Source of the DNA: an uncultured Gammaproteobacteria bacterium
GTDB taxonomy: Bacteria > Patescibacteriota > Patescibacteriia > VMEV01 > CAYQCH01
DNA length: 64,000 nt
Reading direction: 5' to 3'
NCBI GenBank assembly: GCA_964503955.1
Contig: CAZDCG010000002.1
Span: forward strand, 205,047 to 269,046
The position numbers were made by a program, and so were the translations under genes. This document shows, one piece after another, positions 1 through 64,000 of the stretch (positions within the stretch are counted from its first letter, which is position 1; each line of letters starts with the position of its first letter). The notes under the pieces are model-generated. The model did not search any database. It was not told the DNA's origin and saw only the letters and a list, made by a program, of their open reading frames with translations.

Positions 1-245
1 ATGTCTACGACAAGGACCCGAACGCCTTTTCAGACGCCAAACCGCTTTCAGACGTATCCTGGAGCGATTTTGAGGCCCTTGTGGGCTCAGAATGGCACCC
101 GGGCATGAATGCGCCGTTTGACCCGATCGCGACCAAACTCGCCAAAGAGCTTGGCCTAGAGGTTCTCATCATGAAAGGCACCAATCTCCCAAACCTCCGC
201 CGCTACCTTGAAACAGGGGAGTTTGAGGGGACGAGGATAAAATAG
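1..245 (+). CDS. C-terminal fragment of an amino-acid-kinase-family protein, possibly archaeal-type UMP kinase. The 5' end lies outside the window.
   Basis: Frame 3 is open from base 3 to the TAG at 243-245. The translation VYDKDPNAFSDAKPLSDVSWSDFEALVGSEWHPGMNAPFDPIATKLAKELGLEVLIMKGTNLPNLRRYLETGEFEGTRIK resembles the C-terminus of UMP kinases. Confidence 0.35.
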   Translation, partial: VYDKDPNAFSDAKPLSDVSWSDFEALVGSEWHPGMNAPFDPIATKLAKELGLEVLIMKGTNLPNLRRYLETGEFEGTRIK

Positions 246-254
246 CTGCATTCT

Positions 255-1949
255 ATGGCTGCCACCAAAAAGAAAGACGAATCTATTGAGCTTGTTGGGG
301 CTAAACTAAAGTCTCTTAAGATTCAAAATTTTAGGTGTATCGGGGATAAGGCCGTCGAGATCGAACTTGATGATATCGTTGTACTTGTCGGGCCAAATAA
401 TGTTGGCAAAAGTTCAATCTTACGAGCATATGAACTGATAATGAAGCAAGGTTCAACTGCCGGAAACCTCACGAAAGATGATTTCCCAAATTCTGAGATC
501 AATCCTAGTGCCTTACCTACCATTGAATTAGTCACAGCTGTTTCACATGAAAGTAAGCCGGGAGAAGATTGGATAGAAACTACTGATGATGGTGAATTAA
601 TTGTCCGTGAACGATTCTCTTGGACAGATGTGGGCAAAGCAAAGCGCCAGGGGTGGAATGTTAAAGAGAATAACTGGTCTGAAAAAGTACCCTGGGGCGC
701 AAGCAATTATGCTAATTCTAATCGTCCAGAACCGCACAGGGTGAGCCCGTTCGACTCTCCGGAGAAACAGTCTGATGAGATAAATGCTATTTTGGTTTCG
801 ATACTCGAGAGCAAAGACTCTTTTAGGCAAGACCTATTACCCGAGGTTAAAAAACTCCGAATGAAGATCATCGAGGAATCAAAGCAGGAAGTTGAGGCTA
901 TCGAACAATCTTTAGCAAGTTCGATTGGCGCAATATTCCCTGGTTATGAAGTTAAGTTCGATGCAAATCCTGAGGGGGGGTTAGAAAAAGCACTTAGACT
1001 CTGGGAGGGCAACACAACATTAAAGATGGGGCCAAGTGGTCAATATTGTTCGACTATTGATAAGCAGGGAAGTGGTGCGAGAAGGACTCTTCTGTGGAAC
1101 GCCTTAAAAATCATTTCAGAACATAAGAGCAAGGAAGGAAGGCCTCATGTTTTGCTGCTTGATGAACCAGAGATTTGCTTGCATCCGAATGCAATTAGAG
1201 AAGCTTGTCGGGTTTTATATGAGCTGCCAGGTGCAGGCAATTGGCAAGTACTTGTCACGACCCATTCTCCAGCATTTATTGATTTGTCTCGTGATCACAC
1301 TAGTATTGTGCGTGTTGATAGAAGTCCGGCGGGCGTGGTAACTGGAACCACGATTTTTCGACCAGATTCTGTAAACTTTGATGCTGATGACAAAGAAAAC
1401 ATGAAGCTTCTCAATTTATTTGACCCCTATGTAGCTGAATTTTTCTTTGGTGGAAGAACCGTTATTGTAGAAGGGGATACTGAATACACTGCTTTCAACT
1501 ATATCCGTTCATTGTATCCAGAAGAGTTTTCTGACTTGCAAATAGTCCGTGCCAGGGGGAAATCAACGATAGTTTCTCTGGCAAAAATCCTCAATCACTT
1601 TGGCACAGGATATGCGATCTTGCATGACGCGGACAACAAAACAGTGCAAAGAGGTGAGGTTGAAATTACAAGTCCTGCGTGGACTGTTAATGAACGCATA
1701 TCGGAAGTGGTCGGTGAAGCAAAAGAATCTGTTCGACTGGTCGCTTCAGTTCACAATTTTGAAGAAGCGTTTCTGGGGGTAACCGTTAAAAAAGAAAAAC
1801 CTTATACAACATTCATAAATCTCAAAGAAGACAGGGATTTTCAGGAAAAAATCTACAAATTACTACGATACCTAGCTGGGAAATCAGAGGAACTTCCCGA
1901 GGGCGCGTTAGCTTGGAAGAACATCAGTGACTTGGGGGGCCGCTGTTAA
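255..1949 (+). CDS. OLD-family ATP-dependent endonuclease: N-terminal ABC-type ATPase fused to a C-terminal Toprim domain.
   Basis: 564 aa. Walker A is VLVGPNNVGKSS, the ABC signature/Q-loop region is present, and Walker B is LLLDEPEICLHP. The Toprim glutamate motif TVIVEGDTEY and the DxD motif ILHDADNK follow. The size matches P2 Old and GajA (about 570-590 aa). Confidence 0.7.
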   Translation: MAATKKKDESIELVGAKLKSLKIQNFRCIGDKAVEIELDDIVVLVGPNNVGKSSILRAYELIMKQGSTAGNLTKDDFPNSEINPSALPTIELVTAVSHESKPGEDWIETTDDGELIVRERFSWTDVGKAKRQGWNVKENNWSEKVPWGASNYANSNRPEPHRVSPFDSPEKQSDEINAILVSILESKDSFRQDLLPEVKKLRMKIIEESKQEVEAIEQSLASSIGAIFPGYEVKFDANPEGGLEKALRLWEGNTTLKMGPSGQYCSTIDKQGSGARRTLLWNALKIISEHKSKEGRPHVLLLDEPEICLHPNAIREACRVLYELPGAGNWQVLVTTHSPAFIDLSRDHTSIVRVDRSPAGVVTGTTIFRPDSVNFDADDKENMKLLNLFDPYVAEFFFGGRTVIVEGDTEYTAFNYIRSLYPEEFSDLQIVRARGKSTIVSLAKILNHFGTGYAILHDADNKTVQRGEVEITSPAWTVNERISEVVGEAKESVRLVASVHNFEEAFLGVTVKKEKPYTTFINLKEDRDFQEKIYKLLRYLAGKSEELPEGALAWKNISDLGGRC

Positions 1950-1958
1950 GTGCCCCCT

Positions 1959-1987
1959 TTGACAAACTCCCTTATTTATCCTACTAT
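1959..1987 (+). promoter_or_regulatory. Sigma70-like promoter for rplJ-rplL: TTGACA, 17-bp spacer, TACTAT. A structured leader with a GGCGTAC-AGAC-GTACGCC hairpin follows.
   Basis: TTGACA at 1959-1964 and TACTAT at 1982-1987 are spaced exactly 17 bp. A leader of about 290 nt before rplJ is typical of the L10 autoregulatory leader. Confidence 0.4.
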
Positions 1988-2271
1988 TCTCATACCGTAG
2001 ACAGCGGGCAGTCCGAAAGGGCAGAGGCCCCGCCGAGGGAAAAAGCTGAGGAGCTTTCTTTTGTTCTAACCAATAGGCCAGAAGATAGCTCCTCAAAGGT
2101 CGATTTCCAAGATCGTTCTACGGCATAAAAGCCGTTTTTTGTTTGCCTTCCATCTTTAGCGCACTTCTTCGTTGCTTTCTCCGGTGCTCGACGGCGTACA
2201 GACGTACGCCTTACTCCGCTCCTTGAAAGCGCCTCGAATTGCATCTAAATCTGGAAGGCACATAAGTTACT

Positions 2272-2817
2272 ATGGCAAAAAGTAGACTACAAAAAGAAGA
2301 AGCCGTAAAACAGCTCACCGACCAGTTTTCTCAGGCAAAATCAGCGGTCTTTGTCAGCTTCGCTGGCCTCAAGGTCTCCGATATCAGCAATTTCCGTACT
2401 GAATGCCGAAAAAACGACCTCTCTTATGCTGTGGCGAAGAAAACTCTCATCAACATTGCGCTGAAAAATGCCAAGATTGAAGGAGTGGATCTCAGCCAGT
2501 TCGAGAGCGGAATCGGAACTGTTTTTGGTCTTCATGACGAAGTCGCTCCGGCTCAGATCGTTGATAAATTTGCTAAAGATCACCAGGCCATGACTATTCT
2601 TGGCGGCGTGATGACGGAAAACCCGGAAGGGCAGAAATTCCTTTCCGTGGACCAGGTCAAGGCTCTTGCGAAACTTCCTTCAAAAGAAGTTCTCCTCGGC
2701 CGTCTCGTTGGCAGCATCAATGCTCCGGTTTCCGGTTTCGTCAATGTTCTCGCTGGAAATATCCGTGGTTTGGTCAATGTACTAAGCCAGGTCAAAGACC
2801 AGCGTTCACAATCATAA
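2272..2817 (+). CDS. rplJ: 50S ribosomal protein L10.
   Basis: 181 aa. The N-terminus and length are typical of L10. It sits immediately upstream of rplL. Confidence 0.9.
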
Positions 2818-2839
2818 TCACCCTATTAACCAAACAACT

Positions 2840-3256
2840 ATGTCAGAAGAAAAGAAAGACGTGGTGGTACCAGAAAAGTTCAAGGCTCTTGTTGAGCAGA
2901 TCGAACAGATGTCTGTTCTCGATCTTTCAGAACTGGTTTCACTTCTTGAAGATAAATTCGGTGTTTCAGCAGCAGGCGCTCCTGTCATGATGGCCGGCCC
3001 AATGATGGGCGGAGCCGGAGCAGGTGAAGCGGCAGCTGAAAAGACAGAATTCGCGGTAGAATTGACTGATGCTGGCGCGAACAAGATCGCTGTGATCAAG
3101 GCAATCCGCTCTGTGATGACTGAACTCAGCCTTAAAGATGCGAAAGACATCACTGATGGCGCTCCAAAGGTCATCAAGGAAGGCGTGAAGAAGGAAGACG
3201 CGGAAGCGATGAAGAAAGCCATCGAAGAAGCTGGAGGAAAAGTAACCCTCAAGTAA
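2840..3256 (+). CDS. rplL: 50S ribosomal protein L7/L12.
   Basis: 138 aa. It has an Ala/Gly-rich hinge and the C-terminal domain ...[22 protein letters not shown]...[10 protein letters not shown]. Confidence 0.92.
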
Positions 3257-3269
3257 ATCTTCCAAACAA

Positions 3270-3295
3270 AAAGAGCCCTGCGGGACTCTTTTTGT
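3270..3295. terminator. Rho-independent terminator after rplL. It also lies just downstream of the convergent gene ending at 3301.
   Basis: The hairpin AGAGCCC-tgc-GGGaCTCT is followed by TTTTT. Confidence 0.5.
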
Positions 3296-3300
3296 ATTGC

Positions 3301-5619
3301 TTATAATTCGATTCTATAGAGTTTATCAGCCGTAATCACGTAGGCGGCATTCTTCACCAGATCAACAGTCAGGTCCTCAAAAGGGGACGCGCCGTCGGAG
3401 ACATACTGCGCCATAAACGAGCCTGTTTTGTTAAAGACAAGCAGACGGTTTGGTTCAAGGATGTACAAGCGCTGCGTGTCTGCTGACGTAAACAGGCGCT
3501 GGGCATTTTCAAGCGGCGGATCAACCAGTGCCAGCTGAATACGCGGATTGGCGGCCCGCCCGCGCAGGAATTGCAGGACATTGTTTGGCGTAAGCACATA
3601 TACGCTGCCGTCAATGGCGATATCTCGCGCATTCGAAAGGTCGGCTTCTTCCGTCATCCAATTGCTGAACACAGAAAGGCTTGGAAGCTGATTCGAGCGC
3701 AGAATCTGGTTCAGTGAAGGCGCAACTGTGTATAAACGGTTATTGAAGAAAGCGGCTCCCACGAGATCAGCCTGGGTATTGGCTGTGGAGGTGATGGCTT
3801 CCTTGGCCGCGTAATCAACCTGGGTGACATTATTGCGCTGGATCAGCGCGTAGGTACCTTCAACAATGCGCACGGCGCTTGTCATGCCTTGCGCGTCTGA
3901 AGCAATATCGGTCTGCTGAGCAGAAAGGGTCTGAGGATTGATTCTGAGCGCGGACGTAGAAGACTGAGAGAGAATGGTCAGCGCGTCACCGTCAAGGAAA
4001 ATGGCTGCAGCGGGACCTTTGAGCTGCTCGGAAAGATTGTCGACAAGAAGAGATCCTTCTTGCAGGCGGATTTCCTTTCTCAACTTGCGCTGCTGCTCTT
4101 CAAGGCTTGCCATCAGCGTGGATCGTTCAGAGGCGAATTCCTCGATTTCAGGCAGGCTTGTCAAAGAGGCCAGGGTTGTCTGAAGCAATTCCGTGGCATC
4201 GGCTTCGCGGCCTACAATCAGATGGGCATCGATTCGGTTGATGCTATTCCGGATTTGAGCAAGGTTTACGGAGACCTGTTCTTTTTCTTCCTTGGTCTGC
4301 TTTACAGATGACCGCCAGATCGAAAGACCTGTAAATGAGCCCGCCAGCAGAATGATGACAAGGTAGGTAACAGGGGATTTAAGCAGGTTCGGAGTAATAA
4401 AACGTCGAATCGGTCGGATAATACGGTCAAAGATGGAGAGGAGCATCTTTTTCCATGTTGATGTGCGCGTCACAGCCTGGTTTGTGGAGAGCAGGTCCAT
4501 GGTGCTTGGGCGCTGAGATGATCCCGTCCCGCGCACAAGACGAAGAAGGATCAGGAAAGTGTGCTTGACCGCGGTCAGTACTTTCTTAGGCAACGATTGA
4601 TGTTCGTTCCACTTCTCTCCGGCATGTTTAGGTACCCGCTTATCTGGAAAGATATTTTTCAGTTTGTCAGCCGCGGGGCCAAGCAGCTGGGAGAAGTGAA
4701 AACCTGCGGAATTGCCAAGCAGCTTTTGCGTTTGCGCCTCCGTTGTATTGAGATTCTCCATTGATGTTTCGGCTCCAAGATCCAGGCGGCGTTGTACGTC
4801 CTCATTGCGGAGCGGGTAGGGGGAAAGGCGCAGGGAAATGCCTGCCACAAGGCGGTCCGGTCCCTGGAAATGGATCTGATTTTCAATATGCTTGCCGGCC
4901 GGAAGCACGGAAAGGGTAGAAAGAATTTGCTTGAGTTCTGTTAAGGAAATGTAATTGAGTAAATTAGGTGTACAGAAGAAAATCTGGTCGTTTTGCGGGA
5001 TAGAGCTGCTGATGATATTGCGGAAAAACTTCTGCGGAATGCCTTGGGTTTGCAGCTGGTCGGACGTATCAAAGATACTAATAAGTTTTTTGGTTTCAAG
5101 CTGGGCATTGTTGAGCAGCCAGCCTGTTACGTCGCCAAAGCGGCTGACATGAAATTGCATTCTGTTTGGAACCTGGTCAGGAGTCAGCATTCCGATAATC
5201 ATGGACCAGCTATGAACGGGCAGAGGGGCGGAAAAGTCTCGCAGAAAGGCGGTGATTTCCTGATTGATTTTTTGCAGGCATTGCTCAAAGAAATCGTCAG
5301 GAGCAACCGTAATGCGCTGGCCTTCAAAACGATCTTGTTGATACTTGATAATCTGCCTGCAGCGTTCGCCGACTTCGGCAATCACGGAAGGGTTGTCAGC
5401 CGGACCATTTTGAAAAATAAGCAATGAAAAAAATTTATACGGCTGGCCTGAAAAATGCAGGTCGAGCTGCCATGCGTCGCTGACCCCGTTTGTCCGGGGA
5501 TCCTTCTTGAAAAAATGTCCGAAGGGAAGCCGTAGATCGGTCATAGGACAGTGAGTGGGGGCGGTTTCCTTTACAGATGATAGTAGAGTCATTATACTTG
5601 ATTCTCGAGACGTGATCAA
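3301..5619 (-). CDS. Large hypothetical protein with one predicted transmembrane segment and a repeat-containing C-terminal region (possibly beta-propeller).
   Basis: A long ORF of 772 aa. A central hydrophobic helix (VTYLVIILLAGSFTGLSIW) is followed by repeated LY-x-V/I-x-P/A-x-x-L motifs. No family was recognised. Confidence 0.5.
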   Translation of the reverse strand: MITSRESSIMTLLSSVKETAPTHCPMTDLRLPFGHFFKKDPRTNGVSDAWQLDLHFSGQPYKFFSLLIFQNGPADNPSVIAEVGERCRQIIKYQQDRFEGQRITVAPDDFFEQCLQKINQEITAFLRDFSAPLPVHSWSMIIGMLTPDQVPNRMQFHVSRFGDVTGWLLNNAQLETKKLISIFDTSDQLQTQGIPQKFFRNIISSSIPQNDQIFFCTPNLLNYISLTELKQILSTLSVLPAGKHIENQIHFQGPDRLVAGISLRLSPYPLRNEDVQRRLDLGAETSMENLNTTEAQTQKLLGNSAGFHFSQLLGPAADKLKNIFPDKRVPKHAGEKWNEHQSLPKKVLTAVKHTFLILLRLVRGTGSSQRPSTMDLLSTNQAVTRTSTWKKMLLSIFDRIIRPIRRFITPNLLKSPVTYLVIILLAGSFTGLSIWRSSVKQTKEEKEQVSVNLAQIRNSINRIDAHLIVGREADATELLQTTLASLTSLPEIEEFASERSTLMASLEEQQRKLRKEIRLQEGSLLVDNLSEQLKGPAAAIFLDGDALTILSQSSTSALRINPQTLSAQQTDIASDAQGMTSAVRIVEGTYALIQRNNVTQVDYAAKEAITSTANTQADLVGAAFFNNRLYTVAPSLNQILRSNQLPSLSVFSNWMTEEADLSNARDIAIDGSVYVLTPNNVLQFLRGRAANPRIQLALVDPPLENAQRLFTSADTQRLYILEPNRLLVFNKTGSFMAQYVSDGASPFEDLTVDLVKNAAYVITADKLYRIEL

Positions 5620-5651
5620 TCAATTGATTCACAAGAAAAAGGCTATTTTCT

Positions 5652-6272
5652 ATGCTTGTTCAACTATTTGGTTCAAAAACCCGCGTGGCATTGCTCAAGC
5701 TCTTTTTCGATAATGCGGAACGTCCATATTTTGTCCGTGAATTGACCCGCGAGCTGGATGCGCAAATCAATTCCGTGCGCAGGGAATTGGGCAATCTCGT
5801 GGAAATCGGGATTGTGGAGGTGGTGGAGGAAATGCCTGTTATGGCTCTGGAGGAGTGGGAAGAGGTACCAAAAGGTTTGAACAAACGTAAGTTCTACCGC
5901 TTGAATAAATTTTTTGTCCTGCACGACGAACTCTTTTCTCTCTTTTCAAAATCGCATCTTGTTGTTGAGAAGGATCTCATGGATCAGCTGGCCAAGGTCC
6001 GCAACCTTGAGCTGCTTGTTATGACCGGGGTTTTTACCGGCAATACCAATACGAAAACCGACGTTCTGATGGTCGGCAAAGTCGATCGCCAGGAGGTTTC
6101 ATCCTTGATCTCCACATTTGAACAAAAGCTTGAAAAGGAGATCAATTACACCATAATGCCGGTGAAGGAATTCGAATACCGTCGAGAAATCACGGACAGA
6201 TTCCTTTACGATATTCTGGTGAATCACAAAAAGCTGATTCTTGTTGACCGGCTGGGCGTGAGCGGCAAATAG
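5652..6272 (+). CDS. Putative winged-helix transcriptional regulator.
   Basis: 206 aa. The N-terminal wHTH-like stretch (TRVALLKLFFDNAERPYFVRELTRELDAQINSVRRELGNLVEIGIV) resembles ArsR/PadR-like DNA-binding domains. Confidence 0.45.
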   Translation: MLVQLFGSKTRVALLKLFFDNAERPYFVRELTRELDAQINSVRRELGNLVEIGIVEVVEEMPVMALEEWEEVPKGLNKRKFYRLNKFFVLHDELFSLFSKSHLVVEKDLMDQLAKVRNLELLVMTGVFTGNTNTKTDVLMVGKVDRQEVSSLISTFEQKLEKEINYTIMPVKEFEYRREITDRFLYDILVNHKKLILVDRLGVSGK

Positions 6273-6273
6273 T

Positions 6274-6633
6274 ATGTATCTGCTTTTTGATGCAAATCAA
6301 GGGCGTTTTGCGAGATTCAACGATAGTGATACTGATTTGCAATGGGCCGTCGTTGAGCAAGAAGCTTCATTGGCCAGCTTGATCGCGCCTGATATCGACT
6401 CCGTTAAGGGCGTGGTTGTCTGGCAGGGGAAAGGCAGTTTTTCGCAATCCCGCGAAGCTGTTGTAGTGGCCAATATGCTGGCATTAACAAAAGGGGTGAA
6501 GCTGCTGAGTATGCAGGCGGATGAATTGCCACCGTTGAAAGCTCTCATCAACGAACTTGAGGCTTCAGATAAGACTGCTTTAGAGCCGGTCTACTATGCC
6601 GAGCCGAATATCAATTCAGGTGCTATGCAGTAG
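6274..6633 (+). CDS. Short TsaB/YeaZ-like protein (inactive glycoprotease homologue of the t6A pathway). It appears truncated.
   Basis: 119 aa. It begins MYLLFDANQG.., and GKGSFSQSREAVVVANMLALTKGVKLL matches the TsaB G-x-GSFTG-x-R-I/V core. Confidence 0.35.
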   Translation: MYLLFDANQGRFARFNDSDTDLQWAVVEQEASLASLIAPDIDSVKGVVVWQGKGSFSQSREAVVVANMLALTKGVKLLSMQADELPPLKALINELEASDKTALEPVYYAEPNINSGAMQ

Positions 6634-6783
6634 GATGTAGGTGGTAGGCTTGCGGCAACCTCTGAACTCTGAATCCTGAATTCTGGCTCTGGATCTGAAC
6701 TTGGTTCAGATCCAGAATTCTGATCCAGATTTCAGAATTCAGATTTTTTCCAACAGCCTACAACCTACCTCCTACAGCCTGGC
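6628..6783. repeat. Compound nested palindrome of about 150 bp. Outer arms are GTAGG-triplet repeats. The inner arms are about 40 bp, imperfectly inverted, centred on the perfect hairpin CTGGATCTGAAC-ttgg-GTTCAGATCCAG and followed by a T-run.
   Basis: The outer arms GTAGGATGTAGGTGGTAGGCTTG (6632-6654) and CAGCCTACAACCTACCTCCTAC (6754-6775) are reverse complements with a few mismatches. For the inner arms, left is ctgaactctgaatcctgaattctggctctggatctgaac and the reverse complement of right is ctgaattctgaaatctggatcagaattctggatctgaac. TTTTTT runs 6743-6748. Confidence 0.7.
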
Positions 6784-6796
6784 TTTATCCACAATA

Positions 6797-6895
6797 ATCC
6801 TCCGGAATAGGAGGATTTTTGTGTTGACAGGTGCCACTTGGTGGCATACAATGGGTGTAAAGTGGTTTGAGGTGGGGAATTATGGTGAATTCTAT
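6797..6895 (+). promoter_or_regulatory. mraZ promoter region. A perfect inverted repeat (AATCCTCC-ggaata-GGAGGATT) is followed by a consensus sigma70 promoter (TTGACA, 17-bp spacer, TACAAT) whose spacer contains TGCCAC-ttg-GTGGCA. Downstream are GTGG-type repeats about 10 bp apart that resemble MraZ boxes.
   Basis: TTGACA is at 6824-6829 and TACAAT at 6847-6852. Downstream sequence gggtgtaaagtggtttgaggtggggaattatggtg holds GTG(T/G)G repeats with about 10-bp periodicity. MraZ is known to autoregulate by binding direct GTGGG-like repeats near Pmra. Confidence 0.55.
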
Positions 6896-6961
6896 GGAGG
6901 AACCAACCAATCAATGCCCGCTACATCGGCTTCGGCCGTGGATAACCTCGGAATGTCCCGT

Positions 6962-7393
6962 ATGTTTATCGGAGAATACCAACATTCTGTCGACGAGAAG
7001 GGAAGAATGGCCCTTCCGGCACGATTCAGAAAAAAGCTCCAGCAAGGAGCCGTGGTCACCAAGGGACTAGACGAGTGTCTGGTTGTTTATCCGCGCAAAG
7101 AATGGGAAGAGCTCGCCAAACGGCTTTCTTCCTTGCCGATCAGTCAGTCAAATACGCGAGCGTTTTCACGCTTGATGCTTGCTGGCGCCATGGATGTAGA
7201 GCTTGATAAGCAGGGAAGAATGGTTGTTCCTGAATACCTCCGCCAATACGGCCACATTGAGAAAAAGGTTGTTGTCGCAGGTCTTTACAACCGAATCGAA
7301 CTCTGGAATGCCGAGAAATGGGAGGCTTACCGCACCAAAACCGAGGCTGCCAGCAATGAAATTGCCGAGCAGCTGAGTGAACTGGGGGTATAG
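6962..7393 (+). CDS. mraZ: Transcriptional regulator MraZ.
   Basis: MFIGEYQHSVDEKGRMALPARFRKKL... plus a second DxxGR repeat (DKQGRMVVPEYLR), totalling 143 aa. The listed ORF start at 6701 is an upstream in-frame extension through the palindrome and was rejected. Alternative ATG at 6953. Confidence 0.85.
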   Translation: MFIGEYQHSVDEKGRMALPARFRKKLQQGAVVTKGLDECLVVYPRKEWEELAKRLSSLPISQSNTRAFSRLMLAGAMDVELDKQGRMVVPEYLRQYGHIEKKVVVAGLYNRIELWNAEKWEAYRTKTEAASNEIAEQLSELGV

Positions 7394-7475
7394 GTTAACG
7401 AGTTCACGGGTTTGGAAAAACAAACTGACGTAAAACCCGTTAACACATTAACCCGTTAACACGTTAACAGAAGCT

Positions 7476-8411
7476 ATGTCTGACTCCGTCCATCAACCCG
7501 TCATGCCAAATGAAGTCCTTGCATACCTCCAGCCAAAAGAGGGTGGTATGTATCTGGACGGAACAACGGGAGCGGGCGGTCATAGCAGGCTGATCCTTGA
7601 AACGGCAAATGGAAAGGCAACCTTGCTTGGCTTGGACCGGGACGCGGAAATTCTCGCCATTGCCAAAGAGAATCTCAAAGAATTTTCTGGAGTTACTTTG
7701 GTCCATGCTTCTTACGCTCAGGCACTTGAAGCAGCCAAAGAACAGGGATTTGAAGGTTTCGACGGTATTCTGCTCGATCTGGGCGCTTCTTCTTTGCAGT
7801 TTGACCGGCCTGAAAGAGGGTTTTCTTTTAAAGAAGATGGTCCGCTTGATATGCGTTTTGACGTCAGCGGCGGCTTGCAAACGGCTGCTGACATCGTGAA
7901 CACGTATCCGCAAAAAGAACTGGCTCGTATTTTTCGCGAATACGGCGAAGAGAAGCACGCGTCTCTTATCGCCAAGGCCATTGTCACGGACCGCAAAATC
8001 GCTCCTTTTCATTCCACCAGGCAGCTGGCTGATCTGATCAGCCGCATCATGCCGCGAAAGCATACGCTCAGGATTCATCCGGCCACGTGTGTCTTCCAGG
8101 CGCTGCGCATCGAAGTGAATCAGGAGCTTGAAACCATCAAATCCGCCTTGCCGGAGCTGATCGGACTTCTCAAGCAGGGTGGAAGGATCGTGGTGATCTC
8201 GTTTCATTCGCTTGAGGACCGCCTGGTCAAACAGGCATTCCGCGAAGCGGAAATCGACTGCGTCTGTCCTCCGGATTTCCCGGTTTGCAGATGCGACAAG
8301 CAATCGATGATCAAAGTGCTTACAAAAAAACCGGTGCTCCCAACAAAAAAAGAAATCAAAAACAACCTCCGTTCCCGCAGTGCCAAGCTGCGAGCCGCGG
8401 AGCGAAAATAA
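7476..8411 (+). CDS. rsmH: 16S rRNA (cytosine1402-N4)-methyltransferase RsmH/MraW.
   Basis: 311 aa. HQPVMPNEVLAYL...GGMYLDGTTGAGGHS is the SAM-binding motif. It sits next to mraZ and ftsL. Confidence 0.9.
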   Translation: MSDSVHQPVMPNEVLAYLQPKEGGMYLDGTTGAGGHSRLILETANGKATLLGLDRDAEILAIAKENLKEFSGVTLVHASYAQALEAAKEQGFEGFDGILLDLGASSLQFDRPERGFSFKEDGPLDMRFDVSGGLQTAADIVNTYPQKELARIFREYGEEKHASLIAKAIVTDRKIAPFHSTRQLADLISRIMPRKHTLRIHPATCVFQALRIEVNQELETIKSALPELIGLLKQGGRIVVISFHSLEDRLVKQAFREAEIDCVCPPDFPVCRCDKQSMIKVLTKKPVLPTKKEIKNNLRSRSAKLRAAERK

Positions 8412-8416
8412 AATAT

Positions 8417-8755
8417 ATGATCAACGTACGCTCTCTTTCTTTGCCCGCATTTTCAAATATGGCCAATGCCCTTGTTCAGGGGAGAGCCGGTCGTATCGCA
8501 TTGCTCGCTTTGACACTCGCTCTTGGCCTATTGTATGTTCTTCAAATGAACCTCACGGCCACAAAAGGATATGATATCAGAGCTCTTGAGCAGCGCAGAG
8601 AAACGCTAGATAAGCGCGCGCGAGCCCTTCAGCTTGAAGCGATTGAGCTTCAGTCTGTGGAGCGCATTTTGGCGCAGTTGCCGGAACATAACCTTGTACA
8701 GTCAAAACCAGATGCCTTTTTAAGCACAGCTGCTTCCGCCTTTGCCGCGCGGTAA
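8417..8755 (+). CDS. ftsL: Cell-division protein FtsL-like: small bitopic membrane protein with a coiled coil.
   Basis: 112 aa from the ATG at 8417. A single TM (RIALLALTLALGLLYVLQM) is followed by a coiled coil. It lies between rsmH and ftsI. The listed ORF start at 8285 overlaps rsmH and was rejected. Confidence 0.55.
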   Translation: MINVRSLSLPAFSNMANALVQGRAGRIALLALTLALGLLYVLQMNLTATKGYDIRALEQRRETLDKRARALQLEAIELQSVERILAQLPEHNLVQSKPDAFLSTAASAFAAR

Positions 8756-8812
8756 ATCGCGTTCACAAGTTGGGAGCGAAGGCGGCTGGTTGCCGCCTTC
8801 TTTTTTCACATT

Positions 8813-10603
8813 ATGCTCAAGCGATCGTTAAACAAAACACAGCTTTTCGCCAAAATATACACGACTCGGTTGGCTGGTGCTGTGCGTAATTATTTTTCTG
8901 AAGAGCATTTTGACCGCATGTACGCTCTTATCCTCGTTCTCTGCGCGATATCGCTTTTGATCATTGCCCGTTTGTTTACGCTACAGGTGGTTGACCATCC
9001 TTTTTACGCGGCTCTTGCTTCCGATCAGCATGAGATCCAGGCTATTTTACAGGCAAAGCGGGGAGATATCCTGATGCGGGACGCGCAGTCCGATCAGTTG
9101 ATCCCTGTGGCAACGGACAAAGCCTATGTGCAATTGTATTCCGTCCCAAAGCAGATTACGGATCCTGAAAAAACGGCTGAACAGCTTGCTCCTTATGTGA
9201 AACTGACAAAGGAACGGATGATTGAGCTCTTTTCAAAAAAGGATGACCCGTACGAGCCAATTGAGAAAAAGGTCAGCAAAGAGCGTTTTGAGAAGATTAA
9301 GGAATTGAATCTGGCGGGGATTCATGCCGTAGAGGAGATGCATCGCTATTATGTTGATGACAATATCAGCAGCCATGTCATCGGCTTTTTGGGGATGAAA
9401 GATGAAGAACCAACCGGTTTTTACGGCATTGAAGGATATTTCAATAATATCCTCTCCGGTATTCCTGGGTTTTTCTCAAGCGAAAAAGACGTGGCCGGGC
9501 GCTGGATTGTCCTTTCGAACAAAGATGTTATTCAGGCGCAGGATGGAGCGAATATCGTCTTGACCATGGATCATACCGCTCAATATGTCGTTTGTCAGAA
9601 GCTGAACGAAGCGGTTGAGCGGCATGGAGCCGCAGGGGGCGCCGCCATCGTTCTTGAACCGGAAACAGGAAAGATTCTCAGCATGTGTTCTGCCCCGGAT
9701 TTCAACCTGAATTACTACTACGACGTTGAAAGTGCGGCCGTTTACAATAACAAAGCGATTTTTGAAGCCTATGAGCCCGGTTCGGTCTTTAAACCGATTG
9801 TGATGGCGGCGGCGGTGGATTTGGAGTATGTTACTCCCGACACCACCTATGTTGATCCCGGGGCGGTAGAAATCGACGATTTTACCATTCGCAATGCGGA
9901 TGACAAGGTGTATGGCGAGCAGACCATGGTCGGCGTTCTGGAAAATTCCATCAATACGGGAATGATCCATGTAGCCAGGCTGATCGGCCAGGAGCGCTTT
10001 CGCGGTTATCTGGAACGATTCGGATTCGGGGAGCCAACCGGCATCGAATTGCAGACGGAGGTGGCGGGGAATATCAAACCCATTTATAGTCGCGCGGAGA
10101 TTTATCAGGCAACAGCTTCATTCGGCCAGGGGATCACGGTAACGCCTTTGCAGATGGCAGCCGCTTATGGGGCGATCGCCAACGGAGGCAAGCTGATGAA
10201 GCCGTATATTGTCGAAGAAATCCGCCATGCGGACGGGAAAGTTGAAAAACGTTCTCCGCAGCAGGTGCGGCAGGTGCTTTCAACCAGGGCATCGGTGCTG
10301 ATGACCGGCATGCTGACCTCGGTCGTGACGAATGGCCATGCGGGGCTTGCCGATGTTGATGGATACTATGTTGCGGGTAAAACAGGAACCGCCCAGATCG
10401 CGGGACCGGGAGGAAAATACCTTGAAGACGCAACAAATCATTCCTTTGTGGGCTTTGCACCGGCTGATGATCCAAAATTCGTCATCTTCATCCGGCTTGA
10501 AAAGCCGACAAGCGCCCCTTATTCCGCATCAACCGCAGCTCCGCTCTTTTCCGATATCGCGGAATTTCTTCTGAATTATTACGCCATTACTCCTGATTAT
10601 TGA
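8813..10603 (+). CDS. ftsI: Penicillin-binding protein (peptidoglycan D,D-transpeptidase), FtsI/PBP2 class.
   Basis: 596 aa with an N-terminal TM anchor. It has the SxxK motif (SVFKP), the SxN motif (ENSINTG) and KTGT (AGKTGTA). Confidence 0.85.
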   Translation: MLKRSLNKTQLFAKIYTTRLAGAVRNYFSEEHFDRMYALILVLCAISLLIIARLFTLQVVDHPFYAALASDQHEIQAILQAKRGDILMRDAQSDQLIPVATDKAYVQLYSVPKQITDPEKTAEQLAPYVKLTKERMIELFSKKDDPYEPIEKKVSKERFEKIKELNLAGIHAVEEMHRYYVDDNISSHVIGFLGMKDEEPTGFYGIEGYFNNILSGIPGFFSSEKDVAGRWIVLSNKDVIQAQDGANIVLTMDHTAQYVVCQKLNEAVERHGAAGGAAIVLEPETGKILSMCSAPDFNLNYYYDVESAAVYNNKAIFEAYEPGSVFKPIVMAAAVDLEYVTPDTTYVDPGAVEIDDFTIRNADDKVYGEQTMVGVLENSINTGMIHVARLIGQERFRGYLERFGFGEPTGIELQTEVAGNIKPIYSRAEIYQATASFGQGITVTPLQMAAAYGAIANGGKLMKPYIVEEIRHADGKVEKRSPQQVRQVLSTRASVLMTGMLTSVVTNGHAGLADVDGYYVAGKTGTAQIAGPGGKYLEDATNHSFVGFAPADDPKFVIFIRLEKPTSAPYSASTAAPLFSDIAEFLLNYYAITPDY

Positions 10604-11823
10604 CGCTTATGATTGCAAAACGACTTATAGCAAAACAGCAGCCGAAACTTGTTCTTGTTTGCGGGAGTCTTGGTAAAACCTTATTTGCCAAAATCTCCGA
10701 ACAGGTTCTCACAAAGCTTGATCTTTCCGTGGCCTATGCGGAAGTGCAGACCAATCTTCGGTCCGTTGTGGCAGATGTCCACGGAGGAAAATTGAGGGCG
10801 CTCTTCGCTTCCATGGGTTTTGGGCGTTCTTTTGATCTACATCTCTTTGAGTTTCACCCTGATTCTGAAGCACGCAGAGAGCTGCTCGACAGTTATGAGC
10901 GGCGTTATCTGGTCATACCATACATTACGAGGGATGATATTGCCGCGGCAGGCGGTTTGGATAAGTACTTGCAGAGAAATTGCTATTTGAACAAAAAGCG
11001 CGCTAAGGAAACAACGATCATCTTCAATGCGGATATTACCGGGTTAGAGGAGGCTTTGCGCGAAATGGGTGGAGAACGCCTGCATGGTTTCAGTCTTGGT
11101 GATCAGGACGCTGAGCTGACGGCGGTTTCGCCTGAATTCAAGCTTCCTGAAGACGCGGCGATCACCAACGATCATCGCATTCAGGGGATATTGTTCAAAG
11201 CAAAGAATGGCGGAAGCACATTGCCTATGCGCGTTCTGGGTGGGATCGGCGATGCCTATATCTGCGCGCATCTTGCTGTCCTTGAGCTGCTTCGTCTGCT
11301 TGAATTAAATCAGATTGACGGGCTTGCCATTCTCAAAGAAATGCGGGCACTGCCCGGCCGTGCCAAGCTTATTGCCGGCATCAAGAAAACGCTGCTGGTG
11401 GATGATTCCTATGATATGGAAGTGGAAAGCGCGCTTTCGATCTTTGCGGCAGGCGGCACCGTTCCTTTGCAGAAAGGGCATCGCCGCATTGCGGTGGTAG
11501 GCGATTTGCTGCATCAGGGAGAGCAAACAAGCGAGCAACATTTCAGCATTGGCGAACGGCTCGCAAAAGCAGGATATGACGCTGTTGTGGGCATTGGCGA
11601 ACGCGTGCTTGAAACATTGCAAAGCGCGATTGAAAATGGAATGAATGAACAGGCGGTTTTCCATTTCACCGATCCGCATGAAGCGGGGAAATTTATTCAG
11701 CATGAACTCAAACAGGGCGATCTGGTGGTGGTAAAAGGTGCCAAAGAGCAAAAGCTTGAGTCTATTGTCAAAGAGTTGATGGCCTTCCCTTTGCAGGCGA
11801 AAGATGATTTGCTCGTCAGATAA
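10600..11823 (+). CDS. Mur ligase family protein, possibly a reduced MurF/MurE-like enzyme.
   Basis: 407 aa, with an ATGA overlap onto the ftsI stop. The P-loop is VLVCGSLGKT and the Mur-ligase C-terminal motif is LLVDDSYDME. It is shorter than canonical Mur ligases. Confidence 0.5.
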   Translation: MTLMIAKRLIAKQQPKLVLVCGSLGKTLFAKISEQVLTKLDLSVAYAEVQTNLRSVVADVHGGKLRALFASMGFGRSFDLHLFEFHPDSEARRELLDSYERRYLVIPYITRDDIAAAGGLDKYLQRNCYLNKKRAKETTIIFNADITGLEEALREMGGERLHGFSLGDQDAELTAVSPEFKLPEDAAITNDHRIQGILFKAKNGGSTLPMRVLGGIGDAYICAHLAVLELLRLLELNQIDGLAILKEMRALPGRAKLIAGIKKTLLVDDSYDMEVESALSIFAAGGTVPLQKGHRRIAVVGDLLHQGEQTSEQHFSIGERLAKAGYDAVVGIGERVLETLQSAIENGMNEQAVFHFTDPHEAGKFIQHELKQGDLVVVKGAKEQKLESIVKELMAFPLQAKDDLLVR

Positions 11824-11911
11824 GTCTGATACAAACTTCTATAACGCTAAAGCCCCCTGCAAACCTCTCGGTCCGTAGGGGGCTTTCGCTTTGCAGCTCT
11901 CGGCTTGGGAG

Positions 11912-12271
11912 CTAGGCGGCCTGCTTGAGCAGGTCCTTGATGAAGGGCTTCCGCTTGATCTCGTTCTGGCGGGACCACTCGCGGCCGAGCCGGTTGAGGG
12001 CGCGGGCGCAGATCGCGTCGAGCTTGCGGAGGCGCTCGTCCGTGACCTCGTCGGTGCGCCACTTCTTCTTGCGGCAGAGCGCGCGCCACACGATGCCGAT
12101 GAAGTAGTCGGCGGGGTGGATGAAGGGCGACCGGTTGGCCCTGCCCCTGCGAAGGAGCTCCTTGAGCCCCCTCTGCGCGTCCGTCGAGCTCTTGTAGTAG
12201 ATGTCGTAGGTCTCGGGGAACCCCTCGTTGCTCAAGGTGAAGGTTCGAGGGGCGGGGGACGTCGTCATCAT
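11912..12271 (-). CDS. Hypothetical protein in a high-GC cassette with GC3 near 100%. Probably horizontally acquired.
   Basis: 119 aa. A strong SD (AGGAAGGTGA) sits 7 nt upstream of the ATG. Codon third positions are almost all G/C, unlike the neighbouring genes. No family recognised. Confidence 0.5.
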   Translation of the reverse strand: MMTTSPAPRTFTLSNEGFPETYDIYYKSSTDAQRGLKELLRRGRANRSPFIHPADYFIGIVWRALCRKKKWRTDEVTDERLRKLDAICARALNRLGREWSRQNEIKRKPFIKDLLKQAA

Positions 12272-12476
12272 GAAAGATCACCTTCCTTCCGCAAAGCGGA
12301 TTTATCAATATACTGAACGTTGAGAAAAGAGTCAACTGCACAGCTTTTTTGTCGTAAATTTTTGACAACAAAGCTCTGAAAAACAGGCATGGTTTTAGCT
12401 GTTTTGACAGAAATGCTCAAATAACTGGATTGCTACCTTTGCATGCTAAAATTGTCATAGCCCTAATCCAACTCCT

Positions 12477-13478
12477 ATGGCCAAACATGTTTCAATGGTT
12501 TTGACATTAATCCTGGCGGCTTGCCTGATACAACCGGTATCCGCGCAAAGCGAGCTGGTCCTTGATATCGTATTTCCGGTAGACGGTCCGCACAGTTTTC
12601 AAAATGACTTTGATCATCCCCGCGCGGGGCATACGCATGAAGCCACGGATATTCTGGCTGAAAAAATGACGAAGGTTCTCGCCGCGCAGGCAGGGTGCAT
12701 CAGCTATATGCCGATTCCCGAACCTTCATGGGGGTATGCCATCTATATCCGCGGCGTGGACGGCTACTCATATGCGTATTTGCATCTCAATAACGATACG
12801 CCTGGAACGGACGATGGGAGCGGAGGTCCTGAAAACGCGTATGCTCCCGGACTTTCTCGCGGGGACTGCGTGGAGAAGGGGCAGCATATCGGCTGGGTAG
12901 GAGACAGCGGCAATGCCGAAAGTATTGCGTCGCATTTGCATTTTGAAATCGAGGATGAAGAAGGCAACCGCGTCAATCCTTATTTCAGTCTGCTCAATGC
13001 CGTGGGCGCGGCAAGCTACAATCCAGAAGTGGAAAGGGAATTGAGCCAGACCATCAATATGGATTTGCAAATCACGCAAGCGCCGGGACTTACGCATTGC
13101 CAGTCAAATACGTTGATTAAATCGCTTTCCTCCGATTCGGTCTATTATTGCGGAGCGGATGGACGCCGCTATGTATTCCCCAACCAGGCGATCTATTTCA
13201 GCTGGTATAAAAACTTCGACGAGGTGATCACAATCAGCGATGAGCAGCTCGCGGCTATTCCGCTTGGTAAAAATGTGACGTATAAGCCCGGCGTGCGTCT
13301 GGTCAAAATCCAGACCGATCCGAAGGTGTACGCAGTCGGCCATGGGGGATTATTGCGCTGGGTAACTTCTCCGGAAACGGCAGAAAACCTGTATGGGGCA
13401 AATTGGGCAAAGCAGGTGGATGATATTCCCGAAGTATTTTTCCTGGACTACCAGATCGGTGATCCTGTGAATTTTTAG
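12477..13478 (+). CDS. Secreted M23/LytM-family metallopeptidase with an extra C-terminal domain.
   Basis: 333 aa. Signal peptide is MAKHVSMVLTLILAACLIQPVSAQS. The M23 motifs are HxxxD (HTHEATD) and GDSGNAESIASHLHFE. Confidence 0.75.
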   Translation: MAKHVSMVLTLILAACLIQPVSAQSELVLDIVFPVDGPHSFQNDFDHPRAGHTHEATDILAEKMTKVLAAQAGCISYMPIPEPSWGYAIYIRGVDGYSYAYLHLNNDTPGTDDGSGGPENAYAPGLSRGDCVEKGQHIGWVGDSGNAESIASHLHFEIEDEEGNRVNPYFSLLNAVGAASYNPEVERELSQTINMDLQITQAPGLTHCQSNTLIKSLSSDSVYYCGADGRRYVFPNQAIYFSWYKNFDEVITISDEQLAAIPLGKNVTYKPGVRLVKIQTDPKVYAVGHGGLLRWVTSPETAENLYGANWAKQVDDIPEVFFLDYQIGDPVNF

Positions 13479-13592
13479 GCAGGGCCTTAAAAACAAGAAC
13501 GCACCGCAGGGACCGCTTGCCCGCCTCTGGAGGGGGATACGGTCGCCTTGCGGTGCGTGTGGCGGGGGAAGCTGTGAGGCATCCCCGCGCTT

Positions 13593-14126
13593 CTAGTCGA
13601 GATGGCTCAGGCTTTGCCAGCCGGCAAAGGTCGATCTCATCTCGAACGGCTCAAACCAGCTCGGCTCATGACTCCATACCGGAACCATCTTCGAGCCGTA
13701 GTTGATGGCCTGGCCGGTGCCGAGTGTGAGCCGCGGGTGGATTCCGGAGATCTCCTCCTGAATGCTCTCGTAGGCATCCTGGCGAGACTCAAGCTCAGCC
13801 AGCTGCCGGCTGAAGAATTCGCCGGTGCCCTGCGGATCGCAGAAGAACTCCTCGATGAGGAATTCCCTCCACGCGTACTTCGCGAAGATGGCGGTCACAC
13901 CGGACGTGTACAGCTGATCCTCGACACCAAGTGCGTAGATCGCGCTTCGGTAGTCGTGGATCGTGCTTCCGCCTTGGCGGTGAGAACGAAGGATCAGGAT
14001 GCCTTCCTTGTAGTGGATGTCGAGTTCCTCGCTCCGGTGGAATTTCCGGCTCAGGAGCTCTTCGTCGAGAAGCACCTCGCACTTGATGGCGAGAATGTTC
14101 ATGTTCTTCTGCAAGATACCTCCCAT
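13593..14126 (-). CDS. Hypothetical protein in a second high-GC cassette.
   Basis: ORF of 177 aa; the likelier start is at 14102 (MNILAIKCEV...). GC3 is strongly elevated relative to the backbone. No family recognised. Confidence 0.45.
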   Translation of the reverse strand: MGGILQKNMNILAIKCEVLLDEELLSRKFHRSEELDIHYKEGILILRSHRQGGSTIHDYRSAIYALGVEDQLYTSGVTAIFAKYAWREFLIEEFFCDPQGTGEFFSRQLAELESRQDAYESIQEEISGIHPRLTLGTGQAINYGSKMVPVWSHEPSWFEPFEMRSTFAGWQSLSHLD

Positions 14127-14457
14127 TGCTTAAGAGGGATTCACCCACACCGCTCCTCTCAAGCTTGTTGAAAAGAATGGTGAGGGGGGAGGCAGCACCT
14201 CTGATAACCATGATTTTCCACTTCGGATAACCACGCTAATGTATCACGAAAACGAGCTTTTGTCAAGGAAAATGGCAATTTTTCTTGAAAAATAGTCAAG
14301 ATTGTGGTTTACTCTCTTTGCGTAGCACCCGCTGCGCTTTGTTTTATGAAGACCACCCCCTGGCCCCCTCCTTATCAAGGAGTGGGAAGTAAGACCGCCA
14401 GCATTTGTCTGAGAGTCTGGTAAATCTGAAAAGTCTGAAAGGTCTTCGCGACAGCGA

Positions 14458-14532
14458 GGCCCCATCGTCTAGCGGCTAGGACGCCAGGTTCTCATCCTGG
14501 AAACCGGGGTTCGATTCCCCGTGGGGTCACCA
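14458..14532 (+). tRNA. tRNA-Glu (anticodon CTC).
   Basis: Cloverleaf GGCCCCA/TGGGGTC acceptor, anticodon arm CCAGG-TTCTCAT-CCTGG, T-arm CGGGG-TTCGATT-CCCCG, CCA encoded. Confidence 0.85.
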
Positions 14533-14606
14533 AAAAGAAACTAGTTCGAGCACTCGAGAAGGGTCGGTGCCGAATCCAAAAAGGACTACGAAAGTAGTTT
14601 CTTTTT
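14532..14606. repeat. 12-13 bp inverted repeat (AAAAAGAAACTAG ... TAGTTTCTTTTT) immediately 3' of tRNA-Glu, enclosing a CTCGAG-centred palindrome. It could be the tRNA terminator or the island junction (att remnant).
   Basis: The arms are at 14532-14544 and 14595-14606. The loop contains ttcgagcactcgagaa. Confidence 0.5.
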
Positions 14607-14638
14607 GTTGTAGTAAAATACAACAAAGCTTGCTATAC
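14604..14638 (+). promoter_or_regulatory. C-box-like operator (TTGTTGTA-gtaaaa-TACAACAA) overlapping the promoter of the controller gene. An extended -10 (TGcTATACT) follows.
   Basis: A perfect 8-bp inverted repeat at 14604-14625, and TATACT at 14633-14638, sit 10 bp upstream of the C-protein ATG. This matches the known autoregulatory architecture of R-M controller proteins. Confidence 0.5.
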
Positions 14639-14647
14639 TGTTTTCAT

Positions 14648-14860
14648 ATGACTATGCAACAAGATGCCCAAAAATTAGGGGAAAATCTTAAAAGAATACG
14701 GTCAGAGAAAAACATCACACAGAGCAAGCTTGCGGAAATTTTAGATGTCGATCGATCTTTTGTTAGCAATATTGAAAATGGGAAAACTAACCCGACACTC
14801 TCAACTATTACTAAACTTGCAAAGGCGCTTGACGTGCAAATTGAGAAATTGATCAAATAA
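14648..14860 (+). CDS. XRE-family HTH protein, a candidate R-M controller (C) protein.
   Basis: 70 aa from the ATG at 14648 (MTMQQDAQKLGENLKRIRSEKNITQSKLAEILDVDRSFVSNIENGKTNPTLSTITKLAKAL). It ends 3 bp before the methyltransferase start. Confidence 0.7.
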   Translation: MTMQQDAQKLGENLKRIRSEKNITQSKLAEILDVDRSFVSNIENGKTNPTLSTITKLAKALDVQIEKLIK

Positions 14861-14863
14861 CAC

Positions 14864-15847
14864 ATGAAGAAGATTTTATATCAAACAAGTTTAGGAAAAT
14901 ACGTTTTGGGTGATTCCAAAGCTCTTATTGAGAAAGGTGAACTGGATCAATACAAAAATAAGATCCAGCTAGTTTTATTTTCTCCGCCATTTCCTTTGAA
15001 TGCCAAGAAGAAGTATGGGAATAAACTCGGAAAGGAATATAAAAAGTGGTTGTCTGATCTTGCACCTCTATTTGCGAAGTTATTGAAAAAGGACGGTTCT
15101 ATCGTTGTAGAGATGGGAAATGCATGGGAACCTAAGCGTCCAATACAGGCACTACTATCCCTTGAGTCATTGATGGCTTTCGTGAGTAATCCTAAAGCTG
15201 ACCTGCGTTTATGTCAGGAGTTCATTTGCTACAACCCCTCACGCCTCCCGTCGCCAGCTCAATGGGTTACAGTCAATCGGATACGCACGATCGATAGCTA
15301 CACACATGTATGGTGGATGGCAAAATCAGACTTTCCTAAGGCAGACAATCGTCGAGTTCTCAGACCGTACAGCAAGAGCATGCTCCAGCTTCTCAAGCGC
15401 AAGAGTTATAACTCCGGCAAGAGACCATCGCAACACAGCATCAGCGAGAAAGGTTTTCTTACGAATAACAAAGGGAGCATCATGCACAATGTCCTCGAGC
15501 TTGAACAGATGGACGAAGAGAGGGACTTGCGCCTCCCGACAAATATGTTTAGTTTTGCAAACACAAATTCCAATGATTTTTTCTCAACGCAATGCCGTAA
15601 GAAAAACATACCCATACACCCGGCACGAATGCCGACGTCACTTGCAAACTTTTTTATTGAATTTCTGACCGAACCCGGCGACATAGTCTTTGATCCATTT
15701 GCCGGGACAAATACCACCGGCTATTGTGCAGAAAAGTTAAAAAGAAAATGGCTGTCAGTGGAGATCGACAAAGATTATGGTAAGCAGTCGATCATCAGGT
15801 TCAAAGAACCAAAACTTACCAAGAAATTAACTATTAAGAAGATATGA
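14864..15847 (+). CDS. Type II DNA methyltransferase, beta class (N6-adenine or N4-cytosine).
   Basis: 327 aa. Motif IV SPPF (LVLFSPPFP) is near the N-terminus and motif I (FxGxG-like, IVFDPFAGTNTTG) near the C-terminus. This is the circularly permuted beta order, as in M.PvuII and M.RsrI. Confidence 0.8.
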   Translation: MKKILYQTSLGKYVLGDSKALIEKGELDQYKNKIQLVLFSPPFPLNAKKKYGNKLGKEYKKWLSDLAPLFAKLLKKDGSIVVEMGNAWEPKRPIQALLSLESLMAFVSNPKADLRLCQEFICYNPSRLPSPAQWVTVNRIRTIDSYTHVWWMAKSDFPKADNRRVLRPYSKSMLQLLKRKSYNSGKRPSQHSISEKGFLTNNKGSIMHNVLELEQMDEERDLRLPTNMFSFANTNSNDFFSTQCRKKNIPIHPARMPTSLANFFIEFLTEPGDIVFDPFAGTNTTGYCAEKLKRKWLSVEIDKDYGKQSIIRFKEPKLTKKLTIKKI

Positions 15848-17832
15848 GCACAAAATCAGTCATCAAGAATCTAGCTTCCGTTGACATCCTTACTGCGGCA
15901 AAAGACCCCGGTGCTCTTATTGGACGTCCTTTCTATTTGGACTACGAAAAAGCATGCGTCCTTGTACCGGACGCTTGGAAAATGAAAGTCGGTGGGATAC
16001 CGCAAGGTGCATTCCTACTTGCTTTTTATGAGAACGATGAGGGTATCTCTGAAGCTCTGCTTTTGCGAGCACTTGGACCCAAAGGTTTACCTACTGACAG
16101 CGACGTGACTAGTTCAATGATCGAATACTACAAAGACAATCTTAAAACAGCAGACGTTAAAGGTAGCCAGCTTGATGACTTTACTCGTTACCACTTCAGC
16201 TTCTCAGGATTGGAGTGTCGCATCCTTGGGACCTTCTACAAAGATAAGTCTGGGACTGTAGTTTTTGGTGCAGATCTCGAAAACTTCTATAGTGCTCATA
16301 ATTACACTGTCTACAAGCCGTCGGGCAAAGTTCTAGAACAAATTGTGAACTATAAGGACTTGAACGAAGTAGCAGGAGGTGTGAGTGATGTGAAGATCGG
16401 GAATGTTCGATACAGTTCAAGTTTACGTTTTCAGGACGATATCGAAAAGGTACCCGTTTACATCAGCCCTAAAGACTTTATCGGCAAGCGAACCGCTCTC
16501 TTCGGTATGACTCGTACAGGTAAGTCGAACACGGTAAAGAAAATCATTGAAGCAACGGTTGAAATCAGCCAAAAAGCAAAGAGGAAAAATGGCACAGATG
16601 CGAGCACCGAACCTTTTACGAAGTCTGGCTTGACCAAAGAATCAATAGGCCAAATCATCTTCGACATCAACGGAGAATATGCAAATGCAAACCTACAGGA
16701 CGATGGTACGGCGATCTTCGAGATGTATAAAGACGATGTTGTTCGTTACAGCTTACTAGAAAAGCCAGGATTCAAGGTCATGAAGACAAACTTTTTTGAC
16801 GACATTGATGCTGGCTTTGAGTTGCTGTGCTCGCTGTTAGCTATGGACGACGCACGTTTCGTTTCTAACTTTCGCTCCATCGAGCTGACCGTTCCACAAG
16901 AACTGGAAGACGATCCGAGCTTTAAGGTAAGGCATGCGCGACGAGTTGCGGCGTACAAGTGTTGTTTGCACCAAGCTGGCTTTAAGCATAAGGACACAAC
17001 TATCAAATTCTCCGGAGAAGCGACTCTCAATGCTTTAGCAAGTGGAATTGACCCATCAAAGGGAATCTCATACGATCAAGCTGTGAACTGGTTCACAGCA
17101 GTGTGGGAGGCCACCGGAGAGAATGACTTTTTCGAGAATTATAAAAAGAAACATGAGGGTCGAGAATGGGCCGATGAAGACCTTAAAGCCCTGCTCGTGA
17201 TGCTCACACGCAAGCGTAGTCCCGGCTCTGGTAAAGGCGCAGACTGTAGCGGATTTAGGGTGTTTAAGCCTGCACTGAATTTGCATACAGAAAGTGTCGA
17301 CAAGCCCTACGCAATTGAAATTCTAGAGACCTTGAGGCAAGGTAAAATTGTGATCGCTGATCTATCGCAGGGTAATCCAGAAATAATTCAGCTCTACTCG
17401 GAGAAAATCTGCCAGAGAATATTTGCTGATGCGATGAATAATTTCATTGCAGCAAAAAGCAATAATTTTATTCAGATGTACTTCGAAGAAGCTCACAATC
17501 TTTTCCCAAAGCAGACAGATAAAGATCTCAGTAAAATATATAACCGCTTGGCAAAAGAGGGGGCAAAACTTCATCTCGGTATCGTCTACGCTACACAAGA
17601 AGTTAGTTCTATCAGCTCCAACATCCTCAAAAACACCCAGAATTGGTTTATTGCTCACCTTAACAACGAGGATGAGTTAAAGGAACTCAAAAAGTATTAC
17701 GACTTTACTGACTTCACTACCGGGCTTACCCGATTCAGCCCCAACACAGACAAGGGTTTTGTTCGTATGAAAACATACTCTAATCCGTTTGTAGTACCTG
17801 TTCAGATCGACCGATTTACAGCGAAGAAATAG
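15844..17832 (+). CDS. HerA/FtsK-superfamily ATPase (DUF87-like) with an N-terminal HAS-barrel-like region and a large insertion.
   Basis: 662 aa, with an ATGA overlap onto the methyltransferase stop. Walker A is ALFGMTRTGKSNTVKKII. The HerA-type IFDINGEY motif follows. Walker B is FIQMYFEEAHNLFP. The HerA C-terminal signature is LGIVYATQEVSSISSNILKNTQNWFIAHLNNEDE (compare TQRPs...lsQcnT...RL.N..D). Confidence 0.65.
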   Translation: MSTKSVIKNLASVDILTAAKDPGALIGRPFYLDYEKACVLVPDAWKMKVGGIPQGAFLLAFYENDEGISEALLLRALGPKGLPTDSDVTSSMIEYYKDNLKTADVKGSQLDDFTRYHFSFSGLECRILGTFYKDKSGTVVFGADLENFYSAHNYTVYKPSGKVLEQIVNYKDLNEVAGGVSDVKIGNVRYSSSLRFQDDIEKVPVYISPKDFIGKRTALFGMTRTGKSNTVKKIIEATVEISQKAKRKNGTDASTEPFTKSGLTKESIGQIIFDINGEYANANLQDDGTAIFEMYKDDVVRYSLLEKPGFKVMKTNFFDDIDAGFELLCSLLAMDDARFVSNFRSIELTVPQELEDDPSFKVRHARRVAAYKCCLHQAGFKHKDTTIKFSGEATLNALASGIDPSKGISYDQAVNWFTAVWEATGENDFFENYKKKHEGREWADEDLKALLVMLTRKRSPGSGKGADCSGFRVFKPALNLHTESVDKPYAIEILETLRQGKIVIADLSQGNPEIIQLYSEKICQRIFADAMNNFIAAKSNNFIQMYFEEAHNLFPKQTDKDLSKIYNRLAKEGAKLHLGIVYATQEVSSISSNILKNTQNWFIAHLNNEDELKELKKYYDFTDFTTGLTRFSPNTDKGFVRMKTYSNPFVVPVQIDRFTAKK

Positions 17833-17837
17833 CCGCT

Positions 17838-19187
17838 ATGTCTTACTCAAGCCGAGACGGTCGACGACCAAATGAATACGCCAGCAAATCCTCACACGGG
17901 TACATTATTCGTGATCCGGAAGTTTCGGAGTTTTTGGATAAATGCAATCTGCCAAAAACGGCGGAAGAGGTTGACGTGCCGACTAACCTCCAATTCGATC
18001 TGGGGGCACCAGAAAACCCAATAAAACATATTATTGCTATTGATGGTGGTCGATCCGAAGTGTTCGTAAGGAAAGATTTTCCATCGTCCACACTCACGTT
18101 CTTTCAATTTGGCGCACTATTTTTCAAGACGGAAGACCTTGAAGCAATATCAAAAAAGGCGTTCATCGATCCGGAGGACATGGCAAAGCTCAACACTATC
18201 GAAAGGTACAAATTGGCTTTGCCAACAAAAAACATTCTCTTGAAGGATGCGGCCTCTTTCAAAGAATCATTCCGAAAGTCACTGTTTGATTTCTTTATGA
18301 AAGGGTTGAGTGGCGAGACTTTCGCAGAGACACTGCGCTGGCTCATCTTTCAGGAATTTGATACTCCAATTGATGGGTACAATCTTTCTACCTGCCCTAA
18401 TTGTGGCGCAAGTGATATTCTTCTAGGTACAAAAATAAAAAAGACTAACTTTTCGTACCAGTGTCCACACTGCAAGGGGGAGATATTTATTACTGATATT
18501 TTCCGCCTGCATGAGGCTATCGATGACGAGCTTGGTGCCGGTGGAGTCTTGGGGTACGTGAATGTACTGATCGAGCAGATCATTATCGTCTATTTGATTA
18601 AAGCAATATTAGAGACCAAACCTTCGATTCTGAGCGAAACACTTTTTATAAAAGACGGACCACTTGCATTCTTTGGTCAGACAGCAAACATGCAAAAGCC
18701 ATTGAGGAAATTGACCACCTTTCTTTCTGAAAAGCACAATCTTTTTCTTGCTGGTTTAGAGAAAAGCGGACCTTTCGTAGAGCATGCAGATGAAATCGGA
18801 AGAAAATTAATGCCAGGGACTGTCTTGCTTTTGGACAACGCTTATATCTATAAATACATTTTGCCCGGTAAGGTTGATAACACAGCCCCATACGCCCGAA
18901 GTTCTTACTACTCCGGAAAAATGATTTTTAAGTCAACAGACGGGAAAATATATGTAGTAACTATGCCTACCAAGAACGCCGAAGTCGTTTTAGCTCCCAA
19001 GAAAAGTGACTTTCATAATTTGGACGTCATCCTCGCTAACATCCAGAAATTACGTTGTGATATGTACGACAATTCGCTTTTCCCAGTAGCTCTTGCGAAC
19101 AAGCTTGTATCTCTCGCAAATCATCCAAGCTCAGCGATTCTTGAAAAATTTGCAAAGAAAACAATTACATCAAAAACGACTCTTTAG
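17838..19187 (+). CDS. Putative nuclease partner of the HerA-like ATPase. It may be NurA-like (RNase H-like fold) with an inserted zinc ribbon.
   Basis: 449 aa, 5 bp after the HerA-like gene. IIAIDGGRSEV resembles NurA motif I and FIKDGPLAFFG resembles the later D-G-x-L motif. A CPNCG...CPHCKG zinc ribbon is present. The family assignment is tentative. Confidence 0.4.
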   Translation: MSYSSRDGRRPNEYASKSSHGYIIRDPEVSEFLDKCNLPKTAEEVDVPTNLQFDLGAPENPIKHIIAIDGGRSEVFVRKDFPSSTLTFFQFGALFFKTEDLEAISKKAFIDPEDMAKLNTIERYKLALPTKNILLKDAASFKESFRKSLFDFFMKGLSGETFAETLRWLIFQEFDTPIDGYNLSTCPNCGASDILLGTKIKKTNFSYQCPHCKGEIFITDIFRLHEAIDDELGAGGVLGYVNVLIEQIIIVYLIKAILETKPSILSETLFIKDGPLAFFGQTANMQKPLRKLTTFLSEKHNLFLAGLEKSGPFVEHADEIGRKLMPGTVLLLDNAYIYKYILPGKVDNTAPYARSSYYSGKMIFKSTDGKIYVVTMPTKNAEVVLAPKKSDFHNLDVILANIQKLRCDMYDNSLFPVALANKLVSLANHPSSAILEKFAKKTITSKTTL

Positions 19188-19232
19188 TCGTGCTCTGGGA
19201 GCTTTCATTTAGGCTTTTTGTTTCGTAATAAT

Positions 19233-19278
19233 TTTTGACTGAGTTATGTATAGATAACCACAAATTACTGAGTCAAAA
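19233..19278. repeat. Imperfect 12-bp inverted repeat (TTTTGACTGAGT ... ACTGAGTCAAAA) in the convergent gap between the nuclease gene and the recombinase 3' end. It is either a bidirectional terminator or a recombinase site.
   Basis: One mismatch between arms and a 22-bp spacer. It overlaps the recombinase stop codon. Confidence 0.35.
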
Positions 19279-20599
19279 CCTTCCCATTCTTCAAAACTAA
19301 CTCACTACTCACGCACTCCAATACCGATCTTTGCTCTAAAACACTTCCGTCTCGCAGCACAAACTTGGCGTAGTCTTTGAGATCTATCGGTTCAATCTTT
19401 TCGGTCTTTTTCTTGCCCAAGAACATCGCTTGGAGCTTTTTAAACTTTTGAATCTCGCTGTCTAGTTTGGCGGTCAATTTCACCCTATCAAGGCTGATGG
19501 TGTCGACCATCTTTAACAATGCTTCAACTAGTTCTGTTTCGTTGAGAGCTGAATTTTTGCAATGCCTATCTTTGGATTTGGTACATCTGTAGTAGACATG
19601 GCGATTCACTCCTCCTGCTTTTATCTTCTTAAACTTCTCATCCGCTGTAATGCCAGATCCACATTCACCACACGTCATAAGACGTGTAAATGCAAATTCT
19701 TTCCCCTGTGATTTAATCACCTGTGATTTTATTGATTTGCGTGTTTCATCGAACAATTCTTTGGTTATTATTGGCTTGTGTTTCCCGTCATACCAAGCTC
19801 CACTTCCTTGAGGGAATTCAAACCGACCGTAATAAAACGTATTATCAATAATCTTAAAAACATTACCTAGGCTCAAATGAAAACCTCGATGTGTTTTAAA
19901 ATCAAGCTCGTATTTAAGCCATTTATGAACTCGTGAGACACTCCATTTTTCATAAGCGATTTTTTCAAATATCTGTCGTATTATCTCCGCTCGTTCAGGA
20001 TCCAGTTCAACTTCACATTTGGCGGTTCTATCATTCACTTTTCTGTAGCCTGTTGGTGGCTGAGCCGGCCATAACCCCATTTCACAGCGTGTTCTCATAC
20101 CTCGTTTAACATTGATACTCTTGTTATCATTTTCAAGCTTTGCTTGGCTACAAAGAATCATCAGCAAGAATTTATCACTTGGCGAATTGGTGAATGTCTG
20201 GCCAAATGTTTTTATCTGAATCAATTTTTTTTGATCCATTCGATCGACCAGTTTCCCCAGATCGCCAGCGTTTCGGCTTAAACGATCTGGAGCCCAGGTG
20301 ATAACTCCATCAAAAATTCCTGAATCAATATCTTTTACCAGTTCTTCAAAAACAGGTCTTGTCCCAGATTCTTTAGCCGAGTGGGATTCTCTACGAATTT
20401 CAGACACCAAAAGATTTTCTCGTTCCGCAATTTGCGTCATCTCCTTGATTTGAGAATCAATGGATAATGCCTGCTTTTCATCGCCCTCGGTGGATTTACG
20501 AGCGTATAAACAATATTTTAGGTTGGGTTGAGCTTCTGTCATGTATTTATTAATGACAGATACCAATACATCTGCTAAGTCTATGCAGAATAGCCCCAT
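19265..20599 (-). mobile_element. Large serine recombinase (phage/ICE-type integrase).
   Basis: The N-terminal resolvase catalytic domain has YARKSTEGDEKQALSIDSQ (serine nucleophile region) and DRLSRN. The C-terminal recombinase domain has the zinc ribbon CGECGSG...YYRC. The likely true start is at 20542 (MTEAQPNLKYCLYARKS). Confidence 0.8.
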
Positions 20600-20605
20600 T
20601 ATTGC

Positions 20606-21001
20606 CTAATCGTCCCGGTGTTTACGTGGGCGTTTCTTGGTTTTTTCTTCTGAAAAATTAACAAATTCTATTCTATTCACTTTCATATTTGTATTTAGGG
20701 TCTCAAAGAAGTTCTTTGGTCTCGGTTTAACGTATTTCTTCTTATTATTATTCAACCAATATTCGATCGCTCGCATACTTCCTGTTTTAATGTTGTTTAT
20801 CAGCTTGCTCTCAGCCAAGTCGCTTACTGATTCTGCCCCCATATCCAATGCTTCGTCCATTTGTTTCTTAAACTCTGGATCTTCTTTGCGCCAACGATAA
20901 ACAGAGTTTCTGGCTATGCCAACTTTTTCACACGCAGCCGAAACAATTGGGACCAGCTTCAGTTCTTCGATAAATTTTTTAGCTAATCGCGGCTTTTTCA
21001 T
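20606..21001 (-). CDS. Small HTH protein resembling a terminase small subunit or an excisionase-like regulator, co-transcribed with the serine recombinase.
   Basis: 131 aa. VGIARNSVYRWRKEDPEFKK is a typical HTH_23/TerS-like motif. Its stop lies 6 bp before the recombinase start. Confidence 0.45.
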   Translation of the reverse strand: MKKPRLAKKFIEELKLVPIVSAACEKVGIARNSVYRWRKEDPEFKKQMDEALDMGAESVSDLAESKLINNIKTGSMRAIEYWLNNNKKKYVKPRPKNFFETLNTNMKVNRIEFVNFSEEKTKKRPRKHRDD

Positions 21002-22264
21002 CTCCTTTTATGATAGTGGCTTTGCCCCCAGTTAAACGCTCCCAACGTCTGATGATCAAGTCACAGAAAACTGGTTCCAGCTCTATTCCATATACTCGTC
21101 GCTTAAGCTGCTCGCAAGCAATAAGGGTGCTTCCTGAGCCGGAAAAGCTGTCCAAGATTATTTCTCCCGGCTTGGTACAGCGTAATATCGCTTTTTGATG
21201 AAGCTGTGGGGGCTTGGAGGTCGCATGCTCGTAGTCTTGGCCTGCAAGCCTCTTTACACTCCAAATGTCGCTGATTTCTTCCAGCATGGCATTCCCTGTA
21301 GATATATCTTTGTTCAGCACCTCCGTTAAATTAGTCATGTTTTTAGCAATAGAGGGTTTGCCTCTTGTGCCATAAACGCATGGTTCATAACATTTATTGA
21401 AGGCTACGCCAGGGGTAGGATTATGGCCATTTTTAATCCACAAACAAACGCGCTTATTATCAATGCCTAGTTCTTGATAGAGAGTTTGTATCAACCAAAT
21501 ATATTTTTGATCGCACCAGTAGAAGATATGCGCATTCTGCTTACTGACCAAAAGTGCTGTTTCCATGCTTTTTTTAATAAGTTTACGGTAATCAGCCTCA
21601 CTTCTGTTATCTTGAACTGATCCGCCATAGCTTTTTTTACCACCAATGCCAGCGTTGTAATCGATTTGTATGTTATAGACAGGGTCGCTGTATATCATTG
21701 AAGCCGATTTCTCCTCGAATAATTTCTTCACCACAGTAGGATCAGTTGAATCACCGCATATCAGTCTGTGTTCACCCATGATAACCAGATCACCAAGTTG
21801 AGTTAGCGGCTCCTTTATCTTTTTCAACTCCTTTTCGATCTCAAAATCATCGTCGTTAACCTCGGAGTTCTCATTCCAATGGCTTGCCAGCTCCACAGGC
21901 TCGAAACCAACATCAACTAAGGTTTCCATCTCAAAAAGCTTTAGAAGCTCATAATCCCAAGTCCCGTCATTATGGTTGCTCTCTAGCGAAATCTTGTCTT
22001 TTTCCTCTGCGGTAAGAGCTCGATCAGGGACAAGAACTGTAACCTCTGTATCCCTAAATCTTTGAGAGCTTTTTTACGTTGATTTCCAGAAAGAATTACT
22101 CCTTCCGTATCAACTTTCAAAACGTCATGAAACCCTCGCTCACTAATTCTTTCCTTCAATTTGAGAAAAGAAGCTTTACTTATCTTTCTCGGATTGTTTT
22201 TCCAGAGTTTTAGGTCAGAAACCTTGCGTTTCTCTGGACGCCATACGATTGTCGGCTTAGACAT
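20979..22264 (-). pseudogene. ParB-like nuclease domain fused to a DNA methyltransferase (phage-type). It is split by a single frameshift near 22048-22052.
   Basis: The upstream ORF (21983-22264) encodes a ParB-N domain, ...ILSGNQRKKALKDLGI. A -1/+2 frame then continues TEVTVLVPDRALTAEEKDKISLESNHNDGTWDYELL into the methyltransferase ORF (20979-21929). That ORF carries motif IV IYSDPVYN and motif I LDSFSGSGST. An A6 homopolymer lies 20 nt upstream of the shift. Confidence 0.6.
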
Positions 22265-22461
22265 ATTTTTATGTACTTAATTGTTAATAAAAAAATACCC
22301 GCGAATGGTCCAGTTGACTGGACACACTCACGGGTATTTCCCTGCGAGGAGTATTGATTTGTGAGGTAAGTATATATGCACCCGTTGGGAGTGTAAAGGC
22401 CTTGTGCTAGCTCATACATTTGCTTGCTTTTTTGTATAAAATGATTTATACTCTTTATACT

Positions 22462-23082
22462 ATGATAAAAGATCTCAAAGAAAAAGATAAACGGGCGTTT
22501 GCCCTTATCCGCAATAAGCTCATCCATGGCGATCAAAGCCCCACATTACGGGAAATTAATGAGGTTACAGGCGGTAAATCTCCCCGTTCAGCAAGCCTTG
22601 TTGTCAATCGTCTAATAGATGCCGGTCTCATAAAAAAGGTCGGGAGAGATTTTGTTTTAACGGCACCACCTAAGGGAAATTCTATTAGCACCGTTGATGT
22701 TCCTCTCGTAGGAGCTGTTTCATGCGGAATGCCGGTGCTAGCAGAAGAGAACATTCAGGACTATATTCCTGTCTCCACAGCTATGGCGAAAAGTGGTAGC
22801 AAATATTTTCTGCTTCGCGCGATTGGTGATTCAATGAATGATGCTGGAATTAATCCTGGCGACCTTCTCCTTGTTCGACAACAGCCAACCGCTAACGACG
22901 GTGAAAAAGTAGTCGCTCTTATCAACGATGAAGCTACCGTGAAAGTCTTTGAGAAAGCAAAAGACGCCGTAATATTGAAACCAAAATCAAAAAACAAAGA
23001 ACATAAACCTATAATATTAACTGATGATTGCATGATCCAAGGTGTTGTTACTGCGGTACTTCCCGGGGATTTATGTGAGTAA
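22462..23082 (+). CDS. LexA-like repressor (wHTH plus S24 peptidase).
   Basis: 206 aa from the ATG at 22462. The S24 catalytic motifs are AIGDSMNDAGINPGDLLLV and a downstream Lys (KVFEK). The N-terminal domain is LexA-like. Confidence 0.7.
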   Translation: MIKDLKEKDKRAFALIRNKLIHGDQSPTLREINEVTGGKSPRSASLVVNRLIDAGLIKKVGRDFVLTAPPKGNSISTVDVPLVGAVSCGMPVLAEENIQDYIPVSTAMAKSGSKYFLLRAIGDSMNDAGINPGDLLLVRQQPTANDGEKVVALINDEATVKVFEKAKDAVILKPKSKNKEHKPIILTDDCMIQGVVTAVLPGDLCE

Positions 23083-23086
23083 ATAT

Positions 23087-23326
23087 ATGCCAAAGAAAAA
23101 TATACACACTGTGTACAACACAAGTAGAAAAATGTGGGAAACAAAAAAAGAAGGACAAAAGAAGTCCCTGGCAAGCTCTCGAACAAAGGCAACAGCTATG
23201 CAAAAGTCTGTTCGTGAAGCCAAAAAAGCTCAGGCTGAGCATGTCATTCATAATAAAGACGGTAAGATAAGAGATCAGGACAGTTACGGAAAAGACCCAA
23301 ACCCACCAAAAGATAAGAAGCACTAA
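23087..23326 (+). CDS. DUF2188-family small protein.
   Basis: 80 aa. MPKKNIHTVY...HVIHNKDGKIRDQDSYGKDPNPPKD matches the conserved DUF2188 pattern (xVVPxxGGWxV ... VHxxDGRIRxxxSYGxDPxPP). Confidence 0.5.
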   Translation: MPKKNIHTVYNTSRKMWETKKEGQKKSLASSRTKATAMQKSVREAKKAQAEHVIHNKDGKIRDQDSYGKDPNPPKDKKH

Positions 23327-23327
23327 T

Positions 23328-24218
23328 ATGACCTGGGAAGATACTTTTAAATCTTGGGGGGCTGCTCCAAGTACAACGGAGCAACAAAAGATGGAAAATG
23401 CGGAGACGGCCATAAGAAAAGCCATTGAAGCAAATTCTCAATTGTCGTGCATGGATATATCATTCATACCTCAAGGTTCTTATAAATCAAAAACGAATGT
23501 AAGGAACGATAGTGATGTTGATATTTGTGTTTGTTTAAATTCGACTTTTTTTCCCAGATATCCTATTGGTAAGACAAAGGAACATTACGGGAATATAGGT
23601 GGAACTATTACTTTTTCAGCTTTCAAGAACTTGGTTCAAAGAGCGCTCGAAGATTATTTTGGCAAGGAAAGTGTCGATCGCGGTAATAAAGCTTTTGATA
23701 TCCACTCAAACACGTACAGAGTCGATGCCGATGTCGTTCCTGCTTTTGCGTATAGGTATTATTACGATACAGGTTTCAAATGGCACGATCCTGAGGGTAT
23801 TTGCTTCTTAGCTGATGACGGCACAAAGATTATAAACTGGCCACACCAAGTCTACGAAAACTGCAAAAACAAACACACTGTAACAGGACAAAGATATCGC
23901 AAAGTAACAAGAATTTTAAAAAGACTAAGAAACAGGATGCAAGAGGAAGATATTATTGAAGCAAGAGATATTCCCTCATTTTTGATCCAAAGCATGGTGT
24001 GGGGAGCACCTGATGATCATTTCAATAGGGACACCTACTCTGCGGATGTTCGCGCTGTGCTTGCGCATTGTCATAACGAGACATTGCCAAACGGAAATCA
24101 CGCTGATCTGCGAGAAGTCAACAATATTAAACTAATTTACGGAACTCACCAGCCCTGTACAAGAGAAAGGGCTCACGCTTTTTTTGCTAAGTCATGGGAC
24201 TATATTGGATTTAAATAA
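23328..24218 (+). CDS. SMODS-domain nucleotidyltransferase (cGAS/DncV-like, CD-NTase-type), the CBASS-like cyclase.
   Basis: 296 aa. It has the GS...DxD motif (QGSYKSKTNVRNDSDVDICVCL) and a third acidic residue in YRVDADVVPAF. The N-terminal pattern is typical of SMODS. Confidence 0.6.
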   Translation: MTWEDTFKSWGAAPSTTEQQKMENAETAIRKAIEANSQLSCMDISFIPQGSYKSKTNVRNDSDVDICVCLNSTFFPRYPIGKTKEHYGNIGGTITFSAFKNLVQRALEDYFGKESVDRGNKAFDIHSNTYRVDADVVPAFAYRYYYDTGFKWHDPEGICFLADDGTKIINWPHQVYENCKNKHTVTGQRYRKVTRILKRLRNRMQEEDIIEARDIPSFLIQSMVWGAPDDHFNRDTYSADVRAVLAHCHNETLPNGNHADLREVNNIKLIYGTHQPCTRERAHAFFAKSWDYIGFK

Positions 24219-24222
24219 ACAC

Positions 24223-24846
24223 ATGGATAAGGTAAATGCCACGGTTAGGGTATATGTTCAAATTCTCGCTTTTCTTGTCATTTGGAGCATTACCATTCTC
24301 GTTACTAAAACGTATTCTGTTTTTGATTTTTGGACGGCAGTTAAATTAATCCCACAAGCAATTTCAGCCTACGCACTCTTAGGAATTATCTTTGTAAAAT
24401 GGCTCTGGCGTTTGAAGTTTTTACAAGGTTGGTTGATAAAAATACCAGATCTTCAAGGAACCTGGCGAGGCGAACTTAAAAGTGACTGGATAAACCCTGA
24501 AACTGGTAAGGGTATTGATCCAATACCTGTGCTTTTAGTTATCCGACAAACCTTTTCGAGTATTCAATGCACCATGATGACACGAGAATCCTCAAGTTAC
24601 AGTACCACCGCAAATATCAACGCCGCTCCTAATAGCGAAGACCTCTATTTAACATATAATTATACTAATAGACCTAAAGCGACGATCAGAGATAGAAGTG
24701 CAATTCATGATGGGGCCTCTATACTAAAGATTATCTCAAAACCAAATAGATTTCTTGAAGGAGAATATTGGACAAGTCGTAAAACCCGCGGGGAGATAGC
24801 ACTTGTTTTTGATTCAAAGGATCTTAAGGAAAAAATTGAGTTTTGA
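24223..24846 (+). CDS. Two-TM membrane effector with a beta-rich C-terminal domain (S-2TMbeta-like), the CBASS-like effector.
   Basis: 208 aa, starting 5 bp after the SMODS gene. Two TM helices (VRVYVQILAFLVIWSITILV and AISAYALLGIIFVKWLW) are followed by a beta-strand-rich region. Confidence 0.5.
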   Translation: MDKVNATVRVYVQILAFLVIWSITILVTKTYSVFDFWTAVKLIPQAISAYALLGIIFVKWLWRLKFLQGWLIKIPDLQGTWRGELKSDWINPETGKGIDPIPVLLVIRQTFSSIQCTMMTRESSSYSTTANINAAPNSEDLYLTYNYTNRPKATIRDRSAIHDGASILKIISKPNRFLEGEYWTSRKTRGEIALVFDSKDLKEKIEF

Positions 24847-25145
24847 AGCACTTAAAAAAGCAAAAGTGACGACAGCCCGTTACTTTTCATCTCTAATCCG
24901 TGTCACTTTTGTCACTATTTATGAGAGAGGATGATAAGTTGAACATGAAAAACTGGACTTATGAAGAGAGAGAAAATCTAATTGGATTCTTTGAATTATT
25001 GCTTGAAGTAGATAGACGAAATAACCCACATCTTTTCACTAAAAATAGCTCTCTCGAGAAGGGTCGAGTAGATAAACAAGGATAGAAGCCCAAAGGCCTT
25101 ACTGGGCAAGGAAATATTTTGGTCGCATCTCGAAAAGGCTCACCA

Positions 25146-25172
25146 CAAAAACCGCTCAAAGAGCGGTTTTTG
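25146..25172 (+). terminator. Rho-independent terminator.
   Basis: AAACCGCTC-aaa-GAGCGGTTT followed by TTTG. Confidence 0.6.
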
Positions 25173-25186
25173 TAATCTAGCGTCTA

Positions 25187-25210
25187 AGATCTACATCTGT
25201 ATCTAGATCT
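25187..25210. repeat. Inverted repeat AGATCTA-catctgtatc-TAGATCT, with further ATCTAG copies nearby. It is a candidate island boundary or recombination site.
   Basis: Perfect 7-bp arms lie about 340 bp after the last island gene, just after a terminator. GC composition returns to backbone values downstream. Confidence 0.35.
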
Positions 25211-25326
25211 AGGCAACGTCATAATCTTCTTCATGTTTTAGGTATAGATGCATATGCAGAATGTAAGATACAAATCCCGGTGCCGCTTCGTGGGATTATC
25301 TGATATAGTAAGACGGAACTTAAACG

Positions 25327-25899
25327 ATGAAGCATATGTCTGACAAGAAATTATTATCCTCTAAGCAGCGTGAAGAATTGCTGGCTGTGCTCAAGGCGCG
25401 TTTTGAAGAAAATAAGCATCGCCACAAAGGCATGGACTGGAAAAAGGTAGAAGCGAGGCTAAAAACCAAAGCAACAAAACTTTGGGCATTGAACCAAATG
25501 GAGAAAACGGGGGGCGAGCCCGATGTGGTTGGATTTGATAAGAAGAGCGGGGAATATCTCTTTGTGGATTGTTCTGAGGAAAGTCCGAAAGGCCGCCGAA
25601 GCCTCTGTTATGACCAGCAGGCCCTGAAAGATAGAAAGGAGCATAAGCCCAAAGACAGCGCTGTGCATATGGCAGAGTCTATGGGGATTGAGCTGTTGTC
25701 AGAGGACGAGTATCGAAAACTGCAACGGCTTGGAGAATTTGATGCGAAAACCTCAAGCTGGGTAAAGACACCTGCTGAGATCCGCAAGCTTGGCGGTGCG
25801 CTGTTTTGCGATCGCCGCTACGATATGGTTTTCATGTATCACAACGGTGCTCAATCTTACTACGCGGCCAGAGGGTTTCGAGGCTCTTTAAGAGTATAG
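25327..25899 (+). CDS. Hypothetical protein (DUF4256-like).
   Basis: 190 aa. The MK..LS.KQ.EELL..L..RFE.N..RH start resembles DUF4256. The assignment is uncertain. Confidence 0.35.
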   Translation: MKHMSDKKLLSSKQREELLAVLKARFEENKHRHKGMDWKKVEARLKTKATKLWALNQMEKTGGEPDVVGFDKKSGEYLFVDCSEESPKGRRSLCYDQQALKDRKEHKPKDSAVHMAESMGIELLSEDEYRKLQRLGEFDAKTSSWVKTPAEIRKLGGALFCDRRYDMVFMYHNGAQSYYAARGFRGSLRV

Positions 25900-25970
25900 C
25901 CATGCAGTGTCTGCCGCTGGTCTGGCAACGTTTTGCGCATTTGGTACATTTGGCCCCTTTAACCACGTTT

Positions 25971-26474
25971 ATGAGAGTCCCCAAACGCCGTTCTGAACAA
26001 TCAATCAAACGAGATGAAGGGCTTTTTCTTGTCACAAAAGAGGCGCTTGACCGTCTTCATAAAACGCTTGAGCGGCTTGAGAAATCACTGCCTAAGCTTA
26101 TTGCTGAAGTCGAGCATACAAAATCCCATGGTGATTTCTCCGAAAATGCTGCCTACCAGGATGCCAAAGCCACGCTCAGGCGCACGCATAACCGCATCGC
26201 GAGCCTCAAAGACCGCATCAAGCGCGCGGTACTCATTGAAAAAGGGCCGAGCTCCACGGGTGAAATACAGGTCGGCTCTACAGTCATTCTTGAAACAAAT
26301 GGAAGGCAAATTACTTTTGAAATTCTTGGATCCCATGAATCAGATCCCGGCCGCGGCCGCATTTCAAATCAATCTCCGCTTGGAAAGCTCTTGCTGGGTA
26401 AAAAACCAGGGGATCGCGTTGAGCTGACACTGCCGGAGCGCATGGTTTCGTATAAAATCCTCGAAGTTCGTTGA
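25971..26474 (+). CDS. greA: Transcription elongation factor GreA.
   Basis: The N-terminal coiled coil (LVTKEALDRLHKTLERLEK...) and the C-terminal FKBP-like domain (GEIQVGSTVILE...GRISNQSPLGKLLLGKKPGDRVEL) are present. Confidence 0.8.
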   Translation: MRVPKRRSEQSIKRDEGLFLVTKEALDRLHKTLERLEKSLPKLIAEVEHTKSHGDFSENAAYQDAKATLRRTHNRIASLKDRIKRAVLIEKGPSSTGEIQVGSTVILETNGRQITFEILGSHESDPGRGRISNQSPLGKLLLGKKPGDRVELTLPERMVSYKILEVR

Positions 26475-26505
26475 GGCTCTGTGATATACTTTCAAAAACA
26501 AAGAT

Positions 26506-27237
26506 ATGAATGATTTTTCTGATTTTGAACAAATAGAGAAGGCACCCAAATCAGGCAAGGGGGGTGAAACATATAAATGGGCCGCAATAGGGTTGCTGAT
26601 TCTGATGCTTGTGCTGGCATTATTCACCACCAAGTTCTGGCGCGAGCAGCAAAACCAAAAGCAACTCGTAACCCAATTGCAGGAATTGCTTGATGAATCT
26701 CAATCGGAGCTGCTGGATATGCTTGATGAACAGGCGGAACTGCGGGGCCGGCTCGCTGCTTTTGAAAATGAATTCGGTTCGATTGAGCCAATACTATTGA
26801 ACAATAAAATTGAACTTGCCATTGGGGAGCTTGGCCGGGATATGTCTATTTTCAAGCATCCGGAGGTTGAAACGCTCTACTTCTTCACGGATCTATCTGC
26901 GGAGGAGCCTGCTATCTGGTCCTATGATGTCCGTGATGATCAAACGTATCGAGATTCAGGGGAAATCGATATCGCCGCCGCGAAGAAAACCTTGCTTGAA
27001 CAGACATCCGGCAATTCCATTACGTTTGTGAAAATGGAAGGGAATCAGCTTCTTTTTCTGCAGGATACGGAATCCGTACAAAATGAGGAGTGTTATTCAA
27101 CGTGGCTCTCAGAAAATCTCTTTTCTATAAACATTGCCGGATCGTCTCAGCAAAAGGAGCGATACCAGGCTGATGCAGCATTATTGGAAAACGAAGAGAC
27201 ACGGGTAAGCGCCTGTCTTGAAGAACAAGGATTATGA
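26506..27237 (+). CDS. Hypothetical membrane-anchored protein.
   Basis: 243 aa, with a single N-terminal TM (WAAIGLLILMLVLALFTT) followed by a coiled coil. Confidence 0.45.
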   Translation: MNDFSDFEQIEKAPKSGKGGETYKWAAIGLLILMLVLALFTTKFWREQQNQKQLVTQLQELLDESQSELLDMLDEQAELRGRLAAFENEFGSIEPILLNNKIELAIGELGRDMSIFKHPEVETLYFFTDLSAEEPAIWSYDVRDDQTYRDSGEIDIAAAKKTLLEQTSGNSITFVKMEGNQLLFLQDTESVQNEECYSTWLSENLFSINIAGSSQQKERYQADAALLENEETRVSACLEEQGL

Positions 27238-27647
27238 ACTACTGGTTAGTCAAATCAGAACCGGAAACCTATTCTTTTGATGATTTGAAACGAGATAAGC
27301 GCACGGTCTGGGACGGCGTGCGTAATTTCGCGGCCAGAAATAATTTGCGGGATATGAAAAAAGGAGATCTCGCCTTGTTTTATCATAGCGGGAAGGGGAA
27401 AGAGATTGTGGGTATTGCCAAAGTAACAAAAGAAGCATTCCCTGATCCAACCGCCGACGCTGCTGAACGCGAAACATGGTCTTCTGTTGAGCTAAGCTAT
27501 GTCAAAGCGCTTAAAACGCCGGTTACCTTGGCTGATGCGAAGAAAGATAAACAGCTTGCTTCCATGCAGCTAGTGACGCATTCTCGTTTATCGGTTCAAA
27601 AAGTGAAGCCCGCTGAATACGCCAAGATATTGAAAAAGAGCGAATGA
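27234..27647 (+). CDS. EVE (PUA-like) domain protein.
   Basis: 137 aa. The N-terminus MNYWLVKSEPETYSFDDL is typical of EVE-domain proteins. Confidence 0.7.
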   Translation: MNYWLVKSEPETYSFDDLKRDKRTVWDGVRNFAARNNLRDMKKGDLALFYHSGKGKEIVGIAKVTKEAFPDPTADAAERETWSSVELSYVKALKTPVTLADAKKDKQLASMQLVTHSRLSVQKVKPAEYAKILKKSE

Positions 27648-27726
27648 GAATTCAAATCACAGCCGATCAGCCAAGGTCGGCTTTTTTGAACCGGATTCAA
27701 CGGTAAACAAACATGAAAAACCCTCC

Positions 27727-27786
27727 TTGACAGAGGGGGGCTTGGTTCATATAATTTGATTAGCACTCAGTATGTTAGACTGCTAA
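27727..27786 (+). promoter_or_regulatory. Consensus sigma70 promoter (TTGACA, 17-bp spacer, TATAAT) followed by a CIRCE operator (TTAGCACTC-N9-GACTGCTAA) in front of hrcA.
   Basis: TTGACA is at 27727-27732, TATAAT at 27750-27755 and CIRCE at 27760-27786, with one mismatch to the consensus TTAGCACTC-N9-GAGTGCTAA. Confidence 0.8.
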
Positions 27787-27787
27787 T

Positions 27788-28471
27788 ATGACCGAGCGGC
27801 AAAGCCAGCTGCTAAAACAACTTATCGAATCCCATATCGCAACGGCAGAGCCGGTGGCTTCTTCATTGCTGGCGGAAAAGCAGAAAGTGAGTTCAGCAAC
27901 GGTCCGCAATGAAATGGCCGCGCTTGAAAAAGAAGGGTATATCCGGCAGCCGCATACATCCGCCGGCCGTATTCCGACGCTGAAAGGGTATCAGCACTAT
28001 TTGCAGCACTTTCTTGCTCCAAAAACGCCCTCACAGGGGCAGCAGGAAAGTCTGGCCAGGGCTGCGGAAGGGGGCGACCATGTGCGCTCCGTCGCAAAGG
28101 AGCTGGCTGAGCATGCTGATATCGCCGTATTGGTGGCATTTGCCAATAATGATTTCTACTATACCGGCTTGTCGAAATTATTTGCTCAGCCTGAATTCAT
28201 TCATTCTGAGACCATTATTGATATCTCGCTGGTGCTTGATGCATTGGACGACACGCTTGAGCAATTATACGGATCAGCCGGCGAAGAGGTGAATATTCTG
28301 ATTGGAAACGAGAATCCATTTTCTCCGCAATGCAGCCTGCTTATTACCAAAAGCCCGGTTCGTGAATTCGAAGGAGTCATGGCGCTGCTCGGTCCGGTCC
28401 GCATGAACTATAACCGCAATGCCGGGCTCCTCTCATTTACCAAAATGCTTTTAACAAAAAAACATGCTTAA
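27788..28471 (+). CDS. hrcA: Heat-inducible transcription repressor HrcA.
   Basis: 227 aa. MTERQSQLLKQLIESHIATAEPVASSLLAEK...VSSATVRNEMAALEKEGYIRQPHTSAGRIPT is the HrcA N-terminal wHTH. It is preceded by CIRCE. Confidence 0.85.
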   Translation: MTERQSQLLKQLIESHIATAEPVASSLLAEKQKVSSATVRNEMAALEKEGYIRQPHTSAGRIPTLKGYQHYLQHFLAPKTPSQGQQESLARAAEGGDHVRSVAKELAEHADIAVLVAFANNDFYYTGLSKLFAQPEFIHSETIIDISLVLDALDDTLEQLYGSAGEEVNILIGNENPFSPQCSLLITKSPVREFEGVMALLGPVRMNYNRNAGLLSFTKMLLTKKHA

Positions 28472-29042
28472 CAAATCACTGATTACCAAGCTGAAGAAAG
28501 ATTACCAATCGCACCAGGACATGCGCCATCAACTGATTCAGCAGTCCAATGCGGCATTGCGAAGCTCAAAACAGGCTATTTTCAGCCTGCATCGCGATGA
28601 TCTTTCTGCCGCCAAGCAGCTATTGGCCGATGTTGAGAGGACTTTTCTCGCTTTACAGAAAGGGTTGTTGAAAAAACATCCCCAGCTCAAGCAGCAGGGG
28701 GCGTATCTGGCGGCTCTGGAGGAATTCGTGGAAGCAAGCCTTTTATACCAGGTATTTACTGCGGGCAGCATAGGTCCGATCGCGAAAGTTGAAATCGGCG
28801 CGGACCAGTATATCGGCGGGCTTTGCGATCTGACCGGGGAACTGACCAGGCAGGCCGTGCTCAAAGCAACGGAGCAGGATTATGAAACGGTGGAACAATA
28901 TTACAGTCTGGTTGAGGAGACAGTTGGCGCACTGCTGCAGTTTGACTTGGTTAGCCATCTCCGTCAGAAATATGACGACGCAAAGCGCAATCTGAAGAGA
29001 CTTGAGGGGATTCGATATGACATATCGTTGAGACAAGGTTAA
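28464..29042 (+). CDS. Translin-family-like protein.
   Basis: 192 aa. ADQYIGGLCDLTGELTRQAV matches the translin (E/Q)Y..GL.DLTGEL.R signature. The upstream LAALEEFVEASLLYQVF matches the conserved EE..EA..F helix. Confidence 0.45.
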   Translation: MLNKSLITKLKKDYQSHQDMRHQLIQQSNAALRSSKQAIFSLHRDDLSAAKQLLADVERTFLALQKGLLKKHPQLKQQGAYLAALEEFVEASLLYQVFTAGSIGPIAKVEIGADQYIGGLCDLTGELTRQAVLKATEQDYETVEQYYSLVEETVGALLQFDLVSHLRQKYDDAKRNLKRLEGIRYDISLRQG

Positions 29043-29090
29043 GGAGTTAATGTGTTCATGGGTTAACGCGTTAGCCCGTTAACAGAAGCT

Positions 29091-29561
29091 ATGGAAGAAG
29101 AAATCAAGCAAGAAGAATCAAAAGAGCCTGAGCATGAGCATCATATCGACTACAAAGATGCCTGGCTGCGCGTGCAGGCGGACTATCAGAACCTCCTCAA
29201 AGAAACAGCCAAGAAGCAGGCAGATTACGCACGTTACGCCAATGAAGAGCTGCTCAAAGATCTGCTGCCTGTCGCGGAACACTTTTCACAGGGACTGAAG
29301 TATATACCTGCGGAGCATCATAAGACTGACTGGATGATCGGCTTCTTGCAGATCAAGAAGATGCTCGATGAGTTTCTCCAAAAGCAGGGAGTTGAACGAA
29401 TCCAGACAGTTGGAGAGATGTTCAACCCTGAGATTCATGAAGCGGTTGCAAACCGGAAAGAAGAGGGGAAAGAATCCGGAACCATTCTTGAAGAAGTATC
29501 AGGCGGCTACAAGCTCAATGGCAAGATTGTTCTGACACCCAAAGTGATTGTTGCAGAATAA
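29091..29561 (+). CDS. grpE: Nucleotide exchange factor GrpE.
   Basis: 156 aa. RVQADYQNLLKETAKKQAD (coiled coil) and the C-terminal beta domain FNPEIHEAV...VLTPKVIVAE are present. Confidence 0.85.
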   Translation: MEEEIKQEESKEPEHEHHIDYKDAWLRVQADYQNLLKETAKKQADYARYANEELLKDLLPVAEHFSQGLKYIPAEHHKTDWMIGFLQIKKMLDEFLQKQGVERIQTVGEMFNPEIHEAVANRKEEGKESGTILEEVSGGYKLNGKIVLTPKVIVAE

Positions 29562-29660
29562 CTCGTTAGCCCGTTAACGCGTTAACATAAAAATACATTC
29601 TTATCTTTAACTTGGAGCGTCGCAGGCATTTCGCATGCGGCCCTCCAGCCACAAACCCAT

Positions 29661-30104
29661 ATGTCAATCATCAAATGGACACCAATGTTTCCCTGGGGAG
29701 ATGACTTCGACAAGATGTTTGAAGACATGCTTCCCTCAAGAATGTCAGATGGCATGAAGGGCTTCATGCCGGCCGTTGACGTTTACGAAACCAAAAAAGA
29801 CGTTATGGTTGAAATGTCTGTCGCGCATATTGATCCGGAAAAAGTGGATATCTCTATCAAGAACAATGTTCTGCACGTGAAAGGCTCAACAGAAAAGAGA
29901 TCGGAGGTAGAAGATAAAAACTATTTCCGAAGAGAAATCCGATCAGGAAGTTTTTACCGCACGATCCCGCTTCCAACCGAGGTAATCCCGGAAAAGACAA
30001 CCGCGATCCACGAAGATGGCGTGCTCCGCATCGCCATGCCGAAAGCAAAGAAGAATGTAGGAACGGAAATCAAGGTGCAGGTGAAAAAGGGGAAGAAGAA
30101 ATAG
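29661..30104 (+). CDS. Hsp20/alpha-crystallin-family small heat-shock protein.
   Basis: 147 aa. The alpha-crystallin domain core is PAVDVYETKKDVMVEMSVAHIDPEKVDISIKNNVLHVKG...FYRTIPLP. Confidence 0.8.
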   Translation: MSIIKWTPMFPWGDDFDKMFEDMLPSRMSDGMKGFMPAVDVYETKKDVMVEMSVAHIDPEKVDISIKNNVLHVKGSTEKRSEVEDKNYFRREIRSGSFYRTIPLPTEVIPEKTTAIHEDGVLRIAMPKAKKNVGTEIKVQVKKGKKK

Positions 30105-30275
30105 CTGCATGTTTGATGCGCTCTCACTCATGAAGCATGGGGGAGAGGCATCGAGGATGCAATCCTCAGACATAACAGACGCACAGACTTAATAGACTCA
30201 CAAATAAAAAGCATTGGCGTGAGTGAGGGGCTGGTGTCTGATACTTCTATCGTTAACACTGTAAAGCAAGTCTCT

Positions 30276-32171
30276 ATGCCAAAGATCCTCGGAATCGATT
30301 TGGGTACCACCAATAGCGCGATGGCTGTCATTGAAGGAGGTCAGCCCAAAATCATCGAAAATAAAGAAGGAAATCGAACCATGCCTTCCATGGTTGCTTT
30401 ATCAAAAAGCAAAGAGCGCCTGGTTGGCCTTCAAGCAAAACGCCAGGCGGTGACCAATCCGCAGAATACGATTTATTCAGTAAAGCGCCTGATCGGCCGC
30501 CGCTGGGATGACGCGGAGGTGCAGCGGGATGTGAAGCTCTTTCCATTCGGCATCAAACAGGCCGGAGAAGGCGTGAAGGTGCAGCTGGGAGATAAGGACT
30601 ATACGCCGCAGGAAATCTCAGCCATGGTCCTGCAAAAGCTGAAAGCTGACGCAGAAGAACGCCTTGGAGAAAAGATCACCGAAGCGGTGATCACTGTTCC
30701 GGCATATTTTGACGATTCTCAGCGCCAGGCAACAAAAGACGCGGGGAAAATCGCAGGGCTTGAAGTGAAGCGTATCATCAATGAGCCAACTGCCGCAGCG
30801 CTGGCTTATGGATTCAATAAGAAAAAGGGGGAAAAGATCGCTGTTTACGACCTTGGTGGCGGTACGTTTGATGTTTCCGTACTCGAAGTGTCTGAAGATA
30901 CGGTAGAAGTAAAGGCGACCAATGGCGATACGCATCTTGGCGGCGACGACTTTGACCAGCGCATCATCCAGTGGATGCTTGATGAATTCAAAAAGGATCA
31001 GGGCATTGATCTCAGCCAGGACCAGCTTGCTTTGCAGCGCCTCAAGGAAGCTGCTGAAAAGGCAAAGCATGAGCTTTCTAGCACGGCGGAAACCGAAGTA
31101 AATCAGCCGTTTATCACTTCCGACGCGTCCGGACCAAAGCATTTGATTCTAACCTTGACTCGATCCAAGCTTGAAGAGCTTGTCATGGATTTGGCTGAAC
31201 GTACGCTTGAGCCATGCCGCAAAGCATTGGCTGATGCCGGGATGAAAACATCCGATATCGACGAGATCATCATGGTCGGAGGTATGACCCGCATGCCGTT
31301 GATTCAGAAGAAAGTAGAAGAATTCTTCGGGAAAAAACCGAATCTGAGCATTAATCCTGACGAAGTCGTTGCGCTTGGAGCCGCTGTTCAGGCGGGTGTT
31401 TTACAGGGAGACGTAAAAGACATTCTCTTGCTTGACGTAACCCCGCTTTCATTGGGAATCGAAACCATGGGCGGAGTGATGACGCGCCTGATCGACCGCA
31501 ATACCACCATTCCAACTTCAAAGGAACAAACCTTCTCTACGGCGGCCGACAATCAGCCATCCGTGGAAATCCATGTCCTGCAGGGAGAACGCGAAATGGC
31601 CTCAGACAACAAAACGCTCGGCCGCTTTACGCTTAGCGGTATTCCGCCGGCTCCTCGCGGCGTTCCGCAGATTCTTGTAAAGTTTGATATCGACGCGAAC
31701 GGCATTCTTAATGTCAGCGCGAAGGATCAGGCCTCCGGCAAAGAGCAGTCAATCACCATCCAGGCATCTACTTCACTATCTAAAGACGAAGTTGAACGCA
31801 TGACCAAGGAAGCCGAGGCGCATGCGGACGAAGACAAGAAGAAGCGTGAATTGATTGAAACCCGAAATCTGGCTGATACCATGGTTTATACCACCGAAAA
31901 GATGATTGCTGACAATAAAGACAAGATCCAGGAGGCGCAACAGAAGGAATTGGAAGAGTTGATCGCCAAAGTAAAGGAAGTGAAAGACGGCGACGATATT
32001 GAGGCGATCAAATCAGCCGGCGACGCACTTTCAAAGAAGGCGCAGGAAATCGGCGCCGGTCTGTATCAGCAGCAATCCCAATCCGACCAGAATACGGGCG
32101 AACAAAAAAATGATTCAGGGCCAAAAGAGGCGGAATTCGAAGACGTGAAACCTGAAGAGGAGTCAAAGTAA
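30276..32171 (+). CDS. dnaK: Chaperone DnaK (Hsp70).
   Basis: [18 protein letters not shown]..., [12 protein letters not shown], and a GGMTRMP-like segment. The listed ORF start at 30219 is an N-terminal extension. Confidence 0.95.
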
Positions 32172-32178
32172 CATTGAC

Positions 32179-32262
32179 GAGACTCACAGACACACAGACG
32201 AGATAGACTTACAGACAGTTTTTGTCTGTGTGTCTGAAAAGTCTGAGAAGCCTGTGAGTCTC
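32179..32262 (+). repeat. Nested hairpin between dnaK and dnaJ. Outer arms are GAGACTCACAG/CTGTGAGTCTC and inner arms CAGACACACAGAC/GTCTGTGTGTCTG. It ends 2 nt before an ATG.
   Basis: Perfect outer arms at 32179-32189 and 32252-32262. Perfect inner arms at 32187-32199 and 32224-32236. A TTTTT run lies in the loop. Confidence 0.7.
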
Positions 32263-32272
32263 CATGCGCAGC

Positions 32273-33379
32273 ATGGGCAAAGACTATTATAAAATCCTCG
32301 GTATCGATAAGAATGCTTCACAGGAAGACGTGAAGAAGGCTTTTCGCAAGCTTGCGCACAAATATCATCCCGACAAGAAGGATACCGGGGACGAAGCCAA
32401 GTTCAAAGAAATCAACGAGGCGTACCAGATCCTTGGCGATGAACAAAAGCGCCGCCAGTACGACCAATTCGGCAGCGCGGCCTTTGGCAATGGAGGTACG
32501 GGCGGATTCAACTGGCAGGACTTCGCGCGCCAGGGAGCTGGATTTGGCGGGCAGGGCATGCATTTTGATTTCGGCGATTTTGATCTTGGCGACTTGTTCG
32601 GCCAGGCATTTGGTTTTGGAGGCGGCCGTTCAAGGCGCGCGTCTACCGGTCCGCAGCGGGGAGCTGATATCCGTGCGGCGATCCGGATAACATTTGAGGA
32701 GGCCGTACATGGAGTGCAGAAAGAACTCTCTTTAGAGCGTACGGTGACCTGCGATCATTGTCAGGGAAATGGCGCTGAGCCGGGAACAAAAATCAATGTA
32801 TGTGAAGACTGCGGGGGAACAGGCAGGCGCGTACATGCGCAAAATACGCCGTTTGGCACGTTTCAAACCCAGTCGGTTTGTCCAAGCTGCCGAGGACAGG
32901 GGAAAATACCTGAATCAATCTGCAGCAAATGCCAGGGGAGAGGCGTTTACAGCAAGCATCAAACCCTGAATATCAGGATTCCTGCGGGAATTGATTCAGG
33001 AGAAACCCTGCGCATTTCAGGCGAAGGAGAAGCAGGGCTTCGAGGAGGACCGGCCGGCGATTTATATGTGGAGATCCGCGTTCAGGAAAGCAAGTTATTT
33101 GATCGCGAGGGGTACGACATTATCTCAAAGCTGATCGTTAATATAAGCACGGCCGCATTAGGCGGGAAAATGGAAGTACAGACGATTGATGGTCCTGTAT
33201 CGTTGAAAATACCAGCTGGAACACAAAGCGGAACGGTGCTTAAGCTTAAAGGCAAGGGAATTGAAAAATTGCATGGCCGCGGACAAGGCGACCACCTTGT
33301 TGAAGTGATCGTTAAGACACCGGAAAACCTGTCGCGCAAGGCAAGAAAGCTGCTTGAGGAATTGGATAGCGAAATCTGA
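32273..33379 (+). CDS. dnaJ: Chaperone DnaJ, with J domain, G/F-rich region, zinc-finger CxxCxGxG repeats and C-terminal domains.
   Basis: DYYKILGIDKNASQEDVKKAFRKLAHKYHPDK. Four C-x-x-C-x-G-x-G repeats are present (CDHCQGNG, CEDCGGTG, CPSCRGQG, CSKCQGRG). Confidence 0.9.
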   Translation: MGKDYYKILGIDKNASQEDVKKAFRKLAHKYHPDKKDTGDEAKFKEINEAYQILGDEQKRRQYDQFGSAAFGNGGTGGFNWQDFARQGAGFGGQGMHFDFGDFDLGDLFGQAFGFGGGRSRRASTGPQRGADIRAAIRITFEEAVHGVQKELSLERTVTCDHCQGNGAEPGTKINVCEDCGGTGRRVHAQNTPFGTFQTQSVCPSCRGQGKIPESICSKCQGRGVYSKHQTLNIRIPAGIDSGETLRISGEGEAGLRGGPAGDLYVEIRVQESKLFDREGYDIISKLIVNISTAALGGKMEVQTIDGPVSLKIPAGTQSGTVLKLKGKGIEKLHGRGQGDHLVEVIVKTPENLSRKARKLLEELDSEI

Positions 33380-33726
33380 TAACAGGCTTGAAGAGATTAA
33401 GCAGACCTGCCAGACGTCAAACTGGCGGTTCTATCTTTTTGCCTGGTTGATCCAGCCAGTCTCGTTCGTCTAATGATACACATGGAAAACACCGTTGTAC
33501 TACCTTTTGTGGGGTTTTCCTTTATGCCAGTCAGAGCAGATGGCAAATCCATTTCACACTTCGCCACCTTCTTGAAAGTCAAACAACGTCCCAAAAAGTC
33601 CATTGCGGCGTTAAAAAAGGAAAATCGCGTGAAGAACTTGCGAAAATTTCCGGTAGAGAAGATTCTCGGCAAACTCGTCCACAGAAAAGCGTCCGAGGTG
33701 TGATATGCTTTATCAATGGACTTCCT

Positions 33727-34149
33727 ATGGAACAAACAAGAAAACCGGTACCTAAAGCTCTTCGCACGTGGTTTCTTATCCACTTTCTCGTGGATTATGC
33801 TTTTGCGATTCCCTTATTTCTCTCGCCTCGAAAGTATATGGATTTCATGCACTGGCCGATTATCGATCCGGTCACAGGGCGGCTGGTTGCTTCTGCTTTA
33901 TTCGCGATCGGCGGCATCTCGCTGCTTGCGCGTAATGCCTCCACGGAGGTCTATAAAGCTCTCTTAAAGATGAAAGTAATCTGGTCAGCCGGCGGGATCA
34001 TTTCACTTATTATCGGTTCGTTCAATATCTTACTTTGGAGCGAGGTTTTGCTGGGTTCGATTTTCTTTGTATTCCTCGCGGTTTGGGTTTATTATCTGGA
34101 TCTGTTGTCAAAAAAACCTGTTGAGAAAATCGAGGAAGAAATCTGGTGA
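33727..34149 (+). CDS. Hypothetical integral membrane protein with four predicted TM segments.
   Basis: Hydrophobic helices throughout. The start is taken at the internal ATG (MEQTRKPVPK...). No family recognised. Confidence 0.4.
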   Translation: MEQTRKPVPKALRTWFLIHFLVDYAFAIPLFLSPRKYMDFMHWPIIDPVTGRLVASALFAIGGISLLARNASTEVYKALLKMKVIWSAGGIISLIIGSFNILLWSEVLLGSIFFVFLAVWVYYLDLLSKKPVEKIEEEIW

Positions 34150-34219
34150 AGATGCTTATCGCGGTGCCAGGCAGAAATGCCTGGTTTTTTTGTATGAAAA
34201 CCGGAGGTGATTTGCATGT

Positions 34220-34996
34220 ATGCGGCCGATGTGGACGGGAGCACTCAGCTTTGGACTGATCAATATCCCGGTGAAGTTGTACAGCGCAGCCAGGGAACAA
34301 TCCATAAAGCTGCGAATGCTTGAAAAAGGGACGCTCTGTCCTATCGGGTATGTGCGCGTATGCAAAGAAACAGGCAAAGAGGTTCCTTATGAAAAGATCG
34401 TCAAAGGATATGAATTTGAAAAAGGCGATTTCGTTGTTTTGGAGGATGAAGATTTCGAGCGGGCGAACGTAGAAAAGACCAAAACCATTGATATTGTCGA
34501 ATTCGTGGATGAAAAGGAGATTGGCACTGAATACTACGACAAACCTTATTATCTGGAACCGGAGAAACGAGCTCAGAAGGCCTATGCCTTGCTTTGCGAA
34601 TCGCTAAAGCGGTCAAAAAAGGTCGGCATCGCAAGAATGGTCCTTCGCACCAAGGAGCATATTGCGGAGCTGAAGCCGCATGGCAATATGCTGATGCTGC
34701 ATCAGTTGCGATTTCAGAACGAGATCAGGCCTGCTGAGGATTTGTCTATCCCCGAAAATCAAACGTATTCGAAAGCGGAGATCAATATGGCGTTGATGCT
34801 TATTGAACAGCTTACGTCGCATTTCAAGCCGGGTGACTTCAGTGACACATATACACAAGAGCTTTTCCGCGTGATCGGCGAAAAGAAAAAAGGGAAGAAA
34901 CCGAAAAAGAAAGGAAAAGAGCCCGAATATACGCGAATGCAGGATATCATGGAGGCGCTGAAGAAAAGCCTTGAGAAAGAGCGGATCCGCGGATGA
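34220..34996 (+). CDS. ku: Ku protein (non-homologous end joining).
   Basis: 258 aa. MWTGALSFGLINIPVKLYSA is the hallmark Ku N-terminus. The basic, lysine-rich C-terminal tail is present. Confidence 0.85.
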   Translation: MRPMWTGALSFGLINIPVKLYSAAREQSIKLRMLEKGTLCPIGYVRVCKETGKEVPYEKIVKGYEFEKGDFVVLEDEDFERANVEKTKTIDIVEFVDEKEIGTEYYDKPYYLEPEKRAQKAYALLCESLKRSKKVGIARMVLRTKEHIAELKPHGNMLMLHQLRFQNEIRPAEDLSIPENQTYSKAEINMALMLIEQLTSHFKPGDFSDTYTQELFRVIGEKKKGKKPKKKGKEPEYTRMQDIMEALKKSLEKERIRG

Positions 34997-37401
34997 ATGC
35001 TATGCCCCTCAAGCAGTATCAAAGCAAACGGCGCTTTTCAGAAACTCCTGAACCGCGAGGCAAAAGTACCCCAAAGAAAAAAGGGAAACGGTTCTGCGTG
35101 CAGAAACATGCCGCGTCTCACGTGCATTTCGATTTCCGCGTTGAAATAAACGGAGTGCTCAAAAGCTGGGCTGTCCCAAAAGGCCCATCGATGAATCCCT
35201 CTGACAAACGCATGGCGCTGCTTGTCGAAGACCATCCGCTTGATTATCTTTCCTTTGAAGGTTATATCCCGCAAGGGAATTACGGAGCCGGCAAGGTGAT
35301 TGTCTGGGATATTGGAACGTTTCAGCCGCTAACGGGGAAATCTCCAGCAATGCAGTTCAAGCAGGGAGTGATGCACTTCGTACTTGAGGGGAAGAAATTG
35401 CGAGGGGAATTTACCTTGATTAAAACAGGAAAAGAGAAGCAATGGCTCCTGATCAAAAAAAGTGATCAGTACATTTCAAAGCAAAATTTCCGTTTGAATA
35501 TCGATTCAGCTCTTTCGCATTCGACCCTGCTTGATAAGCGAGAATCGCACCCGGAGCATAAAAAGAAGATGCCGGCATTCTTTTCACCCATGCTTGCCAC
35601 CCTCGTGGACGAAGCGTTTGATGACAAAGGATGGGACTTTGAACTTAAATGGGACGGATATAGAGCTTTGGCATTTATCGACAAAAAAACACATCTTTTT
35701 TCCAGGCGGGGAATCCTTTATGATCGCAAATATCCTGAAATTCTTGAAGCTGTTTCATTCATCTCCGAGCGAGCTATCCTAGACGGAGAAATTATTGCTC
35801 TTGATGAGAAAGGAAAACCGAGTTTTCAGCTGCTGCAAAATCCGGAAAAACCTAAAGCGCTGCAATATATTGTTTTCGATCTTTTATTTTTGCACGGCAA
35901 GGATTTGCGAACCTATCCGTACCGGGAACGGAGAAACCTCCTTGAATCCATCCTCCCTAAGCATGACCCAAGGCTTGTATTGAGTCCGGTTGTAGAAAGA
36001 GCCGGCAAGAAGCTGCTAAAAGAATCCATCAAACGGGGATTTGAAGGGGTGATCGGCAAAAAGAACGATTCCATCTATGTCCCGGGGAAACGTTCCGCTG
36101 AATGGGTAAAGGTGAAAACCACGCATCGCCAGGAAGCGGTTATCGGTGGTTTTACGCGGCCCAAAGGATCTCGAAAGGGATTTGGATCCTTGCTTCTGGG
36201 CATCTACAAAAAGCATAGGTTAATCTATGCAGGAAATTGCGGAACCGGGTTTGATGACCGGCTCATTCAGGATCTCCATCGCCATCTTGAAAAGGTGGTT
36301 ATTTCTCAATCACCGTTTGCGGATTATCAGCACGATAAAAACGCGGTCTGGGTAAAACCAAAGCTGCTTTGCGAGGTGAAATTCACTGAATGGACCAAGG
36401 AAGGGAAAATGCGCCATCCGGTCTTTATTGGATTAAGGCAGGATAAACCAGCAAAGGAGGTTAACAGGGAACAGCCAAAGCAGAGAAATACCAAAAGAAC
36501 ATTTAATTTTCTTACCCATCAGGACAAAGTCTTTTGGCCGGAGGAAGGCTATACCAAAGGCGATTTGCTGGCGTACTATCAGGCGGTCCACTCGTTCATT
36601 TTGCCGTATCTGAGGGACAGGCCATTATCCATGCTTCGCCACCCAAACGGTATAAAGGGCAAGAGCTTCTTTCAAAAGAATGTTGAATATGACGTGCCGG
36701 ATTTCATGGAGACAAGAAAGATCCGTTCTGAACATGAAGGCAGGGCTATACGTTATCTCATCGCCAATAATCTCGAAGCACTTTTGTATGTGGTAAATCT
36801 AGGCTGTATCGAGTTAAATCCCTGGAATTCAAGGATTGAGTCTCTTGATCATCCAGATTATCTGATCATTGATATTGATCCTTCAACGAATGGATTCAAG
36901 GATGTTGTGCAGGTAGCAAAAACCGCTAGAAAGGTTCTTGATGAAGCCTGTGTCGAATCCTACTGCAAAACATCCGGAAAGCGGGGATTGCATGTGCTTG
37001 TGCCCATGCCCATGGGAGCAGCTTATACGTACGAGCAGACCAGGGTTTTTGCTGAATTGCTGGCGAATGTTATTCATGCTGAGCTGCCGGGTCTCACCAG
37101 CGTCGAGCGTTCACCAGCCAAACGAAAAGGAAAAATCTATCTGGATTTTCTTCAGAATCGCAAAGCGCAGACGCTGGCATCGCCGTATTGCGCGCGTCCG
37201 TGGCCCGGAGCGACTGTTTCCGCCCCATTGGAGTGGAAGGAAGTAAATAGCCGGCTGAACCCCGCGAAGTTTACCATCAAAACCATGCCTGACCGGCTGA
37301 AAAGAAGAGGGGACCTCTGGGAGGGAATGCTGGAACAGAAAACGGATTTAGATTATGCCGTAAGCTGCTTAGAACGATATCTGAAGAAGAGAAGATCATA
37401 A
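34993..37401 (+). CDS. ligD: Multidomain ATP-dependent DNA ligase LigD (phosphoesterase, ligase and polymerase/primase domains).
   Basis: 802 aa, with an ATGA overlap onto the ku stop. The phosphoesterase domain has FCVQKHAASHVHFDFRVE. The ligase domain has the KxDG motif (ELKWDGYRA). The C-terminal LigD polymerase domain is present. Confidence 0.85.
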   Translation: MNAMPLKQYQSKRRFSETPEPRGKSTPKKKGKRFCVQKHAASHVHFDFRVEINGVLKSWAVPKGPSMNPSDKRMALLVEDHPLDYLSFEGYIPQGNYGAGKVIVWDIGTFQPLTGKSPAMQFKQGVMHFVLEGKKLRGEFTLIKTGKEKQWLLIKKSDQYISKQNFRLNIDSALSHSTLLDKRESHPEHKKKMPAFFSPMLATLVDEAFDDKGWDFELKWDGYRALAFIDKKTHLFSRRGILYDRKYPEILEAVSFISERAILDGEIIALDEKGKPSFQLLQNPEKPKALQYIVFDLLFLHGKDLRTYPYRERRNLLESILPKHDPRLVLSPVVERAGKKLLKESIKRGFEGVIGKKNDSIYVPGKRSAEWVKVKTTHRQEAVIGGFTRPKGSRKGFGSLLLGIYKKHRLIYAGNCGTGFDDRLIQDLHRHLEKVVISQSPFADYQHDKNAVWVKPKLLCEVKFTEWTKEGKMRHPVFIGLRQDKPAKEVNREQPKQRNTKRTFNFLTHQDKVFWPEEGYTKGDLLAYYQAVHSFILPYLRDRPLSMLRHPNGIKGKSFFQKNVEYDVPDFMETRKIRSEHEGRAIRYLIANNLEALLYVVNLGCIELNPWNSRIESLDHPDYLIIDIDPSTNGFKDVVQVAKTARKVLDEACVESYCKTSGKRGLHVLVPMPMGAAYTYEQTRVFAELLANVIHAELPGLTSVERSPAKRKGKIYLDFLQNRKAQTLASPYCARPWPGATVSAPLEWKEVNSRLNPAKFTIKTMPDRLKRRGDLWEGMLEQKTDLDYAVSCLERYLKKRRS

Positions 37402-37454
37402 ATGATGCAGGATTTCTCAGGTCCGGGCTTGTTCGCCTGGTGTCTGGCGCATCA

Positions 37455-37508
37455 AAAAGCCGGAATGCAGCGGCGCAACGAATTACGCTCGTACATTCCG
37501 GCTTTTTG
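37455..37508. terminator. Bidirectional terminator hairpin between ligD (+) and tRNA-Tyr (-).
   Basis: AAAGCCGGAATG-(26 nt)-CATTCCGGCTTT followed by TTTT. The reverse complement gives a T-run for the minus strand. Confidence 0.5.
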
Positions 37509-37594
37509 TGGTGGGCCGGGAGGGATTCGAACCCCCGAAGGCTGATGCCAGCAGATTTACAGTCTGCCCCGTTTGACCGCTTCGGTACCGACCC
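37509..37594 (-). tRNA. tRNA-Tyr (anticodon GTA) with a long variable arm.
   Basis: The reverse complement reads GGGTCGG...GCAGA-CTGTAAA-TCTGC...long variable arm...TTCGAATCC...CCGGCCC-A-CCA (86 nt). Confidence 0.8.
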
Positions 37595-38138
37595 TTGAAG
37601 ATAAAAAACATGGTGCTCCTTTGCACCAGTTATAGGCAAAGTATATGAGAAAAGCAGGTATTAGTCAATTTGGCGAATGTTTTGTATAGTCAGACGCAAG
37701 GAGGGCTTGTGAAGGACATTCGGTATTTCTTGTTTATTCCTTCCAAACTTGACCCGGAGGAAATCACAGCCGATCTTGAGGATATGGGGCTTAAGGCTTC
37801 CGCGGATCCGGAGGGGACGCTGGTGTACGTTTACAGCAGTATGGCGGCCACCACCATTATCCATCTCGAGAGGCTGCATGGTATCCTGTCATTCACGCCG
37901 GACCAGGTAACCATGTGAGAGTGAGCAAGGGGGCAAGGGGCTTGCGGTCAAGCGGGCCCCCCGCTTAGACTATTGCAAAACAAGAGGGTTTCTGGTATGA
38001 TTCGATTAACTGGCAGCCATGCCGGTTTTTCATATCTATCCTTGATTCCAAGGTTGTAGGCCTGCCTGAGCCGTTCCCTATAAACAGGCCCTCTAGAAGA
38101 ATCGATTATACGGCGGGGAGCAGAAGAGAGCGTATTGT

Positions 38139-38214
38139 GCCGGGATAGCTCAGCTGGTAGAGCAGCTGTTTTGTAAACAGCGGGTCGCAGGTTCGAATCC
38201 TGTTCCCGGCTCCA
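38139..38214 (+). tRNA. tRNA-Thr (anticodon TGT).
   Basis: GCCGGGA...GCTGT-TTTGTAA-ACAGC...GCAGG-TTCGAAT-CCTGT-TCCCGGC-T-CCA (76 nt). Confidence 0.85.
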
Positions 38215-38298
38215 TCTTTCTTCTCTCTTTCTCGTCGTCATCGATTAGAGGCCGGCTCAGGCAGCAGCTTACGTGAATGTGTTAATTCTGATACACTT

Positions 38299-38454
38299 AT
38301 GTCACAAGACAATCTCGCAAAGCTCGAGTGCACATCTTGTAAGCGCGTGAACTATCACAGTCACCGCAATAAGAAACGCGTGAAAGAAAAGCTCTTGCTC
38401 AGCAAGTTCTGCAAACACTGCGTGAAGCACGTCGAGCACAAAGAAGTTAAATAA
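38299..38454 (+). CDS. rpmG: 50S ribosomal protein L33. It is below the 60-aa cutoff of the ORF track.
   Basis: 51 aa: MSQDNLAKLECTSCKRVNYHSHRNKKRVKEKLLLSKFCKHCVKHVEHKEVK. It has the L33 zinc ribbon (CxxC...CxxC) and the conserved ...HKE(V/I)K ending. Confidence 0.8.
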   Translation: MSQDNLAKLECTSCKRVNYHSHRNKKRVKEKLLLSKFCKHCVKHVEHKEVK

Positions 38455-38474
38455 ACAAACATTGAGGCGGGGAT

Positions 38475-39539
38475 ATGAAAGAGATCAAAAAATTGCCTTC
38501 CTATTTCCTGATTGCTTTGGTTCTGGCCAGCTTGTACTTCGCTTACATCCTGTTCAGGCCCTTTATCGCAGTCATCGTGATGGGGGCAATTTTTGCGTTG
38601 ATGCTGCACTGGCTCTACAAATGGCTGCTTGCAAAGCTCAAAGGACGCGACTCTCTTGCGGCCCTTTTGACGGTGCTGGCTTTTGTGCTGGTGATTATTA
38701 TTCCGGTAGGGAATTTTGTCGCATTGCTGGTCAAAGAGAGCATTGATTCGCTGCCGAAACTTGAGCAGCGCATCGCAAGCGGCGAAGTTTCTGAGGCATT
38801 CAACCAAACAGTTGATCAGTTAAAAGTCTGGCAGGAACGTTTCCTGCCCTTTGTTGATTTCAGCTCAATCGACTTCCGTGCATTGATTCTTGATATTGGC
38901 CGCAAATTCTCAAATTTCATTGTCGCGAACGCGTCTGTCATTCTGAGCGGAACAACCAATTTCATCATCAGCCTGTTCTTCATGCTGATCACAATGTACT
39001 ACCTGCTTAAAGACGGAGAGCGGTTTGTTGTACGCGTGATGAAGCTTACGCCGATGCCGAGCAAGTACGATGTGCGCTTATTTGAGAAATTCCGCGATAT
39101 GAGCCGCTCCACCGTGCTTGGTTCACTGGTAACGGCGGTCGCTCAAGGCATCCTGGCATCAATCGCATACGCGATTGCGGGGCTTCCTCCGCTCTTTTTA
39201 GGTGTTGCAACCGGCGTCGCCTCGCTGATTCCCGTGGTGGGAACAGGGCTCGTCTGGGTACCTGTTGCGATTGTCCTGGCTATTGCCGGCAAATGGTTTG
39301 CCGCAATTTTCCTGGCTGCCTATGGAGTCCTTGTCATCGGCCTTTCGGACAATATCATCCGAACCTATGTCATCGGTTCAAAAACCAAGATTCATCCATT
39401 GCTGATCTTCTTCAGCATTTTTGGCGGTGTAGCCCTTTGGGGAGTGCTTGGCATCATCTTTGGACCGCTGCTGCTTTCTATGATCCTGACTGTCTTTCAT
39501 ATTTACGAACTTGAATACGATACTCTTTTAGAGAAATAG
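38475..39539 (+). CDS. AI-2E family transporter (PerM/YdiK-like, UPF0118).
   Basis: 354 aa, polytopic. The N-terminal pattern FLIALVLASLYFAYILFRPFIAVIVMGAIFALML and overall topology are typical of AI-2E permeases. Confidence 0.7.
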   Translation: MKEIKKLPSYFLIALVLASLYFAYILFRPFIAVIVMGAIFALMLHWLYKWLLAKLKGRDSLAALLTVLAFVLVIIIPVGNFVALLVKESIDSLPKLEQRIASGEVSEAFNQTVDQLKVWQERFLPFVDFSSIDFRALILDIGRKFSNFIVANASVILSGTTNFIISLFFMLITMYYLLKDGERFVVRVMKLTPMPSKYDVRLFEKFRDMSRSTVLGSLVTAVAQGILASIAYAIAGLPPLFLGVATGVASLIPVVGTGLVWVPVAIVLAIAGKWFAAIFLAAYGVLVIGLSDNIIRTYVIGSKTKIHPLLIFFSIFGGVALWGVLGIIFGPLLLSMILTVFHIYELEYDTLLEK

Positions 39540-39543
39540 ATCT

Positions 39544-40605
39544 ATGGCGGAAGAAACAACAAATAAAAAGGAGGAAATGATGAAAACGGAAGAGCCGGTT
39601 GCTGATCAGCCTGCAAAATCAGAGAAAGAAAAGTCTACGGCAAAAAAGAAGCCGAAGTCTGCGGCGAAAAAACCCGCGAAAAAATCCGTGAAGACCAGGC
39701 CGGCTGCTGAGAAAGCGGCAAAATCCGAGTTGAAGGAAACCGCGGCGAAGAAGCCTCTGACATTCGCCCAGGATCAGAAGAAGGTGACGATCACAAAAAA
39801 AGCAAAGAAAGGCTCGTTTGCGGCCATTTTCGTCGCGATTATTGTCTTTCTATTCTTGTCAGCGGCATTGTATCAGACCAGGCAATTATCTCAGCAGAGC
39901 AAAATGGAAGTTTCTTCTATCCGAGAAGACGTCACAAGCGAAGTAGATTCTCTGAAAAGCCATTTGCAGACCATTGCAGATGAGTTAAAACAGCAAAAGC
40001 TTAAAGAGTCTGAACAGGTATTTACTGTCTATACGAATGATGTCTTGGGCGTCTCTTTTCAATATCCGCCAGAAATGGGGGAAGTGACAGAAGAAGCCGT
40101 TGCATCAAGCGGAGAAGGTGATGACAGTTCTGAAATCGTCACGTTGAGCTTTACGAATAATCCGGATATCTGGCTCATCCTCAGCACGGAAAACGCTCAA
40201 TCAGAAGACCCGCTCGTCTATGCCGGCGGTGAAGCTGATCTCTCGCAACTCTGCGTTGATCCGCTTGCGATTGCGGATCGCTCGTATTGCGACCGCATCG
40301 TTGTCTCCGGACAATCAACGCATAGCCTTGTCTTTACGATCGGTGAAGAGGAACAAATCGACGGTGTTGTCAAAACCGTCCCGCTTAACGCAAGCGGTCC
40401 ATACAAAGGCATGACAATCAATCTGGCATTAGGCAAGCCTCCTGTGAGAGGAAGAAACCTATTCGCGCCGCAGAATGCGTCCGATGAGACAGTGGTGCTT
40501 GAAGATTTCCTCAGAAATCTAATTAAACGGGAGAAGCTTTCTCTGATTGTAAAAGAAAATCTGGAAGCTTTTGATAAAATCGTTGAGACAATTCAGGTTA
40601 AGTAG
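39544..40605 (+). CDS. Hypothetical protein with a lysine-rich N-terminus and a single TM.
   Basis: 353 aa. The N-terminus is rich in K, A and E. TM helix (FAAIFVAIIVFLFLSAALY). No family recognised. Confidence 0.45.
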   Translation: MAEETTNKKEEMMKTEEPVADQPAKSEKEKSTAKKKPKSAAKKPAKKSVKTRPAAEKAAKSELKETAAKKPLTFAQDQKKVTITKKAKKGSFAAIFVAIIVFLFLSAALYQTRQLSQQSKMEVSSIREDVTSEVDSLKSHLQTIADELKQQKLKESEQVFTVYTNDVLGVSFQYPPEMGEVTEEAVASSGEGDDSSEIVTLSFTNNPDIWLILSTENAQSEDPLVYAGGEADLSQLCVDPLAIADRSYCDRIVVSGQSTHSLVFTIGEEEQIDGVVKTVPLNASGPYKGMTINLALGKPPVRGRNLFAPQNASDETVVLEDFLRNLIKREKLSLIVKENLEAFDKIVETIQVK

Positions 40606-40679
40606 ATCAAATGAAAAAACAGCTCCATGCGGTGCTGTTTTTATTTGATATCAAGTACTTGTTTGCTCCGGAAGTTGAG

Positions 40680-40753
40680 TGGCACGGGCGCTAGGACTCG
40701 AACCTAGAATGGCGGTTTTGGAGACCGCAGTGTTACCATTACACCACGCCCGC
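40680..40753 (-). tRNA. tRNA-Trp (anticodon CCA).
   Basis: The reverse complement reads GCGGGCG...GCGGT-CTCCAAA-ACCGC...CTAGG-TTCGAGT-CCTAG-CGCCCGT-G-CCA. Confidence 0.8.
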
Positions 40754-40832
40754 AGAGAGTATGCTACACTGTTATGAGCGATGTGTTGAGATATTACCCT
40801 ATCACTGATCGACTGTAAAGAACGCTGTTTCT

Positions 40833-41465
40833 ATGTTTAAAGACCGTACAGAAGCCGCGGAGCTTCTTGCCGATTATATCTTAGACTTTAACTGGCGCGA
40901 CCCTGTTGTGATCGCTTTGCCAAGAGGCGGGGTGCCGGTCGGAGAGGTTATTGCCCGCAAACTGAAGGCTCCTCTTGATCTTGTTGTGCCAAGAAAAATA
41001 GGAAATCCGAAGAATCCGGAGTATGCGCAAGGAGCGATAACGGAAACGGGAGACTTTATTCTCAATCCTGATCACCCGGAAATTTTTTCTGAGCCCTGGT
41101 TTGAAGAAGTGATTAAAAAAGAACAGGAAGAAGCCCAACGAAGAATGGCGCTCTATCTTGGAGGACGAAAAAGAATTCCGCTGAAAAACCGGCAAGTCAT
41201 CCTCGTGGACGACGGCATGGCAACTGGCTTAACCATGCGCGCTGCGATACAATCAATACGCCACCAAAAACCCAGAAGCATAACGGTTGCCGTTCCTGTT
41301 GCTCCTCCTGAAGTGGTCGCCGATATCGGCCGCCAGGCAGATCATGTGATCTGCATCAAGCGCCCGAAAATTTTCATGGCAGTGGGCGCTCACTATCAGG
41401 ATTTCCCCCAGATCACCGATGATCAGGTGATCTCAATCATGAAAACAAAAAAGAATCGTTTATGA
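40833..41465 (+). CDS. Type I phosphoribosyltransferase family protein.
   Basis: 210 aa. The PRPP-binding motif is VILVDDGMATGLTM. The N-terminus ALPRGGVPVGEVIA is typical of PRTases. Confidence 0.6.
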   Translation: MFKDRTEAAELLADYILDFNWRDPVVIALPRGGVPVGEVIARKLKAPLDLVVPRKIGNPKNPEYAQGAITETGDFILNPDHPEIFSEPWFEEVIKKEQEEAQRRMALYLGGRKRIPLKNRQVILVDDGMATGLTMRAAIQSIRHQKPRSITVAVPVAPPEVVADIGRQADHVICIKRPKIFMAVGAHYQDFPQITDDQVISIMKTKKNRL

Positions 41466-42331
41466 TCATTGCGACATCGTTTAGCAGCCAGCTGGCAAAG
41501 AAGGTTGCTCAACGAACAAAAACGCCACTGATGACCGTAAAACGCGGTTTATTTCCTGATGGAGAGCGGTACTACCGTTTGGTCTACCGCCGGCAGCCAA
41601 GATCGGCCTATTTGATCGGTGCCGTCACGCATGATCCGGAATCGCTGTTTGAATTGATTTGTCTGGCAGAAGCGGCGCAGCAGAACGGTATCGCTCTTAA
41701 GTCAGTGATTATCCCGTACCTTGCCTATGGCCGCCAGGATGATATTTACGAGAAAGGGGAGCCGATCATGGCCCAATGCATCGCTCATGCGCTGACCAGA
41801 ATTCCCGCGGTTCGGTTTCACGTTATTTCTTTGCATAGCGATAAAGTACGCGATTATTTAGGGCCGCATGACGAAATCGATGCCCTGGACCTTGTTAAAA
41901 AACGCATTCGTTTCAATAAGTATTCCACCATTGTCGCGCCGGATGAAGGAGCGGCCAAGCGCGCGCATGCGGTAGCGCAACCGACTCAGCGCGTGATCGT
42001 TTTGCCAAAAACACGCAAGAATAAGCTGAATATTTTACGGCCCGCAATTACTCTGCCTGATCTTCGTGGAGAGCACGTGTTAATCGTGGATGATATGATC
42101 GATACCGGCAAGACAATGCTGACGGCAGTCGCTTTGCTTAAGAAAGCCGGAGTCAAGCAAATTGATCTTGCGGCAGCTCACGCAGTTTGGTCGCCTAATG
42201 CCGTGAAGTTGCTCCGAGAAAAAATCGTTTCAAATCTGTATTTCACCAATTCTCTCAATGTCAAGAAACATCCAAAAATGCGCATCATTGATCTATCCGA
42301 AGTGATTGCTGAGCGTATAAGCCGCATATGA
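41462..42331 (+). CDS. prs: Ribose-phosphate pyrophosphokinase-like (PRPP synthetase family).
   Basis: 289 aa. It has the DGERYYRL-like N-domain and the PRPP-binding loop VLIVDDMIDTGKTM. Confidence 0.65.
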   Translation: MIIATSFSSQLAKKVAQRTKTPLMTVKRGLFPDGERYYRLVYRRQPRSAYLIGAVTHDPESLFELICLAEAAQQNGIALKSVIIPYLAYGRQDDIYEKGEPIMAQCIAHALTRIPAVRFHVISLHSDKVRDYLGPHDEIDALDLVKKRIRFNKYSTIVAPDEGAAKRAHAVAQPTQRVIVLPKTRKNKLNILRPAITLPDLRGEHVLIVDDMIDTGKTMLTAVALLKKAGVKQIDLAAAHAVWSPNAVKLLREKIVSNLYFTNSLNVKKHPKMRIIDLSEVIAERISRI

Positions 42332-42966
42332 CGCAGGAGCATAAGAAATCGCTAGGCTTCCTTCGCCTGCCATTAAGTGTTGATGGTTTTGTTTCACGAA
42401 AACTCATACACATAGGTGTGAGCCTCTTCTTTGCTGTTCTTTCCTTTCATGCAAATCCGGAATATCTTATGCCGCTTGCGGGAGCCGCTTGTCTGGTGAT
42501 ATTTGCGATTGAGTCAGTCCGCCTTTCCACGCCGGTGAAAGAAGTCATCAACGGAGCCATGGACCCCATCCTGAAAAACCGTGAAAAAAAGCAATTCACT
42601 TCCGTTTTTTGGAGCGCGATTGCAGCGTTTGTCGGCAGCGCATTCGGCAATCCGCTGGCAATAAGCTATGGGTTTGCGGTCTTTGCGCTGGCTGATCCTG
42701 CCGCCGCGGTGATCGGGCGTCAAATCAAAGGGCCGAAACTTCATCAAAAAAAGACATTACTCGGCTTTTTTGCTTTTTTCTTCGTTGCATCCGCGATAAC
42801 GCTCTTCTACTTATCATTTGCACATTATGTCGGCAATAGCTATCTAGCAGCTCTTGCCGCCGGCTTGATGCTGGCGACGGTTGAACTGTTCAGCGATAAA
42901 ATCGATGACAATTTCTCAGTGCTTTTATCAGCAACTCTTGTAATGATTTTACTCGCTGGAATATGA
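42328..42966 (+). CDS. Polytopic membrane protein, possibly of the CTP-transferase/dolichol-kinase-like (CdsA/DGK1/SEC59) superfamily.
   Basis: 212 aa with 6-7 TM helices. Assignment is by overall topology only. Confidence 0.35.
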   Translation: MTQEHKKSLGFLRLPLSVDGFVSRKLIHIGVSLFFAVLSFHANPEYLMPLAGAACLVIFAIESVRLSTPVKEVINGAMDPILKNREKKQFTSVFWSAIAAFVGSAFGNPLAISYGFAVFALADPAAAVIGRQIKGPKLHQKKTLLGFFAFFFVASAITLFYLSFAHYVGNSYLAALAAGLMLATVELFSDKIDDNFSVLLSATLVMILLAGI

Positions 42967-43862
42967 CGAATTTCTGGGTATTGATCGCGGTGGCAGGGTA
43001 TCTTACCATGGCGGTTTCTCAGCTCATCGACAAGGCGTTGCTCAACATTGCGTTCAAGGAGGCAAAATCTTTTGTTTTCCTCATTGGCGCGCTTAACATA
43101 TTCGCCCTGGTTCTGCTTCCATTTGGTGTAAGCTGGGTTTCCTGGCCGTTCTTTGCATGGGCCTGCATTGCGGGAGCCTTGTTCATTTTCGCTCTGATCC
43201 CGTTTCTCTCCTCCTTGCAGGGCGATGACGCGTCCCGCGTTATTCCGCTTGTAGGCGGCCTGGTTCCGCTTTTTTCATTTTTAGGCGAATGGCTGCTCTT
43301 TAACGCCCGATTTTCAGCGCAGCAACAGATAGCCTTTACGCTGCTTGTTGCCGGTTCCGTTGTGCTTACATTCACGCGCGCGCCTGAAAAAAAGCGCTCC
43401 TGGCTTTCTATCATCAAGGCTGTATTTGCCTCATTCTTATTTGCCGCAAGCTTTTTATTGACGGACTACGTATTTTCTCAGACGAGCTTCATCAATGGCT
43501 TCTTCTGGATGAGGGCCGGCTCATTCGGCGCGGCTTTGTTTCTTCTGGCTTCTGCCCAGGTCAGAAAGGGAATTGTCGAGTTTTTCACAAAGCATGGCTT
43601 GGGTATCAAGTCAGCGTATTTTGGAACGCAAGCGCTTAACGGCGCCGGATTTGTGATGCAGAATTACGCGATTAGCCTGGCGAATGTCAGCCTGGTCAAT
43701 GCATTACAGGGGAGCCAGTATCTGTTTATTTTAATTGTTGTTGCGCTTGCGTCCAGATTCAAGCCGGGGATCTTGAACGAACGTATTACCGTCTGGTTAT
43801 TTCTCGAAAAATTGACGGCGGTTTTCTTGATCATTGGAGGAATCGCCTTGCTGACTTTATGA
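42963..43862 (+). CDS. DMT-superfamily (EamA-like) transporter.
   Basis: 299 aa, about 10 TM, with duplicated halves. Confidence 0.45.
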   Translation: MTNFWVLIAVAGYLTMAVSQLIDKALLNIAFKEAKSFVFLIGALNIFALVLLPFGVSWVSWPFFAWACIAGALFIFALIPFLSSLQGDDASRVIPLVGGLVPLFSFLGEWLLFNARFSAQQQIAFTLLVAGSVVLTFTRAPEKKRSWLSIIKAVFASFLFAASFLLTDYVFSQTSFINGFFWMRAGSFGAALFLLASAQVRKGIVEFFTKHGLGIKSAYFGTQALNGAGFVMQNYAISLANVSLVNALQGSQYLFILIVVALASRFKPGILNERITVWLFLEKLTAVFLIIGGIALLTL

Positions 43863-44884
43863 AGCATTCCTGGAAGCGATATCTGCTGAGATTTTTCCTT
43901 TTCTCCGTTCTGCTCATAAGCGCGATCAGCCTGTTTTTGGTTTTACCATTCAAACCTGAGAAGAACGAGAATGCCTTGCTTGGATTTACCTTCAGCGTGA
44001 AAGCGGCAGAATCGCTGGGGCTTGATTGGAAGGCGGCCTACGATGAAATCATCAATGAATTGTCTCCCGATATCGTCCGTATTCCGGTCTACTGGGATAT
44101 TCTCCAGCCGGAAGAAAATAGCTTCTCCTGGGAGCAAACCGACTACCAGCTTGAACGGCTGTTGGACACCGATACCAAGGTTATTCTGGCAGTCGGACAT
44201 AAGCTCCCACGATGGCCGGAATGTCATTTGCCAGCCTGGACAAGCGGCCTTTCGCCGGAGCAGCTGCGTGTCCGGCTTTTTTCAATGGTCGACGAGGTTG
44301 TGCAACGATACAAGGAGCATCCGAATCTTCATTCCTGGCAGGTACAAAATGAATTGCTTTTTCCATTTGGTATATGTCCCGAATGGACCAAGAATCGGAA
44401 GGATTTAAAAGCATTGATCGCTCTTGTGCAGACGCTCGATGCAAATCATCCTGTTACGACTTCAGACAGCGGTGAATTAAGCTCCTGGCTCAGAACGGCG
44501 ACCCTGCCGATCGATGCCTTGAACATCAGCCTTTATCGAGCCGTCTATGGCGACTGGCATGGATATTTTTACTGGCCGGTCAACCCCTATTTCTACCGCC
44601 TGCACGCGGCAATCATGCGTCCATTTGTAGAACAGATCCAAATTTCTGAATTGCAGATGGAGCCATGGGGGCCGGCAGCTGTTCAGGAGCTCAGCACGGC
44701 CGAATCCTACAAATCATTTCATCCGTATCATTTCGCGGATAGAATCGACTTTGCCAAGCGCACGGGTGCTTCGGTAATTCTCGCCTGGGGGGTAGAGTGG
44801 TGGTACTATATGAAAGAATTGCGCGAAGAACCTTTGTATTGGCAAGAAGCGCTCAATGTGTTTCAGCAATCATATGCCGAATAA
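43859..44884 (+). CDS. Putative glycoside hydrolase (TIM-barrel, GH5/GH113-like) with an N-terminal TM anchor.
   Basis: 341 aa. Catalytic-like motifs are WQVQNELLFPFG (NEL, candidate acid/base) and ISELQMEPWG (candidate nucleophile E). Confidence 0.45.
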   Translation: MKHSWKRYLLRFFLFSVLLISAISLFLVLPFKPEKNENALLGFTFSVKAAESLGLDWKAAYDEIINELSPDIVRIPVYWDILQPEENSFSWEQTDYQLERLLDTDTKVILAVGHKLPRWPECHLPAWTSGLSPEQLRVRLFSMVDEVVQRYKEHPNLHSWQVQNELLFPFGICPEWTKNRKDLKALIALVQTLDANHPVTTSDSGELSSWLRTATLPIDALNISLYRAVYGDWHGYFYWPVNPYFYRLHAAIMRPFVEQIQISELQMEPWGPAAVQELSTAESYKSFHPYHFADRIDFAKRTGASVILAWGVEWWYYMKELREEPLYWQEALNVFQQSYAE

Positions 44885-46286
44885 CCGCAAACACCCTGGC
44901 TTTATTCCCAAAGAACCTCATCAGCATAAGCCGCTGGATTTTCCTGAACATTTTCTATGGGGCGCGGCAACCTCCGCGCATCAGATTGAAGGTTGGAATG
45001 ACAAAAACGACTGGTGGGAGTGGGAGCATAAGAGCGGAACAATCGCTGACGGACAATTGTCGGGACGCGGACCGGATCATTATCATCTGTATAAAAAGGA
45101 TCATGATCTGCTAGAAGCTCTTTCGCTTGGCGCGTACCGTCTTTCTATTGAATGGAGCAGGATTGAGCCAACACCGGGGAAATTCAATGAGGAAGCGATT
45201 CAGCACTACCATGACGTTCTTGCTGACCTAAAACGGCGCGGCATCAAAGTCATGCTAACGCTGCATCATTTCACCATTCCGCAATGGTTTGCCCGCAAAG
45301 GGGGATTTGAAAAGAGGAGAAATGTTGCGGATTTTGTCAGATATGCAGAACGGTGTTTTGACGAATACCGTGATCTGGTTGATTTCTGGATAACCATCAA
45401 CGAACCGAATATTTATTCAATGATGTCGTATCTGCTTGGGATCTGGCCGCCTGGCAAGATTTCCTATTGGAGCTGTTATAACGTATTCGCGAATCTGGCC
45501 GCCGCCCATAAGGAAGTTTACAAATACATGCATGCGCAAAAAGCGGATGTTCAGGTTGGCGTTGCCATGAATGTGACATCTTTTTATAACTACAATAATC
45601 GATCGCTATTCGGCTGGCTCAGTGTGAATGTGATGGATTGGGTCTGGAATCATTGGTTTCTTGAAAAGACAGCCGGTACGCATGATTATCTGGGGATGAA
45701 CTATTATGTCCACAAACGCGTAAAAGGGATCAGCTCGCGTAATCTCGGCGCGCTCATGCGGGATAATCAAGGGGAGGGCAGAGAGAGGACGGATCTGGAT
45801 TGGGAGATCTTTGCGCCGGGTTTTTTTGACGCGCTGGTGAATTATTCGCAATACAAATTGCCGATATATGTAACCGAGAACGGGATCTCAACGTTGAATG
45901 ACCATGAGCGAGCGCGGTATATCGTTTCCTATGTGAAAGAGCTCTATCACGCCGTGAAAACCGGCGTGGATGTCCGCGGCTATTTCTATTGGTCCCTTAT
46001 GGACAATTTTGAGTGGGACAAGGGCTATAAATCACGTTTCGGATTGGTGAAAGTGGATTATCGAACACTTGAAAGAGAAATTCGGGCCAGCGCCAGACTC
46101 TACGGCCGTATCGCGGAACGAAACGGGATAGAACATGATTTGCTTAGATTTGTGGGGCATGGGGTTGATCCGGAAGCTTTTCTGAAAGAACGACAATCTG
46201 AGGAAGGGGAACCAGAGGAATATGCGTTTCCGAGAAGCCGTCAAAACGGGCGGACAAGGCGGAAGACGAACCGCCGTCAAGATTAA
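44874..46286 (+). CDS. Glycoside hydrolase family 1 (beta-glucosidase-like).
   Basis: FLWGAATSAHQIEGW (GH1 N-terminal signature), TINEPN (acid/base Glu) and YVTENG (nucleophile Glu). The low-complexity basic C-terminal tail may be over-extended. Confidence 0.85.
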   Translation: MPNNRKHPGFIPKEPHQHKPLDFPEHFLWGAATSAHQIEGWNDKNDWWEWEHKSGTIADGQLSGRGPDHYHLYKKDHDLLEALSLGAYRLSIEWSRIEPTPGKFNEEAIQHYHDVLADLKRRGIKVMLTLHHFTIPQWFARKGGFEKRRNVADFVRYAERCFDEYRDLVDFWITINEPNIYSMMSYLLGIWPPGKISYWSCYNVFANLAAAHKEVYKYMHAQKADVQVGVAMNVTSFYNYNNRSLFGWLSVNVMDWVWNHWFLEKTAGTHDYLGMNYYVHKRVKGISSRNLGALMRDNQGEGRERTDLDWEIFAPGFFDALVNYSQYKLPIYVTENGISTLNDHERARYIVSYVKELYHAVKTGVDVRGYFYWSLMDNFEWDKGYKSRFGLVKVDYRTLEREIRASARLYGRIAERNGIEHDLLRFVGHGVDPEAFLKERQSEEGEPEEYAFPRSRQNGRTRRKTNRRQD

Positions 46287-46938
46287 GCGCTGATTCAAGC
46301 GGGAGCTCTTCAAGCAAGAGATTTGCTGCCTGGTAAAGGGTGACCGTACTGCGGTCGAAGATGATCACATAAAAGGCTTTGTCAGACCCGGTGGCAACGA
46401 TGGTCCTGCGGGCTGATTGGCCCGAATCTTCTCGAATTGCTGGTTGAGCATTTTTTATCAGAAAGGGGAATGTCTGAATCGCGGACAGGCCCGCAAGATC
46501 GGTTGGCAGGGTAGAGACAATCGATGCCGTACTGTTTCCCATGAGAAGGTATCCTGACTGGTTCTCATCATAGCTTCTGGTTCCTCTTTCCTCGCCGTCA
46601 ATAATCAGTCTGCCGGTCGGTTGTGACGCTTCATCAAAATACCCTCCGTTGAACAAAAGGCTGCGGTTTGGCTGCCGCAGTACCCATTCCTCTATGTGTT
46701 TTGGCTCGGTTTCATGAAATAATTGAGCTTGAATCAAATCAGTTTTAAGCCGATATGCCGTAAAGAATACGCTCCTTTCTCCGAGTTGCTTGCTGAATTC
46801 CTTGCGGGAGAAGGCAGGAGAAAGCTGCTCCCATTCCATCGCTTGCTCGGGAGAGGGCGAGATGCGTTCAGGGATCCGGCAGCTGATTCCGGTTAAAGCG
46901 ATAAGCGCGAGCAGGATGAGTATGCGTTTCATGCGCAT
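46144..46938 (-). CDS. Secreted phosphodiester-glycosidase-like protein (DUF2233/NAGPA-like).
   Basis: 264 aa. Signal peptide is MRMKRILILLALIALTGISC. The ...NLDGGSSSAL motif is typical of the family. It overlaps the GH1 3' end by 143 bp. Confidence 0.45.
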   Translation of the reverse strand: MRMKRILILLALIALTGISCRIPERISPSPEQAMEWEQLSPAFSRKEFSKQLGERSVFFTAYRLKTDLIQAQLFHETEPKHIEEWVLRQPNRSLLFNGGYFDEASQPTGRLIIDGEERGTRSYDENQSGYLLMGNSTASIVSTLPTDLAGLSAIQTFPFLIKNAQPAIREDSGQSARRTIVATGSDKAFYVIIFDRSTVTLYQAANLLLEELPLESALNLDGGSSSALSARFDGFSETHIPLVPLPQIVVLSEKLPDQPHAPQI

Positions 46939-46968
46939 GGGTTAATTCTGTGATATACTTATTTTACT

Positions 46969-47424
46969 ATGGATTCCGCCGAACATGTAATTTTTAATTA
47001 TTCGCAGATCAACGATTCTATTTTTTTAGGAACGAATTTCTGCTGTTCCGGTCATTTTTCCCAGGATCTTCTTGAGAAGGGGATTCGCGCTGATATCAGC
47101 CTTGAAGCTGAGAGATTGGACCAGCCCGGGGGCGTTGATTACTATTTGTGGCTCCCGACCATTGATCATACGGCTCCGACCATCAATGCTCTTGTTTTAG
47201 GGGTTCAGATGCTGCATGTGATGAGCCAAAGAAAAATCAAAACCTATATTCATTGTAAAAACGGGCATGGCAGAGCACCAACGCTTTTAGCGGCATATTT
47301 CATTTCGCAGGGACAAAGCGTGAAACAGGCAATTCGCACAATCGCCAAAAAACGGCCTGAAATACACATAGAGCCTGTGCAGGTGGCTACTCTTGAGGAA
47401 TTTAAGCGTACTGTTCGTTGGTAA
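46969..47424 (+). CDS. Dual-specificity/protein-tyrosine phosphatase.
   Basis: 151 aa. The CX5R active-site loop is HCKNGHGRAPT. Confidence 0.65.
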   Translation: MDSAEHVIFNYSQINDSIFLGTNFCCSGHFSQDLLEKGIRADISLEAERLDQPGGVDYYLWLPTIDHTAPTINALVLGVQMLHVMSQRKIKTYIHCKNGHGRAPTLLAAYFISQGQSVKQAIRTIAKKRPEIHIEPVQVATLEEFKRTVRW

Positions 47425-47959
47425 CCGTATGGGGACATTTATTCCGGTAAAACTTGTCAGAATAGTAACCATTATCGGCCTGGTCTTGGCTGTTATCTTG
47501 TTTATCGCGATGGCGGTTCTACAGGCAATTTACCAGCCGCCGGCAGCTCAACCTGAGGACGCTCCTGCTTATCAGCCAGAAATATCAGCTCCGGAAGCTT
47601 ATGAATTCCTGAACACGTATTTTGATCAAATAAAAAGAGGGAATATAGACATTCTATTGAGCGATTTCTGGACGGATTCCGTCAGAGGTGAGATCGTTGC
47701 AAAGTGCGCGGATCCTCTCGGCCAAACAACTGATTCCTTGACAGTTCTCTGGGGGAAATGCGCCTCGCTTTCCGGTATTCGCGTTGAGATCATCGACATT
47801 GTCAAAACCGACGACGGGTATGAAGCTCTGATTCAGCTATACGATGCGAATGATCAAATTGCCGGCGTGGAGCTCAGGCCGGAGCGCGCGCTGGGGCTTC
47901 GTGTCCGCTTGATGCAGACCGATCAGGGATTACGTACTCCTGATTGGTATTTCCTTTAA
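47393..47959 (+). CDS. Hypothetical membrane-anchored protein.
   Basis: 188 aa, with a single TM (IVTIIGLVLAVILFIAMAV). Confidence 0.4.
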   Translation: MRNLSVLFVGNRMGTFIPVKLVRIVTIIGLVLAVILFIAMAVLQAIYQPPAAQPEDAPAYQPEISAPEAYEFLNTYFDQIKRGNIDILLSDFWTDSVRGEIVAKCADPLGQTTDSLTVLWGKCASLSGIRVEIIDIVKTDDGYEALIQLYDANDQIAGVELRPERALGLRVRLMQTDQGLRTPDWYFL

Positions 47960-47992
47960 GGAAATCTCCTTGAATAACTATCAATAAACCTT

Positions 47993-48334
47993 ATGATTTG
48001 GATTCTTCGCCTCTTGATCAATGCTGCCGCCCTGATGGCTCTTCCGTATCTCATCAACGGCATTCAGGTAGAGAGCTTTTATATCGCTGTTGTCACGGCG
48101 GTCATTCTTGGCTTAATCAATATTTCGATCAAGCCGCTTGTGCACTTTTTAACCTTGCCGTTGAGTGTCTTAACTCTTGGCGTTTTTGCATTGATTGTGA
48201 ACGGGCTATTCTTCTGGTTTGTCGCAAGTTTTATCGATGGTTTTGCCGTAGCCGGTTTCTGGCCGGCTTTTTGGGGGGCATTGGTTATGACTCTGGTCTC
48301 ATGGATGACAAATCAGCTTTTGGATACAAAGTGA
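47993..48334 (+). CDS. Four-TM membrane protein of the DUF360/phage-holin-4-like family.
   Basis: 113 aa. The pattern INAAALMALPYL...GFWPAFWGALVMTLVSW is typical of the YvlD/DUF360 family. Confidence 0.45.
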   Translation: MIWILRLLINAAALMALPYLINGIQVESFYIAVVTAVILGLINISIKPLVHFLTLPLSVLTLGVFALIVNGLFFWFVASFIDGFAVAGFWPAFWGALVMTLVSWMTNQLLDTK

Positions 48335-48335
48335 T

Positions 48336-49262
48336 TTACTCGCAGCGTTTGCCAAGGAGTTGTTGATATCCTCTCAGGAAAGCGTCCGCAGAAAGGACGC
48401 TTTTTCCTTCCGGCTGCAAAAGCGTGATTTGCAGCGGAGCGTCGGAAGCCTGAATATAGAGATGATCGTCTGCCGCAAAGACGGTACCGGGTGCATGGGG
48501 CTGGTCGGTTTGCGGTACGAGGTTTGCTTGTAAAATCTTTATGCGAGGACCGTCTTCAAACTTTGTCCAAGCAATGGGTTTGTCGTAATACGCCCGGATC
48601 TGGCGGTCGATCTGAGCGGCGGTTTTCTTCCAATCAATTTTTGCGTCCTCTTTGGAGATCAGCTTTGTATAGGTTGCCTGCTCATGATCCTGCTCAAGAG
48701 GCTTTAGTTTGCCTTTGAGGATGTCAGGGAGGCACTTTGTCAATGTATCTGCTCCTTCCTGGGCCAATTTTGCGTGCAGCGACTGATAGGTGTCGGCAGG
48801 CGATATGGGGACATGTTTGATGAAATAAACCGGACCATGATCCATTTTTTCATCCATTTGCATAATCGAAATCCCTGAGACTTCATCGCCGTGCAGAATC
48901 GCGGATTGAATCGGGCTTGCGCCGCGATGAAAAGGGAGGATTGATCCATGCACATTAATCGCGCCTTGCTTTGGAATCGCCAGCAAATCTTTTGAGATAA
49001 TCTGCCCGTAAGCCGCGACGATGAATACATCAGGGTTAAGGTCGGTCAGAAGCTGTTTGAGTTCCTCGGCGCGCTCAGGCTGGGCGATTCTCAGCCGGTG
49101 ATGGTCGCAAACATCCTTTACCGGGGGAGGAGTAATGGTTTGTTTTCTGCCAACTGGGCGGTCCGGCTGGGTAACTACCAGCTCCGGAAAATAAAAATCG
49201 CTGAGCAGCTTCTCTAATATGGCGACAGCGAAATCGGATGTACCAAAAAAGACGAATTTCAT
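48336..49262 (-). CDS. fmt: Methionyl-tRNA formyltransferase.
   Basis: 308 aa. MKFVFFGTSDFAV..., the SLLP-like motif (GSILPFHRGASPIQ) and the C-terminal Fmt domain are present. It is adjacent to def. Confidence 0.85.
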   Translation of the reverse strand: MKFVFFGTSDFAVAILEKLLSDFYFPELVVTQPDRPVGRKQTITPPPVKDVCDHHRLRIAQPERAEELKQLLTDLNPDVFIVAAYGQIISKDLLAIPKQGAINVHGSILPFHRGASPIQSAILHGDEVSGISIMQMDEKMDHGPVYFIKHVPISPADTYQSLHAKLAQEGADTLTKCLPDILKGKLKPLEQDHEQATYTKLISKEDAKIDWKKTAAQIDRQIRAYYDKPIAWTKFEDGPRIKILQANLVPQTDQPHAPGTVFAADDHLYIQASDAPLQITLLQPEGKSVLSADAFLRGYQQLLGKRCE

Positions 49263-49277
49263 AAAAAAGAAGCCCTG

Positions 49278-49775
49278 TTAAAGGGCGGGCGCAATTTCAG
49301 GGATTTCAGCGCGGTCAAAATCTTCGATCCGGTCGATAAAGAGCACGCCGTTGAGATGGTCAATTTCGTGCTGGATCACGCGCGCAAAAAGCCCCTTGGC
49401 ATCATGAACCTGCGGGTTGCCATCAATGTCAAGACTTTCAACAACGATTGACTTGCTTCGTTTTACAAATCCGAATTCTCCGGGAACGCTGAGACAGCCT
49501 TCTTCACCCAGTTCCTCCTCTTTAGAGCGTGAAACGATTTCCGGATTGACAAAGGGGATGGCTCCGCCTTTTGTTTCGACGACGATGACGCGCGCGTCAA
49601 CGCCCACCTGAATGGCGGCTAGTCCGATGCCATTTTCCTTTCGCATGGTATGAGCCATGTCCATGACAAGCTCCTTGACGCCTTCAGCCTGAACATCCTG
49701 AACGGGTTTTGCGGTACGGCGCAAAAACGGGTCAGGTTCGGCAAGGACACGCAATCTTTTCGGTTTTTTAGGCAT
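49278..49775 (-). CDS. def: Peptide deformylase.
   Basis: 165 aa. The motifs are GIGLAAIQVG, EGCLSVPG and HEIDHLNG. Confidence 0.9.
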   Translation of the reverse strand: MPKKPKRLRVLAEPDPFLRRTAKPVQDVQAEGVKELVMDMAHTMRKENGIGLAAIQVGVDARVIVVETKGGAIPFVNPEIVSRSKEEELGEEGCLSVPGEFGFVKRSKSIVVESLDIDGNPQVHDAKGLFARVIQHEIDHLNGVLFIDRIEDFDRAEIPEIAPAL

Positions 49776-49777
49776 GG

Positions 49778-51649
49778 TTAGGCAAACGGCGTTAAATCGA
49801 TAATAAGCCTACTATAAACAGATTTTAATGATTTGTCAAGGTTGTAGCTGGACAGGATCTTTGGGGTGAGAAGATCCCAGCGAAGAGATTTTTTCCCTTG
49901 TTTATCAAGCTCTTCGCTTGGTCCGATAAAACTGATTCCTTCGTTGCTAAGTTCCTGCAGCACTGACGTGATTTTTTTCACTTCAGGCAATTCTGCGTGT
50001 TTTGGATCACGCAGAATAAGGCGGCTTGCATGGCGGAAAGGCGGAAAGCCAAAACTCTTGCGCGCGGCAAGCTCTTTGACGAGAAAAGAAGGGTAGTCGC
50101 GGCTGATGATTTGTTCAACCAGGGGCGAATGTTCAGGAAGCCTTGTTTGGACAGTCACGCGGGCCTGGAAGTAATCATGCGCTTCAATGGCGGCCTGCTG
50201 GATCGTTGTAAGAAACTGTTCGCTTGCCCGGTAATCGGGCGCAAAGAGCTGGTTTTCTGGGTTGAAGAGAATTACATCGGAAAGGTTTTTCACTCCCGCA
50301 TAATAGAGCTTCTTGAGAAGTCCTGGTGTTGTGATGTAGATGCCTTGCGCATGCGTATCGGCTTTTTCAAGCAGGCCGCTTGTGATGGGGATGAGTTTCC
50401 AGGAAAAAGGAGCAAGAGCGGTCATGACACCCTGGATACCGGCTCCAAACGGAAGAATTCTTGGTCCGCCGCATTGTGGGCAGACAACAGGCAATGGGAA
50501 TTCTTTTTCGCATTGCGGGCAGCGAAGTTTATCAGCATAAACCTGTAAAGTTTTCGCGCATCCGTCGCAATACCATTGATGGCGGCAATTCAGACAGTGA
50601 AGCGTCCGGCCAAGCCCTTTGTGTGAAACCACAATCGCGGCTGAGGAACCCTTTTCCTGAACCGTTTCAAGCAGCTCTTCAATCGACGGATGCAGGAGAG
50701 GCTTTGACGATTCGTGATAGACGATTGAAAGAGGAGGAAGAGCTGGGGAAAGGCGGTTGAATCTCCGGCCGGCTGCTGTTTCCACCCGCGGCGCATAAGC
50801 AACAAAGAAAAGTTTTGCCTTAAGCTGCTCAGCAAGCAGGCGGGCGGCGATGCGATTATCAAGAAATGGAAGGGCGTCCCATTGCTTATGCTCCGGCTTT
50901 TCTTCCTGATCCACGACAATGGTTGCTAAGTCTGGCAATGGGGCAAAGAGGGCTGAGCGCGTACCGATAATCACCTGATTGCCTTGTTTCATTTCTTCCC
51001 AGATCCTTGTCTGGGCGGACTTGCTTTGATCATGTCCTTTCCAGAGAATGCACCTTTTTTCCGAGTCGTGGAGGAGATTTGCCAATTCCAAGGCGTCAAT
51101 AAACTGCGGGGTTATAATCAAAACACTGCCTTGCGAAGAGCGGATGAGCTCTCGATAGGCGGAAATTTTTTGACTCAAGGAGAAAACCTGCAGAATGGCG
51201 GAACGGTCTTTCTTGTCTGTTTCAAACCCTGTTGGGATCGGTTTGATCAGCACCGGAGGAGGGGAAATCTGCAGAGTATCCGCTGGAGGATGTTTCTCCT
51301 TTGCTGCGCGCGTCAACAGATGGGGAGCAAAGGTGAAAAAAAGGAGAGAAAGCGGAACATTGTACCATTTAGCAAGTATTTGTACGGTTTTGATATGCTC
51401 TCTTGTCCAACTTGGCGAGCTTTCCATGAGGGCTGAAACAGGTTTGATCTGTTTCCATGCGCTTGTTTCCGTGCGCGCGGTCACAACCCCGAATATTTGT
51501 CCGTTCCGAAAGGGAACTTTTACAATCGATCCGACGGTGATCGACGCGGCAATGTCTTTATCGTCAACCCGGTACGTAAAAACAGAAGCTGCATGCGGCA
51601 GCCTCTTGAACGGAACAACATCGACGAAAAAAGGTTTATTTGCGGACAT
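49778..51649 (-). CDS. priA: Primosomal protein N' (PriA), reduced form.
   Basis: 623 aa. It has the N-terminal 3'-DNA-binding domain, a partial helicase core, and Cys4 zinc-binding motifs (CLNCRHQ...CDGC; CPQCEKE...CPQCGG). Confidence 0.75.
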   Translation of the reverse strand: MSANKPFFVDVVPFKRLPHAASVFTYRVDDKDIAASITVGSIVKVPFRNGQIFGVVTARTETSAWKQIKPVSALMESSPSWTREHIKTVQILAKWYNVPLSLLFFTFAPHLLTRAAKEKHPPADTLQISPPPVLIKPIPTGFETDKKDRSAILQVFSLSQKISAYRELIRSSQGSVLIITPQFIDALELANLLHDSEKRCILWKGHDQSKSAQTRIWEEMKQGNQVIIGTRSALFAPLPDLATIVVDQEEKPEHKQWDALPFLDNRIAARLLAEQLKAKLFFVAYAPRVETAAGRRFNRLSPALPPLSIVYHESSKPLLHPSIEELLETVQEKGSSAAIVVSHKGLGRTLHCLNCRHQWYCDGCAKTLQVYADKLRCPQCEKEFPLPVVCPQCGGPRILPFGAGIQGVMTALAPFSWKLIPITSGLLEKADTHAQGIYITTPGLLKKLYYAGVKNLSDVILFNPENQLFAPDYRASEQFLTTIQQAAIEAHDYFQARVTVQTRLPEHSPLVEQIISRDYPSFLVKELAARKSFGFPPFRHASRLILRDPKHAELPEVKKITSVLQELSNEGISFIGPSEELDKQGKKSLRWDLLTPKILSSYNLDKSLKSVYSRLIIDLTPFA

Positions 51650-52370
51650 ATTGGCCGATAAGCAAAGGCGTTTCTTGCATATCCCAGTACAACTCCTGGT
51701 AGAGGCACTCGTTCTTGATCAGCTCGATAAGAAGTTCATACGCGGCGAAGAAATCAGGGGGGATCGTTTCCGGCTCAGAAGGGTGGTCGGCCAGCGACTG
51801 CATATGCAATATCTGCTCGCGAAGCGCATGGCAGTAAGCAAGAAAATGCTGTTTTTTCTTCTGATCAGAAAAACCAAATGAGATTGGCAGCAAAAGAGCA
51901 TAAGGCTCATTTGCAAGTTCTTCTTTGATGGATTCAGTAATGATCTGAGACTGCTTTTGATCGGGAAAACCCGTCAAATGCAGAGGAAGAATACTCGTCT
52001 GGTTTAAACCTTCGGGAAAGAGCGCATGAAGCACAAGGCTTGTCTGATATCCGATGTGAGGATAATCAATCGGCTCGGCAAGAGATCCCAGTTTTGGCAT
52101 GAGCCGGTGGTAGGCATCCCACCAGAAAGGTGCATCTTCATCAATGGACAGATTTCCAAGGTCCTTGAGCGTGATCTGCAATTTTGGGTGTACCTGCATT
52201 GCAAGGATCCCTTGCCGCTCGACATCAGCTTCTCCGCGCAAAATGAGAAGTTTTTTTATCGAACGGTTTTGCAATTCGCGCCGGACGGCTGTAAGAGCCT
52301 TGGTCAGCGCGCCATTGTTTTGCTCCAGCAAAAGCGGGGAACTGGAAATGAGAGCGGCGTATGCGAGCAT
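51636..52370 (-). CDS. Hypothetical protein.
   Basis: 244-aa ORF in an operon with priA. No motif recognised. Confidence 0.4.
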   Translation of the reverse strand: MLAYAALISSSPLLLEQNNGALTKALTAVRRELQNRSIKKLLILRGEADVERQGILAMQVHPKLQITLKDLGNLSIDEDAPFWWDAYHRLMPKLGSLAEPIDYPHIGYQTSLVLHALFPEGLNQTSILPLHLTGFPDQKQSQIITESIKEELANEPYALLLPISFGFSDQKKKQHFLAYCHALREQILHMQSLADHPSEPETIPPDFFAAYELLIELIKNECLYQELYWDMQETPLLIGQYVRK

Positions 52371-52375
52371 AGAAG

Positions 52376-53794
52376 CTAGAGAGATTGCTGGTGTTCATCC
52401 GCCATCTCAGATGCTTCTTCATCTGTGATCGGCGAGGATACCGTGATCATATCTCCCGTCTGGTGAAGGATGAGGAGCTGATCTGAAATTGTCTGGATGC
52501 GGTCCCATTTGTACCCGAGCGAATTGAAGGTATACTCTGAATCAATCGGATGTTTTTTCCCATTTGAAATCACGTACACGGTCGGATCGGACGGACTTTT
52601 GACCAGGTAACCGTCTTTAAGCATGACAGGCGCCCCTTTTGTATAGCGGGACAATTCCTCTACAGTACCTTTGCGCACACGCAAATTCGGAAAATTGAGC
52701 GTAAGCAGTTCTGGGGCTACAAGAGGGGATTTCACGCCGTTTTTAACGAAATAGATGCCGTAGGTTTCCGGGTCCTGAATCAGGCTGCCTAGCGGTTCAA
52801 GCGACGCGCTGGTAATGGGAGCGCCTTCTTTGAAGAAATCAAGTTCAGCCGGGGTGACATCAACGACTTCATCTTCTGTATAACCGAGCTGGCGGAAGAC
52901 AAAGTCATCCGCAATCAGGCGGCGCTCATTATCAACCAGCAAATAGACCTGCCCATTGGCGAGACGCAGAATGCTTTGTTCAGGGTACGCAATAGGAGAG
53001 CCTGTCGGATACTGTTCAAGAGCCTGCAGCGGAACCTGAATAATGTTTTCTTTATTATAACGTGTTGTTAGGGCCGACAGGCTGGTGAACGGATGCCGCA
53101 CGCCATTGCGGAGCAGCCAGACGCCTGGTTCGCCGTATGCCTGAAGCAATGAACCGTCCGGGTAGGAGAGGAGGGTTCCAAACCAGCTGTCCCAGAGGCG
53201 CGCAAAAAGTTTATTCCCTTGAATATGCGGCGTGTAATTGTACAATGCTGCGGTTGATGAATTTTTAATAAAGACTTCCTGTCCGTTGATCGTGTAGGTT
53301 GCTCCTGGTTTGTAATAGAATTGATCAATATTTTCAACAAAATACCGTGTTCTTGCCGCCGCATGGTCAAGCTGTTTTGAAAAGCCTTTGAATTTCATGA
53401 CAATCGGGTGTTCAGGCGAGCAGGAATCGCAAAGCGCATATCCCGTGGCCCAGCTTATTTGCGTATCATACGGCTCAGGATCGGTAATCAGGCCCTGTTC
53501 TTTTTGCAGAAGAACGAGGAGATAGCGCGGGTTGACCCTGTTTCGAAGCGCCGCGTCATGGATAATCATGGCCGCGGTTTTGAGGTGGCCGTCGATATCG
53601 ATATCAAAATAATTTTTGAGAACACCCGAGTGCTCATCAAGGAAATCCTGTATTTCCTCAACATTCATGGAGCCGTAGGCAAAGAGGTCTGCATCCTGGA
53701 TGATGAGGCCCGGATCGTATGTGAATGCGCGGGCAGGGGAAGCGAACGGAAAAACCAAAGAAATCACCAGAAAATAAAGGGGAATTTTTTTCAT
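52376..53794 (-). CDS. Secreted protein with four tandem repeats of about 60 aa, possibly cell-wall associated.
   Basis: Signal peptide MKKIPLYFLVISLVFPFASPARA. Repeat motifs are VWLLRNGVRHPF, VYLLVDNERRLI, IYFVKNGVKSPL and VYVISNGKKHPI. Confidence 0.5.
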   Translation of the reverse strand: MKKIPLYFLVISLVFPFASPARAFTYDPGLIIQDADLFAYGSMNVEEIQDFLDEHSGVLKNYFDIDIDGHLKTAAMIIHDAALRNRVNPRYLLVLLQKEQGLITDPEPYDTQISWATGYALCDSCSPEHPIVMKFKGFSKQLDHAAARTRYFVENIDQFYYKPGATYTINGQEVFIKNSSTAALYNYTPHIQGNKLFARLWDSWFGTLLSYPDGSLLQAYGEPGVWLLRNGVRHPFTSLSALTTRYNKENIIQVPLQALEQYPTGSPIAYPEQSILRLANGQVYLLVDNERRLIADDFVFRQLGYTEDEVVDVTPAELDFFKEGAPITSASLEPLGSLIQDPETYGIYFVKNGVKSPLVAPELLTLNFPNLRVRKGTVEELSRYTKGAPVMLKDGYLVKSPSDPTVYVISNGKKHPIDSEYTFNSLGYKWDRIQTISDQLLILHQTGDMITVSSPITDEEASEMADEHQQSL

Positions 53795-53861
53795 AGTGAA
53801 AAGATTTTAACACGCAAAACCTCGCCTGACAAATGAAAAAGGGCCGTTGCGGCCCTTTTTG

Positions 53862-56507
<2,646 letters not shown>

Positions 56508-56524
56508 AATGTGGGAATGGTGTT

Positions 56525-56600
56525 TTAGCACTCGCATTCGTTGAGTGCTAATCTCAGAATACTATGCCTGCTTTCATGGGTCAAGCGCGCGGATATCGCC
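56525..56600 (-). promoter_or_regulatory. Perfect CIRCE operator (TTAGCACTC-gcattcgtt-GAGTGCTAA) immediately downstream of a sigma70-like promoter (TTGACC, 17-bp spacer, TATTCT) for clpB.
   Basis: CIRCE is at 56525-56551. On the minus strand the sequence reads cTTGACCcatgaaagcaggcatagTATTCTgag. Confidence 0.8.
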
Positions 56601-56760
56601 ATAAATCAGTGCGCTCTGTCATAAAATTTTGACGTGCTTTTGCCACACAACACCATTGAATATTGTAACGTTTGATGAGGATACAGGCTGAAAAAAGGCT
56701 TATCTCAGCCTTGACATCTTTATCCTCACTGGTCACCATGGATCATTCCAAGGAGGAGAC

Positions 56761-57558
56761 ATGGCCAGAAGGAAACGATCGTTCTTTTTCATCATACCGT
56801 TGCTGGCGGCCGGATGTTCCGGGCTGCCTGAAGAGAGAGAACTTCCGCATCTGGACGCGGCCAATGAGACGATCATGGTTTACAGCGACCATGTCAGAGG
56901 GCGCATCGCGGAGCGGATGCTTGAACACCAGCGCCAGTCCCAGAATCTTGCCGATTTGATTGCCTTCTACGGAGACATCAAGGCCAACGGGCCCGGCTGG
57001 TTCGAGGAAGACAATGCCGAGACCAAGGCCTTTACCAGGGTTCTCTCGGTCATGACGCATATCCAGAGCTTGCAAGTTGCCAATGGCAATGACTTGTTCT
57101 CGGTTGCATGCGTGCAGGCTGAGGAGGCGATCCGGCTCAGGCAGCTGGCGGAGAAGTGCGGCGCGCAGGTCCCGCAGCGTACCAATTATCTGCTGCTTGC
57201 TCAGCAGTATGAGGAATTTTCCAAGCAGAACATCGCGCTTGGCGAATCCTTTTTCAAGAAGGCCCGCACGACGGGGAATGAGTACCACACCTTCCTGGTG
57301 CAGAACGGAAGGTTGCCGGACATCAACGTGGACGACACGCAGATCGTGATCAAGGAGCCGGTGGCTGTTCCGGTGCCTGTGATCCCGTTGCCCGTTCCGC
57401 CTCAGCCGCAAGAGCCCCCGGCTGCACCGGCACCGGATATCCAGCCTGAGCCCACACCAGCACCCGATCAGCAGCCGCCTGCCGCGCCTGAGGATCCTCC
57501 GGTTCGTCTGGGGCAACCGCTTTCCGGTCAACCCGCTCCAGCCGTTCCCCCCAAGTAG
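56761..57558 (+). CDS. Lipoprotein with a proline-rich C-terminus, in a compositionally GC-rich segment.
   Basis: The lipobox signal is FFFIIPLLAAGCSG. The C-terminal PVPVIPLPVPPQPQEPPAAPAP tract is present. Confidence 0.5.
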   Translation: MARRKRSFFFIIPLLAAGCSGLPEERELPHLDAANETIMVYSDHVRGRIAERMLEHQRQSQNLADLIAFYGDIKANGPGWFEEDNAETKAFTRVLSVMTHIQSLQVANGNDLFSVACVQAEEAIRLRQLAEKCGAQVPQRTNYLLLAQQYEEFSKQNIALGESFFKKARTTGNEYHTFLVQNGRLPDINVDDTQIVIKEPVAVPVPVIPLPVPPQPQEPPAAPAPDIQPEPTPAPDQQPPAAPEDPPVRLGQPLSGQPAPAVPPK

Positions 57559-57568
57559 GCTTGCCTGT

Positions 57569-58219
57569 ATGCAAAAAAAAGAGCAATATAGGCCCACGAG
57601 AGAAAGGTGGGTATCTGCACTCATGAAGCTCTTTTTGGCAAGCTTTGCTGGTTTAGCTCTGCTTGCGGGATCAGGGTGCGCGTCTTCCTCCTTGAGAGAA
57701 CCGCCTGCGCAGGCGGCCAAGACGCATACCGGCTTGAACCGACCGCTTCAGCCGCCGCCTCTTGCGGGGGATCTGGGCGAAGCCGGCGAGGATTACCGAA
57801 AACAGGTCAGGCACCGCATGTCGCAGCGGACAACCGAGATCCGTCAGCTGCAGATAAAAGCGGAACTGGCTCAGTCCCGTATTCACAGGGCTGTTCTGTC
57901 TGGAGCTGTGGAAGGCGTGGAAGAGGACCTCGTCCAGTTTATCCGACTGCGCGACGAAATCCTTCTGCTGCGAAGAGCCGCTGAGCAGGAATTCCTCCTG
58001 CTTTCGGCATTTCTCAGCGACGCGTCTGTTCTCCTGAGCAGGCAGAAGGAACAAGGCCCGATCGCTCTTGCGTATCGGGATCTCTCGCGGGAATACCGTG
58101 CAGAGGCGCTGCAAACACGCCAGCTTGTTGAAAGCGCCGAGCGGCAGCGAGAAGAAGCTGTCGACTTGCAGGACCGCGTGCTCAATGCGGCCCGGCAAGA
58201 AAGGAGCCCTACGGATTAA
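57569..58219 (+). CDS. Lipoprotein with a coiled-coil region.
   Basis: Lipobox LLAGSGCASS. The likely start is at 57623 (MKLFLASFAG...). Confidence 0.45.
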   Translation: MQKKEQYRPTRERWVSALMKLFLASFAGLALLAGSGCASSSLREPPAQAAKTHTGLNRPLQPPPLAGDLGEAGEDYRKQVRHRMSQRTTEIRQLQIKAELAQSRIHRAVLSGAVEGVEEDLVQFIRLRDEILLLRRAAEQEFLLLSAFLSDASVLLSRQKEQGPIALAYRDLSREYRAEALQTRQLVESAERQREEAVDLQDRVLNAARQERSPTD

Positions 58220-58251
58220 TTCCCGCAGGGCTCCTTCGCTTATCAGGCAAG

Positions 58252-59475
58252 GTGTCTTATACTGTCTGTATGAATCCGCAACAAACTCATATTCTTGGCG
58301 TGAAAGTCGATTTACTGCAGTCCTCTGAAGTTCAGGGGACGATTGCTTCGTGGCTGAAACAGAAAAGCTTTCATCATCTTATTACCTTGAATCCTGAGAT
58401 CGCCTTGCTTGCCGAGGAAAATCCGGACTATCGAAAAATCCTGAACCGGGCAGATCTGACCACCGTTGACGGCGTGGGGCTGCAGGTTGGCGCTCTTCTC
58501 CTTGGGACAAATGTTCCTGAGAGATGCACGGGAAGGCAGGTGATCGACTTTATTTGCAAGGAAGCAGTGCGCCTGAACAAAAGTCTTTTTTTGCTTGGCG
58601 GGAGAGGGGAGACATCGGCAAAAGCATCCAGACGCTTGGAGGAACTTTATCCCGGATTACGCATAGCCGGCGCGCAGGAGGGAGTAAAATCGGAAGAGTT
58701 TAGCTACCGCCAGCCTGAGCTCATTGAACGCATTAATGCTTCTAAGGCCGAAATTCTGCTGGTTGCCTTCGGGGCGCCAAAGCAGGAGATATGGATTGCG
58801 GAGAATGCCAAAGACTTGAAGCATATTCAAATTGCCGTTGGCGTGGGCGGACTATTCGATTATTTGGCCGGCAATGTCGCAAATCCGCCGAAATTCGTTC
58901 AGACTATCGGGTTGGAGTGGCTCTTCCGCTTGATCACGCAGCCGTATCGTTTCAAGCGGATTTTCCGAGCCGTGGTTGTTTTTCCGTGCCGGGCGTTCAT
59001 CTGGAGGATCCGCATGCTGCTGCATTACAGGGAAAATGTACTGGGCGTGATTCAAAACCAGCGCGGACAGCTGCTGCTTGTAAGCCCTGCCTGGAGTGAT
59101 GTGGAAAAATGGCAATTTCCACAAGGAGGCATAGACGGCGGAGAAAGCAGGGAAGCGGCAATCCTGAGAGAAATGGCAGAAGAGCTTGGCACATCAAAAT
59201 TCCGCATAAGGCAGATGAAAAAAGATGCTTACGCGTATAAATGGCCCCGCTGGTACCGGGTATTGCGCGGGTATAAAGGGCAAAGACAGAGTATTTTTCT
59301 GCTCGATTTTCTTGGTTCAGATGAGGAAATAGATTTAGAAAAAGAGAACGAACTTTCCGCCTGGAAATGGTGCGATCCGGGCCAGCTCCTTTCAGAACTT
59401 TCACCCCCAAGAAGAGCGATCGGCCAGATCGCCCTGAATGCCTTTGGTCTGATTGACGAAAGACCTGAAAAATGA
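58252..59475 (+). CDS. Fusion of a WecG/TagA/CpsF-family glycosyltransferase and a NUDIX hydrolase.
   Basis: The N-terminal 245 aa match WecB/TagA features (LTTVDGVGL..., GAPKQE). The C-terminal domain carries the Nudix box GGIDGGESREAAILREMAEELG. Confidence 0.6.
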   Translation: MSYTVCMNPQQTHILGVKVDLLQSSEVQGTIASWLKQKSFHHLITLNPEIALLAEENPDYRKILNRADLTTVDGVGLQVGALLLGTNVPERCTGRQVIDFICKEAVRLNKSLFLLGGRGETSAKASRRLEELYPGLRIAGAQEGVKSEEFSYRQPELIERINASKAEILLVAFGAPKQEIWIAENAKDLKHIQIAVGVGGLFDYLAGNVANPPKFVQTIGLEWLFRLITQPYRFKRIFRAVVVFPCRAFIWRIRMLLHYRENVLGVIQNQRGQLLLVSPAWSDVEKWQFPQGGIDGGESREAAILREMAEELGTSKFRIRQMKKDAYAYKWPRWYRVLRGYKGQRQSIFLLDFLGSDEEIDLEKENELSAWKWCDPGQLLSELSPPRRAIGQIALNAFGLIDERPEK

Positions 59476-59490
59476 CAATATTTCTTCACT

Positions 59491-61005
59491 ATGGATATTC
59501 GAACTAGGTATGCGCCAAGCCCGACGGGATTTCTGCATATCGGCGGTGTACGAACCGCTCTTTTTTGTTATGCCTGGGCAAAGAAAAACGGAGGAACATT
59601 TCTTTTGCGCATTGAAGATACCGATCAGGAGCGTTTTGTCTCCGGCGCTGTCCAGCAAATTATCGATTCATTGACCTGGGTGGGGCTGCTCCCTGATGAA
59701 GGCGTTGTTGCATCAAATAACGACCAGATCGAAGAAAAAGGTCCTCGCGGACCATACGTGCAATCCCAAAGAATAGATCTGTACAATAAATTTGCTCAAC
59801 AGCTTATCAGCGAGAAAAAAGCTTATAAATGCTGGTGTTCTTCTGAACGCTTAGACGCGATGCGGGCCGCGCAGCGCGCCGCCAAACAGATGCCAAAATA
59901 TGACCGTCATTGTTACCACCTGGACGATGCACGGCGCCAGGAACTTGAGCAGTCGGAAGAACCATATGTCATCCGTTTTTTTGTGCCGGAAAAAACAAAT
60001 GTTGCATGGAATGACATTGTTTTTGGGGAAATGAAATTCGAGCAGGATCAGCTTGATGATTTCGTGATTTTAAAGAGCGACCGATTTCCAACCTATAACT
60101 TCGCCAATGTTATCGATGATCATTCCATGGAGATTTCGCATGTTATCCGCGCGCAGGAATTCCTCTCAAGCACGCCAAAGCATCTCCTGCTCTACGAGGC
60201 ATTCGGGTGGAATCCTCCTGTTATTGTCCATGTTCCATGGGTTTTAGGGACGAATAAGCAGAAACTCAGCAAACGCCATGGAGATGTTGCCGTTGATGAG
60301 TACCGCAAAAAGGGAATTTTGCCGCAAGCCTTGATCAATTATCTGGCTTTGCTTGGCTGGAACCCAAAAGACGGTTCGGAAATCATGTCTCTGAGCGAAA
60401 TTGTCGAAAAATTCGACCTTCAGGATATCCAAAAGTCAGGTGCGGTTTTTGACTATGAGAAGCTGCTTTGGATGAATGCGACCTATATCCGCCAGATGAG
60501 CGGGGAAGAGCTGCTTGAAGCCGCATTGCCGTTTTTAGGCGATTATGTCCGCCGTGAGAGCGATGAAACCTTTCAAAACCTGCTTTCGGGAAAGACTTTG
60601 TCAAGAAATCAGTTGATCAGTATGCTGGCACTTGAGCAGGAACGGATTAAGGCTCTTCATGAAATCGGAGAAAAAATGGCTTTTCTGCTTAAATCAAAAC
60701 TGGAATATGAACCGGCAGTGCTTGTCTGGAAAAAGGGGACAGTGTCTGACGTGCAGATGATTCTCCCTCTTGTGAAAGCCGAACTTGAACATCTCAGCGA
60801 CTGGTCCGCAGTTTCGATCCGCGAAGCACTGCAGCGAGTTGTTCAGTCCTCCGCAAAAGGAGTCGGTGATATCTTCTGGCCGGCACGCGTTGCTTTAAGC
60901 GGACAGCAATCAAGCCCAAGCCCTGAAGAAATCGCGGAGATTATAGGCAAAGAGGAATCCATTGCCCGCATAAACGCAGCGATCGACATGGCTGCCTCGC
61001 TTTGA
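59491..61005 (+). CDS. gltX: Glutamate--tRNA ligase.
   Basis: The HIGH motif is PTGFLHIGGVRTALF and the KMSKS motif is KLSKR. The length of 504 aa fits. Confidence 0.9.
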   Translation: MDIRTRYAPSPTGFLHIGGVRTALFCYAWAKKNGGTFLLRIEDTDQERFVSGAVQQIIDSLTWVGLLPDEGVVASNNDQIEEKGPRGPYVQSQRIDLYNKFAQQLISEKKAYKCWCSSERLDAMRAAQRAAKQMPKYDRHCYHLDDARRQELEQSEEPYVIRFFVPEKTNVAWNDIVFGEMKFEQDQLDDFVILKSDRFPTYNFANVIDDHSMEISHVIRAQEFLSSTPKHLLLYEAFGWNPPVIVHVPWVLGTNKQKLSKRHGDVAVDEYRKKGILPQALINYLALLGWNPKDGSEIMSLSEIVEKFDLQDIQKSGAVFDYEKLLWMNATYIRQMSGEELLEAALPFLGDYVRRESDETFQNLLSGKTLSRNQLISMLALEQERIKALHEIGEKMAFLLKSKLEYEPAVLVWKKGTVSDVQMILPLVKAELEHLSDWSAVSIREALQRVVQSSAKGVGDIFWPARVALSGQQSSPSPEEIAEIIGKEESIARINAAIDMAASL

Positions 61006-62333
61006 ATTTTGAGAGGGCGGATATCTGTGGCATAATAAAAGCGCTCAATGCGCTTTTTATGTTACAACGAGTTCTCAAATCCATCTGGTTCATCAGTCTG
61101 GTCGCGGTCACCGCGGCCTTAATACATCCGTCCTTGCCTTTGGCTTGGGCGCAGACGATCGATTTCCGCACATCCGAGGAGATCAAAACGCTCAATCTCG
61201 AGATTTCAAAAAAATCCGACCTAATCGAGGAACTGGGGGAAAGAGCGCAGGAATTAGCCAAGCTGATTGCGGAAAATCAGGAGCAAGCAACGACTTTGGA
61301 ACATGAGCTTGCGCTGATCAACAATCGAATTGCCAAACTTGAGCTGGATATTGAAAGGCGCAGGGAAGAGGTGTCGGCAACCGAGCTTGAGATTAAAGAA
61401 ACGAATCTCCAGCTGGAAGAGAAAGAACGATCAATTGATTTTCAAAAAGTACAGCTTTCAAGCCTGATCCGCGAGCTGCATAGACAAGACAAACGAGGAA
61501 ATCTGGAGATTTTGTTTGTGCATGACAGCTTGTCTAGCTTTTTCAGCTATGTGCGCCACCTCGAAGACGTGCAAGCCAATGTGCAGGTTTCACTCGCAGG
61601 TTTGAAAGACGGCAAGCGCCATCTCGAAGTCTTTGAGCGGGAATTGGAACTTGAAAAGGCAAATCTCCAGCAATTGCTTCTTGAGCTGCAGGTTGAGCAG
61701 GAGAAACTCGAACAGGAAAAAGCCGGGCAGGAAGCGTTGATCGAAGAAACGGAACTCTCCGAGGCGGAATTTCAGAAACGGCTAGGCGAGATCCGCTTCC
61801 AGCAGCGCGTGGCCGATGAAGAAATCCGCAATCTGGAGGTGGAAATCAAGGAGAAATTGCGCCAGGCCCAGCTGAAGAATCCGAATCTTGTTCTAAACCC
61901 CGGCCAGCTCCTTTGGCCCATTCCAAATCAGGGAATTACAACGTATTTCCATGATCCTGGCTATCCGTTCCGCCATATCGTCGGCGAACATTCAGGGCTT
62001 GACCTTCGCACCCTGATCAACGGAACTCCTCGCATGGGAATGCCTTTGCGCGCGCCGGCCTCAGGAATCGTGGTAAAAACGATCGCGAATGGAAAATTTA
62101 CCGGCAATGCCATTTTCCTCTCCCATGGAGATCTGATGACGGTGTTTTACCACCTCAGCGAAATCTACGTGCAACCCGATCAATTCGTGAATATCGGTGA
62201 TACGATCGGCGCGACAGGCGGAGCCCCGGGGCATCCCGGCGCAGGGCTTTCAAGCGGCCCTCATTTGCACTTTGAAGTGCGCCAGAACGGCATTCCCGTA
62301 GATCCTTGCGCGTATCTTTCGCCAAGCTGCTAA
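61002..62333 (+). CDS. Coiled-coil M23 peptidase, EnvC-like murein hydrolase activator.
   Basis: Signal/TM, a long coiled coil, and a C-terminal M23 domain (HSGLDLR..., GPHLHFEV). Confidence 0.7.
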   Translation: MNFERADICGIIKALNALFMLQRVLKSIWFISLVAVTAALIHPSLPLAWAQTIDFRTSEEIKTLNLEISKKSDLIEELGERAQELAKLIAENQEQATTLEHELALINNRIAKLELDIERRREEVSATELEIKETNLQLEEKERSIDFQKVQLSSLIRELHRQDKRGNLEILFVHDSLSSFFSYVRHLEDVQANVQVSLAGLKDGKRHLEVFERELELEKANLQQLLLELQVEQEKLEQEKAGQEALIEETELSEAEFQKRLGEIRFQQRVADEEIRNLEVEIKEKLRQAQLKNPNLVLNPGQLLWPIPNQGITTYFHDPGYPFRHIVGEHSGLDLRTLINGTPRMGMPLRAPASGIVVKTIANGKFTGNAIFLSHGDLMTVFYHLSEIYVQPDQFVNIGDTIGATGGAPGHPGAGLSSGPHLHFEVRQNGIPVDPCAYLSPSC

Positions 62334-63211
62334 GTATGTCTAAAAAAGAAAATAAACAATTTTTCGACGGCTTTCTGCTTGGAGCCATTCTTGGCGGTCT
62401 CATTCTCTCAACGCTTATCGCGGCAGCTCTCTTTGCGGATGGGGAAGAGGCGGGAGAAACAATGCCGCCGATCTCACTGCAATCAACGCTTCAAAACCAG
62501 CTCGAGCAAACGGGCCAAGCATATGATCTGGCCTTGATTTCGCGGGATAAGGGAAGATCCGTGACCATCGGCGAACCCCGGCAAACGTATGAAATCCGCT
62601 CCTCGTTTACAAATCATGACGGATCAGTCATTTTCAGGCTTCTATCCGATAATGCGCCTGCTTCTGCAAACCAATCAGATTGTTATCCTTCGCAAACGAA
62701 TCTCTTCGCGACCGTATGGGCAGAAAATGGAGAACAGTTGTCCGAAATCTATCAACTCGGGCCTTCCGATTCAGTCACGAGCTGGCAAACCTGCGTAAAT
62801 ATCCATGGTTTTGCAGATAACAGCTTGTATTTCACAATACTAAGCTTTGGCGGCATTGAGCAATATCAGCAGTTGATGATTATCGACGAAAAAGGGGAAC
62901 TGCATGAAGGACCTTCGTATGGTATTTCTTTCGCCTCTGATACGGTGCAGTACCCCATCCTGCACATTTGGAGCTATCAGGACAATTCACTGGTCCAAAT
63001 TCAACGCTCAGAGGCTGAATACAGCGATCTTAAAGGGCTTGGCGCATCAAGGCAGCAAATTAATCTTGAAAGTGTATTAGAAGCGAATGCAAAGCTAAAA
63101 ACCAGCGAGGCTGTCCAGGTCAATCTGCACGCAAAGCATAATAGAACAGCATATGAACAGGGAATTGAAATCCAAACAGCAGACGGGCAAAACATCATTC
63201 TTTCGTGGTGA
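62306..63211 (+). CDS. Hypothetical membrane-anchored protein.
   Basis: 301 aa with an N-terminal TM (FLLGAILGGLILSTLIAAALFA). Confidence 0.4.
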   Translation: MRVSFAKLLSMSKKENKQFFDGFLLGAILGGLILSTLIAAALFADGEEAGETMPPISLQSTLQNQLEQTGQAYDLALISRDKGRSVTIGEPRQTYEIRSSFTNHDGSVIFRLLSDNAPASANQSDCYPSQTNLFATVWAENGEQLSEIYQLGPSDSVTSWQTCVNIHGFADNSLYFTILSFGGIEQYQQLMIIDEKGELHEGPSYGISFASDTVQYPILHIWSYQDNSLVQIQRSEAEYSDLKGLGASRQQINLESVLEANAKLKTSEAVQVNLHAKHNRTAYEQGIEIQTADGQNIILSW

Positions 63212-63599
63212 TTCTCATGATCAAAGAGTAGACGAGCTTTTTAAACGAGCTAAATCGTTGCTAAAACTCAAAAAAGCTTCCTGGCGGCCGATGACCGGCA
63301 GAAAAGCTCCCGTAAATACGGCAAAGGATTATTCACTGGGGTATACCGATCTTGAAACCCATGTTATTACAATCGACATTTACACGCCCAAGCACCGGCG
63401 TCCAAAAAGCCTGAATGGAATTTTGCGCGTCCTGGCTCATGAATTTGCCCATTTGCAAAAACCGCCGTTCAGACAGCGCCATAGGGGACGATGGATTACG
63501 AGAATGCATTATCCGGAGTTCTATCATCAGGTAAATAAAAACATCGAGGTCTTTAAGAAAGACAGGCAACTTGGTTCGCTCTTTAAAAAATCAGATTAG
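63153..63599 (+). CDS. Putative zinc metallopeptidase (SprT-like/DUF45 family).
   Basis: 148 aa. The HExxH motif is VLAHEFAHL. Confidence 0.45.
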   Translation: MNRELKSKQQTGKTSFFRGDSHDQRVDELFKRAKSLLKLKKASWRPMTGRKAPVNTAKDYSLGYTDLETHVITIDIYTPKHRRPKSLNGILRVLAHEFAHLQKPPFRQRHRGRWITRMHYPEFYHQVNKNIEVFKKDRQLGSLFKKSD

Positions 63600-64000
63600 C
63601 CGAGAAATTGAGTTGTCTATACTCCCCAAGCTTAAGAGAGGAGGAGGGAAGGGATGAACAGTGTCCCTGATCTAAAATAATATAGCGTCGCACAATATAT
63701 CTTATGCGACGCCATAGAACATGCCAAATAGATCCAGGGGTACAAGTACTCACCACTTCTTGGCAAAAAAGGCCCCTAAAATGCCTAACGGTATCCAGAT
63801 TGAGACAAAGATGGCGGAGTTGAGATAGTCCAAGGCAAAAATACCTGAAATGAACCAGATGGTCATCGCCGCCGCGATGAGTCGTTTCAGGACTGATGCA
63901 TGATCTACAATAAACTTATTGATATCCATAGATGTATTTATCTGTAGTATACCCGATTAGGAAAACGCAGATCAATGTACTCCCTCACCTCTTCTTTGAT

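Follow-up and report, generated by a model that had tools for sequence, protein, structure and literature searches.

A probable type I CBASS pair of CdnE and Cap15 behind a LexA-like repressor and a DUF2188 gene on a small integrative element

In the type I CBASS operons of Legionella pneumophila, Enterococcus faecalis and Cecembia lonarensis, the cyclases LpCdnE, EfCdnE and ClCdnE are encoded alongside Cap15 and produce cUU/cUC (PMC10442399). The roles of individual residues are described for these cyclic-dipyrimidine enzymes, in which a (R/Q)xW motif in lid 3 gates pyrimidines; the W281A substitution in EfCdnE suffices for purine entry, yielding cUA/cUG (PMC10442399). The effector Cap15 senses uracil-containing cyclic dinucleotides, oligomerises and disrupts the inner membrane (PMC10419184), and ligand-induced oligomerisation with membrane disruption is known only for the Yersinia aleksiciae protein (YaCap15) and for that of Staphylococcus schleiferi (Ssc-Cap15) (PMC10419184, PMC10686824). 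The latter is part of a type I-B CBASS, a two-gene operon of a clade-E cyclase (CdnE03) and Cap15, which is activated by phage cabRNA and shields staphylococci by membrane disruption without lysis (PMC10686824).

Two further kinds of system bear on the locus described here. In Panoptes (OptS-OptE), a two-gene operon likewise combines a cyclase with an effector of the S-2TMbeta family; its cyclase, however, is mCpol and not a CD-NTase, and its signalling is inverse (PMC12657218). Repressors that can be inactivated by proteolysis triggered by DNA damage have been reported beside CBASS, namely CapH/CapP, made of an HTH protein and a metallopeptidase (bioRxiv 10.1101/2022.04.27.489752), and CapW, of the WYL type (PMC9122588); DUF2188 genes are found in CapH/CapP-associated operons too (bioRxiv 10.1101/2022.04.27.489752).

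Here, I describe a gene pair in a 64-kb stretch of DNA (the window, meaning the whole stretch analysed) which very probably constitutes an abortive-infection system of the type I CBASS kind, its cyclase being a CdnE of clade E and its membrane effector Cap15. Both open reading frames lie on the + strand, where the original prediction had placed them:

23328..24218, + strand: gene for a CD-NTase of clade E (CdnE), 296 aa, from PADLOC and PDB matches and a motif table
24223..24846, + strand: gene for the effector Cap15, 207 aa, from Pfam, PADLOC, an AF2 model, Foldseek and hydropathy

The first protein had been predicted to be a SMODS/CD-NTase, and its matches are of that kind rather than to antibiotic or minimal nucleotidyltransferases. 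The best PADLOC model, the cyclase model PDLC00801, aligns with it end to end (E=8.3e-115), and a PDB sequence search returned five matches, all of them bacterial CdnE (LpCdnE, EfCdnE, ClCdnE, EmCdnE and RmCdnE), led by LpCdnE over its full length (7x4f, E=1.8e-70) and followed by EfCdnE (7x4c, 3.8e-53) and ClCdnE (7x4a, 3.7e-43). By best-hit assignment from these five matches, the enzyme is on its sequence a CD-NTase of clade E. The anticipated GS-x(n)-DxD configuration with a third Asp is present as G50-S51, an 11-residue spacer, D63-V64-D65 and then D133-A-D135; these residues do not vary across an alignment of 14 sequences, and the same GS/DxD/D set is found in the Legionella, Enterococcus and Cecembia enzymes. 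The SMODS HMM search proposed as a check gave a divided answer: the specific models (PADLOC, PDB) were decisive, whereas Pfam SMODS matched only weakly, at 21.3 bits against a cut-off of 26.5. The NCBIfam equivalogs for CBASS cyclases scored far under their cut-offs, and a match to the NCBIfam family 'DS2_2 anti-phage nucleotidyltransferase' was set aside (162 bits against a cut-off of 350). An exact match to this CdnE was not found in the contig index, and the genomic context is therefore drawn from homologues.

The second protein had been predicted to be an S-2TMbeta effector, a type now named Cap15. Its match to Pfam PF18153 (Cap15_CD_rec) is well over the cut-off (E=5.6e-22, 78.8 bits against 31.2), that family being built on YaCap15, and the PADLOC 2TM model PDLC00702 matches at E=2.6e-77. 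From an earlier description as a protein of 208 aa with two transmembrane helices and a beta-rich C-terminal domain, the helices and the beta structure stand, and the length is corrected to 207 aa, as the figure of 208 includes the stop. Two hydrophobic segments cover approximately residues 8-28 and 42-62 (Kyte-Doolittle maxima of 2.26 and 1.82, peaking at residues 19 and 49). The structure prediction proposed as a check, an AF2 model (pLDDT 84.3), places N-terminal helices at 6-27 and 33-59 and then a beta-barrel at the C-terminus, with eight predicted strands between residues 79 and 198. Foldseek returned 7N34 and 7N35, the founding structure of YaCap15, as top matches of this model (for 7N34, E=1.4e-5, TM 0.85, rmsd 2.3 A), and the predicted plan of two transmembrane helices and a beta-barrel receptor is that of YaCap15, in spite of a barrel sequence identity of just 21-22% and of a sequence-only PDB match that is marginal (E=0.004).

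The Cap15 start codon (ATG at 24223) lies 4 nt past the TAA of the CdnE gene, and the pair sits side by side in about 75 of the 80 related loci, which extend from Patescibacteria to Proteobacteria, Acidobacteria and one archaeon with CdnE identities of 39-83%. In these loci Cap15 is seen only beside a cyclase and never as a housekeeping gene, the alternative against which the original prediction had guarded. Because of the two PADLOC E-values and of this adjacency, the pair is far beyond chance. That a generic pol-beta-type or antibiotic nucleotidyltransferase lies by coincidence next to an unrelated membrane protein has a probability close to nil and is refuted by the checks that the original prediction had proposed: it could appeal to the fact that SMODS and NTP_transf_2, both below threshold, are the only Pfam matches of the enzyme, and it is opposed by the full-length matches to CdnE crystal structures, by the score of the effector against its own family and its fold match to 7N34, and by the recurrent pairing. 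Pfam and PADLOC scans of all neighbours of the pair detected no Cap2/Cap3, HORMA/TRIP13 or type IV accessory genes, and returned only the S24 repressor, DUF2188, DUF4256, methylase, integrase and TerS-like genes; the system is therefore of type I, as predicted. Taken alone, the pair changes little, for type I CdnE-Cap15 systems are already catalogued in their thousands; CdnE-Cap15 is a well-known kind, and what is less ordinary is that a tiny integrative element carries it, as a cargo that can be swapped, behind a LexA-like repressor and DUF2188.

A feature that the original prediction had missed is that one of the residues determining the specificity of the enzyme is not the one found in the closest relatives that have been characterised. 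Like the Legionella, Enterococcus and Cecembia enzymes, it has the Asn of lid 1 (Asn170, aligned with N173 of LpCdnE and found in 87/87 family sequences) and the Glu-Gln pair that narrows the donor pocket (Glu263-Gln275). Unlike them, it has a Val in lid 2 instead of Asn/His, and its lid 3 reads Q275-P-C277, so that the Gln of the (R/Q)xW motif is retained and the Trp is replaced by Cys277. The Trp is kept in 67 of the 87 CdnE family members, and the Cys is found in all 12 sequences that are at least 75% identical (the window's CdnE and the 11 relatives nearest to it among the loci collected). On account of this substitution, the product is uncertain past "uracil-containing cyclic dinucleotide"; with no gating Trp in the donor pocket, either a purine or a pyrimidine may serve as the second base, and the closest characterised enzymes would be imperfect guides to it. 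The Staphylococcus schleiferi enzyme, which makes cGAMP, belongs to another E subcluster. A natural Trp-to-Cys variant at the residue gating purines and pyrimidines offers a ready-made test of signal diversification in CD-NTases.

By analogy with the characterised systems, phage infection would activate CdnE, which would cyclise two NTPs into a uracil-containing cyclic dinucleotide, its acceptor pocket retaining Asn170 as the presumed uracil-reading residue. The dinucleotide would then bind the cytoplasmic beta-barrel of Cap15 and induce oligomerisation via the two transmembrane helices, and the oligomers would disrupt the membrane, the cell dying or arresting ahead of phage progeny. The opposite sense of action, in which a constitutive dinucleotide holds Cap15 inactive until a phage sponge or nuclease removes the ligand and Cap15 kills, as in a Panoptes-like decoy, appears very improbable. 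OptE, like Cap15 a member of the S-2TMbeta family, acts in that opposite sense (PMC12657218), nothing in the sequence separates the two modes, and the loss of the gating Trp shows that the chemistry of this CdnE subclade has changed. Yet the known inverse systems employ mCpol or other minimal cyclases and not CD-NTases (PMC12657218), the characterised CdnE-Cap15 pairs all signal in the positive sense (PMC10419184, PMC10686824), and the window proteins align end to end with CBASS models instead.

The two genes immediately upstream, overlooked in the original prediction, belong to the same unit as the pair, in the order S24 repressor, DUF2188, CdnE and Cap15, with intergenic gaps of 4, 1 and 4 nt:

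22424..22452, + strand: candidate promoter for all four genes (TTGCTT and TATACT, 17 nt apart; read from the sequence)
22434..22451, + strand: candidate operator, an inverted repeat GTATA-N8-TATAC overlapping the -10 hexamer
22462..23082, + strand: gene for a LexA/CI-type self-cleaving repressor, 206 aa from the ATG at 22462, with a winged-helix N-domain and an S24 peptidase
23087..23326, + strand: gene for a DUF2188 protein, 79 aa (Pfam PF09954, PADLOC PDC-S16)
24862..24887, + strand: weak hairpin followed by UUUU directly past Cap15, a possible end of the transcription unit
25145..25173: perfect hairpin of 13 bp between A/T runs, resembling a strong terminator in both directions, at the right edge of the island

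The repressor matches Pfam Peptidase_S24 (E=1.6e-28), NCBIfam TIGR00498 lexA (135.5 bits, above the cut-off of 110.95, spanning 2-198 of 203 positions) and CI-like/UmuD-like PHROG families. In a full-length alignment with E. coli LexA, the predicted cleavage site C88-G89 and the dyad S124/K162 fall on A84-G85, S119 and K156. The DUF2188 protein scores 44.9 bits against PF09954 (E=1.3e-11, cut-off 22) and E=1.4e-22 against PDC-S16; its homologues are 79 aa long and 65-86% identical, and its stop lies 1 nt ahead of the CdnE start. DUF2188 is reported to have been tied to defence first by Burroughs and Aravind in 2020, as related by Lau et al.; in temperate Streptococcus phages it also occurs within lysogeny modules, in the same orientation as the CI repressor and the integrase.

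Spacing and conservation suggest that the four genes are co-transcribed from one promoter. The repressor ATG is 9 nt past the candidate -10 hexamer, so that the mRNA would be leaderless or nearly so, and the same promoter architecture recurs in four related loci, in three of which the candidate operator is found at the homologous position. The inverted repeat occurs once in the window, even when one mismatch is allowed, a count to be read against an expectation of 0.27 per window and at least one match in 24 of 100 shuffles; conservation across just three or four related loci is what would argue for an operator. At the downstream side, the 79-nt stretch with the weak hairpin has z = -2.5, and the hairpin at 25145..25173 a dG of -21 kcal/mol (z = -6.3).

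In lambda, the cI-rexA-rexB genes form an abortive-infection module co-transcribed with the repressor of the element from a maintenance promoter of the leaderless type. Most likely, by analogy, the repressor gene and the defence cargo of the present element would be co-transcribed while it is integrated, and self-cleavage of the repressor upon DNA damage or a RecA-type signal would further de-repress the four-gene unit. The locus resembles CapH/CapP and CapW in having beside CBASS a repressor that could be inactivated by proteolysis upon DNA damage; it differs from them in that the regulator is a single LexA/CI-type S24 autopeptidase and is co-directional and first in the operon rather than divergent. 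The literature searched contained no report of CBASS regulation by an S24 protein, and the Staphylococcus schleiferi system is without a LexA/DUF2188 leader.

A further point absent from the original prediction is that the unit rides a mobile-element scaffold, which in the window comprises:

19265..20599, - strand: large serine recombinase (integrase; Pfam Resolvase, Recombinase and Zn_ribbon_recom; PHROG 95 integrase, E=2.7e-66)
20606..21001, - strand: HTH protein like a small terminase subunit (TerS; PHROG 4044, E=2e-10; Pfam HTH_Tnp_1_2), its Sf6_terminase match being under the Pfam cut-off
20979..22264, - strand: ParB-N and N6/N4 DNA methylase (Pfam N6_N4_Mtase, E=8e-31)
22286..22345, - strand: long hairpin with U7 after it, lying upstream of the gene for the ParB-methylase and forming a terminator-like barrier

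A phage satellite or phage-inducible island would have an integrase, a master repressor and one or more packaging genes but no capsid or tail genes; in the window, an integrase, a CI-like repressor and a TerS-like gene are present. The serine integrase is kept together with the cassette in CPR loci. The long hairpin (dG -36.1 kcal/mol, z = -10.4) has equivalents at nine related loci, its position being conserved. The scaffold lies within a stretch at about 14-25 kb with a G+C content of 0.38-0.45, against 0.46-0.53 in the flanks, which begins at a tRNA-Glu (14458-14532). Copies of the 14-bp direct repeat CTCGAGAAGGGTCG flank this low-GC island, one at 14553 and one at 25053. Chance would give about 0.2 repeats of this kind in 11 kb (own estimate), and a 14-bp direct repeat is not typical of serine integrases; for these reasons CTCGAGAAGGGTCG is at most a possible att site. 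The inner element yielded no att repeats, and the integrase-proximal junction (19170-19290) showed no core shared with the region past Cap15. An Rfam search of the island and window gave nothing besides tRNAs.

The window's element is reduced. TerL, found in fuller relatives with E about 1e-78, and the gene for a 130-aa protein are absent, and the ParB-methylase is split into ORFs of 316 and 93 aa, in contrast to a single ORF of 424-430 aa in five related loci; regulation may no longer be intact. These losses, together with the lack of att repeats for the inner element, could be taken to mean that the whole is a decaying remnant whose CBASS genes are neither expressed nor functional now. The four genes, however, are intact and full length and retain every invariant family residue, and the promoter and operator candidates are conserved; such a degree of decay is considered very unlikely.

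Of greater weight, though still unlikely, is the possibility that the pair serves the mobile element and not the cell, working for a satellite-like element by addiction or interference and, for example, killing cells that lose the element or sabotaging a helper or competitor phage so that the element itself spreads. Defence hotspots in satellites and prophages are reportedly established, by work attributed to Rousset and to Fillol-Salom, both in 2022. In the closest relatives the cassette is always cargo of the integrase/TerS/(TerL)/ParB-methylase scaffold, and an IMG/VR viral contig carries a copy of 80% identity, adjoining endolysin-like genes and the integrase; no clear structural module was found on that contig within 10 kb of the cassette. 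Against a role confined to the element, more distant CdnE-Cap15 pairs occur off the scaffold, and the window's element, having no TerL, looks immobile; nor is such a role really exclusive of a CBASS abortive-infection system, because the molecular mechanism is the same.

Along with the CBASS assignment, the context deserves attention on its own. The repressor and DUF2188 form a conserved leader on the small element (serine integrase, TerS, sometimes TerL, ParB-methylase), and in other genomes the slot past DUF2188 is occupied by other CBASS types, Thoeris-like TIR genes, Shedu, HEPN and unknown genes. Unlike CapH/CapP and CapW, then, this leader is not specific to CBASS; the role of the LexA-like gene as a dedicated CBASS regulator was downgraded, since the same leader also precedes unrelated cargo. 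P4-like satellites and PICIs are small integrative elements in which one defence system can take the place of another in a fixed slot. The present type differs from these and from lambda in its set of large serine integrase, TerS, sometimes TerL, and ParB-methylase, and in that its hosts are mostly uncultured Patescibacteria.

It is an even call whether the LexA-like repressor and DUF2188 are the conserved leader of a defence-cargo slot in an undescribed family of satellite-like integrative elements, CdnE-Cap15 being one of at least ten interchangeable cargos, and whether the Cys-bearing CPR subclade of CdnE may at the same time make a signal other than cUU. Under such a reading, the elements would be of about 6-8 kb, with a large serine integrase, TerL, TerS, a ParB-methylase and the 130-aa protein, common in Patescibacteria and present in other phyla too; the other cargos would include at least five CBASS cyclase families, Thoeris-like TIR sets, Shedu, HEPN, a ubiquitin-like Bub set and several gene sets of no known family; and DUF2188 would probably be a regulator rather than an effector. 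If true, it would explain the 'defence-associated' label of DUF2188, which would mark the slot, and it would offer a route to new defence systems through guilt by position. Several gene sets past DUF2188 have no known match and are candidates for such systems. The context thus gives a concrete, testable role to the long-unexplained association of DUF2188 with defence, and it presents a CBASS that can be exchanged, carried on a miniature element behind a repressor of the LexA/CI type, probably in ultra-small Patescibacteria, which have very little room for accessory genes; the assignment to Patescibacteria is drawn from the closest relatives of the genes in the island.

Finally, the low-GC island also contains an operon of HTH, methylase, HerA and NurA-like genes, in keeping with the predicted location of the pair in the same island as an operon resembling a restriction-modification system; a restriction-modification system is likewise found next to the Staphylococcus schleiferi type I-B CBASS.

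The CdnE-Cap15 pair lies in one unit with two upstream genes, the gaps between the four being 4, 1 and 4 nt:

22462-23082, forward strand, full-length LexA/CI-type repressor (TIGR00498, Peptidase_S24)
23087-23326, forward strand, DUF2188 protein of 79 aa, also matching the PADLOC candidate PDC-S16
23328-24218, forward strand, CdnE, a clade-E CD-NTase of 296 aa
24223-24846, forward strand, Cap15 effector of 207 aa, its ATG four nt past the TAA of the cyclase gene

The GS-x(n)-DxD motif and third Asp originally reported for the cyclase are present as G50-S51, followed after eleven residues by D63-V-D65 and later by D133-A-D135, with no variation among 14 relatives of 56-83% identity. The PADLOC CBASS cyclase model PDLC00801 aligns with CdnE end to end (E=8.3e-115), and its sole matches among all PDB sequences are five bacterial clade-E CD-NTases, namely LpCdnE (7x4f, 'cyclic dipyrimidine nucleotide synthase', E=1.8e-70), EfCdnE, ClCdnE, EmCdnE and RmCdnE; the enzyme is thus of the SMODS/CD-NTase type, as had been proposed, and an antibiotic or minimal nucleotidyltransferase is excluded. 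The Pfam SMODS profile does match, but below threshold (21.3 vs 26.5 bits), and the NCBIfam CBASS-cyclase equivalogs score far under their cut-offs. In precomputed annotation, relatives of CdnE are assigned CD_NTase_C (PF26305).

The second product had been described as a 208-aa effector of the S-2TMbeta family, now named Cap15, with two transmembrane helices and a beta-rich C-terminal domain; all but the length, which is 207 aa, holds. Hydrophobic stretches at residues ~8-28 and ~42-62 precede the beta-rich domain, Cap15_CD_rec (PF18153) reaches 78.8 bits (cut-off 31.2) over model positions 2-120 of 122, and the PADLOC '2TM effector' model spans the full product (E=2.6e-77). The AlphaFold2 model (36 homologues as input, pLDDT 84.3) consists of two helices (6-27, 33-59) and, within residues 79-198, eight strands. 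Foldseek places the Yersinia aleksiciae Cap15 receptor (7N34/7N35) in the first three ranks among PDB structures (E=1.4e-5, TM 0.85, rmsd 2.3 A, 22% identity); the structure prediction called for at the outset yields a Cap15 fold.

A Cap15 homologue lies directly 3' of the cyclase in about 75 of 80 loci with CdnE relatives (39-83% identity), which come from Patescibacteria, Verrucomicrobia, Acidobacteria, Proteobacteria, Nitrospirae and even Methanococcoides. With this partner, and with no Pfam or PADLOC match to Cap2/Cap3, HORMA/TRIP13 or other accessory families among the window's neighbouring genes, the pair is a CdnE-Cap15 system of type I CBASS, in agreement with the original prediction, and the view that it is not CBASS is refuted. 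Studies of this arrangement exist for Y. aleksiciae, for Staphylococcus schleiferi and for the Legionella, Enterococcus and Cecembia enzymes (PMC10419184, PMC10686824, PMC10442399). By homology, CdnE would be switched on by phage infection (the trigger of CdnE03 being phage RNA; PMC10686824), its cyclic dinucleotide would dock in the Cap15 barrel, and Cap15 would oligomerise in the membrane, whose loss of integrity would abort the infection (PMC10419184, PMC10686824). Inverse signalling of the Panoptes kind is unlikely with a CD-NTase as the partner (PMC12657218), and the intact reading frames and conserved residues argue against a decaying CBASS remnant.

As a defence system the pair is of an ordinary, well-known kind, which tools such as PADLOC would be expected to call automatically; its moderate interest lies in a Cys-for-Trp subclade of the cyclase and in the cargo slot behind the repressor-DUF2188 leader. 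What sets the pair apart from its best-studied relatives is lid 3, together with its regulatory and mobile setting. According to Yang, Ko and colleagues, CdnE specificity for two pyrimidines depends on a lid-1 Asn reading uracil at the acceptor site, a Glu-Arg/Gln pair, and the donor-site Trp of the (R/Q)xW 'lid 3' motif; the W281A variant of EfCdnE binds purines, with cUA/cUG as its products (PMC10442399). The window CdnE retains Asn170, Glu263 and Gln275; Cys277 replaces the lid-3 Trp, so that the enzyme falls outside the cyclic-dipyrimidine CdnE group at one defining residue. Trp occupies this position in 67 of 87 family members, Cys in all 12 sequences at least 75% identical to the window CdnE (its own counted), and Phe or Tyr in a few database homologues of 70-83% identity. 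The predicted product is a uracil-containing dinucleotide whose second base may be a pyrimidine or a purine.

The repressor passes TIGR00498 (135.5 vs 110.95 bits; Peptidase_S24 E=1.6e-28) and aligns throughout with E. coli LexA, with C88-G89 as the cleavage site and S124 and K162 as the catalytic dyad. Its ATG stands 9 nt past the -10 hexamer of TTGCTT-17-TATACT, and the mRNA would accordingly have little or no leader. Overlapping this hexamer is an inverted repeat, GTATA-N8-TATAC, a candidate operator that occurs once in the 64-kb window even at one mismatch (chance expectation 0.27; at least one match in 24 of 100 shuffles). The repeat recurs at the equivalent site in the homologous loci L002, L006 and L020, and L090 has related TATAC half-sites, the repressors of these four loci being 61-75% identical. 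A single autoregulated promoter would, on this evidence, serve all four genes. In the public record the DUF2188 protein has 64 aa, starting at an internal Met; the 79-aa start is right, because more than 100 homologues conserve the full length, the N-terminal KKNIHTVYN strand included.

A repressor gene lies 5' of CdnE in L001-L006, L009, L014, L015, L020 and L043 (Nitrospiraceae), mostly with DUF2188 in between. The window's DUF2188 subfamily is highly conserved (65-86% identity, always 79 aa), and its contexts (7 proteins and 29 metagenomic loci inspected) share one layout of S24 repressor, DUF2188 and a variable gene set, the repressor being immediately 5' in ~21 of the 24 metagenomic loci that were informative. 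The leader also precedes cargo other than CBASS, as the contents of the slot illustrate:

CdnE-Cap15
at least four further CBASS cyclase families, one with a SAVED-HNH effector
Thoeris-like TIR genes: two TIR proteins, TIR with ThsA_Macro, or TIR-like with 8xMP
Shedu SduA
a HEPN protein
the PADLOC candidate PDC-M48B
a Multi_ubiq / ThiF / BubE set
several sets without a family match

Among the last are L090 5243-8789 (identical to L119 6243-9786; 302, 439, 144 and 280 aa) and L108 4347-6601 (380 and 362 aa), both located after DUF2188 and neither with a Pfam or PADLOC match; the 439-aa protein has relatives among the cargo genes of L102, L108, L115, L116 and L127. These sets are candidate new defence genes, and the slot may lead to new ones. 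DUF2188 has been noted, without explanation, beside CBASS and in CapH/CapP-linked operons (bioRxiv 10.1101/2022.04.27.489752); a literature search found no description of an S24 regulator with CBASS. In a Nitrosomonas MAG (L084/L085 87-1707), a second, unrelated SMODS-domain gene with a 254-aa ORF after it lies 3 kb from a cassette of DUF2188, TIR-like and 8xMP genes, amid IS elements and a resolvase; several nucleotide-signalling systems seem to be gathered there in one defence island.

Divergent from the leader, on its other side, runs a conserved scaffold of a 130-aa protein, a ParB-methylase (a single ORF of 424-430 aa in relatives), TerS-like, large terminase (PHROG 38, E ~1e-78) and large serine integrase genes. 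The window has the integrase, TerS-like and a split methylase; with TerL and the 130-aa gene absent, it therefore holds a reduced copy.

20979-22264, reverse strand, ParB-N / DNA-methylase, split into 93-aa and 316-aa ORFs ~50 nt apart, either a pseudogene or an assembly error
22286-22345, reverse strand, hairpin of very high stability (dG -36.1 kcal/mol, z = -10.4), with U7 after it

An IMG/VR viral contig carries a cassette 80% identical, flanked by endolysin-like genes and an integrase, and in Streptococcus Javan prophages DUF2188 homologues accompany the CI repressor and integrase within the lysogeny module. The whole looks like a small integrative element, satellite- or prophage-derived, whose maintenance operon carries interchangeable defence cargo, with parallels in lambda cI-rexAB and the P4/PICI defence hotspots. 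The rival view, that the pair works for the element and not for the cell, would be consistent with the CBASS mechanism given above. The hairpin, without an Rfam match, lies 5' of the methylase gene and 3' of a promoter-like TTTACA-17-TATACT (22397 to 22369); hairpins of ~19-30 bp, some with a common stem sequence and differing apical part, hold the same position in L001, L002, L005, L009, L012, L088, L090, L093 and L096. Its role may be that of a terminator, or of an antitermination barrier, ahead of the methylase, terminase and integrase genes. Directly 3' of Cap15, the close relatives L001 (7483-8229), L002 (7483-8226) and L096 (6772-7461) have a conserved 229-248-aa ORF (81-94% mutual identity, no family match), absent from the window, which could be an optional third cassette gene or the next scaffold gene.

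The G+C content is 0.38-0.45 over ~14-25 kb, from a tRNA-Glu gene onwards, vs 0.46-0.53. Both the CBASS pair and the R-M-like operon fall within this stretch, and so share one island as first suggested.

14567-19187, forward strand, R-M-like operon: HTH, methylase, HerA-like, 449-aa protein
24900-25085, forward strand, 61-aa ORF between Cap15 and a strong terminator

An exact 14-bp direct repeat, CTCGAGAAGGGTCG, at 14553-14566 (20 nt past tRNA-Glu) and 25053-25066 (~200 nt past Cap15), encloses the low-GC island of 10.5 kb; the repeat is possibly an att remnant, and could also be due to chance. Its right copy falls within the 61-aa ORF, which has no family match and one weak relative, 3' of Cap15 in L020 (43% identity). 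Elsewhere in the window, a local G+C peak (0.593 at 57001-58000, vs ~0.48 around) has no Rfam match. The R-M-like operon encodes a C-protein-type HTH, a type II N6/N4 methylase (PADLOC PDLC03323, E=2.7e-75), a 662-aa HerA-like ATPase and a 449-aa protein with a Zn-ribbon, whose database cluster-mates are named NurA domain-containing. Relatives of the HerA and NurA-like proteins at least 90% identical occur in Parcubacteria, Microgenomates and Doudnabacteria MAGs, suggesting recent transfer among CPR lineages. The probable CPR host is no surprise, since a previous survey found defence systems at high density in CPR genomes (PMC12259885).
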